A stretch of 63,990 nucleotides of DNA, filler included, from Octopus bimaculoides (Eukaryota): assembly GCF_001194135.2 (NCBI RefSeq). It is 6 parts of 6 records of this genome, joined end to end, with 100 filler letters (N's around TTAATTAATTAA, not from the genome) between each part and the next. Parts side by side here need not be neighbours in the genome. Positions count along the whole stretch, not along the records: positions 30,220 to 51,728 come from NC_068988.1; 5 more parts are not named here. The stretch is one strand, 5' to 3'. Both the position numbers and the translations under genes were made by a program. Positions 1-63,990 of this stretch are shown in pieces. Under the pieces are notes generated by a model that worked only from the letters and a program-made list of their open reading frames with translations, was not told the origin of the DNA and ran no database searches. The first letter of the stretch is position 1. Every line of letters starts with the position of its first letter.

Positions 1-240
1 CATCAACTCTGGCCTTTTGTTAAGAAATACAGCAGGCTCTTTCGATTATCTGTAAATTCTCAGTGGACATTGGTATCAACAAGGTATACTGTAGAACAGA
101 CAAGACCTTGGTTCCGTAAGTTTCCAGACAAATTAGAAAGCAAGGAAGAGAATTTTCCCTTCTCTTTCACTTAAAACAGTAAAGGTGAGCCTTGTGTCAT
201 TCTTTGCGTGACCGTCTGGAAATTGTGTGTGTGTGTGTGT

Positions 241-473
241 GTTATTTCTTTACTACCCACAGGGGGCTACACACAGAGGGGACAAACAAGGACAGAGAAA
301 TAGATAGAGTCGATTATATCGACCCCAGTGCGTAATTGGCATTTATTTAATCGACCCCGAAAGGATGAAAGGCAAAGTCGACCTCGGCGGAATTTGAACT
401 CAGAACGTAACGGCAGGCGAAATACTGCTAAGCATTTCGCCCGGCGTGCTAACGTTTCTGCCAGCTCGCCGCC
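241..473 (-). mobile_element. tRNA-derived SINE, family A (full length)
   Basis: Reverse complement of the GGCGGCGAGCTGGCAGAAACGTTAGC...GTTCAAATTCCGCCGAGGTCGACTTTGCCTTTCATCCTTTCGGGGTCGAT repeat found many times in the window; A/B-box-like head. Confidence 0.9.
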
Positions 474-481
474 GTGTGTCT

Positions 482-512
<31 letters not shown>

Positions 513-520
513 CGCGCGTG

Positions 521-568
<48 letters not shown>

Positions 569-925
569 TGCGTGTGTGTGTGTATGTTTACGATTGTCTT
601 CATTTATTTCTGTTTACAATTTTATTGTTTTGTAATGTGAAATTTGAATTTGCTCGACCCTTTCTATTAGATGACGGATTCTGTCGAAGAATCCACTTTC
701 GATCAATAATACTTCCAGAAGTGTGCATAGCTAGCTTCACAGACACACTGAAGTGCATGTGAACTCTCTAGGTTGATAGTACGGTTTTATTGAATACATG
801 TTTGTACTGGCAGAACTGTGTTTGTCAGTATTTGCAAGTTCAATATGGCCGACCAAATGTTTATTCTTGTTTTTTTTTTCTTTTAAACTCAACCATTAAC
901 TACCTATGCAAGCGTTTTCTACCTG

Positions 926-959
<34 letters not shown>

Positions 960-1057
960 CGTAATTTTCTTCTCGGGAATCCTTGAAATAATTTTGTGTC
1001 TTAGGGAACCTCCTATATGGTTTTTTTGTTGTTTTTTTAATCATACATGTTTATTAA

Positions 1058-1283
1058 GGCGGCGAGCTGGCAGAAACGTTAGCACGCCGGACGAAATGCT
1101 TAATGGTATTTCGTCTGCCGCTACGTTCTGAGTTCAAATTCCGCCGAGGTCGACTTTGCCTTTCATCCTTTCGGGGTCGATAAATTAAGTACCAGTTACG
1201 CACTGGGGTCGATGTAATCGACTTAATCCCTTTGTCTGTCCTTGGTTGTCCCCTCTATGTTTAGCCCCTTGTGGGCAATAAAG
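1058..1283 (+). mobile_element. tRNA-derived SINE, family A (full length)
   Basis: Near-identical to the 241-473 copy in the opposite orientation; ends in an A-rich tail. Confidence 0.9.
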
Positions 1284-1314
1284 AAAAAAAAAAAAAAGAA
1301 TCGTGAATGCACTG

Positions 1315-1460
1315 AGCAAAATTGCTCTCCGGCATTTCTTCCGGTTCTTTATCTTTATGTTGAGTTCGAATACCGCGGAGATCAGCTTTGCCTTTCATTC
1401 TCACGGGGTCGAAAAATTAAGCACCATGCCAGTCGAGTGCTGAGATCGACGATGTCACCT
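1315..1460 (+). mobile_element. degenerate SINE family A
   Basis: GAGTTCGAATACCGCGGAGATCAGCTTTGCCTTTCATTCTCACGGGGTCGA matches the family A core. Confidence 0.7.
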
Positions 1461-1826
1461 AACGAATATTGCTGGTCTTAAACCATTATTGTACCTACTA
1501 TTTCTTTACTCCCTCCTACCAACTGTTTCTCAAGTTTATCGTTCTATTTAAATTGTATTTATGTATGTGTATGTGGGGCTTGTGGACAGTGGATTTCGTG
1601 CATGTATGTGTGTATGTAAGCATGTGTCATGCCCTTGGCGGCTATCAACTACGTAACTTTTATCAACTTTACCATCCTCCATTGCTTCTTGTCAACTTAG
1701 CATTTCTCTATCGACTTCAGTTTCGTATGTTACCTCTCTCTCTCTCTCTCGCTCGCTCGCTCTTATATGCGTGACTGGAGAATTTAACCAACCAACATTT
1801 ATATTGGCTATTATTACACAGAGATA

Positions 1827-2044
1827 AGGCGGTGAGCTGGCAGAATCGTTAGCACGCTGGACGAAATGCTTAGCAGTAGTTCGCCCGTCGCTATGTTCTG
1901 AGTTCAAATTCCGCTGAGGTCGACTTTGCCTTTCATCTTTTCGGAGTCGATGAATTAAGTACCAGTTGAGTACTGAGGTCGATGTAATCGACTACTCCCC
2001 TCCCCCAAAACTTCAGGCCTTGTGTCTATAGTAGAAAGGGTTAT
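1827..2044 (+). mobile_element. SINE family A
   Basis: Same head and core as the 1058 copy, with a different 3' tail (CCCCTCCCCCAAAACTTCAGGCCTTGTG). Confidence 0.88.
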
Positions 2045-2714
2045 TATACAGAGATGTTTTAATCTCAAAAAAGGAAGGGTTGTATATCTCTGTTTATTTC
2101 TTTTTAAATGGCCATACGCTAAGTTGCTTTGTGTTCAATTTTTAGTTTTAACTTTGAATACTTTGCCAAAGGACGTACTTCAGATTTTTTAACTTGTAGC
2201 AGCTCTCTGTTTCAATTTGAACGTGGATTCTTCTTTCAACTGGAAGGTTTTAGAAAACCACAAAACAGAATCATTCAACTTAAGTGAAGACATCACGAAA
2301 AATCTTACGAACGACACCCAACAACTACACAACAAATTCTTTGATTGGCATCCGTAAATATTCCAGTGAATGCAAAATTATTAATTGAAATTCAGTCAGG
2401 CTGTGATTAAGCTAAACATGGCTTATACAAAGAGTAACAAACAAGAGGCAAACGGTGAGACAAACGCAGTCACGGACAGAGCTAAATAAAAGAGAGACGC
2501 AATTACACGTTAGATTGAGTTCAATATCAGTTATTTTTGACAGCTAGGCTGTCTGTATGAACATTTCACAGCACCCAATGACTAAACTACCAGTAACTTA
2601 AAAACCAACAGTGGTAGGGTATATTTGTATTTGATACAGATAATATATGAATATATGCGTATATACGTACATGTATGTACATACCTACATCTACATGTAT
2701 ATATAGATGCATAT

Positions 2715-3105
2715 CTGGGTACAGGACGTTGCAAAAAAACGTGGACAAAATGATAAACAGAGTACAGAAAACACACAGGCCACATAGAGAACATTTCCTT
2801 CATCAGCTGCCACCATTCTAACACTGGCGTTTCGAAGAGTTAGGGCAGGACGCATCGTTAAAATGGTTCTTCCCACGGACCACAAATTAAATCTGTTCCA
2901 TGGAGGATAGTGGCGGACGGAAAACAAGACAGGAAAACGAAACGGTGAAATAAACAAACAAAAAGGCTGTACAGCCAGACGTGGAGAAGTATGTGTATAT
3001 TGAACGCTGTAAAGCACGAACTGGAGAGGCGAAGATGTGCGTGCGAAGCTTGGAGAGTCCAAGACCGAAAAGAAATAGCAACTGGACACATGTGACCAGC
3101 GAGGG
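2715..3105. mobile_element. dispersed repeat with Penelope-like (CTTCATCAG...CGTTTCG) motif
   Basis: A second, shorter copy lies at ~23555-23685. Classification as PLE-related is inferred from the motif only. Confidence 0.45.
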
Positions 3106-3445
3106 GTAGGGAGAAAAAGTGGCAGAGGGAGAAGAAGGGGAGGAAGTAGAATATAAGTGAGCAACGAGAGGTAGAGAGGGAGAGAGATAGTAGTAGTGAC
3201 GGGGAGAGGCGAAGGACGAGCAACGAGAGATAGATAGAGAGAGATATATATATAGTAGTGACAGGGAGAGGCGAAGAACAGTAGAGGGAAGAACGAGAGG
3301 GGGGATAGATACAAAGATAAAGAGAGTCGCGTCAGAAAAATAAAGTTCAAAACTTACTTATGTGCGTTCGATCGTGTGATACAAACAATATATGAGTATA
3401 TGCATATATATGTACATGTATGTCCTCACCCACCCACCGCTCTCT

Positions 3446-3476
<31 letters not shown>

Positions 3477-3544
3477 NNNNNNNNNNATATATGAGTATAT
3501 GCATATATATGTACATGTATGTCCTCACCCACCCACCGCTCTCT

Positions 3545-3585
<41 letters not shown>

Positions 3586-4341
3586 TCCTCCTCCTCCTCC
3601 TCCTCCTTTCTATATCTCTCTTTCGTTTCCACAGTCGCACAAACTGTCCAACGAAATTAGTTAGACGAGCAGAACTTTCGTTAATCTAATTTTTTCGACA
3701 CCATTTTGTCATTTTCTTTTCTTGGAACCGACGTGTTCCATTTTCAGCTAAACAGATGATGAACTTAAACAACAGACTACTCTTATTCTTCATTGAGCCC
3801 GTTCATCGTTGCTAAATTAATCTACCTGTTAAATAGCAAAAAGAAAGAAAGAAAAAAGAAAGAAAGAAAAAAGATGTTCCAGTGTTTCTTATATTTTTAT
3901 AGCTTCTTTTATATCTACTTATATATTGCAGAAGGTCGGATCTCTGTATAATAATAGTCAATGCATGGTGGCTGGCTGATTGGTTAATTGGTTTGGTTGG
4001 TTGCTAGATTGCTTGGTTGATTGGTTAGCTGGTTGGTTAGTTGGTTGGTTGCTTCTCCAGTCCCTCTTTGCGTCGTATGGAGAGAGGGGAGAAAGTAAAA
4101 GAGTGATACGGAGAGGTGAAGATGAGCGTACATTCCGGGCTTTTGTGACAGGCAATGAATAGATGAATGCTACACAGAGAGAAAGAGAGAGAGGGGGGAA
4201 AGAGAGAGAGAGAGGAGAAAGAGNNNNNNNNNNGAATAGATGAATGCTACACAGAGAGAAAGAGAGAGAGGGGGGAAAGAGAGAGAGAGAGAGAGAGAGG
4301 AGAAAGAGAGAGAGAGGAGAGAAAGAGAGAGGTGGGAGAGG

Positions 4342-4401
<60 letters not shown>

Positions 4402-4480
4402 AAGAAAGAAAGAAAGAATCATAGAGACAGAAGATGAGGCGGAGGAAAAAGAAGAGGAGAACCAGCATAGATGTGTGTAA

Positions 4481-4548
<68 letters not shown>

Positions 4549-4843
4549 CTGTTTAGAGAAAGAGTGAGAAAGGGAGAGAGAGTGAGAGATGGGTGAGGTG
4601 AATGTACGAACTTCCAAACTACAAAAACCAACACGGAAAGCAATTTCTTTAACATTTTTTTTTAAATATTGTTTCATTTAATCTTATTTTATTGTAATAA
4701 ATATATTTCTTTTGGAAATTAGTATTCATCTCATCGTTTTGTATAAGCAATCAAAAAACTTTGATAATTATTGTGTGCATGCCATATTTCCTGATGTTAC
4801 CCATAACGGCAAAGGTATACTTTCGAAGTTACTCGTCATAATG

Positions 4844-5961
4844 GTCACCAATCACCGGCGTCTTTTGTCCTTTGAAACAAGTACATTTTTTTGTGCACAA
4901 AAATCTTCAATCATTGTTAATTTTCTCGCTTGCGTCATCGTCGCCGTTGTCATAGAGACCATAGCCATTACTGTTAAAGTCGACGAAGAAACAAATTTGG
5001 CGATGAAGACAAGGGCCTCTACGTAGTGGTCTGGACTGGTNNNNNNNNNNNNNNNNNNNNNNNNNNNNNNNNNNNNNNNNNNNNNNNNNNNNNNNNNNNN
5101 NNNNNNNNNNNNNNNNNNNNNNNNNNNNNNNNNNNNNNNNNNNNNNNNNNNNNNNNNNNNNNNNNNNNNNNNNNNNNNNNNNNNNNNNNNNNNNNNNNNN
5201 NNNNNNNNNNNNNNNNNNNNNNNNNNNNNNNNNNNNNNNNNNNNNNNNNNNNNNNNNNNNNNNNNNNNNNNNNNNNNNNNNNNNNNNNNNNNNNNNNNNN
5301 NNNNNNNNNNNNNNNNNNNNNNNNNNNNNNNNNNNNNNNNNNNNNNNNNNNNNNNNNNNNNNNNNNNNNNNNNNNNNNNNNNNNNNNNNNNNNNNNNNNN
5401 NNNNNNNNNNNNNNNNNNNNNNNNNNNNNNNNNNNNNNNNNNNNNNNNNNNNNNNNNNNNNNNNNNNNNNNNNNNNNNNNNNNNNNNNNNNNNNNNNNNN
5501 NNNNNNNNNNNNNNNNNNNNNNNNNNNNNNNNNNNNNNNNNNNNNNNNNNNNNNNNNNNNNNNNNNNNNNNNNNNNNNNNNNNNNNNNNNNNNNNNNNNN
5601 NNNNNNNNNNNNNNNNNNNNNNNNNNNNNNNNNNNNNNNNNNNNNNNNNNNNNNNNNNNNNNNNNNNNNNNNNNNNNNNNNNNNNNNNNNNNNNNNNNNN
5701 NNNNNNGGGGAGGACGAGGAGCAGACTTCATAATTGAAGGTTTTCTCGTCGTCACCGTGCTTGTGATTTCTCGTTCCCCCAAGAAATAGGAGTCAAATCT
5801 CCATCGTATCGAAACCCACGAGCGTCTTTAACAGTAAATGGCTATGGTCTCTATGACAACGGCGACGATGACGCAAGCGAGAAAATTAACAACGATTGAA
5901 GATTTTTGTGCACAAAAAGTGTACTTGTTTCAAAGGACAAAAGACGACGGTGACTGGTGAC
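4844..5961. mobile_element. putative non-autonomous DNA element with ~138-bp terminal inverted repeats
   Basis: 4844-4982 is the reverse complement of 5824-5961 with few mismatches; the interior is mostly an N gap; no TSD seen. Confidence 0.75.
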
Positions 5962-6924
5962 TGACTGCTGACTGGAGACTGGAGAATACTATACAGCGAA
6001 TGGCTAGAAAATATTTTAGTAGGTTATCGAAAAGAAAATAAGTGAGGCCTTATTCTAAGACGCTGGTAGTGGGAGGCAAGATTTCAAAGGATGTGACAGC
6101 AATGTTTGGGTTTAGTATACCACTCACTCACTTGGAATTGGCTGAGAATGGCAGATGGATTATAAGGTGAGGCGTGAGAATAAGAAAAACAAGCAGTTTG
6201 GAAAGAGAAAGTTATGAAATGAGAAAGTTGTTATAAAGAGAGAGATTCATTTAGATAAGAAGTGTTTTCTGTTTCTGGTACATGAGCTGACGGAGTCTGA
6301 AACACAAGATATAAAATACACATACACACATACACATTCAGGAACTAAATAGATTCTTTTCTATAAAATTGTCAACGTCAAACGATAACCTACATTTAAC
6401 TATCGGATGACATTTTAGAAAATAATATGCGAGGTTTGTTTTAAGAAATGAACGCAGTCAGACGACAGCTAAGTAACTGAAGCAGAAGCCGATCAAAATA
6501 AGCGAAGAAAACTACCGTTTGGTAAATGGCGGCGGCGGTGGTGGCAGTGGCGGTGGTGGTGGTGAATTCGAGAATTTAACTAAATAATGTTAATTTTCTA
6601 CTGTGCATTTACTTAAAGATTCTCTCATCACGAGTTCGGCAAATACGATGATGTCTATGCATCAACGGGGATGGTGATAATAAGGCCGAAATATGTCTAG
6701 AGTTGTTCGTATTTGCAAAAAGGACTGGAATAATTTCCTTCCAAATTTTGACATAAAGCCAGCAATTATAGGAGTAGATACTAGTCGATTACATCGTTTC
6801 CCAATACTTGATTGATATTTTATTCTATCGACCTTGAAAGAATAGTGATCAATATGATATTGATTTATTACAGGTGGTGAATTGGCGGAACATCAGAGAG
6901 AGCATCATTGGCGCATCAGACAGA

Positions 6925-7387
6925 ATATGGAGTGCATTCCAGACGTTTTCAATTTTTTTTTCTCAGGTGAGACATCTATTTATTTCAAAGAAGTACAAGA
7001 CTCTAATCTTTTTCAATGTAGTGAAGGTATCCAAGACCCTGGTCTTCAAAATGACTACTCCTGAGGTTCTCCCCACCCCCGCTTAGGGTACAACCAAAAG
7101 TCACTGGGAGCAAGATCTGAGATGCAAGAAAGGTTACGGACAGGTTTGATGCCCAACTCTCTCAAGTAGTTAATTGGTTAGCAGGACGCTCGTCACTGAG
7201 CACCCTGGGGACAAACTTTGCACAAATTTTGCGCATGACCAGATCTTCATGAATAATTTTGAGTACAGCTGCCACACCAGCTACAAACTATATGCTTATT
7301 GTCTCTATAGACACGCGACGGTTTTCATCCAGAAAATTACGGATTTTCTCAAGCAGCCCTGATGTTCTGAGATCCCTCTCTTTTCGA
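6925..7387 (-). mobile_element. internally deleted mariner transposase relic
   Basis: The minus strand encodes LLEKIRNFLDENRRVSIETIS and IIHEDLVMRKICAKFVPRVLSD (WVPH/L-like), then jumps to a DLAPSDFWL (YSPDLAPSD-like) segment. Confidence 0.8.
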
Positions 7388-8449
7388 CNNNNNNNNNNNN
7401 NNNNNNNNNNNNNNNNNNNNNNNNNNNNNNNNNNNNNNNNNNNNNNNNNNNNNNNNNNNNNNNNNNNNNNNNNNNNNNNNNNNNNNNNNNNNNNNNNNNN
7501 NNNNNNNNNNNNNNNNNNNNNNNNNNNNNNNNNNNNNNNNNNNNNNNNNNNNNNNNNNNNNNNNNNNNNNNNNNNNNNNNNNNNNNNNNNNNNNNNNNNN
7601 NNNNNNNNNNNNNNNNNNNNNNNNNNNNNNNNNNNNNNNNNNNNNNNNNNNNNNNNNNNNNNNNNNNNNNNNNNNNNNNNNNNNNNNNNNNNNNNNNNNN
7701 NNNNNNNNNNNNNNNNNNNNNNNNNNNNNNNNNNNNNNNNNNNNNNNNNNNNNNNNNNNNNNNNNNNNNNNNNNNNNNNNNNNNNNNNNNNNNNNNNNNN
7801 NNNNNNNNNNNNNNNNNNNNNNNNNNNNNNNNNNNNNNNNNNNNNNNNNNNNNNNNNNNNNNNNNNNNNNNNNNNNNNNNNNNNNNNNNNNNNNNNNNNN
7901 NNNNNNNNNNNNNNNNNNNNNNNNNNNNNNNNNNNNNNNNNNNNNNNNNNNNNNNNNNNNNNNNNNNNNNNNNNNNNNNNNNNNNNNNNNNNNNNNNNNN
8001 NNNNNNNNNNNNNNNNNNNNNNNNNNNNNNNNNNNNNNNNNNNNNNNNNNNNNNNNNNNNNNNNNNNNNNNNNNNNNNNNNNNNNNNNNNNNNNNNNNNN
8101 NNNNNNNNNNNNNNNNNNNNNNNNNNNNNNNNNNNNNNNNNNNNNNNNNNNNNNNNNNNNNNNNNNNNNNNNNNNNNNNNNNNNNNNNNNNNNNNNNNNN
8201 NNNNNNNNNNNNNNNNNNNNNNNNNNNNNNNNNNNNNNNNNNNNNNNNNNNNNNNNNNNNNNNNNNNNNNNNNNNNNNNNNNNNNNNNNNNNNNNNNNNN
8301 NNNNNNNNNNNNNNNNNNNNNNNNNNNNNNNNNNNNNNNNNNNNNNNNNNNNNNNNNNNNNNNNNNNNNNNNNNNNNNNNNNNGAGAGCGTGCACGCGCG
8401 TAAGACAAAGGCTGCATTACCAAGAATAAGCGAACAAGATGTCAGCAGA

Positions 8450-8810
8450 GCCTGTATCTCTCTGACCTTGGCTACGTGAATTACGTTGCCCTTGCAGCTA
8501 ATCAACTGAACAATGCACATGACTCGCTAACATCTCATAAGAACGCCGCAGAAGAAAGAAAACTGAATTCACGACCAATGAGGGAGGATGACAGCCACCT
8601 GCCAATTTGCTTCAAAAATGGCTGGCAACTCAAGGAGGTCAATAATTTCAAGTAGTTACGCTCCTGTGTTGCTGACAGCGAGAAAGACTTCCTTACATGC
8701 AAAGGACTAACTTTTGAGTGCCTGTAACAAACTTCAAAACATGCAGTAATCAAGTGTTTTCACATCAAGGCATATGTAGAGAGCATTCTTTTCTACGGAG
8801 CTGAAACCTA
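8450..8810 (+). mobile_element. RTE-clade LINE reverse transcriptase fragment (decayed)
   Basis: Plus-strand pieces SDLGY(AD)YVAL..., LKEVNNFK and ESILFYGAET resemble the RTE RT domain 5 to thumb region; stops present. Confidence 0.65.
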
Positions 8811-9043
8811 GACTCTTTTTTTTTTTTTGTCTTTTTCACTCTATATATACAGATATAAATATACATACACACACAAACACACACACACACACACACATAT
8901 ATATGTGTATATACATATATGATATACATATATTCGTACATACATACACACACTCACACACATATATATATATGCATACATATTGTTTTACTTGTTTCAC
9001 TCAGGTGACTGCGGTCATGCTGATATGTATATATATATATATA

Positions 9044-9321
9044 TGGTGGTTGTCTACTCCTTAAACAGAGTTTGACCACCTCCTGCACCTACACCTTAGC
9101 CCTTTCATGGCGTCTGATGTGGCTTTTTAAACCAGACAGTGTTTTGAAAAAACACCCACACAGATTGCACCTCTGATTTGCACTACCAATACCCGCAAGT
9201 AAGTTCTGCTCATTGTGGATCCTAACATGTCTTTTAAGACCCCCATTGGATTTGCAAACCCTCTGGCACACACCACATTCAAACGTGTGCACAGACATAT
9301 AATCAGAATAGCTGGGTGAGG
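9044..9321 (-). mobile_element. 3' end of LINE (probably RTE) with two C2H2 zinc fingers
   Basis: Encodes CGVCQRVCKSNGGLKRHVRIH and CNLCGCFFKTLSGLKSHIRRH, then a stop, a short 3' UTR and a (TA)n tail; the rest is hidden in a gap. Confidence 0.65.
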
Positions 9322-9723
9322 NNNNNNNNNNNNNNNNNNNNNNNNNNNNNNNNNNNNNNNNNNNNNNNNNNNNNNNNNNNNNNNNNNNNNNNNNNNNNNN
9401 NNNNNNNNNNNNNNNNNNNNNNNNNNNNNNNNNNNNNNNNNNNNNNNNNNNNNNNNNNNNNNNNNNNNNNNNNNNNNNNNNNNNNNNNNNNNNNNNNNNN
9501 NNNNNNNNNNNNNNNNNNNNNNNNNNNNNNNNNNNNNNNNNNNNNNNNNNNNNNNNNNNNNNNNNNNNNNNNNNNNNNNNNNNNNNNNNNNNNNNNNNNN
9601 NNNNNNNNNNNNNNNNNNNNNNNNNNNNNNNNNNNNNNNNNNNNNNNNNNNNNNNNNNNNNNNNNNNNNNNNNNNNNNNNNNNNNNNNNNNNNNNNNNNN
9701 NNNNNNNNNNNNNNNNNNNNNNN

Positions 9724-10030
9724 GGGTCATCCCATAAATAATGCGGGTTTTTTTATACTTCTTTTATTTTTCAAAATTAAGACAAAGTTCTTTTTTAATC
9801 TAAAATATATTCTCTCTCATTTTCTACCATGCTCTTCCACCTATCCGGTAGACTTGCAAGGCCTCTCTTCCAAATTTCACTTGTCCGTGACAAAAAATAC
9901 TCCTCCAGCTCTGTTCTGACCTCGTCTACAGAATTCATATTTTTTTTCGTCCAAATGATTTCGAAGACTGCGGAATAAATGATAATCAGATGGGGCAATG
10001 TCCGGCGAATATGATTTGGGATAAAAAGAG
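9724..10030 (-). mobile_element. mariner transposase 3' relic with terminal repeat
   Basis: YSPDIAPSDYHLFRSLRNHL and KRGLASLPDRWKSMVENEREY; TIR-like GGGTCATCCCATAAATAATGCGG next to the gap. Confidence 0.88.
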
Positions 10031-10520
10031 AAACTGTGTACAGTAGTGGGAATCAGCTGCCCAGCAGATGTTAACATAAAGCTAAAGATCAGCGAAAAAG
10101 AAAATATCTACGCTAAACTATTGAGAAATTTGCAGTTACTCTATTCAGATTTAGAAATTAAGATTTATACCTGTAATTAATGGAGCCCTGGGATATGTAA
10201 CACACTGCCTAAATACCAATCTTGAGAAATTAGGCTTCTCAAAAGCAGGAAGGAGAAAGCTGCTTTGAAGACTACATATCTAATCCATTACTGGAACTGT
10301 AAAAATCTCTAAAACTTTCCAGAAGTTTATCATTTAAGCATATATGAGCATGTCTAAATACGCAACTATATGCATAGGAATACATATAAATTTGCACATA
10401 TACATACATTCACATAAGAATATCCTGCTGTTGAAATTCTACTGAAGGAGCCCTGGATCTAGGTCAGAAACCAGCTCTTTCTCTATTTGGCAAAAGATCT
10501 CGAAATAATACTGAATAATG
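10030..10520 (+). mobile_element. R4/Dong-like LINE 3' fragment (restriction-like endonuclease C-terminus)
   Basis: Encodes ISCPADVNIKLKISEKENIYAKLL...IPVI(N)GALGYV, typical of the end of a REL domain. Confidence 0.65.
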
Positions 10521-10664
10521 ACATACATAGACAGACAGACTCCAAGTTTCTTGGTTTCTTTATTCATTTAGGGGACTATACGGACGTGAACGAGTAAACG
10601 TACAAACGCACGAAGCGAAAATGTCGGAGTAGAGATGGATTCAATGAACTACTTCGAACAAATA

Positions 10665-10909
10665 CAGGGTGAGCCAAAAGTAGCTATACACTTTGAAATA
10701 TTTTTCATTTTATTACTTTTACACTCATTTATTACAATTACATTTATGAAACACAGTTTAATCTCGCAAATGTTGAAATGTCCTCCTTCAACATGGGAAC
10801 ATTCATCAAACGTCCCAGAACACCGTAACACACAGCACATTATTCACGGTACTTGTAAAAAACAAATAAGTTAATTTTAAAAGTGTTTACCTACTTTGGG
10901 CCCACCCTG
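10665..10909. mobile_element. Tc1/mariner-type MITE
   Basis: TIRs CAGGGTGAGCCAAAAGTAG / CTACTTTGGGCCCACCCTG, with TA on both flanks. Confidence 0.85.
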
Positions 10910-11090
10910 TATATTGTAAAAATATAATAAAAATAAAATAAAATAAGAAATAGCAGCCTTCTACCAAAACTACGACCTCTTCACATTTCAGTGCCTTTAC
11001 CATTTTTCTAAGAGATGTACAGTATGTAACTGAAGACATTGAAACTGGATTCTCGGACATTTTCTTGCACAGTTGTTGTTGTTGTTGTTG

Positions 11091-11281
11091 TTGGCACTCC
11101 GTCGCTTACGACGTCGAGGGTTCCAGTTGATCCGATCAACGGAACAGCCTGCTCGTGAAATTAACGTGCAAGTGGCTGAGCACTCCACAGACACGTGTAC
11201 CCTTAACGTAGTTCTCGGGGATATTCAGCGTGACACAGTGTGACAAGGCTGACCCTTTGAAATACAGGCACAACAGAAACA
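11091..11281 (-). mobile_element. SINE 3' portion (family D body)
   Basis: Matches 52341-52530 and 41016-41200; (CAA)n tail on the minus strand; truncated by a gap. Confidence 0.85.
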
Positions 11282-12381
11282 NNNNNNNNNNNNNNNNNNN
11301 NNNNNNNNNNNNNNNNNNNNNNNNNNNNNNNNNNNNNNNNNNNNNNNNNNNNNNNNNNNNNNNNNNNNNNNNNNNNNNNNNNNNNNNNNNNNNNNNNNNN
11401 NNNNNNNNNNNNNNNNNNNNNNNNNNNNNNNNNNNNNNNNNNNNNNNNNNNNNNNNNNNNNNNNNNNNNNNNNNNNNNNNNNNNNNNNNNNNNNNNNNNN
11501 NNNNNNNNNNNNNNNNNNNNNNNNNNNNNNNNNNNNNNNNNNNNNNNNNNNNNNNNNNNNNNNNNNNNNNNNNNNNNNNNNNNNNNNNNNNNNNNNNNNN
11601 NNNNNNNNNNNNNNNNNNNNNNNNNNNNNNNNNNNNNNNNNNNNNNNNNNNNNNNNNNNNNNNNNNNNNNNNNNNNNNNNNNNNNNNNNNNNNNNNNNNN
11701 NNNNNNNNNNNNNNNNNNNNNNNNNNNNNNNNNNNNNNNNNNNNNNNNNNNNNNNNNNNNNNNNNNNNNNNNNNNNNNNNNNNNNNNNNNNNNNNNNNNN
11801 NNNNNNNNNNNNNNNNNNNNNNNNNNNNNNNNNNNNNNNNNNNNNNNNNNNNNNNNNNNNNNNNNNNNNNNNNNNNNNNNNNNNNNNNNNNNNNNNNNNN
11901 NNNNNNNNNNNNNNNNNNNNNNNNNNNNNNNNNNNNNNNNNNNNNNNNNNNNNNNNNNNNNNNNNNNNNNNNNNNNNNNNNNNNNNNNNNNNNNNNNNNN
12001 NNNNNNNNNNNNNNNNNNNNNNNNNNNNNNNNNNNNNNNNNNNNNNNNNNNNNNNNNNNNNNNNNNNNNNNNNNNNNNNNNNNNNNNNNNNNNNNNNNNN
12101 NNNNNNNNNNNNNNNNNNNNNNNNNNNNNNNNNNNNNNNNNNNNNNNNNNNNNNNNNNNNNNNNNNNNNNNNNNNNNNNNNNNNNNNTGGTGGCCGACGT
12201 TGTTTTTGCTGTTGTTGTTGTTGAATTTCTGGCTATTGTTTCTCTGGACGATGTCCTGGTTCTTCAAGGTCGCTTGATAGGCGGGTGGGGAAGGAGAAGA
12301 GAACACGATGAAGAAAAGGGAGAAATGGGGGCAGGCGGGGGAAGGGGAGAAGGTGGAGAGTCGTAAGAGGGAGTAATGGGA

Positions 12382-12426
<45 letters not shown>

Positions 12427-12690
12427 AAACGAAAGAAAGAGAACGAAAGAAAGAGAACGAAAGAAAGAGAACGAAAGAAAGAAAGAGAATGAAAAAAAGA
12501 AAAACGAAAGAAAGAAAAAAGGACAACGAAAGAAAAAGAAAGAAAGAAGAGAACGAAAGAAAGAAAGAAAGAAAGAAAGAAAAAGGTCGATGCAGTTCTG
12601 TAAAAATTGCAACTATGCGGTTGCCAGGGAAAATAACCAGAGATTGTTGAGACTCAATGTTTGTTGAGAGTGTGGAAATTTATCTATGAT

Positions 12691-12730
<40 letters not shown>

Positions 12731-13109
12731 ATCACCACCATCACTAACACTACCACCACTAGCACCACGATTACCACCAACACCACTACTGATGCTGCTA
12801 CCAATATTAGGACCCCTTTCGATCAAAATGACCATGAAATTGCACCAAGAAAGTTCTCCGAGGCACAAGTCCGGACAAGGTTGTTTATGAAAGATCAGCA
12901 GTCACCCATGCATACCAGCCACCTCTCAGTCCGCCGTGGCCGACTTTGACTTTCATCTATCGGATCGATAAAATAAATACCAGTTAAGCACTGGGGAAAT
13001 GTTACTGACTTACCCATTCCCCTAAATCTGCTAATCTTGTACTAAAGTTGAAATCATTATTAAAAGTCTCCAGTCATGATAAGAAAGAGATCGTTGCCGT
13101 CTGATGTGA

Positions 13110-13250
13110 CGAGACTCAGCAATAGAGCGGCTTGAACACGTACCTTTTACTTGTCTGTCAGTCTTGTTTGTGGCGCATATGCAGAGATTATTGGTGTTAT
13201 GCTGCCTGCGACTTGTCTAAACTTGACAGTTCTGGCACATACTCTGACTA
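13110..13250 (-). mobile_element. LINE apurinic endonuclease remnant (RTE-like)
   Basis: Minus frame ...ITPIISAYAPQTRLTDK matches the conserved APE 'ISAYAPQ' motif. Confidence 0.6.
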
Positions 13251-13431
13251 CCTTAGACAGAGAGGGGGAAAGGAGAGAGATAGGGGTACAATAACAAACT
13301 GGGATGATTGCCAATAACAAGACGATACAAAAATTCAATAAAGGGTTAAAATTCATCTGGCGCTCTTGCTGGCCGCTGCTGGAACGTGTTTTCATCTCTC
13401 TTTGATATTAAGTGTGTTTTAACACAGCAAT

Positions 13432-13650
13432 ACGGCGAGTTGGCAGAATCGTTATCGCTCCGAGCAAAATGCTTTGCGGCATTTCGTTCGACTTTCTATG
13501 TTCTGAGTTCAAATTCCGCGCCGAGATCGACTTTGTCTTTCATCCTTTCGGGGTCGATAAAATAAGTACCAGGTGAATGCTGAGGTTGATGTAATCCACT
13601 AGTCCCCTCCCCCAAAACTTCAGGCTTTGAGCCTATTACAGAAAGGATTA
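13432..13650 (+). mobile_element. SINE family A
   Basis: Head and core match the other family A copies. Confidence 0.85.
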
Positions 13651-14895
13651 TCTTAGGACAAACACTGCAGTAACTAGCTTATCGATAGTTTTTATACGGT
13701 TATGTCACATAGATGGCTATTTGAATCATAATTGCTTTTAATATAGGCGCGAAGTCAGAAATCTGACGTAGTAGGAAGGAAATTGACCTCAATACATGAC
13801 TGNNNNNNNNNNNNNNNNNNNNNNNNNNNNNNNNNNNNNNNNNNNNNNNNNNNNNNNNNNNNNNNNNNNNNNNNNNNNNNNNNNNNNNNNNNNNNNNNNN
13901 NNNNNNNNNNNNNNNNNNNNNNNNNNNNNNNNNNNNNNNNNNNNNNNNNNNNNNNNNNNNNNNNNNNNNNNNNNNNNNNNNNNNNNNNNNNNNNNNNNNN
14001 NNNNNNNNNNNNNNNNNNNNNNNNNNNNNNNNNNNNNNNNNNNNNNNNNNNNNNNNNNNNNNNNNNNNNNNNNNNNNNNNNNNNNNNNNNNNNNNNNNNN
14101 NNNNNNNNNNNNNNNNNNNNNNNNNNNNNNNNNNNNNNNNNNNNNNNNNNNNNNNNNNNNNNNNNNNNNNNNNNNNNNNNNNNNNNNNNNNNNNNNNNNN
14201 NNNNNNNNNNNNNNNNNNNNNNNNNNNNNNNNNNNNNNNNNNNNNNNNNNNNNNNNNNNNNNNNNNNNNNNNNNNNNNNNNNNNNNNNNNNNNNNNNNNN
14301 NNNNNNNNNNNNNNNNNNNNNNNNNNNNNNNNNNNNNNNNNNNNNNNNNNNNNNNNNNNNNNNNNNNNNNNNNNNNNNNNNNNNNNNNNNNNNNNNNNNN
14401 NNNNNNNNNNNNNNNNNNNNNNNNNNNNNNNNNNNNNNNNNNNNNNNNNNNNNNNNNNNNNNNNNNNNNNNNNNNNNNNNNNNNNNNNNNNNNNNNNNNN
14501 NNNNNNNNNNNNNNNNNNNNNNNNNNNNNNNNNNNNNNNNNNNNNNNNNNNNNNNNNNNNNNNNNNNNNNNNNNNNNNNNNNNNNNNNNNNNNNNNNNNN
14601 NNNNNNNNNNNNNNNNNNNNNNNNNNNNNNTTTATTTATTTTTTTTTTTATTTACGCGGCACCTTGCGACACTTCTGCTATGGTTTCGGACAGACAAGTG
14701 TCTTGTAAGTAAATTTGGAAGACGTAAACTGTGAGAGAGCCCATAGTATATAAGTTTGTATGTGTGTCCGGCAGACGCAACTGAGGCAATTTTTAATTAA
14801 AACAGCCATCTGTGTATCATACTTAATATATATACACACTGTCGATAGGCCAGTTACTGCAGTATTTGTCCTGGAATAACTTCTCTTATAGACTT

Positions 14896-15120
14896 AAGGC
14901 GGCGAGCTGGCAGAATCGTTACCGCGCCCGGCGAAATGCATAGTGGCATTTCATCCGATTTTACGTTCTGAATTCAAATTACCCCGAGGTCGATTTTACC
15001 TTTCATCCTTTGAGGTGTCTTTAAGATAAATACCAGTCGAACTCTGGGGGCCAATGTAATTGACTTACCCCTTCCCCGAAATTGCTGGCCTTGTGCCAAA
15101 ATTTGAAACCAATATCTATT
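14896..15120 (+). mobile_element. SINE family A
   Basis: GGCGGCGAGCTGGCAGAATCG head plus core. Confidence 0.85.
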
Positions 15121-17741
15121 ATATTAGTACATATTAATGTACTGATATTGTAGAAAGTACATATAGTAGTACATATTAACGTACTAATATTAAGAGCGGT
15201 AAAAATTCGTAACAGCAGCGGCCAGCAAGACCACCAGATGCATTTCTGTCTTTTGACCCCTTTCCAATGATGTGTACTCGCAGCCAGCCACACTCTCGGA
15301 CGAGAATTCACCGTCTCTAATATCGGAAAGAGCCAATAAAACATTAAATCAGTTAGCTAGCTGGTATAAGGTTTAATAGCAGTAGAGCTGGAAATTTGAT
15401 TATCTTTTATCTCCCTTGCTTGTGGTTTTATCATTTCAAAGTAGCAGGAGATTATTTAAATTTAATGTCATATAATCTTTTAAAGGAGAGCAGACGTGCT
15501 AGTGTGACCATAAATTTATAAATGGCAACATTAAATAAAGAATCATGGCAACTTTACTTCGCGCTGCTACTTTAGCTAATCGTCTTCCAGTATCAGAATC
15601 ATGTACATTCATTTATATATCATATCATATCATATATATACATATACATATATATACATATATATATCATGCATACATGCATACATACATACATGTACTA
15701 ACCATCTGTGAGCCATACTTAACGTACTTACACCACTGAAAGGCGTGATGTTGTGGTTTTCACACAAATCACTGAAAGAAAATCTCTTCCTATGCATGCT
15801 GTGTTACAAACACAGTATATATCAGAGTGAAGCGAACATCGGACATCGTCCCACTCGTGACTCACGGGAACGGTATGGTGCGCAGATGTCTAGGTTTGAT
15901 TTTAATGCAGCTTCAGTTGCGTACAGCGAATTTATTTCACTCTGGCAAGCTTTTTACAATATCAGTGAATGTATTTTTCCCTGTTCGCTGTATATCGGAG
16001 GGGACAAATTCCATCTGGGCATGTGATGACTAGGTACACATCATTAAAAGAGCCTAAAAAGCGGAAACATGTCTGACGTTCTGAGCACTGGGGTCGATGT
16101 AATCGACTAAACCTCTCCCCCAAAATTTGCTAGTCCTGTGCCAAAATGCGAAAGGATCATTAAGTTTGTGTTGGAACATAAATTATATAAAATTTTAACG
16201 GAAAGAGATCGCTTTTTTTCTTTTCCTAGAACCAATGGCAGTATCACGTTCTCAGACTTGACTATTCATATGCAACCCCCACTTAGGCATCCCTGTTACA
16301 CTTGAACTTCCCGCTCTCGGCACTTATGATATGTCCAACACCCCAAGTTTCACACAAATCACTATGCCCAATCCTTCCTTTCCAAAACTCCCTCCTGTTT
16401 ATGCCTTTCCTGTCGGTGTTTACGTGCAATAGTTTAAGAACATTAGTAACATCGATCTCATCGATCTCGAAAAGTCTGCAAAGGCCATGAGCACTTCCCT
16501 TTCATGCAGATCCAGCAAACCAACAGACAAAAAGGAAGAAATTAATCTCAAAAGGAAATTCAAGGACCGAGGAGTCCCCTCATCAACACTCGGAAAAAGA
16601 AAGTTGAATGAAGAATATTTTAAAATACAGGGTTTTTTTCTTTTTTTTTTTTTTTTTTTTTTTTTTCTTATTCTCTAATTTTTTTACATTTAGAAAACTT
16701 CATCAAAAGCTCTGAGGTAGAAGTAAAACATCCTGGTCTGTAAAAACACTAAAAGACATGATTTTTAATCATCTGCAGAAATTTGGGAACATATTTTTCT
16801 CAGAAATAGCTGCAGAATTTAGAAAATCAGTTGTGAATAGTTAATTCTTTTGTCAGCAACCACTTTAAGCGAACAGTTTTTGGGAAAATGTCCTAAGTTT
16901 TAGCAAAGCTTCGTTATAATAATAATTCTTTTTGTGTTTTTTTCTAATCAATAATCGAACTTTAGACTAGTTAAAATATGTTTGTGACATATTTTGACTT
17001 TTAAAGGCAAAAACACGGCAGTTACCGTGGTAAGCCCGTTTATTCGTAACCAGATTTTTTTCTCCACAATAACTGCAGTATATTTGCCTTTAGAAGTTAA
17101 AGCTATGTCATATACATATTTTAACTAACCTAAAGTTCGTTTATTCCTAATCACTGCTTGGCGGTAATGTTGTTATAATTATAAATAACTAGCGGGATCC
17201 GTGAATATTTCACGGAGTTAATGGTAAACCTATTGAGTTATTTCTAGAAACTTTATCCAAAAAGTGTAGCCTGTGTTGTGTCTGTATGGAAAGATAGTCG
17301 CTCGTCTGCTACTCATTGAAAAGTGAAAGAAATTGGAATACGATGATTACTTAGTGCACTTTATATACTTTATGCACAATTTTATAAACTTAATACGCAG
17401 CACTCATAAAATAAATATTCACTCGTATTTTTTCCATTTTCCCCATAAACAAAAAAATATCCCGTATATATGATACAACTTTCAGTTATATATCTGTATA
17501 TATCTGCCACGTAAATAAGCGTGAATATTTCCCGGAATTGCACTTATGCGCATGTTATGTGAAAGATAATATAAATAGAATAAAAATCTTAGCTCAATTT
17601 TTAAAAAAATACATTTTTCTCTACCCACGTACCACCGCTACCTCCACCACCACCATCATCATCTATCTCTCCCTCCCTCCCTCTCCCTATCTCTCTCTCT
17701 CTCTCTTTCTCTCCCTCTCTCTCTCTATATATATATATATA

Positions 17742-17786
<45 letters not shown>

Positions 17787-18177
17787 CTTTCTTTAACCAT
17801 CAGAACATCATCCCTCTGCTAAAATTATATTTTTAACTCTATATCACTACCTTCAACTAACATTTTTAACCGCGTCATAAATATTACGTTTCCCCTACCA
17901 CACGTCATGGACGCTTTTTTCTCTCTCTGTCTTTTCTCTCTCCCTCTTTCTGTCTCACTCTTCGCTTTATCCTCTTTTTCTCTCTCGTCTCTTTCCCTTC
18001 AACTAATCACGTAAAAGCGTTTCAATTACACGTTATGGACGCGTCTCTCTCGCTTTTTCTCTCTCTCTCTTTTCTTTCTCTCTCTTTTTCTCTAATCACG
18101 TGAAAGCGTTACCGACCGGCTATGTAACGTAATGACAAGTAGAATTATGTTAATAATTATGAGCTTAAGAGGAAATA

Positions 18178-18399
18178 TTGGGCTGTCCGGAAAATTCGTG
18201 CCGATTTTTAAAGGAAAGAAAAATAAATACTTGCCATTACATTTTTAATCAACCAAATGTGAAACATTTTGTTGCACAATGTGTCTCCATCTTTCCTTTA
18301 ACTTGAAAATACCCTCTTCCCAGAATTGAGATGGTTTCATGGCAAAAATGGCGAAAGGTAAGCTATTATAAATCGGCACGAACTTTCCGGACAACCCAA
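18178..18399 (-). mobile_element. mariner-derived MITE (both TIRs plus transposase C-terminus)
   Basis: TIRs TTGGGCTGTCCGGAAAATTCGTGCCGATTT / AAATCGGCACGAACTTTCCGGACAACCCAA with TA flanks; the interior encodes FWEEGIFKLKERWRHIVQQN. Confidence 0.9.
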
Positions 18400-18606
18400 T
18401 ACAAAGCAATAAGTCAAGTAAAGAAAGACAGAAATGATAGCTAAAATCACATCTGATGTATACAGAATAAATGACAAGGCAGAAAAGCGAACAGTAAAAG
18501 AGCAACAAAGAGGGAAAATGACATGGACATGTTCGGAGTATTGTTGATGAATTTGGCGGGGAAAAGTAAAAGAAGGGATAAAACTGAGCAATAAGTCAAG
18601 TAAAGT

Positions 18607-18853
18607 AGAGGCGCGTGCCTTAGTGGTTAAGGTGTTAGACTCATGATTATAAGATTGTGGTTTCGATTCCTGGACCGGGCGATACGTTGTGTTTTTAAGT
18701 AAGACACTTCATTTCACGTTGCTCCAGTGCACTCAGCTGGCAAAAATGAGTAATCCTGCGACGGATCGGCGTCCCGTCCAGGTGGGGGATTTATACGGCA
18801 GTGAAGCCGGGAAACCGGCCCTTATAAGCCTGGCATGACTCGAGCAGGACACA
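18607..18853 (+). mobile_element. tRNA-derived SINE, family C, followed by (TTC)n
   Basis: A box GCCTTAGTGGTTAAGG and B box GGTTTCGATTCC; long TTC tail at 18855-18950. Confidence 0.85.
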
Positions 18854-19104
18854 TTTCTTCTTCTTCTTCTTCTTCTTCTTCTTCTTCTTCTTCTTCTTCT
18901 TCTTCTTCTTCTTCTTCTTCTTCTTCTTCTTCTTCTTCTTCGTCTTCTTTTTAAGTCAAGTAAAAAAAGACAGTAATGGTAACCAAAAGTACATGCATAG
19001 TACACAGGATAAAGCATAAAAAGACAGACAAGTGAACAGTAAAAGAACTATAATGATAAAAGGGTGTTTTGTCTCTTTTTTTTCTGCTTAAATCAACAAA
19101 ATTA

Positions 19105-19524
19105 CCGTAAATCCTCGAGTACAATCCGCACATTTTTCCCAAAATTTAAAGGTCAAAATTTCTAGTGCGTACTATATACGAGGTTAAAAATGAAAAATAT
19201 TTTCTAAGCAAAATTTTCTAAGTGATAAATATGTAAAAGCAATTTACTTAATATTTATTTTTCACTGACGTTATTATTGTTATTTCTTTATTTTCTGCAA
19301 AGTGCACAAAAAAGCTACACGTTTGCATTATGTTATCTATACAATAATAATAAAGGACGTTACCGCATATACGTTTACAAACCAAGGACGTTATATAGAC
19401 CTCCTTGTCTCAAGTTAGAGGAGGGGTGCGTATTATACACAAGGTTTAGGTTTTCAGAGGTACACCCCGCTAAAAATCCCCTGTGTATTATACTCAAGGG
19501 CGGACTATACTCGAGGATTTACGG
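19105..19524. mobile_element. Tc1/mariner superfamily (pogo/Tc2-like) MITE
   Basis: TIRs CCGTAAATCCTCGAGTA(C)AATCCGC / GCGGACTATACTCGAGGATTTACGG with TA flanks. Confidence 0.85.
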
Positions 19525-19899
19525 TATATACAAAATTATAAAGAAGGTAGAGTATATCAAACATTATCAGAACAAAAAAATGTAGACAAGGGTGAACAAA
19601 CTTTTGTAACAAAAACTGGAGAATCAAAAATACTGAAATAGTTCGAGAATTGCTAGATGGGAGAAATATCCTTAGAGTTAGTACTGAAATTGCGTGTACA
19701 ACTACCACTCCAGCAACACTGCAAACACTTCTGAAGCTACCATTACAGATAGCATTTAACCTAACACTGGAAAAGTCGCGGCAACTTTCGCCATAATCAG
19801 ATTTACAAATACCACTTCAATGGCTACTGCAATCACCATGGTAAATAACACTACAATCACTAATGGGATTACCACTACAAATTACCCCTGTAATTAGTG

Positions 19900-20320
19900 C
19901 AGAGATCGCTACTGCAATTACCACTGCAAATACCATTATAATTAACACTGCAATAGCCACTGCAATGCAATTGCTACTATAATCACCACTACAATCGCTA
20001 CTACAATCGCCACTGCAATCACCACTGCAATCGCCGCAGCAATCGCCACTACAATCACCACTACAATCACCACTAAAATTACCACTACAACCGACACCAC
20101 AATCGCCACTGCAATCGCCACTGCAATCACCACTGCAATCGCCACTACAATCGCCACTGCAATCGCCACTACAATCGCCACTACAATCGCTACTACAATC
20201 GCCACTGTAATCGCCACTACAATTACCACTACAATCGCCACTGCAATCGCCACTGCAATCGCCACTACAATCACCACTACAATCAATGCTACAATTACCA
20301 CTAAAATGACAATTTCAGTT
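19900..20320. repeat. 12-bp minisatellite (GCCACTACAATC / ACCACTGCAATC)
   Basis: More than 20 visible tandem 12-mers, degrading at both ends. Confidence 0.9.
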
Positions 20321-21079
20321 AATAATGCAATCACCACAACGGTCATCACTGTATGACATTACTACTACTTTCCCCACCACATCTACCACCATTTCCACAA
20401 CTCCCACTACTACTACTACTACCACCACTTCTACTACCACTCCAACCACAATGCCACCATTACTCTCACCACTACTGCTATTATCACTCTCATTAACTAC
20501 CGCCGTTCCCACAACTTTCACTACTACCCACTACCACCACTGTCACTACTCCTACCACAATGCTACCACCACTACAATCGTTGCATTCAGCACTACCACC
20601 ATTGCTACCACCATTCCCACAGCCTCCACTTCCATCCACCACTACCATCCACCACTGCTTCTACTACCACAATGTTGCCACTACTCCTACCGCGACTGTT
20701 ACCATTACTCTCACCACTTCCGCCAATGCTACCACAAGCTACCACCACACATACCTTCACTCAGACCACCACTGCAACTACCAATACCAAACCACCGCCA
20801 CTGTTAGTGTTACAAACTACATACACTGCATATACAACAATAACCACAACAACAACAACACAATTGTGGAACCAGTCAATGCGTTTCAATGCGGTCGAGA
20901 TATCTGCTAGAAATAACAGCCAAATTCTCTCAACTCCATTTTGGTGACTTATAAGAACAACATATTAGACGATGCAGGCCTGGATATAAGGAAGACGGAG
21001 TCGTCATGGTTGGAATGTTTTGATCATAGTTCTGCTCAATCAGAGTTGACCAGGGGTTTAAGAAACAATAACAACATTG

Positions 21080-21319
21080 ATTTTATCGTTAACAATAAGA
21101 ACAATGGCAGCGGTATTAACCACAACAACAACAACAACAACATCGGTAGCAACAACAGCAACAGAGGCAACGAATATAACAGCAACAACAACAACAACAG
21201 TAGCAGTAATAACAATGGTAGCAAATACAACAACAACAGCAACAACAAAGAACATTAACTGCAGCAACTACAATACTAACAACAACAACAGCAACAACAA
21301 CGACGAACAGTAACAGCAA

Positions 21320-21369
<50 letters not shown>

Positions 21370-21480
21370 GTAACAACAACAACAACAACAATAGCAGCAG
21401 CAGCAGCAGCAATTTCAATACTAGCTATAATAACAACAACGAAATCAGCAGCTGCAGCAACAACGACAACAAAAACGTTT
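21080..21480. repeat. compound (CAA)n/(CAG)n microsatellite
   Basis: Direct reading of the sequence. Confidence 0.9.
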
Positions 21481-22521
21481 AGGCAGAAACCACTAAGCTG
21501 CGCCGATAGAGCAGGTTGTTAAAGTGGCGGTGGATGCAAATGATGATGATGANNNNNNNNNNNNNNNNNNNNNNNNNNNNNNNNNNNNNNNNNNNNNNNN
21601 NNNNNNNNNNNNNNNNNNNNNNNNNNNNNNNNNNNNNNNNNNNNNNNNNNNNNNNNNNNNNNNNNNNNNNNNNNNNNNNNNNNNNNNNNNNNNNNNNNNN
21701 NNNNNNNNNNNNNNNNNNNNNNNNNNNNNNNNNNNNNNNNNNNNNNNNNNNNNNNNNNNNNNNNNNNNNNNNNNNNNNNNNNNNNNNNNNNNNNNNNNNN
21801 NNNNNNNNNNNNNNNNNNNNNNNNNNNNNNNNNNNNNNNNNNNNNNNNNNNNNNNNNNNNNNNNNNNNNNNNNNNNNNNNNNNNNNNNNNNNNNNNNNNN
21901 NNNNNNNNNNNNNNNNNNNNNNNNNNNNNNNNNNNNNNNNNNNNNNNNNNNNNNNNNNNNNNNNNNNNNNNNNNNNNNNNNNNNNNNNNNNNNNNNNNNN
22001 NNNNNNNNNNNNNNNNNNNNNNNNNNNNNNNNNNNNNNNNNNNNNNNNNNNNNNNNNNNNNNNNNNNNNNNNNNNNNNNNNNNNNNNNNNNNNNNNNNAA
22101 TGTTGATGTTCGTGATAGTCTTGGCCTTTAGTGATGATAATGTTGGTGATGTTGATGCTGCTGCTGCTGTTGGTGGTGGTGGTGGTGGTGGTGGTGGTCG
22201 TCGTCGTCGTCGTCGTCGTCGTGGCGGCGGCGTCGGCGGCGGCGTCGGCGGCGGCGGCGGCGGCGGTGGTGGTAGTTGTGGTGGTTGTGGTGGTGGTAGA
22301 CTCGACTCCCCCGTTACGGCAAAACTATTACTATTACCATATTTGGTTGTCACTACATTTCTCCATTGCACAAGCTGCCCGGATGGCCTTCTTTCTCAGG
22401 CAAAGACAGTGTGATGGAAAGAGAGGAACGCTGACACACGCGCGCGCACACACACACTCACACACACACATACACACACACATACGCACATATATATATA
22501 TATATTCCCACACATAAATAT

Positions 22522-22614
<93 letters not shown>

Positions 22615-23346
22615 CATATATATTTATATATATGTGTGTGTGTGTGTGTATATATATATGTTCACATGTATAATATATATGCAGATAGATAGATAGATAG
22701 ATAGATTCCTAATATGCATATAGATAGAAAGATGGATAGCTTATATGTATAACATACAGACATACACATGCAAGTAAGATAGTAAAGACAGCAGAAGAGA
22801 GAGGGAGAGAGAGGGAGACAGAAAGACAGAAAGACAGAAAGACAGACAGGTAGGGAGGTAGGTACATAGAGATAGAGAGAGAGAGGAGAGGGAAGAGGTA
22901 GAGAAAGGAGGATTAATGAAGAACGAATGGTATAGATAGATTGATGACCGTATAGGAGAGAGAGGGGGGTGGGCTCGTCGGAGAGAAGAAAGATTGAGAA
23001 AGAAAGGAAGAGAGAGAGAGAGAGAGTGAGAGAGAGAGAGAAAGAGAAAGTGGTGGTGGGGAGAGCAGTGGGAGATTTTTGAGTGAAGGTAACCGACTGC
23101 AGTTTAAGAGTTTGAGAATGGTAGAAAGGACGTCTGAGGGTGGATGGTGGTGACAGAGGCGGGGGGGGTGATGGTGGTGACAGCCTAGGGTGGTGGTGGT
23201 GGTGATGGAGATGGTCGTGGGNNNNNNNNNNNNNNNNNNNNNNNNNNNNNNNNNNNNNNNNNNNNNNNNNNNNNNNNNGGGGGTCGCGAAACGGGTGAGA
23301 AATATGTGCAATTCCGATAGAACACACGTGTGTGCACATATATATG

Positions 23347-23379
<33 letters not shown>

Positions 23380-23446
23380 GTGTATATGTGTGTATGTATG
23401 CATGTATGTGCGTATGTACATTTATGTGTATATGTATGTATATACA

Positions 23447-23481
<35 letters not shown>

Positions 23482-23554
23482 AATATATGAGTATATGCAT
23501 ATATATGTACATGTATGTATATACGTTCATCCACATGTACATATAGATACATAA

Positions 23555-23685
23555 CTGGGTACATGACGTGGCAAAAGAACATGGACAAAATAGTAAACAA
23601 GGTGCAACAAACAAGCAGGCCACATAGAAACATCCCCTTCATCAGCTGCCACCATTAAAACCCCGGCGTTTCGAAGAATTAAGGC
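23555..23685. mobile_element. second copy of the 2715-3105 repeat
   Basis: TGGGTACATGACG...GGCCACATAGA...CTTCATCAGCTGCCACCATT...GGCGTTTCGAAGA. Confidence 0.7.
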
Positions 23686-24222
23686 ATTCATACATGCATA
23701 CATACGTACATACATACATACATACATACATACATACATACATACATACATACATACATACAAACATATATACATGCATGCATGCATATATACATCCGCT
23801 CATACATTCATCATGCATTCATTCATATAGACATTCAAGCATACACTCATGTGTACAAACACACATTTGTATACCCGTACACACATAAATACAGAAATGC
23901 ATTCCAACATACATAGATACACACGTAAATGCATACATATATGCATACATGTATACATGCATACACGTATGCATACGTATATGTGTGAATTAATATATAC
24001 GCATATATATATAGCACTTAAAAATAGGAGAAAAGACAGGCAGTTCAGAGAGGAATACAGAAAGAAAGTTACATTGTGTGGCCGGGTTGAAAGGTGAAAA
24101 GAATGTATATTCGATAAAAGGATGTATATATAAAAAGCGGACTGCGCTAAACAGGTGTTTATCTACACACCAAAACGAAAAGTGTGTAGAATTTGTGTGT
24201 ATATGAGTGTATGGATGTGCAG

Positions 24223-24268
<46 letters not shown>

Positions 24269-24500
24269 AAAGCAGTTGCATTTGTGCAGTTCTTATGTTT
24301 GTCTATCTATCAGTCTATCATCTATCAGTCGATTTGTGTGTGTGTGTGTCTATCTCTATCAATCTATCTATCTTTCTATTTTTCTGTTTTCTTCCTCCTT
24401 CTCTCTCTCTCTCTCTCTCGCTCGTCTAACACACGAAAATGTGTGTGTATGTGAGCGTGCATGTACGTATCAATGCGTTAAGACTGCGTATATCTCATGT

Positions 24501-24531
<31 letters not shown>

Positions 24532-24913
24532 TGTGCATATGTACTTATGTGTATATACATACGTACATACATACATGCATACATACATAAATACATACAT
24601 ACATACATGCATGCATACAAACTCGCACGCACAAATACACACACACTAATACATATTATAAATGCAAGTAAACATGTGCGTTTGTGTGTGTGTGGATGTA
24701 TGTATGTATGTATGTATGTGTGTATCTTGTGTGTACGTATGCTCGCGATTGCATATGCGCTCGCACATATGAATGCATGTTTATAAATGCAGCAAATACG
24801 CGCGCGCGCGCGTGTGTTGTCCTTTATTTATATGTATATGAAATTGATAGACAGATAGACAGACAAAGAGACAAAGAGAAACACAGACAGACAGACAGAC
24901 AGACAGACAGACT

Positions 24914-24950
<37 letters not shown>

Positions 24951-26775
24951 ATTTTTTGTGAATGTGCATTTGTTAGTTAAAGAAATGAAAAGTGACAAAA
25001 TGTGACACGAGGAGGGAGACGAGACCTAGTGACAATCATTCATTTCCCCCAAATAACATCTGAAGCAGACGATATTTGAAAAATCCGTGCCTGGTAGGTC
25101 ATGGCACGTTGGCCAGGGTCACGGTGGCTTTCTTCCCTACGACGCCTATCAAGCTGCCCCAGCTAACGTCTGATTCAGCTGGTTTATGAGGCGTATCAGC
25201 CGTCACCAATCCCATATCATATCCAGGCATTGTGTATCTTGGACTACAATAATAATTGTGACTTTGGTCTCTTTTCTTTTTCTTTTCGGTTTTTATGACG
25301 GTGAGGTCGGCGTTCATTTGAGAAGGATTTGGCTGCTATATCTAGCAGGTCGACGGACCTCGATGATACTCAGTAGCAGTAGTTGTATCTGTTGTTTTTG
25401 ATTTTGTTCTTTTTTTTCCTCTTCTTCTTCCTTTTCTTCTTCCACTTCTTCTTCAACTACAACTACTTTTTCATCTTCTTAAGCTCTGATCGAGCAGACC
25501 TATGATCAAAGGCGTTCCAGCGGTGACCATCACTCCATTTATTCCTAGAAAAATGCATTTCGGACTACATTAACCAATAGAACATTACCTTGTTTTTATT
25601 AAAGCAGTGGGTGAGGGGTGTTGATTTGAGGACAATTTAGTTGCTATTTCTAGCGATTAAGGAACTGTGTAGGGGCTCCCCTCGACAGCTCTACCCCTCC
25701 GGAGTTGAATAGTGATGTTAATCGTGTGTTAACTGAATATCTTCGTATATACACTCGTGCATATATACACCGCACATACACACATCAGCTCACACACACG
25801 AATACATACATATATATATTTACCGAAAAGGTTTTTTCATACTGAGCTACCCGGCAAAATTGTTAATTATTAATTTTATTAATAATTGACGATTCCCTGC
25901 CCTGCATATNNNNNNNNNNNNNNNNNNNNNNNNNNNNNNNNNNNNNNNNNNNNNNNNNNNNNNNNNNNNNNNNNNNNNNNNNNNNNNNNNNNNNNNNNNN
26001 NNNNNNNNNNNNNNNNNNNNNNNNNNNNNNNNNNNNNNNNNNNNNNNNNNNNNNNNNNNNNNNNNNNNNNNNNNNNNNNNNNNNNNNNNNNNNNNNNNNN
26101 NNNNNNNNNNNNNNNNNNNNNNNNNNNNNNNNNNNNNNNNNNNNNNNNNNNNNNNNNNNNNNNNNNNNNNNNNNNNNNNNNNNNNNNNNNNNNNNNNNNN
26201 NNNNNNNNNNNNNNNNNNNNNNNNNNNNNNNNNNNNNNNNNNNNNNNNNNNNNNNNNNNNNNNNNNNNNNNNNNNNNNNNNNNNNNNNNNNNNNNNNNNN
26301 NNNNNNNNNNNNNNNNNNNNNNNNNNNNNNNNNNNNNNNNNNNNNNNNNNNNNNNNNNNNNNNNNNNNNNNNNNNNNNNNNNNNNNNNNNNNNNNNNNNN
26401 NNNNNNNNNNNNNNNNNNNNNNNNNNNNNNNNNNNNNNNNNNNNNNNNNNNNNNNNNNNNNNNNNNNNNNNNNNNNNNNNNNNNNNNNNNNNNNNNNNNN
26501 NNNNNNNNNNNNNNNNNNNNNNNNNNNNNNNNNNNNNNNNNNNNNNNNNNNNNNNNNNNNNNNNNNNNNNNNNNNNNNNNNNNNNNNNNNNNNNNNNNNN
26601 NNNNNNNNNNNNNNNNNNNNNNNNNNNNNNNNNNNNNNNNNNNNNNNNNNNNNNNNNNNNNNNNNNNNNNNNNNNNNNNNNNNNNNNNNNNNNNNNNNNN
26701 NNNNNNNNNNNNNNNNNNNNNNNNNNNNNNNNNNNNNNNNNNNNNNNCAGAACCATACGCGCATATATATGCACA

Positions 26776-26815
<40 letters not shown>

Positions 26816-27025
26816 GCAACTACATCTACAAAGGAATAACTGACATACTTGCACTCGTGGCAAGAGTGCACGTGCGAGTGAGCGCCTACACGCATGCGCA
26901 CATACACACACGCTCACATATACATCTACTCATACACACACATACAGGCACGATCACACATATCTGCACACATACCTTCATATACCTTTATTTACGTGTT
27001 TACCCTCTTTGTCTGTATATGACAT

Positions 27026-27077
<52 letters not shown>

Positions 27078-27099
27078 GTATGCGTGTGTATGTGTGTGT

Positions 27100-27110
27100 T
27101 GATAGCCTCG

Positions 27111-27142
<32 letters not shown>

Positions 27143-27163
27143 GGATAGATGGATGGATGGGTG

Positions 27164-27238
<75 letters not shown>

Positions 27239-27290
27239 GGATAGATGGATAGATGGATGGATGGGTGGATAGATAGATAGATAGATAGAG

Positions 27291-27322
<32 letters not shown>

Positions 27323-27362
27323 GGATGGATGGATGGATAGATGGATGGATGGATGGATAGAT
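27100..27362. repeat. (GATA)n/(GATG)n compound tetranucleotide array
   Basis: Direct reading of the sequence. Confidence 0.95.
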
Positions 27363-27544
27363 ATACACATGCATATGTACACATATATATACACACGTAC
27401 GCAAACACCCACAAACACGGCCACACGCACACGAAGACTTGCACAAATGTACATACACCTGTATGCATCGTACGCACAAGAACGCACACATATATACCAC
27501 ACACACACACACACACACACACACGCATACGCATATACATATTC

Positions 27545-27813
27545 TCTCTTACTCTCTTTTACTTGTTTCAGTCTTTTGACTGCGGCCATGCTGGAGCACC
27601 GCCCTCAGTCGAGCAAATCGACCCCAGGACTTATTCTTTGTAAGCCTAGTACTTATTCTATCGGTCTCTTTTTGCCGAACCGCTAAGTTACGGGAACGTA
27701 AACACACCAGCATCGGTTGTCAAGCGATGGTGGGGGGACAAACACAGACACACACACATACATATATATATACATATATACGACGGGCTTCTTTCAGTTT
27801 CCGCCTACTAAAA
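27545..27813 (-). mobile_element. SINE family B (3' part, head in gap)
   Basis: Reverse complement of the 44712-45119 copy. Confidence 0.88.
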
Positions 27814-28650
27814 NNNNNNNNNNNNNNNNNNNNNNNNNNNNNNNNNNNNNNNNNNNNNNNNNNNNNNNNNNNNNNNNNNNNNNNNNNNNNNNNNNNNNNN
27901 NNNNNNNNNNNNNNNNNNNNNNNNNNNNNNNNNNNNNNNNNNNNNNNNNNNNNNNNNNNNNNNNNNNNNNNNNNNNNNNNNNNNNNNNNNNNNNNNNNNN
28001 NNNNNNNNNNNNNNNNNNNNNNNNNNNNNNNNNNNNNNNNNNNNNNNNNNNNNNNNNNNNNNNNNNNNNNNNNNNNNNNNNNNNNNNNNNNNNNNNNNNN
28101 NNNNNNNNNNNNNNNNNNNNNNNNNNNNNNNNNNNNNNNNNNNNNNNNNNNNNNNNNNNNNNNNNNNNNNNNNNNNNNNNNNNNNNNNNNNNNNNNNNNN
28201 NNNNNNNNNNNNNNNNNNNNNNNNNNNNNNNNNNNNNNNNNNNNNNNNNNNNNNNNNNNNNNNNNNNNNNNNNNNNNNNNNNNNNNNNNNNNNNNNNNNN
28301 NNNNNNNNNNNNNNNNNNNNNNNNNNNNNNNNNNNNNNNNNNNNNNNNNNNNNNNNNNNNNNNNNNNNNNNNNNNNNNNNNNNNNNNNNNNNNNNNNNNN
28401 NNNNNNNNNNNNNNNNNNNNNNNNNNNNNNNNNNNNNNNNNNNNNNNNNNNNNNNNNNNNNNNNNNNNNNNNNNNNNNNNNNNNNNNNNNNNNNNNNNNN
28501 NNNNNNNNNNNNNNNNNNNNNNNNNNNNNNNNNNNNNNNNNNNNNNNNNNNNNNNNNNNNNNNNNNNNNNNNNNNNNNNNNNNNNNNNNNNNNNNNNNNN
28601 NNNNNNNNNNNNNNNNNNNNNNNNNNNNNNNNNNNNNNNNNNNNNNNNNN

Positions 28651-28691
<41 letters not shown>

Positions 28692-28787
28692 ATATATATA
28701 AATCTATATATACATATTTATAGACAGACAGACAGACAGACAGATAGACAGATAAAAAGGCAGACAAATAGATTCGTAAATGAAAAC

Positions 28788-28820
<33 letters not shown>

Positions 28821-30087
28821 CAAAGATACATAGGAATATGTACCTACATATGCATATTTAAATACTAATAATTATTTGTATATGTACATATTTGTGTGCG
28901 TGTGCGCGCGTCTATGTACATATTCATATACTGATGTATGTATATATGTATACTTATACATATGCATACATGTTCGTACTTGAGCATATTCCTATGTATA
29001 TATGAGTTCGTATCTAAGTATAATCCATGTGCTGATACCCGTACGCTCTAAGACAAACACAAACGCCCACTCATGCACACATATACCCCATACACTTATT
29101 CATTCGTTGGATTTCCAGCCATAGAAATATTCATGTTATGCATACATACATGCATACAGACAAATATACAGACAAGCATGCATACGTAATACGTATATAT
29201 ACTTATACGTCTAAGATATGTATATGTACATATATACATCTCTCTGCATACGATGACGTTCATGCATGCGCACACATACATACTCTCGCATGCATACATA
29301 CACACACACCCGTAACCATACATATCTACAGACATATATATACATACAGACAGACATACATAATACATACATGCCTACATACGTACATACACATGCATGC
29401 ATATATATTTATATTTATAACTTCCCTTGGCAAACAGGACACAGTCGTGTGTCGATAAGCCAGCTGGAGGAGATGTCCTCCTGGGGCTAAAAGCAACAGT
29501 AACATCCACCCCTAGGGGTCAGCCACACTTAAGTGGCAATATACTACACTTTATCGTGCAGTTACTGTTAATACTTCATTTAGAGAATTAACATTGCTTA
29601 TATATATATATATATATATATACGTACTTACAGGCATACGTATATGGATACATTCCTTCATACATACATATAAACAAACACATAATGCATGCTCAACATA
29701 TATACATGCACCCGCACGCATACATACTTACAAACATAAGTTTATGCATAAATTCCTTCATACATACATACATACATACATACATACATACATACATACA
29801 AGCAAATACGCACACATCATGCATGCTCAATATATATACATACCCAGGCATGCATACCCACTTACAAACATTCAAACATATATACACATATGCATACATG
29901 CATGCACACATACATACATACAAACACACATACACACACGTATGTAAACACCCACAAACACAGCCACACGCACACGAAGACACGCAAAAATATACATACA
30001 CATGTATGCAAACGTACGCACAAGAACACACACATATATACCACACACGCGCACACGCATATATGTATATGTATATATATATATAAT

Positions 30088-30119
<32 letters not shown>

Positions 30120-30163
30120 NNNNNNNNNNNNNNNNNNNNNNNNNNNNNNNNNNNNNNNNNNNN

Positions 30164-30175
30164 TTAATTAATTAA
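30164..30175. other. assembly linker TTAATTAATTAA in 100-bp N gap
   Basis: N44+TTAATTAATTAA+N44; the identical structure recurs at 51773, 53765, 58568 and 61864. Confidence 0.95.
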
Positions 30176-30219
30176 NNNNNNNNNNNNNNNNNNNNNNNNN
30201 NNNNNNNNNNNNNNNNNNN

Positions 30220-31865
30220 CTCCAAACAAAAGAGGGACTTGTGAAAACGAAAGCCATCCCCATTAGAAGAGGAATATTCCAGGGAGACACGCTCTCTCCA
30301 CTCCTGTTCTGCTTGGCACTCACACTTTTAACTGACTTGCTAAATAGAACTGGATGCGGATACAAATGCTACGGCAAAACATCAGCCACCTTTTATATAT
30401 GGATGACCTAAAATTATACGCTAGAAATGATAAAGAGCTGGAAACACTACTACAGACAATACATGGATTTATCAAAGAAATAGATATGAAATTCGGATTA
30501 CAAAAATGTGCCAAAGCAACCCTGAAAAGAGGAAAACTAGTTAAGAGTAGCAACATCACACTAGATAAAGCCAATGAAATAAGAGAATTAAACCAAAGCC
30601 AGTCATACAAATATTTAGGAATCAATGAACTAGATAGGATACAACACACCCAACTGAAAGAGAAAATAAAGAAAGAATACTATAGACGAGTTAGATCAAT
30701 ACTAAAAACAGAGCTCAATGCTAAAAACAAGATAATAGGTATTAACACTTTAGCCGTCCCATTTATAAGTTACAGCTACAATATCCTTAACTGGACTCTA
30801 AACGAACTATCTAAAATAGACAGAAAAACAAGAAAAATAATGACAGGATATAGGATGCACCACCTAGAATCTGACATAGAAAGGCTATATATGCAACGTA
30901 CAGAATGTGGTAGGGGTCTTATACAGCTGGAAAACTATTATAAAATAACCACCATAGGACTGCAAAAATACCTACTTCAGAAGCAAGGAAAACTAATACA
31001 AATAGCCACAAAACACGAGAAAAACAAAAAAGCTGTTTTCAGTATTTAAGGAAGCTGACAAATACAAACAAGAAATCATACTACCTAATAAATGCGAAGA
31101 AGAAGAAACAAAAAAAGCTATAAAACAAATGAAATCCAAACTAAAACTAGAACAGCAACGGACCATGATAAAACGATGGCAAGAAAAGCCCCCACATGGT
31201 AAATACTGGGCTACACTAAATGCAAAAGGAATAGACAGAGAAAAATCCCAGCAATGGTTGAGAAGCTCAGGACTCAAAGCAGAGACTGAAGGATTTTTAA
31301 TTGCTGCACAAGACCAAAGCCTCCCCACCAGAAATTACCAAAAACATATAATGAAAAGAAACATAACTAACTGCAGAATATGTGGCGATGGACAAGAAAC
31401 AATAAATCATGTTATCTCTAGCTGCTCAGTCCTGGCTAAGAAGGAATATATTCACAGACACGACAGAGCTGGGACCTATATACACTGGAATCTATGCCAA
31501 CATTATAGAATAACAACAGAAAAAAGATGGTATAAACACACGCCAGAAAAGGTCACAGAAAACGAGAAAGCAACCATACTCTGGGATATGCCAATACACA
31601 CAGATAGAGAAATTAAGGCCAATAGGCCAGATATAGTTGTCAAAGGTATGGAGGAAAAAATGCTTTCTAATTGATGTATCAATATCAGCAGGTCGCGCAC
31701 ACATGGTTGTGATGCATGTGCCTGGTGTACCCTTATGGGACGGGTAGTCATGATGGGTATACTGGGCTTCGTATATTTTACCCTAGTGTCACTTTGATGG
31801 CATGCACTGCTCTCTCACTCAATAATCATAATGATAATAATAATAATAATAATAATAATAATTTT
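30220..31865 (+). mobile_element. R4/Dong-clade non-LTR retrotransposon, 3' half (RT, CCHC finger, REL endonuclease), frameshifted
   Basis: RGIFQGDTLSPLLF, HLLYMDDLKLYA, YKYLGI, CRICGDGQETINHVISSC, RHD and NRPDIVV...LIDV motifs; the endonuclease end is deleted; 3' UTR then (AAT)n tail. Confidence 0.92.
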
Positions 31866-31869
31866 CTCT

Positions 31870-32290
31870 ACTATAGAAACAAGGCCTGGATTTTGTGGGG
31901 TGGAGGACTGTCTATAACATCGATCCCAGTACTCAACTGGTACTTGATTTATCGACCCTCAGAGGACCTAGGCGAAATTTGAACTCAGAACGTAGCGGCA
32001 GACAAAATACTGCTAAGCATTTCCCCTGGCGTGCTAACAATTGTGCCTGCACGCCGCCTTAGTAATAATGATAATAATAATGATTTCAAACTTTTGCCAC
32101 AAGAGCAGCTTGAAGGAGGGGATAAGTCGATTACATCGTCCCCAGTGCGTAACTGGTACTTATTTAATCGATCCCGAAATGAGGAAAGGCGAAGTCGACC
32201 TCGGCGGAATGTGAACTCAGAATGTAGTGGCAAACGAAATACCACTAAACATTTAGCCCAGACTAATAACGATTCTGCCATCTCACCGCC

Positions 32291-32292
<2 letters not shown>
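31870..32292 (-). mobile_element. two tandem SINE family A copies
   Basis: Minus-strand family A copies at ~31870-32060 and ~32085-32292. Confidence 0.85.
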
Positions 32293-32370
<78 letters not shown>

Positions 32371-32390
32371 TATTATTATTATTATTATAT

Positions 32391-32926
32391 TAAATGCCCT
32401 GATGCAGTACCAGGCAGTGTCTCTCTTGGCTTCTGAGCTTAGCTGATTGGAAGTGTTATCATGTGCATTATTTTGTCTTCGTATAAAAGATGGGCTACAG
32501 CAAATATTCTACTTAACAACACAGATTTGCTTGTAAGTTGTTTGACTTTAACCAGTTGAGCATGTCCGTTAGTGGCTGACGATATATGCATCTCCGAATA
32601 GGAACAGAAGTATTTGGGGAGCATCATAGCCATGTGTTGAGAGGAATTCTTTGGGGTTTGGCTAATTCACCTTTGGAAACATGAGTGTTTTGTTCAACAT
32701 CCTTAAACAATCCTTATTCAGGGACCTTTCGAGCGGGATGGGCTACTCGATCTGAAGAAAATTCTAACTGGGCCCCTCCTGCGAGGTCATGCGCTGTTTA
32801 TCTTGATATGAGATCACCATGTCACGCACATATAGTTGTGATGCATGTGCCTGGCGTACCTTTATCAGACAGGTAGTCATAATGGGTATAATGGGCTTCG
32901 TATATTTTACCCCAGTGTCACTTTGA
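32391..32926 (+). mobile_element. longer 3' UTR-type fragment of the same R4/Dong-like family
   Basis: 32820-32926 matches the 3' UTR at 31695-31800; preceded by a (TAA)n/(TTA)n run. Confidence 0.7.
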
Positions 32927-32949
32927 TGACACTGGGGTAAAATATACTT

Positions 32950-34608
32950 AATAATAATAAAACTTTCTTTATTGGTCATAATGACCGAGCTCAAAACATA
33001 ATGGACAATACACAGACGAGGAACAGTGATGTTATACATGTAGACCACAAAACAACAATTAACAAGGAAAATTACCCAGCAACATATAATTCTCCAATAG
33101 GAGGAAATCCATCGAGAGGTGACCAAAGCAACTTCACCCACTTTGGGCCCCTAACATCAAGTCACCTCAGGTATGCACCCCTCTCCTCCTCACTTCATCC
33201 GGCCTACAGGCGCACACTTAGAGTAGGCTCATTCACACGGGCCATCCTTGCTACATTCACCCACCTTTGGACAAAGTTACTGGGTGACAGCATCTCCTTC
33301 TCCAGTCTCACCTTCCTTTTCAGGTGGAACCTGAAATGAGAAGACACTGTACTAGTGCATGCAGAACGGTTTCCTCGCTCCGCAAGCACCTCGGACAAGA
33401 CCGTTTGACTGCACATCCGTGCCTGTAGAGCTTATCACGAACCGGCAGCGCCCCAGCATTGCCAGGCCAGAGATTTCTGCAAATTATTCATAAGCCCCGG
33501 CTCGAAAGTCCTCCAGAAGAGACCAGCCAGTTGATCGCTCTCAGCGCTCGAGATCGTCGTCGCTCTTGCCCTCAACTAATCCCCTATAGAACTCCAAGGT
33601 GGAACTTCCACCGACCGCATTGCCCGACTGGTCGAGGGATGTGGGCGCTTGGAGACACACTAGGTGCCAAGCTCCCTGTCTCGGTCTACGCCTGGTCCAG
33701 GACTTTAGCTCCGTCAAGGAGACGAGCTGCGGAAAAGCGAGTCTAACAAACGGTAACCACACCTGCTCACCGCTAAGGTATCGCTGGAGATGTCGCAGCA
33801 TCAGCACATGTTTGCGCATCATCAGTCACGGCATGCCCAGTCATCCACGCAACGGGTGCTGACAGCAAATGGACCGTCTGACAAGTGGTATCCTTCCATT
33901 TCATAAGAAACCGAAGAGCAAGCGCACCAGCCTGTTCAGCCACGAAGTGGGGCAAGGGACGACAGTCAGGCGGTAGTATATGACGGATGCGATGTACGCA
34001 TTTTCCACCTCCACCCGACCTTCCAAGGACAGTTCCTCTCGGCCCATTTCTGGGTGAGACTGGCCACCCTGTCTGTACCTCTTCCCAGTCTGTACCTCTT
34101 CCCAGTCGAAAGTCTTCGATATAGTGGACCATCGGTACTTTCAGGCTGTCCAAATGCGGCTGGCTTCGCGCCCGTTTTCAGAGGCTGGATCACTGAAATG
34201 TACTGCGACATCTGTTCTGTCGTCAAAGTAAATGGTCACTTGTCGTAATCGTTTAGCATCACCTGTTCGGTCCGTCAAGGATGCCCACTCTCACCCCTTC
34301 TCTACGTACTGGCGCTTGAGCCATTACTGAAAGTACCGATGGTCCACTTGGACGTCTAAACCAAACCAGGCCTCAAGCAACTTAACCGGTACTTCCGTCC
34401 AGCGCCCCACAACGCTATCAGTTGCCATGGACCTGCACAGGTGCCGAACTGAAGGCCCACTGATTTCTCCTGTCACCGCTTCGTGTTCCCTTAGAGTAGT
34501 GCCGACCATCTCTATTTCAGAGACATCCGGCACTATCACGGTGACATCGTCCGCATCTGCTGACACACCTCTTTCGCATCTTAGCTCACACGGGATGCCC
34601 CTCGAAAC
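32950..34608 (-). mobile_element. L1/Tx1-clade LINE ORF2 3' part, decayed and internally rearranged
   Basis: Minus strand has (Y)ADDVTVIV, WEEV..RVASLTQKWAER and MMRKHVLMLRHLQRYL, with AATAAA and an ATT tail near 32950-32973. An inverted RT piece (QGCPLSPLLYVLALE) lies on the plus strand at ~34105-34329. Confidence 0.88.
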
Positions 34609-35571
34609 NNNNNNNNNNNNNNNNNNNNNNNNNNNNNNNNNNNNNNNNNNNNNNNNNNNNNNNNNNNNNNNNNNNNNNNNNNNNNNNNNNNNNNNNNNNN
34701 NNNNNNNNNNNNNNNNNNNNNNNNNNNNNNNNNNNNNNNNNNNNNNNNNNNNNNNNNNNNNNNNNNNNNNNNNNNNNNNNNNNNNNNNNNNNNNNNNNNN
34801 NNNNNNNNNNNNNNNNNNNNNNNNNNNNNNNNNNNNNNNNNNNNNNNNNNNNNNNNNNNNNNNNNNNNNNNNNNNNNNNNNNNNNNNNNNNNNNNNNNNN
34901 NNNNNNNNNNNNNNNNNNNNNNNNNNNNNNNNNNNNNNNNNNNNNNNNNNNNNNNNNNNNNNNNNNNNNNNNNNNNNNNNNNNNNNNNNNNNNNNNNNNN
35001 NNNNNNNNNNNNNNNNNNNNNNNNNNNNNNNNNNNNNNNNNNNNNNNNNNNNNNNNNNNNNNNNNNNNNNNNNNNNNNNNNNNNNNNNNNNNNNNNNNNN
35101 NNNNNNNNNNNNNNNNNNNNNNNNNNNNNNNNNNNNNNNNNNNNNNNNNNNNNNNNNNNNNNNNNNNNNNNNNNNNNNNNNNNNNNNNNNNNNNNNNNNN
35201 NNNNNNNNNNNNNNNNNNNNNNNNNNNNNNNNNNNNNNNNNNNNNNNNNNNNNNNNNNNNNNNNNNNNNNNNNNNNNNNNNNNNNNNNNNNNNNNNNNNN
35301 NNNNNNNNNNNNNNNNNNNNNNNNNNNNNNNNNNNNNNNNNNNNNNNNNNNNNNNNNNNNNNNNNNNNNNNNNNNNNNNNNNNNNNNNNNNNNNNNNNNN
35401 NNNNNNNNNNNNNNNNNNNNNNNNNNNNNNNNNNNNNNNNNNNNNNNNNNNNNNNNNNNNNNNNNNNNNNNNNNNNNNNNNNNNNNNNNNNNNNNNNNNN
35501 NNNNNNNNNNNNNNNNNNNNNNNNNNNNNNNNNNNNNNNNNNNNNNNNNNNNNNNNNNNNNNNNNNNNNNN

Positions 35572-37100
35572 NGGGGGGGGGGGTTTCTTCAGCAGTTCCT
35601 TGTAATATCTGATATTGAGGTCTTTTTTGAAACTGGGGATATCTAGATTTTAAAATTTTGTAGTCACTTTGAGTAACTTCGAATATTTTTATGTGTGCCG
35701 GTATATTTTTGGTTGGTGTGACATAATAATTGGATTCATTAATATCCATGTGTTTGTGGAAGTGTTCTATTAATTCGTTATTTTTTGTGATTATGATCAT
35801 TTGGTGGAATGTAGTCCATCTGTTGTGTATGTAGGCTATGTTTTGTTTGTGATGGTTGTTGGGGGTAGTGGCGAGAATGATGTTATTGTTGCCTGTGTGT
35901 GTGTGTAGGTGGGTTTATGCATGGTGTGCTGTTGTTACTGTTCGTTCCCTCCTCCATTTTCTCGTACCTGCCTTTTTTTCTGGTTATCGTTTGTGCTCTC
36001 CCGTCTTTTCCTTCCTTTTCGTGTAACTGTTTGCAATGCCTGTCCTTCCTTATTTCCGTCGTTTTCGTTGTACGAATAGGGGAGGGGTATTTCTTCCGCA
36101 GGTATTTGTTTTACTGTTGGCGTTGTTAATGGTGCTGCCATTATTTTTGGTGGGGAGTTCCCTGTCGCTGCCGTTGTTGTTGCTGTTTGTGATGTGGTTG
36201 TAGCTGCTGCTGGTGTGGATTCTGCTTGACGTTGTGCAGTTGTTTCCACTCCTGTCGTTGCTGTAGCTACAGCTGCTGCCGGCGCTATAGTGGTTTTTGT
36301 GGATGCTGTTGTGTCCAGTTGTCTCTATTGGCACTGTTGTTGCTGTTTCTGCTGCCCTTGTTGTGGTGTCTGTTGTAGTTGTAGTGGTGTTAATGGTTGC
36401 TGCGGCTCATCCCCCCCTCTCCTTCTTTTCTTCGGACAATAGACTCTGATGGGATCTGAATCACCACAGAAGTAACATCGCGGCCTTCTTCCTTCCACAA
36501 TCACCTGCAGATGCCTCCAGGGATTTCTATTAGGTCGGGAATTTTCTCTACAGATTATGGTTTTACTTGCAGTAGAATTTCCAACCTTAGTTCTCCTTTT
36601 GGATTTTTGGATTTCTAGGAGGTTTCTTTGATCTTCCAGCACCACGGCTTTCACTACCCACCAGAAATCGATTTCTGGTGGAACGTTACTTATTTTTATT
36701 CGGATCACTCTCTGTCCCAGATAGATGGAAATTAAAGTGAACTCCTCCGTTTTCAATAGGACAGTTTAGTGTTTTTGTGCCAGTGATTCCGACTGGAATA
36801 CGATCTTGTTGTAGCCGCACTTTGGGGCGTGGCAGACAAAGCAGACATCCCCCATATATTTTTCAGGCAGAGCTCGGCTTGGTCTGATGGTATTCTTTCC
36901 AGTCTTCTTCTTTTCATGGACAGACATCTGTACATGATTGTTTTTTTACGGTTGCTCTAGCAGGCTTTGAGGCGCATTTAGTGTAGCCTTTCGTTCTTCA
37001 CGCCTTATAACCCTCTCAGCTTCCTTTAGATGTTCTTTCTTACCCTTTAAACACTTAATTTAAAGCTTTTTTGTAACTTTTGCAAAAGAAACGTTATTTC
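35572..37100 (-). mobile_element. LINE ORF1-like region with zinc knuckle (decayed)
   Basis: ORF 36325-36756: RVIRIKISNVPPEI...LQVIVEGRRPRCYFCGDSDPIRVYC (CX2CX4[H>P]X4C), followed by a T/Q-rich low-complexity region; frameshifted. Confidence 0.65.
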
Positions 37101-38414
37101 TATTTGAACCTTCTCTTTCTTTGTTCGAAATTTTACTGATTTGTGGTGGTGGTGGTAATATTTTCCTTGCACAATTGGCTGCTGCTAGGTATATTTTGTG
37201 CTTCCTTGATCGAATTCTCATTATTCCTGACACTTCCACTGTAGTTGTTGTTGTTGTCATTGCTGTTGCCACTCCTGCAGCTACTGCCACTATCATTTAT
37301 ATCTACAGTGAGTGGGGGCGAGTAACGGTAGAAGACAATTTCATGTTCTACATTTCCCACTTCCCTCTCGCTGACAAAGACGACGACACCATATTAAATT
37401 TTGCAAATTTTGTAAGGAAAATTAATTTTCTTTTCGAGTGATTTTTGCCCCGCAGGGCAAAAAAAAAAAAAAGAGCAATGTTAATCAGACCAGTATTGTC
37501 TAGATTAACTTAGTCACAATTTATAATAACAAAATATAACAATAACAATCTTTTTAGAGGCACACACTTACGGAGCTCTGAAAGACTCGTCCCGCTCTGA
37601 CGACAACAACAACAACAACAACCATAATAATAATAATAATAATAATAATGATAATAATAATAATAAAACATAGTAATTAGTTTATGAAAATGTTTCCCTC
37701 TGAAGAAAAACTTCGGAAGTAAATATTTTGTGAATACTACTTTTATTGAATTCAGTTTTTCCATTAAAGCCAAAACTATTTATTTACAAAGGGAAAAAAT
37801 CATATATTTTAGACATGTGAGTTGCTAGACTGACTTGATAGGAAATATGACGGAAACGTTGAAACAGTAAATCTGTATCCATTTTGGCTTGCTTATTTAA
37901 TATTTGTAAATCGCTTGTATTTTGGCCTTATCTAATATTTGTTAATCCCGGTCTATGTTGACTTTCTTATCTGATATTGGTTTAATTCTTTTTGGACATA
38001 ATTATAAAATGTTATTTTGCTTTCAGTTCGTAGCTTTTCTTCTTTGTATGTCTTATAGATGTCTCATGAACTGTCAGCCAGTATCAGGTAAAATATCTGC
38101 TGTGAGTACAAATATCTAATGTGGCTGTCTATAAAGTATCGGCAGTTTGTTCTTTAAAATCTCTCCTTGCCTACATAAGAAATCTTATTTAGCTGTCATA
38201 TACAATAGGATGAATATGTAAAATTATAATATATCATGGGTAATATTGTATGTGACAACTAAAAGTATAAAGTTTGCACCAACTGACTCACTGTTATATA
38301 ACTGGTGTATGGAGTCTCTTCTAATTGTAGAAAACCTGGTAGTACTTAGGTGACGTAAGCCATAACTGTCCCACAATATTACATGAAAAGGCAGCTAACT
38401 GCTGCATTTCTGCC

Positions 38415-38503
38415 GATAATTCCACTCTTTGAAGTTTCAATTTGATAATTCCACTCTTTGGCGTTACAATTTGATAATTCCACTCTTTGGCGTTACAATT
38501 TGA
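38415..38503. repeat. 29-bp tandem repeat x3
   Basis: GATAATTCCACTCTTTG(AA/GC)GTT(T/A)CAATTT at 38415, 38444 and 38473. Confidence 0.9.
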
Positions 38504-39532
38504 AACTTATTATAATAATTTGTCCAAATGATTTCTTTTAGATTAGTTCTTTGTTCATTGTTCTTTGTTCCACACCTAAAGTTGCTCAGAGAACACACTA
38601 ACTCTTGAAAAATTACACTTATTCAGCAGCCATACACCCATAGACACGCACACATATATGCACATACCTCACGCACACATACATATGCATACACCACACG
38701 CACGCACAGCATACAAACACTCACACTCATCAGGCGATACAAGGGCGTATGCGCACTGAGATCGTTTTCTCACCTCCTTTACACTTATACACAAAGGTGA
38801 ATACATACTATGCTTATGTTCCTATTTTCTCTTTTCATTTTCATGGACATATAACGCAAATCGTGTTTGTAAATTATATTGCCGGGAATCACTCACAATA
38901 TAGCACCTGAACGAGGCTGCATTACTTAATCGATTCTCTAACATAATCCCTTGCTGACACAAATTCTATAGGACCTTTGCTCATTATGTAAAATAATTAT
39001 AACTTTTCATCTCAGCTAAAATTCTCTTTTCCCACAGAACTTTATTCTCTTACTACCTCCACTCCCTTACATCGGCGCTTAATTTTCCCACGCCTCTCTG
39101 TCCATTGCCCCTTGCACACACATCCCGTGAGGTTGAATGACAACACTATCTATTCAACCAGTTATTTACCTTATCTTCTTTATATCTGGTTATTGTCAAC
39201 GTGTATCTCGCCTCTTAATCCCACCTTCTGTTTCACTATTTCCTTCCGCTTCATCCAAGTCCTACTCCTTTCTCTTCTCTTTAAACGTCTCTATTTGTGA
39301 ACACTACCAGACAACTCGCATTTATCTCTCTACTCTTGAAAAAGGAAAGCTAACTTTAATTATTTCATCTGGATTTATCGCTGATTGCACACTTATGACA
39401 CCATGTACAAATTACTTGCGAATATGGTTATTACTCAAGTTATGGCTAGTTGAAATATCTGTTGAGATAAGACTTTACATAAATTTTTCTATAGTTTTAT
39501 AATCTATATTTTGTGTCACAAGCCTATCTGTA

Positions 39533-39538
39533 TTTATT
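39533..39538 (-). promoter_or_regulatory. candidate polyadenylation signal of the MAM gene
   Basis: AATAAA on the minus strand ~400 nt downstream of the TGA at 39932; positional inference only. Confidence 0.3.
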
Positions 39539-39931
39539 TGACTTGCTACCTCAATAGACATATACTTATGGAGTCTATAATAATTGGATGCACACTTTGC
39601 TTTTCCTGTCTCTCTCACTCTCTCTCAATATCCCTTTCTTTCTCGGTTTATTCTCCTCTTTTATACACATATACACATATGTAGGCACAAAATCGCACGC
39701 GTGCTCTATCTATGTTTTCCTTATCTCAAGTCTTTTGTTCAGTTTATGTTGCTTCTTCCCCCATTTTTCTCTGTCACCTATGTCAACCCGCAACTGCTAT
39801 TAAAAACTGCAATGATTTATCCATTTCACCCCCTTCTCCCTCTCTTCCTCTATTTAACTTTCTCTCCCACTCACTTACCCTCTATATCCTTACACTCTCT
39901 CTCACCTACTCCCATTCATCATCATCTAATG

Positions 39932-40015
39932 TCAGCAAGGTCCTCGAGTAAGTACGGTATCATCAATGGCGATGTCACTTCGATAAGATTCTCCGACCAC
40001 ACCGGCAATAATCAA
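39932..40015 (-). CDS. terminal coding exon of MAM-domain protein (LIIAGVVGESYRSDIAIDDTVLTRGPC*)
   Basis: Acceptor ttctttgttacag with a phase-0 start matching the upstream donor. GxSYxSDIAIDD...GPC is the canonical MAM C-terminal strand, followed by TGA. Confidence 0.9.
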   Translation of the reverse strand: MIIAGVVGESYRSDIAIDDTVLTRGPC

Positions 40016-40297
40016 CTGTAACAAAGAAGAAAAACAAACTACAACAGTTAGTACAGTTAAATTATTGCAAATTTGTACATGTTGTTAATGTGAGGCAATA
40101 TTTTCTCAACATTGAAGAAAGCAAAAATTCCAAACCGGCATAATTTCATTGAAGTGGAGAAAGAAACTATTGGGTCACTAGAAAAGAAATCGATATAACG
40201 GGTTTTGTGCAAAAATCGAAAATGCCCAGTCTCGATGACAATGATAATAAAGATGTCTATCATTGGTACAAGGCCAGACATTTTAGATGATCTATGT

Positions 40298-40484
40298 CAG
40301 TGCACCGCAACCTTTTCTCACTTGCGGTACACTTATATTTCTTTTAAAATTCGGCGGCACACCTGAACTAAAAATATGACTAAAAGCGTAGGGAAAAAAA
40401 TTTATATTCAGGTTACACTGTGGCACACCTAGCATCGTTTTGTGACACACCAGTGTGATGCGGCATGCCGGTTGCGGAGCATTC
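40298..40484. mobile_element. hAT (Charlie-type) MITE
   Basis: Imperfect TIRs CAGTGCACCGCAACC / GGTTGCGGAGCATTC; 8-bp TSD ATCTATGT / ATCTATAT (7/8 match). Confidence 0.75.
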
Positions 40485-40657
40485 ATCTATATATTCAATT
40501 AAATTCACTCTTGTATTTGATTAGGACTTCACCCCGACGGGATTTGAATTCAAACCGTAAATATAGGTAACTATATATCACTAGGATGAAAAGTAAAGTG
40601 GAAACTAATAGACTTTGTATTCAGAACTACAACCATCACCACTGGCACTTCCACCGA

Positions 40658-40722
<65 letters not shown>

Positions 40723-41015
40723 TGAAAATAACCACGCACACATACAAACATTGAGTTCCTTGCCTGAAGGTCGCAGTGACGTGAAACTTGAGTCGTGAGA
40801 TAAACATTCAGTTTCAATACACCGTATACTCCAAACATGTATTGACCACTCCCATTGATTTCGTATAATTTAACGTCCATGTGTGTACAAGCGCTTGTTC
40901 TTCTGTCTTGTACGTATTTGTTTGTGTGTGATTTATGTCTGTATGTGTGTGTGCGTCTGTGTGTGTAGGTAAACTGTACTTAATGCAGCTATTTTCCAGA
41001 TAACGAGAACTCAAC

Positions 41016-41449
41016 TGGCATTCCGTCGGTTATGACGCAAAGGTTCCAGTTAATTCGATCAACGGAACAGCCTGCTCGTGAGATTAACGTGCAAGTGGTT
41101 GAACACTCCACAGACACGCGTATCATTAACACATTATTCAGGAAGATACAAAATTTGACAAGGTTGGCTCTTTGAAATACAGGTATAACTCATTTTTGCC
41201 AGCTGAGTGAACAGGCGGTTAACATAGGGACATGGCTACTGAACATGAAGTAAGTCGTTTCGAAACAATAAACTCTTGTTACTGGCGACCAATACGAAGT
41301 GCCGATATTTCAATGTAGAGATAATAACCTACAGCATAAATCAACGTGAAATAAAGTGTCACCTGCAAGGACATAACGTGTTGCCGTGAATCGAACTCAT
41401 GATCTTAAGATTGTGAGTCGAATATCCTAACCATTAAGCCACGCGCCTT
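41016..41449 (-). mobile_element. tRNA-derived SINE (family C head, family D body) interrupted by MAM exon copy
   Basis: The head at 41342-41449 and the body at 41016-41211 are contiguous in the intact 18607 copy (ATTTCACGTTG-CTCCAGT-GCACTCAGCTGGCAAAAATGAG). Confidence 0.85.
41212..41341 (-). pseudogene. degenerate partial duplicate (pseudo-exon) of MAM exon 43172-42916
   Basis: About 15 mismatches in ~119 aligned nt by eye, a 34-nt deletion and an early TAA; retains the acceptor tttatgctgtag. Confidence 0.88.
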
Positions 41450-41604
41450 CACTGAAAGGAAACTCAGTACGATTGAGATAACTGGTTAGTTAAACTGGGC
41501 ATTAATCTTACTCCAGTTGGGAATTTTCGGTCTGGTTAGACTGAGATGAAGCTACTGATCATTGTTAGGCATTTAATAGTTCAATTACTACGATACGCGC
41601 GCGT

Positions 41605-41693
<89 letters not shown>

Positions 41694-42561
41694 CTCACAT
41701 TCACACACACACGTGCGTGCACACATTCACATACACGCACTCTCACAAATGCGCACATACTTTTACACAAACGTACACACGCACATACACGCATATTCGA
41801 GCACATACGAATATAACTACTGAAATGTTCCTGTGTAATAATAGTTTTTTTTTTTACAATCATAGCAATTTAAAGTAGAAAATGTGATATTTAGGAAAAC
41901 AATAAAAAGCAGGTTTTCTCGCTGACTAAAGAAATGAATTAGCCAATAATATTTCCAAAATTCCTTCTATTCAGTTCACGTATGACCGACTGTTTAAAGA
42001 TTGAGTTCTTCTTACACATCATTTCAAATGTACACATCTCAAAACTGTTGCCTAAGTGTCTCTCTCCCGAAATATCATTGAACAAGATTCATCAGACAAG
42101 CTTATTTTGTTGCTGTAAATGTAATACACTGCATGCTATTATTGTATGTACCCAATGAAGTTTACGTTTATTTGTATATACATACATACATACATACATA
42201 CATACATACATACATACATACATACATACATGCATGTATGTATCTAGCTGGCTAGCTATCCATGTAAACAATGAAAGCAATGAATACTAGGCAGAAAACA
42301 GCAAGGGAGGAACAAGTTTTAACAAATATTGTTTTACAAGTTTAACGTTCAAAAAGGAAAAGAGCCTTGAAGTTTCGGATGCTAGTCTTTCACCAAAAGA
42401 AAGATAGTGAAAAGTAATAATGAAAGAGAGTGAATGAGAAAACGTCATTAGGAGAAAAATCAAGAGTCAGGGGCTAGGTGGGTAAACGGTTCCATAGGGA
42501 TGTTATGGGAGAAGAGTGGGTAGGGGTATGCACATATAGTAGTGTGTCCATCTATTGAAAC

Positions 42562-42615
<54 letters not shown>

Positions 42616-42915
42616 GTCTGTATGTCTATATTATTACCAACGATGGAGTTGTCACTCGATCCGCGAGAAATAGTAGCTAATTTGCCTCCAAGCACATCCT
42701 ACTATACTAGATATGGAAGGGACACATTAGATACACAATACCCTAAAAAGACGGGTTAGATCATGGCTGGAATACATTTAATCTAAAGTCATACAGTTAC
42801 ACAGAATAAAACGCTAGTGAAAAACATTTGTTTTAATTGAAAAGTATTGAAAGAAGTAAAAACGTAAAAATGGGAAGGGGAATGAATATTTATATAAAAA
42901 AGAGAAAGAAATTAC

Positions 42916-43172
42916 CTGTGATGATTCTGAAACTGAGAAACCAATTCGAGTAATGTTCCAGTAGGGTCCAATGTTGCCACTTCTTATCCATAAAATTGTT
43001 TCTCTGTTGTGGTTGCGTAAACTGACGGTTAACATAGAGACATGGCTTCCGAACATAAAGTAAGCCATTTCAAAACAATAACCTCCTGTAACTGGCGGTA
43101 AAACCGGTGACATAATCCTTGCGACATCTCCACCAATACGAGGTGCCGATGTTTCAATGTAGAGATAATAGC
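42916..43172 (-). CDS. internal coding exon, central MAM domain (GYYLYIETSAPR...YCFEMAYFMFGSHV..L...LW..SGNIGPYW)
   Basis: Acceptor tttatgttatag (phase 1) and donor CAG|gtaatt (phase 0); GYYLYIETS, CFxFxYxMxG and LW..SG..G..W motifs are diagnostic of MAM. Confidence 0.93.
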
Positions 43173-43539
43173 CTATAACATAAACCAATGTGTTATATGT
43201 TAGATAAAAAAAATGGAGGAATAGAAAACAAGAATAGTTACTGTAACAGGCAAGTGAGTGATGATCAGGCTGGAAGTGTACTAGAAAAACAAAACGAACA
43301 CCAGACGAAGTGAAGATCGGTTAGAGAGAACTTCGTTAGAGAGGAATTGAGAGAATAGGTTTTAAGGGACTGTACTCACATATGCATACACACGCATGTA
43401 TAAAACCATTTTGAGGTAAAAGAATTGAATATACGTTGGTCTAGAGAAAATAGAGAATGAGACCTCAAGGTCGGTTACACACACGCATACATGCACACGC
43501 GCGCGCGAGCTCACCACACATACGCATGTATCTATTGGC

Positions 43540-43695
43540 TTTAAATTTTGACACCAGGTCAGCAATTTCAGGTGAGTGGGTGAGTCGATTACACCGACTT
43601 TAGTGCTCATCCCTGATAGGATGAACGGTGAAGTCGGCCTTGGTAGCATTTGAACTCAGAACGTCAGCGCGGTAACCATTCTGTCAACTCGCCTT
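43540..43695 (-). mobile_element. SINE family A (degenerate)
   Basis: Family A tail and core on the minus strand. Confidence 0.7.
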
Positions 43696-44063
43696 ACAGA
43701 CAGACAGATAGATAGATAAATAGATAGATAGACAGATAGATATAAGCATACATGTACTCATATACAGACATCGTTTTACGAAAAACAAATTAGATCACAA
43801 CATTAATTAGATTATAAGGTAACTAATAATGAAAATCAAATACTAAAGAATTAAATGTTAATAATACACATACATATAATAAAAAAAATGATTGTAACGG
43901 TAAACTTTTTATCGTCATGCAATAACGCACACATGCATAAAATAATAAATCATTATGATTTTATATTTTTTTCTGAACATAAATTCAAATTAATTTAACC
44001 GATGGGTTTGGATATTTATAACGTTCGTATATAATTATGTATATACATATGTGTGTGTGTATT

Positions 44064-44094
<31 letters not shown>

Positions 44095-44129
44095 ATTTGT
44101 GCGCGCGCGTGTGTGTGTGTGTGTGTAAA

Positions 44130-44166
<37 letters not shown>

Positions 44167-44324
44167 AGTTAGCGGTTAGACAGCCATCCAAGGGATAATA
44201 AATATCCAATATACTACTAGAGGGATACCTATTTCCATTCAAAGGCTTACTTTTGCAAGGCAATAGTACAATTGAATAATAGGTACAAGTGGAGTTAAAC
44301 AAAAGTTTATCCGGAATTTATAAA

Positions 44325-44698
44325 AGGCAAGGAAGAAAATGGAAAAGAGATTCACTTGACAAACATCAGTAAGATTTATTTACTATAATCATAGGAATAA
44401 ATAAATAAATAAATAAATAAATACAACTCCACTCTTACAGCTGTTTCTACTTTGGGGCTCCAATATGCTACAGTTGACGTATCAAACAAAAATTGAACTC
44501 CAAAGCTTCATCAGAGAGTCAGTAAGTCGATAATGATAAAGACACAAGGTAAAAAAAGTAAAAAATAAATAAGTAAAGCCCCAGAGTAGAAACAGCTGTA
44601 AGAGTGGAGTTGTATTTATTTATTTTTTCTTGTAATTATAGTAAATAAATCTTACTGATGTTTGTCAATTGAATTACTCCTCCATATTCTTCTTGCCT
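44325..44698. mobile_element. fold-back MITE with ~130-bp TIRs
   Basis: AGGCAAG...TTGACAAACATCAGTAAGATTTATTTACTATAAT...TACAACTCCACTCTTACAGCTGTTTCTAC is mirrored at 44580-44698. Confidence 0.85.
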
Positions 44699-44711
44699 AA
44701 TGTATATAGAT

Positions 44712-45119
44712 AGGCGCAGGAGTAGCTGTGTGGTAAGTAGTTTGCTTACCAACCACATGGTTCTGGCTTCAGTCCCACTGCGTGGCACCTTGGGCAAGTG
44801 TCTTCTACTATAGCCTCGGGTCTACCAAAGCCTTGTGAGTGGATTTAGTAGACGGAAACTGAAAGAAGCCCGTCGTATGTATATGTATATATATGTGTTT
44901 GTATGTTTGTGTGTCTGTGTTTATCCACCCAACATCGCTTGACAACCGCTGCTGGTGTGTTTACGTCCCCGTAACTTAGCGGTTCGGAAAAAAGCCCGAT
45001 AGAATAAGTACTAGGCTTACAAAGAATGAGTCCTGGGGTCGATTTGCTCGACTAAAGGCGGTGCTCCAGCATGGCCGCAGTCAAATGACTGAAGCAGGTG
45101 AAAGAGTAAATAGTAAGAG
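44712..45119 (+). mobile_element. tRNA-derived SINE family B (full length)
   Basis: tRNA-like head, CCTTGGGCAAG CORE-like box, central (TA/TG) tract and conserved 3' tail; at least six other pieces in the window. Confidence 0.92.
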
Positions 45120-45309
45120 TATNNNNNNNNNNNNNNNNNNNNNNNNNNNNNNNNNNNNNNNNNNNNNNNNNNNNNNNNNNNNNNNNNNNNNNNNNNNNNN
45201 NNNNNNNNNNNNNNNNTATATATATAATTTCTTTTATGAGTTTCATCTAGAAGCTGAGGCCATGCTGGTGCACCGCCTTTACAACATCTGGGGATTTTTC
45301 TAGTATTGC

Positions 45310-45830
45310 TTCCGGTGAAGTAGCGAGTTGGGCATTGTCACTTTTCTTTGTGCCACCTGCTGCGGTGTGGGCTCATCTGGTATTGCAGATAAAAAATTGT
45401 CTAGACTTTTCTTGAAGACTTACATGTCTACATCTTGCAGATCCATGATGTTCTGTGGTAGGGCATTTCAAAGTTGTGTTCCCTTGAATAACAAACCATC
45501 ACGATATTGGGTTCGTATCCTCGATGGAGAAGATTGGACTTTTGATACTGTGCAGTGCCGTCCAGTTCAGGATTGTTGTAGATTTTGATTCCGAAATTTG
45601 GAGCTAGACCCATCATTATTTTCCATATGTATAACACTGCATATCTCTCACGTCTCCTTTTCAGGAAGTAGAGTCCCAGTTCCTTCAACCTCTCCCAGTA
45701 GCCCATTTTCTTTGTGCAGTGGCGTTGGATCGCCTCTAGTTCCGCAATTAGTTTTACACCCTGGGGAGACCACATTTGAGAGCAGTAGTCCAGACGACTG
45801 AGGACGAAAGTTCTCCAAAGCAGAATTTTA
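45310..45830 (-). mobile_element. CR1/L2-group LINE ORF2 C-terminus
   Basis: WSP...ELEAIQR...YWERLKELGLY.LKRRRERYAVLYIWKIMMGLAPN. Confidence 0.85.
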
Positions 45831-45849
45831 GTGCTACACGATCGTAAAG

Positions 45850-46540
45850 TTGTCTAACATCCATGCTTCGGTTACGAGGGTTTTATGAGAAGGTATTGAG
45901 TCTTGGTAAAACAGGTAAAGCTTTCCATTGCGTTAATGATCTATCCAGGGCTTAACAACTCTCTCAAAATCCTCAAGGTATCCAGCAACATTTATTGTAA
46001 GATCCTGTAGTAAAATGAGGTGGTATGACGTATCCTTCTTTACTCATCATTCCAAAGGCCATTGCAGTTGCTGGATCTTAGTGTGCATTACTTTGTGGAC
46101 ATCAGAAGGAGTTGCACGTAATCATTTGTTGTTTCTCTGGTTAGAATTTTGGTCTTCGCCGAAGCTTTTCTCCTCATGCCAAGTTTGTGAAAAGTTTTGA
46201 TCTTGGTAGGTAACCGCTTGGTACAGATCAAACAGTTTTCCTGTATTTTTGCAGACAGGAATTGGTCTCTCCTCAATTCATGCAAATTGTATCGAATGTC
46301 CTTGTGCACCAAAGTTTTGACACTCCACTCCAGTATCTGAAGTTCTTTAACGATGGCCCACATTGAATTTTTTTTTTTTGATCATCAGCGTTAGTGTTTT
46401 GAACTCGCTAAATGAATTGCGGTGTCTTTATAGTATTCGAGCATTTAGAATTATATTTTCTCACTTCGATACAGTTGAAACATTCACACCAGAGGATTTC
46501 AATTCAATCGGAATTTAGTATACATAAGATCTTGCAACAT
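45850..46540 (-). mobile_element. Tc1/mariner (DD37D/maT-like) transposase relic
   Basis: LVHKDIRYNLHELRRDQFLSAKIQEN, plus FSDEK-like and VMHTK-like pieces; multiple frameshifts. Confidence 0.75.
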
Positions 46541-46706
46541 TTAGAAAGTTTTTAAGTTTTAAATCACTGTGCTCCGTACATATGCCAACTTTGACTGCCT
46601 GTTTTTCATTTCTTGTATTAGCATTTTATCTGTCTAGGGGACCCTAAAAGAAATAAAACCTTTCAATTGGTTTGAAGGCAGTAATATACTGATAATCAAG
46701 CGTCCT

Positions 46707-46746
<40 letters not shown>

Positions 46747-47052
46747 NNNNNNNNNNNNNNNNNNNNNNNNNNNNNNNNNNNNNNNNNNNNNNNNNNNNNN
46801 NNNNNNNNNNNNNNNNNNNNNNNNNNNNNNNNNNNNNNNNNNNNNNNNNNNNNNNTCATACATGTAGTTGTCCCTTGCTTTACAGGGAAAATTAGGTCTG
46901 TGATTCATTGCGTTGGTCATTAAAACGTAGGGAATTACGTTTTAATGACATTATTAATCAAGAAAAACACAAAATTTGATCACTTTTAAAATAGGAATTT
47001 TAAAAATGCGTTTATTGTGTGAGGATATAGCATATGGATCTGCCATGTCACG

Positions 47053-47180
47053 TGATTTCGACGTACCATGTCTTTTCACATGATTTCGACGTACTCCGTC
47101 TTTTCATGTGATTTCGACGTACCATGTCTTTTCACATGATTTCGACGTACTCCGTCTTTTCATGTGATTTCGACGTACCC
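47053..47180. repeat. 28-bp tandem repeat x~5 with alternating A/B units
   Basis: TGATTTCGACGTAC at 47053, 47081, 47109, 47137 and 47165. Confidence 0.92.
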
Positions 47181-47752
47181 TTTCTTATTAGCCGCATACC
47201 AGCGAAATCTTACTGCCAGTGATATATGGAATTACAGTGACTATTCAAGTACTGACACCAGCGATATAAATATGGGTACTTTTATGCACCATGTGCCCAT
47301 ATGCGAGGTCCTCTCAAGATAGATAACGTAGTATTCAACGTTCAAATAATGCATCTAATAATGCATCTAATAATAACATCAACCTTAATGTGGATGTTAT
47401 TAATATTGCTTCTATCGCAAATAATTATATAAATGAATATACATATATGTACGTATGTATGTATGTATGTATGTATGTATGTATGTATGTATGTATGTAT
47501 GTACACGTATAGGAGGGTTACTATCGTAATATTGAGTAGGTAAGCTATTTTACACAATGAATGATGTATGTTATATCATCGAAAATCCAACTGTTATACT
47601 ATTTAATAAATTTCATTGTTTCTACTATTTTCTTTCAACTGTTGCTTTGTTTAGTTTCAATCGTTTCCCACCTTCTCTTGAAACCTTTCCATTTTGAAGT
47701 CGATTTAATATTTTCATTTTCATAGAAACTGATTTTCTTGACATATTAAAAC

Positions 47753-48076
47753 TGTGGTGTTATGAGTCAGGCTGTGTTGTAGGGAAGGATCAGAAGTGAG
47801 AGAGTAGGCATGTCCTATCGGAAGTGGGGCCTGTAAGTCCCACCGGAAGTGCCGCGGTGGACATGCGGCATTCAGTGAAGCACGAGGGGAGTCGGCGGCG
47901 AACAGCACATCAAAGCGGACGTGTGAGAAGGTAGGGCATTGGATAGCGCATGTGGACGTGGAGTAAACCTTGGAAATTGTGACAGCACGTGGATGTTGAA
48001 AGTGACCCTTTCTCCGGACTGACAGGTAAGATTACCGTAATTCTCTCTTCTGTCTTTTTTCTTCCTTTACATCACA
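47753..48076 (+). repeat. Gypsy 5' LTR (TG...CA, 324 bp)
   Basis: Starts TGTGGTG, ends CATCACA and matches 51542 onward. Confidence 0.88.
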
Positions 48077-51000
48077 AGCTATTTCTGCTCAAACGAGAAA
48101 AGAAAAAGAAAAAAAATGATGGGCATGGTCCGTGTTTCGAATGAGACAGTTAGGCCATTTTGTGGCGAGGGAGATGTGACCGCTTGGATGCAAAAAACTA
48201 ACTTGGTGGCAAGACTCCAAGGTATAGATGTTCTAGCCACTTTTATACCGTTGTACATCGATGGATCGGTGTTGGCGCTATACCTGGAAATGGAAGAGAA
48301 GGACCAGTTGAGCGCAGAAAAAAATAGAAGGCCGGCTGATGGAGGCTTTCACAGAAGGGCCATTTATGGCATATGGTCGACTGGGGAAAATAAAGTGGAA
48401 GGGCGAACAGATCGATGTGTTTGCCAACGAAATCAGGAGATTGACTAGACTCGTGGGATATAGAGATGGCGCGTTAGAACAAAGCGTAAAAATAAGCCTT
48501 TGTAACAGGATTTCCTGACCATCGGGCCAGAGCCATCGTCTCGTGTTGCAGAACGACACCTTTGGCAGCGACTGCAACACCGAGAAGGGGACGAACAAAG
48601 AGCGGCGGAGAGGGGTCGAACAAGGAGCGTGTGCGACCCTTCAAAGGGCAATGTTTTCGGTGTCTGGGTTCGCACATGGCGAGGGACTGCAGGGAATCCA
48701 GGCTTGGAGTGATTTGCTAGAGAATGCGTGCAGGGAAACGGTCCAAGGGATACTACTGCACCGGTAGTTGTCCCATCTAAGGAGTAGAGGCACATTTACA
48801 GTCGTTGCTAGTAGTAGAAGTCGTGTTGAACGAAAAGGTGTCACGAACCCTCGTGGACGCGGGCTGCTAAACCCTAATGACTCCAGAAGTGGTAGAAGAA
48901 TGGAGTGGAGTGAGGGTTGTTGACGGTACGGTAGTTGAATGCAGAGGAAGTAGCGATGTGGAGATGGTGGTACGAGGAACATGATTGAGGTTGCGGGCTA
49001 TTGTAATTGATCGTGTAGTGGACGGGATCGATGTCGTGATGGGGATGGACACCATTGTCCGCTTGGGAAGTGTTACGGTCAATGAAGCCGGTGTAGTGCT
49101 CGGTGATGCGGGGGCGCTATGCGCTGTGAGTTCGCGACAGGAGAGTGGTGAGAGCTGCGAAGAAAAATATGCTGCACACACTATCACAGACAAACATTTT
49201 CGAGCTGTGTTCGATGGCCGGCAGTGGATAGTGGAAGGGAGATTCTCCGACATTGAAGAACGCAATAGGCTGCTATCAGCATACCCCGAAAGGGGATGCC
49301 AGAAGCGAGTTCGAGGGAGAGGTGGACCGGTGGCTCAAGGAAGGTGTTCTGATTCCTTGGAAGGAGGAAGTGAAGACTGGAGTGCTACCGCTGATGGCAA
49401 TAGTGTAGCCGACGAAACATAAAGTCAGGCCAGTATTGGATTTCCGGGAACTGAACGACCACGTATTGTGCCATACGGGCGGTGAAGCTACGGACATTTG
49501 TAGCGAAACCTTGAGAGAGTGGAGGAAGATGACGGGGGCCTCCACAATCGTCGCATGCCTGCAGCTGCATGTGGCTGAGAGACTGGGGAAATATCAGCTG
49601 GTAAGGTATAAGGGACGGACATACTGCCTGACCAGGTTGGGATTCAGGCTGAATTTAGCACCGAAGATTATGGCGATAATTCTCAAGACCATCCTGCGAA
49701 AAGCCAACAAAGTGAAAAGAACCACCAATTTCTATATCGATGACATCCTGGTGGATGAGAGCATAGTGTCGGCAAAGAGGTCATAAGCTACATGAAAAGT
49801 TTTGGGCTAACTGCAATGGAAGGAGGAGCTGCCCTGGGACTCAAGCTACGGAGAGACAAGGCTGGCATGTTGGTGTTTCAGAGAGGGAATGAAATCCCAG
49901 AACTGGGCTCAAAGACAAGCAGGCGGGAACTGTTTTCTGTGTGTGTGAAGCTGCTGGGACACTACCCGATTGCAGGATGGCTCCGGACGGCATGCAACTT
50001 CATCAAGAGGCGAGCTGAAGGAGTGAGGTGGAGTGATAACGTAGGCGAGAAGACAACCACCATGATGCAAGAAGTCTTGGAGAGGGTGACTGCGGAGGAC
50101 CCAGTAAGAGGGAACTGGTGTGTGCCCAAATTGAAGAAGGGGATCGTGTGGTGTGATGCCAGCAGCAGAGATACGGGAGTTGTCCTAGAAATTGGAGGTG
50201 TCGTGGTGAAGGATGCGGCCTGGCTTAGGAAGAAGGACGACTACAACCACATCAAGGTGGCGGAGCTGGATGCCGTGCTGAAAGGGCTGAACCTGGCCCT
50301 GAGGTGGGGGCTGCGTACCATCGAGATCCGGACCGATTCGGCCACTATACTTAGGTGGGTGGGATCAGTGATCACAGGCGAGCGGAGAGTGCAAACCAAA
50401 GGGTGTGCAGAAATGCTGATAAAACGCCGTCTGGGAATTCTGGGCGAGCTAACTGCCGAGTTTGACCTGAGGCTGAGTGTGGTTTTTGTGCCCTCAGAGA
50501 GAAATAGAGCGGACATCCTGACCAGAGTAAAGAAAGCTTGGTTGCAGGTGCCAGAGGATCTGGAGCAGGGAGTGGCTGCAGTGTATCGACTGAGTGACTT
50601 GCAACTGAGAAGATTGCATACCATGCATCACATGGGGGTGGACAGGACCCTGTTCCTAGCCAGGAAAGTTGACTCTGACGTGTCCAGGCAGAGTGTGCAA
50701 AGAGTAGTTGGGAGCTGCGACAGGTGCCAGTCCATTGACCCCGCTCCGGGTGTGCATTCCAGTAGAATACAACTGGAAACGACTGGCAGTGGACGTGACG
50801 CACTACCGGCAGGGGACATACCTCTCGATGGTCGACTGCGGATCAGGTCGGTTGGCTATATGGAGGGAGATGAAGACGGGAACCGGGGAGGAAATCACAA
50901 GAATACTGAATGAAGTATTTCTAGAACGAGGCCCTGTGGACGAGCTGCTTGTCGACAATGGAAATAGAGTTGTGGAGAGGCATCATCGAACCATCAAGAC

Positions 51001-51541
51001 CATAGCAGAGAGGGGCCACATCTCACCGATCGAGGCTGTTTTTTGGTATAATATGTCGCCCAGGACGGGTCAGGCTGAGGAGTCAGTTCCACATAGGGCA
51101 ATATTCAAGTACGAGTGGAGGCATCCATGTACTGTATCGCCGCGTCCGGCAGAAGAGAAACAGCATGCCTTTGTGCAGGTCGGAGAAGAAGTCTGGGTTA
51201 ATCCCCCAAATGCGCGGTGCACATCATAGTGGGAAACGGGAACAATAACCTCTGTGAATTCGAGGAACAACGTATCCGTAGATGGCATGCCGCGACATGT
51301 TTTGGATGTGCGCAGGGTCATCACTGCGACGGAGGATGGGGGCCAACAGTAACGGACAAGAGAACGAAGCCGGCAGGAACATGCCAGGAACTGAGGCCAG
51401 TGCTGAAGTCCTACGGCGGTCACAGAGGGAGCGGTGCCTTCCTCGCTGGCTGTCTGATTATAAGACAAGTTAAGGCGTATGGTCGGGATTGAGAAGAGCG
51501 CGTGGGCAGGTTGGTTGAATGATCTTCAGATCAGGGGGGCG

Positions 51542-51728
51542 TGTGGTGTTATGAGCCAGGCTGTGTTGTAGGGAAGGATCGGAAGTGGGAGAGTAGGCAT
51601 GTCCTGTCGGAAGTGGGGCCTGTGGACCCACCGGAAGTGCCGCGGTGGACATGCGACATTCAGTGAAGCACGAGGGGAGTCGGCGGCGAACAGCACATCA
51701 GAGCGGACGTGTGAGAAGGTAGAACGTC
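51542..51728 (+). repeat. Gypsy 3' LTR (truncated by assembly join)
   Basis: Follows the PPT; about 95% similar to the 5' LTR by eye. Confidence 0.9.
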
Positions 51729-51772
51729 NNNNNNNNNNNNNNNNNNNNNNNNNNNNNNNNNNNNNNNNNNNN

Positions 51773-51784
51773 TTAATTAATTAA
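51773..51784. other. assembly linker TTAATTAATTAA
   Basis: N44-linker-N44. Confidence 0.95.
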
Positions 51785-51984
51785 NNNNNNNNNNNNNNNN
51801 NNNNNNNNNNNNNNNNNNNNNNNNNNNNTTATTCTTGTTATTGTTGCTGTTAGTTTTTTCAGTTTCGCGATCCTGGCTCAATAGGAGATCGATCATAAAA
51901 GACGTTCCAGCTATGACTAAAACAGTTTTTACTTCTTCTTTTTCGTGGTCATCATCATCATCATCATCATCATCGTCATCATTA

Positions 51985-52128
51985 TCATCATTACCATTAT
52001 TATTGAGAAAGAGATCAGTGCTTGCCAGCAAAGTGACACTGGGGTAAAATATACGAAGCTCAGTATACACATCATGACTACCCGCCTGATAAGGGTACAC
52101 CAGGCACATGCATCACAACCATATGTAC
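51985..52128 (-). mobile_element. R4/Dong-like family 3' UTR fragment with (AAT)n tail
   Basis: Reverse complement of 31697-31830. Confidence 0.8.
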
Positions 52129-52340
52129 ACAATAGTCTCAGTGGGCCACGCTTGGTAATTCAGCCGGAAATAATAATGATGGCTGTTTCTGAAAGGATGC
52201 TATGGAAGAGGTACCTTCGGACTCTGATGCTACGGCATCAGCTGAACGGATCGACGAAGAGAGTACTGGACGGAGGGACTACTGGACAGATGGATCATTG
52301 GATGGATGGACTATCACACATTGTCACAAGACAAGGGATG

Positions 52341-52720
52341 TTGGCACTCCGTCGCTTACGACGTCGAGGGTTCCAGTTGATCCGATCAACGGAACAGACT
52401 GCTCGTGAAATTAACGTGCAAGTGGCTGGGCACTCCACAGACAACGTGTACCCTTAACGTAGTTCTCGGGGATATTCAGCGTGACAGAGTGTGACAAGGC
52501 TGACCCTTTGAATTACAGGTACAACAGAAACAGGAAGTAAGAGTGAGAGAGAGTTGTGGTGAAAGAGTACAGCAGGGTTCACCACCATCCCCTGCCGGAG
52601 CCTCGTGGAGCTTTAAGTGTTTTCGCTCGATAAACATTCACAACGCCAGGTCTGGGAATCGAAACCGCGATCCTACGACGGCGCGTCCGCTGCCCTAACC
52701 ACTGGGTCATTGCGCCTCCA
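52341..52720 (-). mobile_element. full-length tRNA-derived SINE (family D)
   Basis: Minus-strand head GGAGGCGCAATGACCCAGTGGTTAGG...GGTTTCGATTCCC; the body matches the 11091 and 41016 copies. Confidence 0.88.
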
Positions 52721-53638
52721 CAGTCACAAGACAAGACATACACGCAAAAGATCTAGGGTGACATATTATAGAATATTGTACCACGGCAGAACACAAGACA
52801 AGAACCATATTACACAACACCATATCAGTAAAACAAGACGAAGTATTACACATAACAACTTCATATCACGGCACAACATAACATGATAATCGCAAAGAAA
52901 AGTACACAATACACTCATTCACACAACACTCTTCGTTACATATATTATGAAACACTGCATCACAACAGAACACAAATTATGAGCCACATTACATGCAAAA
53001 ACATCAAGCAACACAACTATATACAGTATCACTAGACATCATCAACCACAATATCAACATCAGCAACAACTAGTAAATATCAATTTCTGAAAACTGAAAT
53101 GTGTGAAAGCCTAAGGAGATTTCCAGATATTTCAAATGTTATTTGAGCCTGAGGGATCCAAGGGCTACAAGAAGATTCGGTGGTAATGTTGTCATCTTAT
53201 CTATACAGCCATCGGCCTGTGTCCATCAAGGTTCTTCTTGAGCGTTCTAATCTGTCTCATCTACCTTTGTGCAATTTTAACAATGGATGATTATTAAGCG
53301 TGATAAAAAGGCCGGAAATGTTTCCAATGAATCCTGATTAGCAAACAGCAGAGAGGAGATGGTGAAGAGGGGCTGGGAGAGACACATGCAGAGAGAGAGA
53401 GAGGGAGGGAGCGAGAGAGAAAGGCAGATAGATACAGAGGGGGTGAGGACGGAGAGGGAGAGAGTGGGAGAGGGAGAGCGGGAATTATGGAGAGAGAAAC
53501 AGAGTAAGAGATAAGAGTGGATTGATACAAGGGTAAAATAACGGGAAGAGACAGATAAAAGGATTGATAGAATAGATAGAATAGATGAGTATGTCTCAGT
53601 ACTTGTGTGCATACGAAATTAATCTATCTATCTATCTG

Positions 53639-53689
<51 letters not shown>

Positions 53690-53764
53690 GTATATATATT
53701 GCATATATATATATATATATNNNNNNNNNNNNNNNNNNNNNNNNNNNNNNNNNNNNNNNNNNNN

Positions 53765-53776
53765 TTAATTAATTAA
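53765..53776. other. assembly linker TTAATTAATTAA
   Basis: N44-linker-N44. Confidence 0.95.
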
Positions 53777-54249
53777 NNNNNNNNNNNNNNNNNNNNNNNN
53801 NNNNNNNNNNNNNNNNNNNNTATATATATATATATATATGTATTTATGTATATGTGTGTGTGCATATACATATAAATAAATATATATATAGTTGCACAAA
53901 GAAGAGTGTATGTGTGCGTGTATGGGTGTTTGTATGTGTGTGTATATGTTGAGATGTAAGTAGGAAGTGTGCTATGTCAATAAGGTTACTCTTGTGATAA
54001 GAAAAGAAAGAACAAACAGGTTACATGAATGGATGACTGTAAATAGAGACACAGACAGATCGACAGGCAGATAGACAAATAAGCAAATACCTAGAAACAT
54101 ACTTACCCACAAGCATACACACACACGTGTGTGTGTGTGTCTACCTGTCTGTCTGTCTGTCTATGCAGATGCAGGTTCTATGTTTGTGTGTATGTGTCAG
54201 TGTCTGTATGTGTTAATGTATATACGTTTAATATATCTTTTTTGTTTTT

Positions 54250-54598
54250 ACTTGTCTTAGTCATTCGACTGCGGCCATGCTGGAGCACCACCTTTAGTCG
54301 AGCAAATCGACCTCAAGACTTATTCTTTGTAAGCCTAGCACTTATTCTATCGGTCTCTTTTGCGGAACCGCTAAGTTACGGGGACATAAACACACCAAAA
54401 TCGGTTGTCAAGCAATGCTAGGGGGACAAACACAGACACACAAATACACACACACATACTTATATATATACATATATATGACGGGCTTCTTTTCAGTTTC
54501 CGTCTACCAAATCCACTCACAAGGCTTTGGTCGGCCCGAGGCTATAGTAGAAGATATTTGCCCAAGATGCCACGCAGTGGGACTGAACCCGGAACAAA
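54250..54598 (-). mobile_element. SINE family B
   Basis: Reverse complement of 44712-45119 with a truncated head. Confidence 0.9.
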
Positions 54599-54645
54599 AT
54601 AAACTACAAAAGGAAAAGAAAACAGAACAAAGTGACAGTTTTACC

Positions 54646-54836
54646 TTGTTTTTCTATATTTCAGGGTGAAGAACCCCTTTTCAGGACATGTAGAAAACGC
54701 AGTAGTTGGAAAAAGTCGTTGCTCAGATGTGTGGTGGGGAAGGAGGTATGGGAGAGCGAGCAGCGACTTTTTCCAATTACTGCTTTTTCCAAATGTCCTG
54801 AAGAAAGGGTCTTCAGTCCGAAATATAGAAATACAA
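54646..54836. repeat. imperfect inverted repeat (~80-bp arms, ~28-nt loop)
   Basis: TTTCTATATTTC...TTCAGGACAT...GCAGTAGTTGGAAAAAGTCGTTGCTC is mirrored by GAGCAGCGACTTTTTCCAATTACTGC...ATGTCCTGAA...GAAATATAGAAA. Confidence 0.88.
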
Positions 54837-55259
54837 ACTAAAACTACAATTTTGTTTTGTTTTCTTTTATTTTGTAGTTTATTTTGTTTCTTCTCTCATT
54901 ATTCCGGCTTTACACAACCTTCTTTAAACTTATACCACACAGTACTTCACCAAAACTACCACATGCACACACACACACACATGTGTGTATATATATATAT
55001 ATATATACATATGTAAAGATCCCTTCGGTCATAAATGACCATGGGATTGCACTTAGAACGTTACTATTAAATTTCATTCAATTTTTTAAAAAAAGGTAAA
55101 ATCGGACAGAACTTATGGGGATGACCTGATATATATATTTATATACGCACATAGACATGGTCTTTGCCTAAGTGGAAATGCATACGCCAGTTTAGACATG
55201 TACTCGTTTCTCGCTAGTGGTGGGCATGGCAAGTTAAAAATCACCAGCAACACTTACAC

Positions 55260-55750
<491 letters not shown>

Positions 55751-55930
55751 GGTACTACTAAATATGAAATGAATAAACGAAATGTCACTGTTGTATTATT
55801 ACCGATGGAGAACTTCTAAAGTGGGGTAATTGAAAATATATGTTTAGTATTAAGCTGGATCTGACGATAGTATGAAATTAGTAATATATATATGTATATA
55901 CATTTCATTGGAACTAAGGGTATTACTCAC

Positions 55931-56017
55931 CTTCAAGTTATTGGAATATAACCAGAGCGAAATTAAAAAGTCTGTGGCGTTGGTACATTGCACAACGAAA
56001 CGACTGATCGTTGAAAT
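55931..56017 (-). CDS. candidate 87-bp exon (ISTISRFVVQCTNATDFLISLWLYSNNLK), unverified
   Basis: Strong donor AAG|gtgagt, acceptor tctacatttgatag, open in phase 0; no recognisable domain. Confidence 0.25.
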
Positions 56018-56201
56018 CTATCAAATGTAGAAACAGAGGTCAGCCAGGTAACTGGTGATTATGGTCAATATATTCAGTGCTGTCCGTAATGCAGTGATGA
56101 ATATTGTAAATACAATTCCTGGTAAAGAAGCGTGGAATTGCCACATTTGGTGGGTGCTCATCCAGCTTGTATTTCCTGGTAAAAACGCGAATCGTGACAG
56201 C

Positions 56202-56301
56202 AACTGACGAGACTACAAATAGATTCGAAAAGTGCAGCGTACACTGTTGTAACTTCTATTTCTGTAACTGACGAGACTTCAAATAGAGCCGAAAATGTCA
56301 G
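56202..56301 (+). ncRNA. two tandem degenerate hammerhead-ribozyme-like motifs (PLE/retrozyme type)
   Basis: CTGACGA-GACT(A/T)CAAATAGA(TT/GC)C-GAAA occurs twice, 64 bp apart; the second is followed by ATGTC (GUC-like site); stems are imperfect. Confidence 0.45.
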
Positions 56302-56447
56302 AAGCCTCCGAACGGGGTTCGTTTTCCACAGTTCTCTTCAAACAGCAAAGCTTCCTTTCCGTCTAGCGATTTCTTAGTCTGTACACCAGATTTAGTTTCA
56401 AGAAAGAAGCCGTAATTGGGATGGCTCTGACAATGGTAGATCTAAAG

Positions 56448-56705
56448 CAGTGGTGCTCAACCATTTTTTGCCAATGAACTCCTTTTGTTCCTATTTTATT
56501 CTACTAAACCTCCATGTTAAAAAAATCTATATTTTATGATTAAATATTATCAAGATTTGTATTAAAAAAATTCTACAAACATTTTGTGCATTGTAGAAGT
56601 ATAACCAAATTATTGTTCATAAGCTTCAATAATAAAATCTTATATGGACCCCCAAGGGTCATATGCACCCCCAAGGGTCATATGCACCTTGGTTGAGAAC
56701 CACTG
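56448..56705. mobile_element. hAT (Charlie-type) MITE
   Basis: TIRs CAGTGGTGCTCAACC / GGTTGAGAACCACTG; 8-bp TSD ATCTAAAG / GTCTAAAG; internal 19-bp tandem duplication CCCCAAGGGTCATATGCAC. Confidence 0.9.
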
Positions 56706-56815
56706 GTCTAAAGGAAGAGGCTTTGCTCGTGGCGCGATCTGGAGGTAAAGAGTTCGCCAATGGTATAGATTATCCATGTTTTCGTCCAATCAGAAGATAA
56801 CGTGTTCTTAGTTCC

Positions 56816-57055
56816 GCCTGGAAGAAAAGATTGTACCTATGCTTTCATCTGGAAGAAGAGGATATACGCCTGGCTTGATCTGGAAAAAGGGTCTCTGTTT
56901 GGAGGAAGAGAATCCGTTCATTCTCTCATCCGGAGAACAAGGTTGTGTGCCTTTAATTTCGTCTGGAGATGGAGAATGTGCGCATGGTTGAGATTGGAGG
57001 AAAAGGCTGTGTTTATAGTTCGGTTGGGCGGGAAAGCCTGTGCTCATGCGCTTTT
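56816..57055. repeat. degenerate ~31-bp periodic array (core CTGGAR)
   Basis: Unit starts at 56816, 56847, 56878, 56897, 56928, 56961, 56992 and 57022. Confidence 0.65.
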
Positions 57056-58567
57056 GATGGTACGTTTTACATTGAGCTGCAAGTTTGAATGGATACATAG
57101 ATGAATATATATGACTATAGGAAAATACAAACTCTAAACAAAACTGGATGTGTGTGTACATGCGTGCGCATATATGTCTATCGGTTGTTATATATCTACT
57201 TACCTGTGTGTCTACTTACCTACCTACCTACCTACCTACCTACCTACCTCCATACCTACATACTTATCTAACTATTTACCTACAAAACCTGTCTACATAT
57301 CTACCTACATAACTATCTACTCATCTATCTGTCTAACCGTCTATCTATTTAGCTAACCACCTACCTAGCTACATAGCTAACTACCTACCTATCTACCTAT
57401 CTAACTACTTATCCATTTCACACTCTCTGCTTCTCTCTCCTTCTCCGTAACTATCTAACTTACTAACTGTCTTTCTAATTATCTACTTATTTATCTCTCT
57501 ACATATTTGTCTATTTAGGATCTGTCTATTAGCTTTATCTATCTATCTATCTATCTATCTGTCTNNNNNNNNNNNNNNNNNNNNNNNNNNNNNNNNNNNN
57601 NNNNNNNNNNNNNNNNNNNNNNNNNNNNNNNNNNNNNNNNNNNNNNNNNNNNNNNNNNNNNNNNNNNNNNNNNNNNNNNNNNNNNNNNNNNNNNNNNNNN
57701 NNNNNNNNNNNNNNNNNNNNNNNNNNNNNNNNNNNNNNNNNNNNNNNNNNNNNNNNNNNNNNNNNNNNNNNNNNNNNNNNNNNNNNNNNNNNNNNNNNNN
57801 NNNNNNNNNNNNNNNNNNNNNNNNNNNNNNNNNNNNNNNNNNNNNNNNNNNNNNNNNNNNNNNNNNNNNNNNNNNNNNNNNNNNNNNNNNNNNNNNNNNN
57901 NNNNNNNNNNNNNNNNNNNNNNNNNNNNNNNNNNNNNNNNNNNNNNNNNNNNNNNNNNNNNNNNNNNNNNNNNNNNNNNNNNNNNNNNNNNNNNNNNNNN
58001 NNNNNNNNNNNNNNNNNNNNNNNNNNNNNNNNNNNNNNNNNNNNNNNNNNNNNNNNNNNNNNNNNNNNNNNNNNNNNNNNNNNNNNNNNNNNNNNNNNNN
58101 NNNNNNNNNNNNNNNNNNNNNNNAACACTAACACCGCCACCACCACAGCAACAACGACAACAACAACAATAACAACAACAGCAACAACCATACGACGACA
58201 GCAACAACAACAAGCAGAACCTACCCATCGCTCTCATCATCATCATCATCATCATCAACAACAGGACCGTCGTTACTACCGAGGCAAGGTTCATCTCAAC
58301 AGCTCCTCGTTCGCTTCTAAGTCGTCTCCGTCGCTTTAAGGATGATACGGCGATGAGGACGCCGTCGACGACGACGAGGACTATAACGACGACCGATGAT
58401 AAAACGACGTCGACGACGATGAAGATGATGATGATGATGAGGAGGAGGAGGATGTTGATGATGAGGATGATGACGACTGATGTTCGTGATGGTTATGGTA
58501 GCAGCGGTGGTGGCGTCGAGGATNNNNNNNNNNNNNNNNNNNNNNNNNNNNNNNNNNNNNNNNNNNN

Positions 58568-58579
58568 TTAATTAATTAA
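58568..58579. other. assembly linker TTAATTAATTAA
   Basis: N44-linker-N44. Confidence 0.95.
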
Positions 58580-58623
58580 NNNNNNNNNNNNNNNNNNNNN
58601 NNNNNNNNNNNNNNNNNNNNNNN

Positions 58624-58795
58624 TATATATACGACGGGCTTCTTTCAGTTTCCGTCTACCAAATCCACTCACAAGGCTTTGGTCGGCCCAAGGCTATAAT
58701 AGAAGACACTTGCCCAAGGTGCCGCGCAGTGGGACTGAACCCGAGACCATGTGGTTGGTAAGCAAGCCACTTACCACACAGCCACTCCTGCGCTT
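58624..58795 (-). mobile_element. SINE family B 5' half
   Basis: Head and core match 44712-44880. Confidence 0.9.
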
Positions 58796-59355
58796 ATGTA
58801 TATATATATTTTTTCATAATTTGTATATATTTACTTTATTATAAATGCAAAACAACACCACAGAGGAATTGACGCAAGCTTAATTGATAAACTGTGATAG
58901 GTGAACGGCGAAATGGCGAGGGATTAATATATCTAATAATTTTGCTTCACAGTGTTAACGCAACATTTTAGGGCAGCGAGCTATGCTTTGCGTCATTTCC
59001 CTGATATTGCTAGCCTTGTGCCAAACTTTGTAATCAATATTAACGTAACATTTTTGTGAAATTTCTAAGCCAAAACTTTTTCAAGTAAAGAGGTAAAACA
59101 TATGTTTCGGTGATTTCTTTTCATTCACGATAAGGAATAGTTTCGTGATTATTCTTTCAAATTTCACAATTATTGTATTTGAATATTTAAGTGAAAAATA
59201 ACATATTTACCTTACAAACAACAAAATTAACTGTTTCACTAAAAAAGAAAGTTAGTAGAAGGAATTGCATTAAAAAAATCGAAATAAATTTACAGCAAAT
59301 TAAATGTTTAACCAAGTGAAGATGTTAGTAAATATGTTACTATTTTAAATGTTAT

Positions 59356-59420
<65 letters not shown>

Positions 59421-59433
59421 CCAGTATTCTTAC

Positions 59434-59498
59434 CTTGGTCTTCTTCATTTCATCAGGTTGCATTTGAGAGTGAAATAATCATGGCTATTTTTTCGGTA
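59434..59498 (-). other. candidate 65-bp exon (5' UTR or first coding, MQPDEMKKTK), unverified
   Basis: Good acceptor tttttttttctcctcacaaaacag and donor AAG|gtaaga; all three full frames contain stops, so it is only coding from an internal ATG. Confidence 0.3.
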
Positions 59499-59999
59499 CT
59501 GTTTTGTGAGGAGAAAAAAAAATGCTTTGACCAATAATAATGCACAAATATTATTTTTACTTCGCATGTGTGAATTTAATGAATAACTTTAATAAAATTT
59601 ATTGTTTCTTCATTCTCTAAATAAATAACTTGAAAATCAACGATTGCATATTTATAATGGAAATTAGCAATTTATGACGTTATAATAGAAATATATCGAA
59701 AGAAATATATATATATATATATATAAAAAGAATAGTTTCGTGATTATACATATATATATATATTGCCCCCACTCCTTAATTTTTCTCTGTTGAAAAATCA
59801 AAATTAAAATGACGTCACAATAGAAAATTTTTAAAAACGGTCTCCTTTCATGAAATCATTAAAATAGCGTGTGAAGAATAGATGAAAAACAAATCTAAAG
59901 GCAATGATCGACAAAACTCAGACAGCAAATGTTGAATATGCAGGAAAGGAGACTAAAGTATCAATCACCTTTTAAGTGAGTGCAGTTTACTATTACAAA

Positions 60000-60465
60000 A
60001 GGAATATAAACGCAGACATGACTGCAAAAGAGTGCATTGGGAGTTTAGCTTCAAAACAACAGAAAAGTGATATGAACAGAAACCACAAGCTGTGATAGAA
60101 AAATGAGAATTACATGACTTTCTGGAATTTTCCCACAAAGTCTGATCATACTATTGAAGCAAGATGACCAGATATGATCATTGGAGACAAGGTAAACAGA
60201 TAGAGTAAGATCATAGATTTTGCAGTTTCCTATGATAGCAGAGTCAATATCAAAGAAAATGAAAAGAAATTGAGAAATATTAGGATCTAGTCACAGAACT
60301 GAGGAGAAAGTGGAAGATAAAGGCAACAATTATTGAACTTAGCACAACTTCCAAAATGCAACCAAAAGGCCTGAAAGAGATTGGAATTGAAACTCGCATT
60401 GTCGACCTGCTGCAAAGAATCATCCTATATTCTGCAAGGATCCCTACGGAAGATTCTTGAGATTT
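60000..60465 (+). mobile_element. R4/Dong-like LINE REL-endonuclease fragment (heavily decayed)
   Basis: KW(Y)E.KPQAVIENE, DHTIEA.RPDM and KIIDFAVSYDSRVN pieces. Confidence 0.75.
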
Positions 60466-60499
60466 AACATGTGGGTGGTTGCTTTGATAAGATATGGCG

Positions 60500-61748
60500 C
60501 AGGAATAGTATCTTGGAAGAAGCATGAATTACAAGAGATAGACTAGAGAACGCGTAACTTAATGACAATGAACAAGGAACTACACTCCAAGAGTGATGTG
60601 TCAAGATTGTATGTAAAGAGGAAAGAAGGAGGACGGGGATTGGTGTGTTTTGAAGGTTGTGTAAGGGGAAGACGAAAATAGCCTGGCTTTGTATGTCAAG
60701 AGGAGTAAAGAGGAAATTATTGAAGCAGTGAAAATGTAGGGAACCTTAAAAGTGAACGAAGCCGTAGATCCAACACAATTTAAGAAAAACCAGAGAGAGC
60801 AGATGAAGAAAATTGGCAGAACAAGAAAATGCACAGTCAGTTCTTGAAGAATAAATATGAGATTGATTGGAATAGAACCTGGCAATGGCTGTGGAAAGGA
60901 GACTTAAAAAAGGCCCATTGAAGCATTAGTGTGCAGTGCTCAAGAACAAGCTCTCAGAACAAACTACTCCAAATATCACATTGATAAAAGCACTGACTCA
61001 CCACAGTGTAGGATATGCTCTGAGAAAGAAGAAAGTATAAGCCGTATTATTAGTGAGTGCTGTAAGCTCACACAACGGGAATATAAAAGAAGACACAACA
61101 ATGTGGCCAGATATGTCCACTGGCTGTTGTGCAGTAAAGCAAACCTCAAGAGAGCTGAACAATGGTATGAACACAAGACAGAGGGAGTAATGGAAAACGA
61201 ACATTACAAAATACTCTGAGATTTTAACTTACAGTGTGACCAAGTCATAGAAGCGAGACGACCAGATATTGTGCTCATCCATAAAGATGAAAAAGAAGTA
61301 AAGATAATAGATGCTGCAATACCAGGCGATTCGAAGGTGAAATGTAAAGAAAGAGAAAAGATTTATTTCTTTATTGCCCACATGGGCTAAACATCGAGGC
61401 GACAAACAAGGACAGACAAAGGGATTAAGTCGATTACATCGACCTCAGTGCGTAACTGGTACTTATTTAATCGACCCCGAAAGGATGAAAGGCAAAATCG
61501 ACCTCGGCGGAATTGGAGCATTAGGAGCAGTTTCCAAGGGCTTTGAAAAACATATTAAGAATATTGGAACTGCTGTCAGGTTTGAGGGATCCAGAAGACA
61601 GCATTGTTGGGTACAGTTCGCATTCTAAGGAGAGTATTGTCTCTTTGAGTCACAGGAGAAGGCACTACTTGAAACCTTTGGTGATTTGTTATTGCCTGCT
61701 TTCAAGTAAAGAACAACCGGTAATTAAGAATTATCCGCGAGCCTTCCA

Positions 61749-61819
<71 letters not shown>
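60500..61819 (+). mobile_element. R4/Dong-like LINE 3' fragment with (AAT)n tail, interrupted by a SINE
   Basis: SDVSRLYVKRKEGGRGL, AQEQALRTNY, CRICSEKEESISRIISEC, RHNNV, RRPDIV, IDAAIPGD; after the SINE, IGALGAV...QKTALLGTVRILRRVL. Confidence 0.88.
61361..61514 (-). mobile_element. SINE family A, 5'-truncated
   Basis: Tail and core as in 241-400, ending in CGGCGGAATT. Confidence 0.88.
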
Positions 61820-61863
61820 NNNNNNNNNNNNNNNNNNNNNNNNNNNNNNNNNNNNNNNNNNNN

Positions 61864-61875
61864 TTAATTAATTAA
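61864..61875. other. assembly linker TTAATTAATTAA
   Basis: N44-linker-N44. Confidence 0.95.
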
Positions 61876-61929
61876 NNNNNNNNNNNNNNNNNNNNNNNNN
61901 NNNNNNNNNNNNNNNNNNNTATACATATA

Positions 61930-62103
61930 TACATATATAAGACGGGCTTCTTTCAGTTTCCGTCTACCAAATCCACTCACAAGGCTTTGGTCGACCCGAG
62001 GCTATAGTAGAAGACACTTGCCCAAGGTGCCACGCAGTGGGACTGAACCCGGAACCATGTGGTTGGTAAGCAAGCTACTTACCACACAGCCACTCCTACG
62101 CCT
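61930..62103 (-). mobile_element. SINE family B 5' half
   Basis: Near-consensus head and core. Confidence 0.9.
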
Positions 62104-62189
62104 ATATAATCAATACTGGAGTAACAATTCCTGCAGAACCTAAAATAAACGAAAAACTGAAGAATCCTGAACAAAGTAGAGGAAATACA

Positions 62190-63990
62190 AGGAATATTCC
62201 ACTGAAATATGGATTTACTTTAGTTCTTAGACATGAAGAATATCGTCCTCTTTGCGTAGGAAACGCTGTAACAAATATTTTCATTTTGTTAAACTTAGAA
62301 GACATCTTGGAATTGTGATTTCTATGCAGACAAATCCTCACTGCTTTTTTTTTTTTTGAAAGACTACGGAAATTTTCGAATGAAAAAGAATTTGTTTTTT
62401 AAAGAACATGTACAACTGAAGAAAACTACCCGTGGGTATCAGACGATGTGTCCTACTTAATTACAAATGCTAAGAAATCCTACACAATTGCAAAGAGCTT
62501 CAATTGCCGGCGGCAGGTCAAAGACAACAAAATCTACTGCTGCAGACGAAATAAGAAAAAGTTAAATGATGCGGTATGTAAAAGAATTACAGGAATTGGC
62601 ATTAACCATTTTGTACAACCAAGAGAAAGAATTAAAGAAAATATTAAATTCATGAGTGAATTCGATGAATCGACCGAAATTGCAAATGTGGCTCTACAAC
62701 TGATATTTGCCAGCGTTTCATATTAAAAGCTGTGTACGTCAGGACTTATTGTTTTCTCGACGATTAGACGGACATAAAAAAGTAAAGATGTTTCCCCACA
62801 AAGTAGGCCATTTTTTTAGAGCTAATATATCCGGAATGACGATCTGCATTTTTACGACAGCCGATAGTCTTGTTTATAATTTTAGCGAACAGTTTGTTTG
62901 TTGATCCGTGCTAATATTTACCAACCGCTAATAAATTGTTATATGTACGGTGAACAGCTAGATTCGAAACCCCGGCTTGCATATTTATTGCTAATACGTT
63001 TTAGCAGACTCGAATGCAACATGCTAATCGTTGTCGTGTTCGTCAGAGAACAGGTTCTACATTACAACGACTCTATGTTTATAACACGTTCGATTCACAA
63101 GGGACACTGTTGTTTCGACATGTAGTACCTCGTCAGCCAGAAGTCCCCGGAACAATGAATTGAAACAGGAGCTGATCATCTTGCTTATAATTTCAGCGAA
63201 ATGGAACAACTGCATCAGTGAATATACGATGTCTTGGCAGCAACATCGGGAAAAATATGTAGGATTTCACGATAAAATTAAATCTACAAGCAATGGTCTT
63301 ATTTTATTCACGGATTATATGATTCATTGAGAAGCATTAGTAGCTACAACTAATTTATTCGGAGCTAAGTGTGGTAATACAAATAACACACACAATTAGT
63401 GACCCGTTGAATACAGAAGTACGGTGACTGCGAAAGGGAGGAGCTTTGACATGAGTTGTTGACTGAAAAACGAAGTAACGATTTTATTTTTTTCTTCAGA
63501 AAAGGACGGATATTTTGTGGAATTCTGTCATGATGCAAATTGGACTTGCAAATTACGCTATTTTTGTGGCATAATTTGGAAAGTTTAATGGAACTTAATG
63601 TTTCTCTAAGGGTAGAAGACAAACATTTTCACTTTACAAGGTAAAAATGAAACATTCATGAAAAAAGATATGAAACTTCGTAAAATACACTGTACAAAAT
63701 AACATGGATTCCATGTATTAATGACGATTTTGTCTGTGAAAATAACTTTAATTCGATTGAGTATCGATTAAACAGATGATAATCGAGCATTTTGTATGTA
63801 TGGTAAAACAGTTCAACAAATATTTTCCATCAGACATAGTAAATGGAAATCAAATTGGATACAAATTTCCATTCCTTGTAGCAATGGAACAGGTGAACAC
63901 GTCTTCCTTTGAAGACACCAAAAGGAATTTGCAGAACTGTCATGTGATTCAAGTTCTGAATATTATTTTTTCAAAAGACAAAGTTTACCG
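62190..63990 (+). pseudogene. decayed hAT transposase, Charlie/Buster (ZBED5-like) family
   Basis: Frame-hopping motifs KYGF...RPLCV / KLRRHL (BED finger), SYL..AKKSYTI, DESTEIA..QLIF (catalytic D), MIH.EAL, NTEVR*L (HTEVRWL), LNVSL and W(I)Q.; runs to the window end. Confidence 0.85.

What the first reader, a model, noticed from the sequence alone, without database searches (positions are those of the whole stretch)
41016..43190. A SINE has captured a copy of the adjacent host exon (MAM pseudo-exon inside a SINE, in the gene's last intron)
Seen: on the minus strand the SINE head (41449-41342) ends ...ATTTCACGTTG and the body resumes GTTCACTCAGCTGGCAAAAATGAG at ~41211. In the intact copy at 18711-18750 these two parts are contiguous. 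Between them lie ~130 nt copied from the MAM exon 1.8 kb upstream, including its intronic acceptor (tttatgctgtag vs tttatgttatag), about 87% identical, with a 34-nt deletion and an early TAA. Short microhomologies flank the insert (TTG on the left, CAGTT/CTGTT on the right). Inference: because intron sequence is included, the template was DNA or pre-mRNA, pointing to microhomology-mediated templated insertion during break repair or template switching during SINE reverse transcription. The copy keeps a same-strand acceptor, so it could act as a cryptic or poison exon.
Basis: partly seen in the sequence, partly recalled or inferred. Interest (0 to 1): 0.75.

Follow-up and report, generated by a model that had tools for sequence, protein, structure and literature searches.

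The report
Exon-fragment copy pasted inside an octopus SINE
An old, dead SINE in the last intron of an Octopus bimaculoides MAM-domain gene is split by a decayed ~130-base copy of the intron/exon boundary 1.8 kb upstream, most likely a scar of microhomology-guided break repair: a tidy curiosity, not a new kind of element.

Summary
On the minus strand, 41348-41207 aligns with 43192-43017 at 122/142 identities (86%, 16 transitions and 4 transversions), with one 34-nt gap. The source is the last 20 nt of the intron plus the first ~155 nt of the MAM exon (43172-42916) of O. bimaculoides A0A0L8I0T1.

The copy sits between a tRNA-like SINE head (41450-41342) and a SINE body (41215-41016). Six other octopus proteins carry translated copies of the body and a seventh carries the head, so this is a repeated family.

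An independent copy (P0008) and colinearity with the MIR/CORE core suggest the two halves were contiguous and that at most about 2 nt of SINE were lost. I could not check this on DNA because no octopus genome was reachable.

Both junctions show imperfect homology: 9/12 on the left (CACGTTG/CACATTG) and 8/13 on the right (CAGTT core).

The nearly loss-free return to the departure point favours templated insertion at a break or stalled fork in an already resident SINE. A double jump by a reverse transcriptase fits less well.

The copy evolves neutrally (differences 5/6/5 over codon positions), has early stops and lacks a usable donor site. "Poison exon" and "mobilised exon" are therefore unsupported.

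Interest is modest.

The parts
41342..41450 (-). 5' half of the SINE. It has a tRNA-like head with a box A-like motif (TGGCTTAATGG, 41441-41431) and a box B-like motif (GAGTTCGATTC, 41398-41388). The first half of a CORE-like central domain follows, ending ...ACTTTATTTCACGTTG.
   Evidence: Read directly. The antisense translation 41336-41386 matches the SINE-derived C-terminus of O. bimaculoides protein P0008. ARAGORN and Rfam tRNA models do not recognise it.
41342..41348 (-). Left junction microhomology: CACGTTG in the SINE against CACATTG at 43192-43186 in the intron. Over an extended window the match is 9/12.
41329..41341 (-). Copied intron end with the acceptor (A-TTTATGCTGTAG). It corresponds to source 43185-43173.
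41216..41328 (-). Pseudo-exon, a decayed copy of the first ~155 nt of the MAM exon (source 43172-43026) lacking 34 nt (43131-43098). It is frameshifted, with TAA after 16 codons in the native phase and TAG after 30 codons in phase 0.
   Evidence: Differences fall 5/6/5 over codon positions 1/2/3 (computed from the list), which indicates neutral decay.
41210..41215 (-). Right junction microhomology: CCTGTT here, inferred CCAGTT in the intact SINE, and TCAGTT at 43025-43020 in the exon.
   Evidence: The intact SINE sequence is inferred from P0008 and from frame continuity with a 2-nt bridge.
41016..41215 (-). 3' half of the SINE: the second half of the core (GTTCACTCAGCTGGCAAAAATGAG...) and the body, ending ...GACGGAATGCCA.
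   Evidence: tblastn: six independent O. bimaculoides proteins (P0002-P0007) carry translated copies of 41207-41030 in sense or antisense.
43017..43192 (-). Source segment: the last 20 nt of the upstream intron (43192-43173) plus the first ~155 nt of the MAM exon.
42916..43172 (-). The genuine MAM-domain exon (257 nt; acceptor AG at 43174-43173, donor CAG|GTAATT).
   Evidence: 100% identical to UniRef A0A0L8I0T1_OCTBM. Pfam MAM E = 1.1e-20, profile positions 42-157 of 158 together with the last exon.
40016..42915 (-). Last intron of the annotated gene (2,900 nt). It contains the SINE and three long microsatellites.
39932..40015 (-). Last coding exon (LIIAGVVGESYRSDIAIDDTVLTRGPC plus stop), preceded by the acceptor ttgttacAG.

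Best explanation
A tRNA-derived SINE with a CORE-like centre was already resident in the last intron of an O. bimaculoides MAM-domain gene, in the same orientation as the gene. It suffered a double-strand break or a stalled fork in the middle of its core, between ...CACGTTG and CCAGTTCAC....

One 3' end annealed out of register, through a short imperfect homology, to the intron/exon boundary 1.8 kb upstream, on the sister chromatid or in cis. About 160-175 nt were synthesised. The new end then re-annealed to the other side of the break through a second microhomology.

The outcome is a direct, dispersed duplication of 13-20 nt of intron plus ~155 nt of exon inside the SINE, with almost no loss of SINE sequence. 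The copy has since decayed neutrally: about 14% differences, a 34-nt deletion and stop codons. It has no evident function.

Shown:
- the duplication, its limits and its orientation;
- homology at both junctions;
- neutral decay of the copy;
- that the flanks belong to a repeated octopus element.

Inferred:
- that the two flanks were exactly contiguous;
- that the SINE was there first;
- the repair pathway.
For: - The duplication is real and limited to this segment.
- The flanks are the two complementary halves of one repeated element. The body occurs translated in P0002-P0007 and the head in P0008.
- In P0008 the SINE-derived exon reads MNELEQREIKC. This back-translates to ...CACGTTG-CTCCAG-TTCATTCAT, so the left half continues through CTCCA into the start of the right half (GTTCACTCAG here).
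- Restoring just 2 nt (CT) puts both halves of the window copy in one antisense frame colinear with P0008 (BLASTP).
- The insert-free element aligns colinearly with the MIR head and core across the junction: score 39 against 22.3 +/- 3.4 for shuffles. With the insert kept, the alignment stops at the head.
- At most ~2 nt were lost at the insertion point, which is what the two ends of one break give by default.
- Junction homologies of 9/12 and 8/13 are far above chance.
- Templated insertions flanked by microhomology that return to the original site are an established outcome of MMBIR-type repair (PMC8421209).
- Three long microsatellites lie between source and target, including a (GT)n about 260 nt from the break. 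These are plausible fork-stalling sequences, but that link is inference.
Against: - No DNA copy of the intact SINE and no orthologous locus could be examined. Contiguity and the order of events (SINE first, insertion later) are therefore inferred.
- P0008 covers only ~10 nt of the right half. Part of the BLASTP match (YFAQ) is genuine calcipressin sequence, not SINE.
- The MMB-TI events catalogued in PMC8421209 are inverted copies of templates within 100 bp. Here the copy is direct, ~160 nt long and 1.8 kb away.
- The sequence cannot tell a DNA template from an unspliced RNA template.
- No target-site duplication was found to delimit the SINE.
Confidence: 0.6

Rival explanations
1. The chimera formed during retrotransposition. 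While copying the SINE RNA at this intron, the LINE reverse transcriptase jumped at CCAGTT onto the nascent unspliced pre-mRNA of the host gene. It copied back across the exon start into the intron, then jumped back onto the SINE RNA at CACGTTG and finished the head.
For: - The SINE, the insert and the gene are all in the same orientation, as this model requires.
- Intron sequence is included, so any RNA template was unspliced.
- Both switch points have microhomology.
- Template switching during TPRT is a recognised source of chimeric retrocopies (bioRxiv 10.1101/2025.02.02.635956).
- The SINE looks at least as decayed as the insert, so the ages do not contradict simultaneity (rough).
Against: - It needs two internal switches, with the second landing about 2 nt from the point of departure on the original RNA. 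That would be a coincidence under this model, whereas a break gives it by default.
- Known RT chimeras join a 5' partner to a 3' element. They are not an insert flanked on both sides by the same element.
- No target-site duplication flanks the composite.
Confidence: 0.15
2. The break in the resident SINE was repaired from RNA. The nascent pre-mRNA of the host gene, still unspliced and tethered at the locus, served as template for an RT-competent polymerase (a LINE RT or polymerase theta).
For: - The same-sense orientation of insert and gene is obligatory for this model, and it is met.
- The template is within the same transcription unit, just upstream.
- Junction microhomology is present.
- The near loss-free return is explained as in the DNA-templated version.
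Against: - Nothing in the sequence distinguishes it from DNA-templated repair.
- RNA-templated repair is rare where it has been measured (general knowledge, not tested here).
- The same orientation is also expected in half or more of DNA-templated cases.
Confidence: 0.12
3. The chimeric SINE is, or was, a mobile subfamily. This copy, next to its source exon, would be the founder, so the MAM fragment has been spread around the genome (SINE-mediated exon shuffling).
For: - The head keeps box A-like and box B-like motifs.
- I could not search the genome, so other copies are not excluded.
Against: - Protein searches with the exon peptide and with the chimeric peptides returned only the host protein and ordinary SINE-bearing proteins, with no second chimera. 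This is a weak test.
- The copy has a TTTT run in its body (41150 region), which would terminate Pol III transcription.
- The copy is heavily decayed.
Confidence: 0.04
4. This is not one SINE. Either two independent truncated SINE fragments happen to flank a local duplicate of the exon, or the arrangement is an assembly artefact.
For: - No target-site duplication was found.
- The scaffold has N gaps elsewhere.
- Contiguity of the halves is inferred, not seen in DNA.
Against: - The two fragments have the same orientation, and their break points complement each other to within ~2 nt.
- SINEs truncated at the 3' end are unusual.
- A mis-assembly would join near-identical sequence, but the two copies differ by 14% and by a 34-nt indel.
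- There are no gaps between 41000 and 43200.
Confidence: 0.04

Closest known systems
Microhomology-mediated templated insertions (MMBIR / FoSTeS, synthesis-dependent MMEJ, polymerase-theta end joining)
   Same: - An inserted stretch with an identifiable nearby template in cis.
- Short imperfect homologies at both joints.
- Return to the original site with almost no loss (PMC8421209; PMC2943611 and PMC7165422 listed).
   Different: - The catalogued MMB-TI signature is an inverted copy of a template within 100 bp, usually tens of bases long.
- Here the copy is direct, ~160 nt at origin, and taken from 1.8 kb away.
- It is an old germline event in a cephalopod.
- The pathway is inferred from the scar only.
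Chimeric retrocopies made by LINE reverse-transcriptase template switching (U6/L1, mRNA/L1 chimeras)
   Same: Two unrelated transcripts end up joined in the same orientation, sometimes with host-gene exons.
   Different: - Those chimeras have a 5' partner fused to a 3' LINE or SINE part, are flanked by target-site duplications and mostly carry spliced exons.
- Here the host fragment is internal, flanked on both sides by the same SINE.
- It includes intron sequence.
- No duplication of the target was found.
Octopus CORE-type tRNA-derived SINEs (OR1/OR2 of Ohshima and Okada 1994; CORE-SINE superfamily of Gilbert and Labuda 1999)
   Same: - A tRNA-like head with A and B boxes, followed by a central domain resembling the MIR core.
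- Octopus is a recorded host of CORE-SINEs (PMC4824008; PMC4758252).
   Different: - I could not obtain the OR1/OR2 or Repbase/Dfam consensus.
- The other SINE in the piece (44711-45115) shows no significant similarity.
Exon capture by composite retroelements (for example the SVA subfamily carrying MAST2 exon 1; from my own knowledge, not checked here)
   Same: A non-autonomous retroelement carrying a piece of a host gene.
   Different: - Those arise by splicing or transduction, carry spliced exons at the 5' end, and are demonstrably amplified.
- Here there is one decayed copy next to its source, with intron sequence, and no evidence of mobility.

Membership tests
tRNA-derived SINE | Internal Pol III promoter: box A and box B in a tRNA-like head at tRNA-like spacing | tested here: inconclusive
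   TGGCTTAATGG (41441-41431) and GAGTTCGATTC (41398-41388) fit the box consensuses by eye, 43 nt apart. However, ARAGORN finds no tRNA, and Rfam finds no tRNA match even at E <= 10 on the 141-nt stretch.
tRNA-derived SINE | Short, non-coding and dispersed in many copies in the genome | tested here: met
   The element is about 310 nt without the insert, with stops in all frames. Translated pieces of it occur in seven unrelated O. bimaculoides proteins (P0002-P0008). The genomic copy number itself was not measurable.
tRNA-derived SINE | Flanking target-site duplication and a 3' tail (simple repeat or LINE-derived) | tested here: not met
   The best flank match, CAGTTTAACTA/CAGTTTACCTA, is not significant (p ~ 0.07) and is badly placed. 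Other copies continue into (AAC)n-like tails (NNNN runs in P0004 and P0007), but this copy has none left. This is expected for an old copy, so it is not disqualifying.
CORE-SINE superfamily | Central ~60-65 nt domain homologous to the MIR core | tested here: inconclusive
   The local alignment of the insert-free element runs from box A through ...CTGTAAAATG of MIR, with score 39 against shuffles of 22.3 +/- 3.4 (max 35).
Microhomology-mediated templated insertion (MMBIR-type) | The inserted sequence is a copy of a template elsewhere, with microhomology at both template switches | tested here: met
   86% identity to 43192-43017. Junction matches are 9/12 and 8/13, with exact cores TTG/CAC and GTT (CAGTT inferred). 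The joint chance is of order 1e-5.
Microhomology-mediated templated insertion (MMBIR-type) | Synthesis returns to the original site with little or no loss of recipient sequence | tested here: inconclusive
   At most 2 nt (CT) are missing if the intact SINE reads CACGTTG-CT-CCAGTTCAC. That reading is inferred from P0008, frame continuity and the MIR core. It was not seen in a DNA copy.
Microhomology-mediated templated insertion (MMBIR-type) | Classical MMB-TI signature: inverted copy of a template within ~100 bp | tested here: not met
   The copy is direct and its template lies 1.8 kb upstream. The signature is as defined in PMC8421209. The event therefore works like a templated insertion but does not fit that narrow signature.
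RT template-switch chimeric retrocopy | A 5' partner RNA fused to a 3' retroelement part, with the whole flanked by one target-site duplication | tested here: not met
   The host fragment is internal, with SINE sequence on both sides. No target-site duplication was found.
Cryptic or poison exon | A usable acceptor and donor on the gene's strand, plus inclusion in transcripts | tested here: not met
   The acceptor copy is present. The native donor was not copied, and the best GT within 430 nt scores 1.6 against 8.5 for the real donor on a crude matrix. Transcript evidence is not testable with these tools.

The most novel reading that the evidence does not exclude
The chimera was made by the retrotransposition machinery itself. 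A LINE reverse transcriptase copying a SINE RNA at this intron switched onto the nascent unspliced host pre-mRNA and back, or repaired a break from that RNA. If so, SINE integration can pick up local exon sequence, including splice signals. If such chimeras stay transcribable, SINEs could scatter exon fragments. That would be a retroelement route to exon shuffling in the SINE-rich octopus genome.
Probability: 0.12. Interest if true: 0.65.

Novelty: new member of a known kind. Interest (0 to 1): 0.35.

Why it matters
This is a clean natural example of a long (~160 nt), direct templated insertion taken from 1.8 kb away. Both joints are legible and the recipient (a SINE) has a known 'before' state. 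Such scars show how break repair or replication template switching duplicates exon pieces, with their splice acceptors, inside introns. That is raw material for new exons.

A genome-wide count of such events in octopus, and their orientation relative to host transcription, could show whether DNA or nascent RNA is the usual template. On its own, this single decayed, apparently non-functional copy is a curiosity and has no wider biological consequence.

Tried and rejected
Attempts to obtain a second DNA copy of the SINE or an orthologous locus:
- blastn of the element against the piece found only itself and the exon.
- The look-up of encoding contigs for P0001, P0003 and P0005 found nothing on record.
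- Exact-pattern scans with two SINE motifs in metagenome, prokaryote-genome and viral contigs gave 0 hits.
- Full-text searches for SINE or MIR core strings gave 0 papers.
- Gilbert and Labuda 1999 is not held, and three SINE papers have no supplements held.

tRNA detection on the head failed with ARAGORN and with Rfam at E <= 10.

Aligning the element to the other SINE of the piece (44711-45115) gave nothing above shuffles.

The target-site duplication search was not significant.

The 34-nt deletion has no microhomology at its edges, so it says nothing about mechanism (read).

The Rfam microRNA hits sit on microsatellites and were dismissed.

I first read P0008's 'YFAQ' as SINE-derived. It is conserved calcipressin sequence (my knowledge of RCAN proteins), so I discounted that part of the match.

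I did not run the search of protein representatives. Matches of 20-30 residues cannot reach significance in that library, so a negative result would say nothing.

Segmental duplication and mis-assembly were considered and rejected (see rival explanations).
Full report
**Where we are.** The piece 30220-51728 is Octopus bimaculoides. The 85-residue translation of the exon at ~43172-42916 (minus strand) is 100% identical to UniRef A0A0L8I0T1_OCTBM, a 147-aa 'MAM domain-containing protein'.

tblastn places the model's three coding exons on the minus strand:
- 44758-44656
- 43172-42916
- 40015-39932

Residues 34-147 match Pfam MAM positions 42-157 of 158 (E = 1.1e-20). The last intron is 42915-40016, and the element under study (41450-41016) lies inside it, in the same orientation as the gene.

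**Checking the observation.** Reading the minus strand gives four consecutive parts:
- a tRNA-like head, gaaggcgcgTGGCTTAATGGttagg...atGAGTTCGATTCacgg..., running into ...gtgacactttatttCACGTTG (to 41342);
- then a-tttatgctgtAG|GTTATTATCTCTACATTGAAATATCGG... (41341-41216);
- then CCTGTTCACTCAGCTGGCAAAAATGAG... (from 41215);
- and so on to ...GACGGAATGCCA (41016).

A local alignment (and families D8/D10) pairs 41348-41288 with 43192-43132 and 41287-41207 with 43097-43017.
- Identity is 122/142 (85.9%), with 16 transitions and 4 transversions and one 34-nt gap (source 43131-43098).
- blastn gives E = 1.5e-24 within the piece.
- The copy includes the last 13-20 nt of the upstream intron with its acceptor AG, so the template was not spliced mRNA.
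- No other non-simple repeat exists in 38000-45100, so this is not the edge of a larger segmental duplication.
- The 14% divergence and the indel exclude a collapse-type mis-assembly, and there are no N runs between 41000 and 43200.

The only corrections are that the exon proper starts at 43172, not 43190, and that identity is 86% rather than 87%.

No octopus DNA could be reached. I therefore used octopus proteins that carry exonised SINE pieces.

- *The body is a repeated element.* A search with translations of the element returned six unrelated O. bimaculoides proteins: an MFS transporter, an adenosine deaminase-like protein, an LDL-receptor-repeat protein and others. Their odd terminal or internal segments match 41207-41030 in sense (…VSVECSATCTLISRAGCSVDRINWN…) or antisense (…QLIRSTEQPAREINVQV.EHSTDT…KYRYCSFLPAE). 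The 3' half is therefore part of a repeated element.
- *The head also recurs.* A second search aimed at the junction found P0008, a calcipressin whose C-terminus MNELEQREIKCLAQEHNTQPGPGFELTTS is the antisense translation of a related SINE head.
- *P0008 crosses the junction, but only just.* Back-translated, that exon reads ...GGTTCGAATCCCGG...AAGACACTTTATTTCACGTTG-CTCCAG-TTCATTCAT. After CACGTTG this other copy continues with CTCCA and then GTTCAYTCA, which is the start of my right half (GTTCACTCAG). The evidence is real but thin, at about 10 nt of the right half. The preceding 'YFAQ' in P0008 is genuine calcipressin sequence, so part of the BLASTP score must be discounted.
- *Frame continuity agrees.* Inserting exactly 2 nt (CT) between 41342 and 41215 puts both halves of the window copy in one antisense frame (…THFCQLSEQEQREIKCHLQGHNVLP) colinear with P0008.
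The score is 39 against 22.3 +/- 3.4 for shuffles. With the insert in place the alignment stops at the head.
- *Octopus is a known host.* CORE-SINEs (OR1/OR2) are recorded in octopus (PMC4824008; PMC4758252).

Taken together, the two flanks are very probably the two halves of one CORE-type SINE, cut in the middle of its core with at most ~2 nt missing. I put this at about 0.85-0.9. It is not proven on DNA.

**The joints.**
- *Left.* SINE TATTTCACGTTG against intron TATAACACATTG is 9/12. The exact cores are CAC and TTG, and the one central mismatch is a G/A at a CpG.
- *Right.* The present-day SINE side CCTGTTCACTCAG against exon TCAGTTTACGCAA is 8/13. With the inferred ancestral CCAGTT, the exact core is CAGTT.
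- *Chance.* Random site pairs from the piece reach these levels with probability ~7.5e-4 and ~6e-3. The windows were chosen after seeing the data, so these numbers are generous, but chance is not a serious explanation.
- *The deletion.* The 34-nt deletion has no microhomology at its edges and may be later decay.

**State of the copy.**
- The 16 differences within the exon-derived part fall 5/6/5 on codon positions 1/2/3, which is neutral decay.
- In the native phase the copy reads SYYLYIEISALRIGRQ*. In phase 0, as it would be read if spliced after the real exon, it stops after 30 codons.
- The native donor was not copied. The best GT in the next 430 nt scores 1.6 on a crude 5' splice-site matrix, against 8.5 for the real donor.
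- The 'poison exon' idea has therefore no support in the sequence. Transcript data were not available.
- The Kimura two-parameter distance between copy and exon is ~0.16, so the event is old and should be shared by related species. This is a testable prediction.

**Mechanism.** The decisive feature is that the foreign segment is flanked by the same SINE on both sides with practically nothing missing.

- *Break or fork model.* For a break, or a stalled fork with template switching, this comes for free. One end primes on a microhomologous site 1.8 kb upstream, on the sister chromatid or in cis, copies ~160-175 nt, and is recaptured by the other end through a second microhomology. This is the logic of MMBIR/FoSTeS or synthesis-dependent MMEJ templated insertions (PMC8421209; related titles).
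- *RT model.* A reverse-transcriptase model needs two internal template switches, with the second landing within ~2 nt of the departure point on the SINE RNA. Known RT chimeras are 5'-partner/3'-element fusions flanked by target duplications, which is not what is seen here.
- *RNA-templated repair.* The shared orientation of gene, SINE and insert is compatible with an RNA template, namely nascent pre-mRNA. It is required for that model but does not discriminate.
- *Weights.* I give ~0.6 to DNA-templated repair in a resident SINE, ~0.12 to RNA-templated repair, ~0.15 to an RT double jump, and a few per cent each to a mobile chimeric subfamily and to 'two elements or artefact'.
- *Microsatellites.* The long (GT)n 160-380 nt upstream of the SINE, and two more microsatellites between source and target, are plausible fork-stalling sequences. 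That link is inference.

**Comparison and novelty.**
- It works like a microhomology-mediated templated insertion. It does not fit the narrow 'inverted, within 100 bp' MMB-TI signature.
- It is not a member of the RT-chimera class, because the defining architecture is not met.
- It is unlike SVA-type exon capture: there is no splicing and no sign of amplification.
- It is a new example of a known kind of event, in an unusual and legible setting.
- Interest is modest at 0.35. It would rise if genome-wide analysis showed many such events with a sense-strand bias, or several mobilised copies.

**Limits.** The three things that would settle the matter could not be obtained with these tools: the family consensus, the copy number of the chimera, and the orthologous intron in other octopods. 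The next-steps section lists them.

Noticed in passing
window 44656-44758 (-), 44711-45115 (+), 44332-44411 / 44613-44692: The annotated first exon of A0A0L8I0T1 is entirely TE-derived. Its ATG lies in the antisense of a second, unrelated tRNA-like SINE (44711 to ~45115 on the + strand, running into the N gap). Its donor (ATCA|GTAAGA) lies in one arm of an 80-nt, 88% inverted repeat (MITE-like). MAM profile positions 1-41 are missing from the model. The true upstream exons are therefore probably unannotated and the gene model is a fragment.
   Followed up: partly
window 30354-31674 (+): A non-LTR retrotransposon fragment: two ORFs with Pfam RVT_1 (E = 5e-9) and zf-RVT (E = 2e-5). It is a possible LINE partner family for local SINEs. 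This was not examined.
   Followed up: partly
window 48985-51229 (+): A GC-rich (51-54%) LTR-retrotransposon pol remnant with DUF7047, an RNase H-like RVT_3 domain, the integrase zinc-binding domain and the rve core, in frameshifted ORFs.
   Followed up: partly
window 36619-37047 (-): The C-terminal 140 residues of O. bimaculoides protein P0006 (an LDL-receptor-repeat model that also carries an exonised SINE) match this region at 25% identity (E = 2e-12). ORF 36325-36756 has no Pfam hit. This looks like another repeated, TE-like coding remnant that was swallowed by gene models.
   Followed up: no
window 41606-41720, 42170-42245, 42560-42640, 47437-47515, 44087-44160: Long microsatellites: (GT)n, (TACA)n and (TAGA)n. 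The Rfam 'mir-297 / mir-1277 / mir-3149' matches all sit on these repeats, fall far below the gathering scores, and are false positives.
   Followed up: yes
window 38415-38508: Three tandem copies of a 29-nt unit (GATAATTCCACTCTTTG.) at 86-92% identity, downstream of the gene (family D9). Their nature is unknown.
   Followed up: no
proteins P0002-P0008 (O. bimaculoides UniRef models): At least seven unrelated O. bimaculoides gene models contain translated pieces of this SINE family. Sense exons start at a cryptic acceptor (…tatttcaaAG|GGCCAG), and antisense exons start near the 3' end or at CCAG|CTGAGTGAAC. This shows frequent SINE exonisation, or annotation read-through, in the 2015 gene set.
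   Followed up: partly
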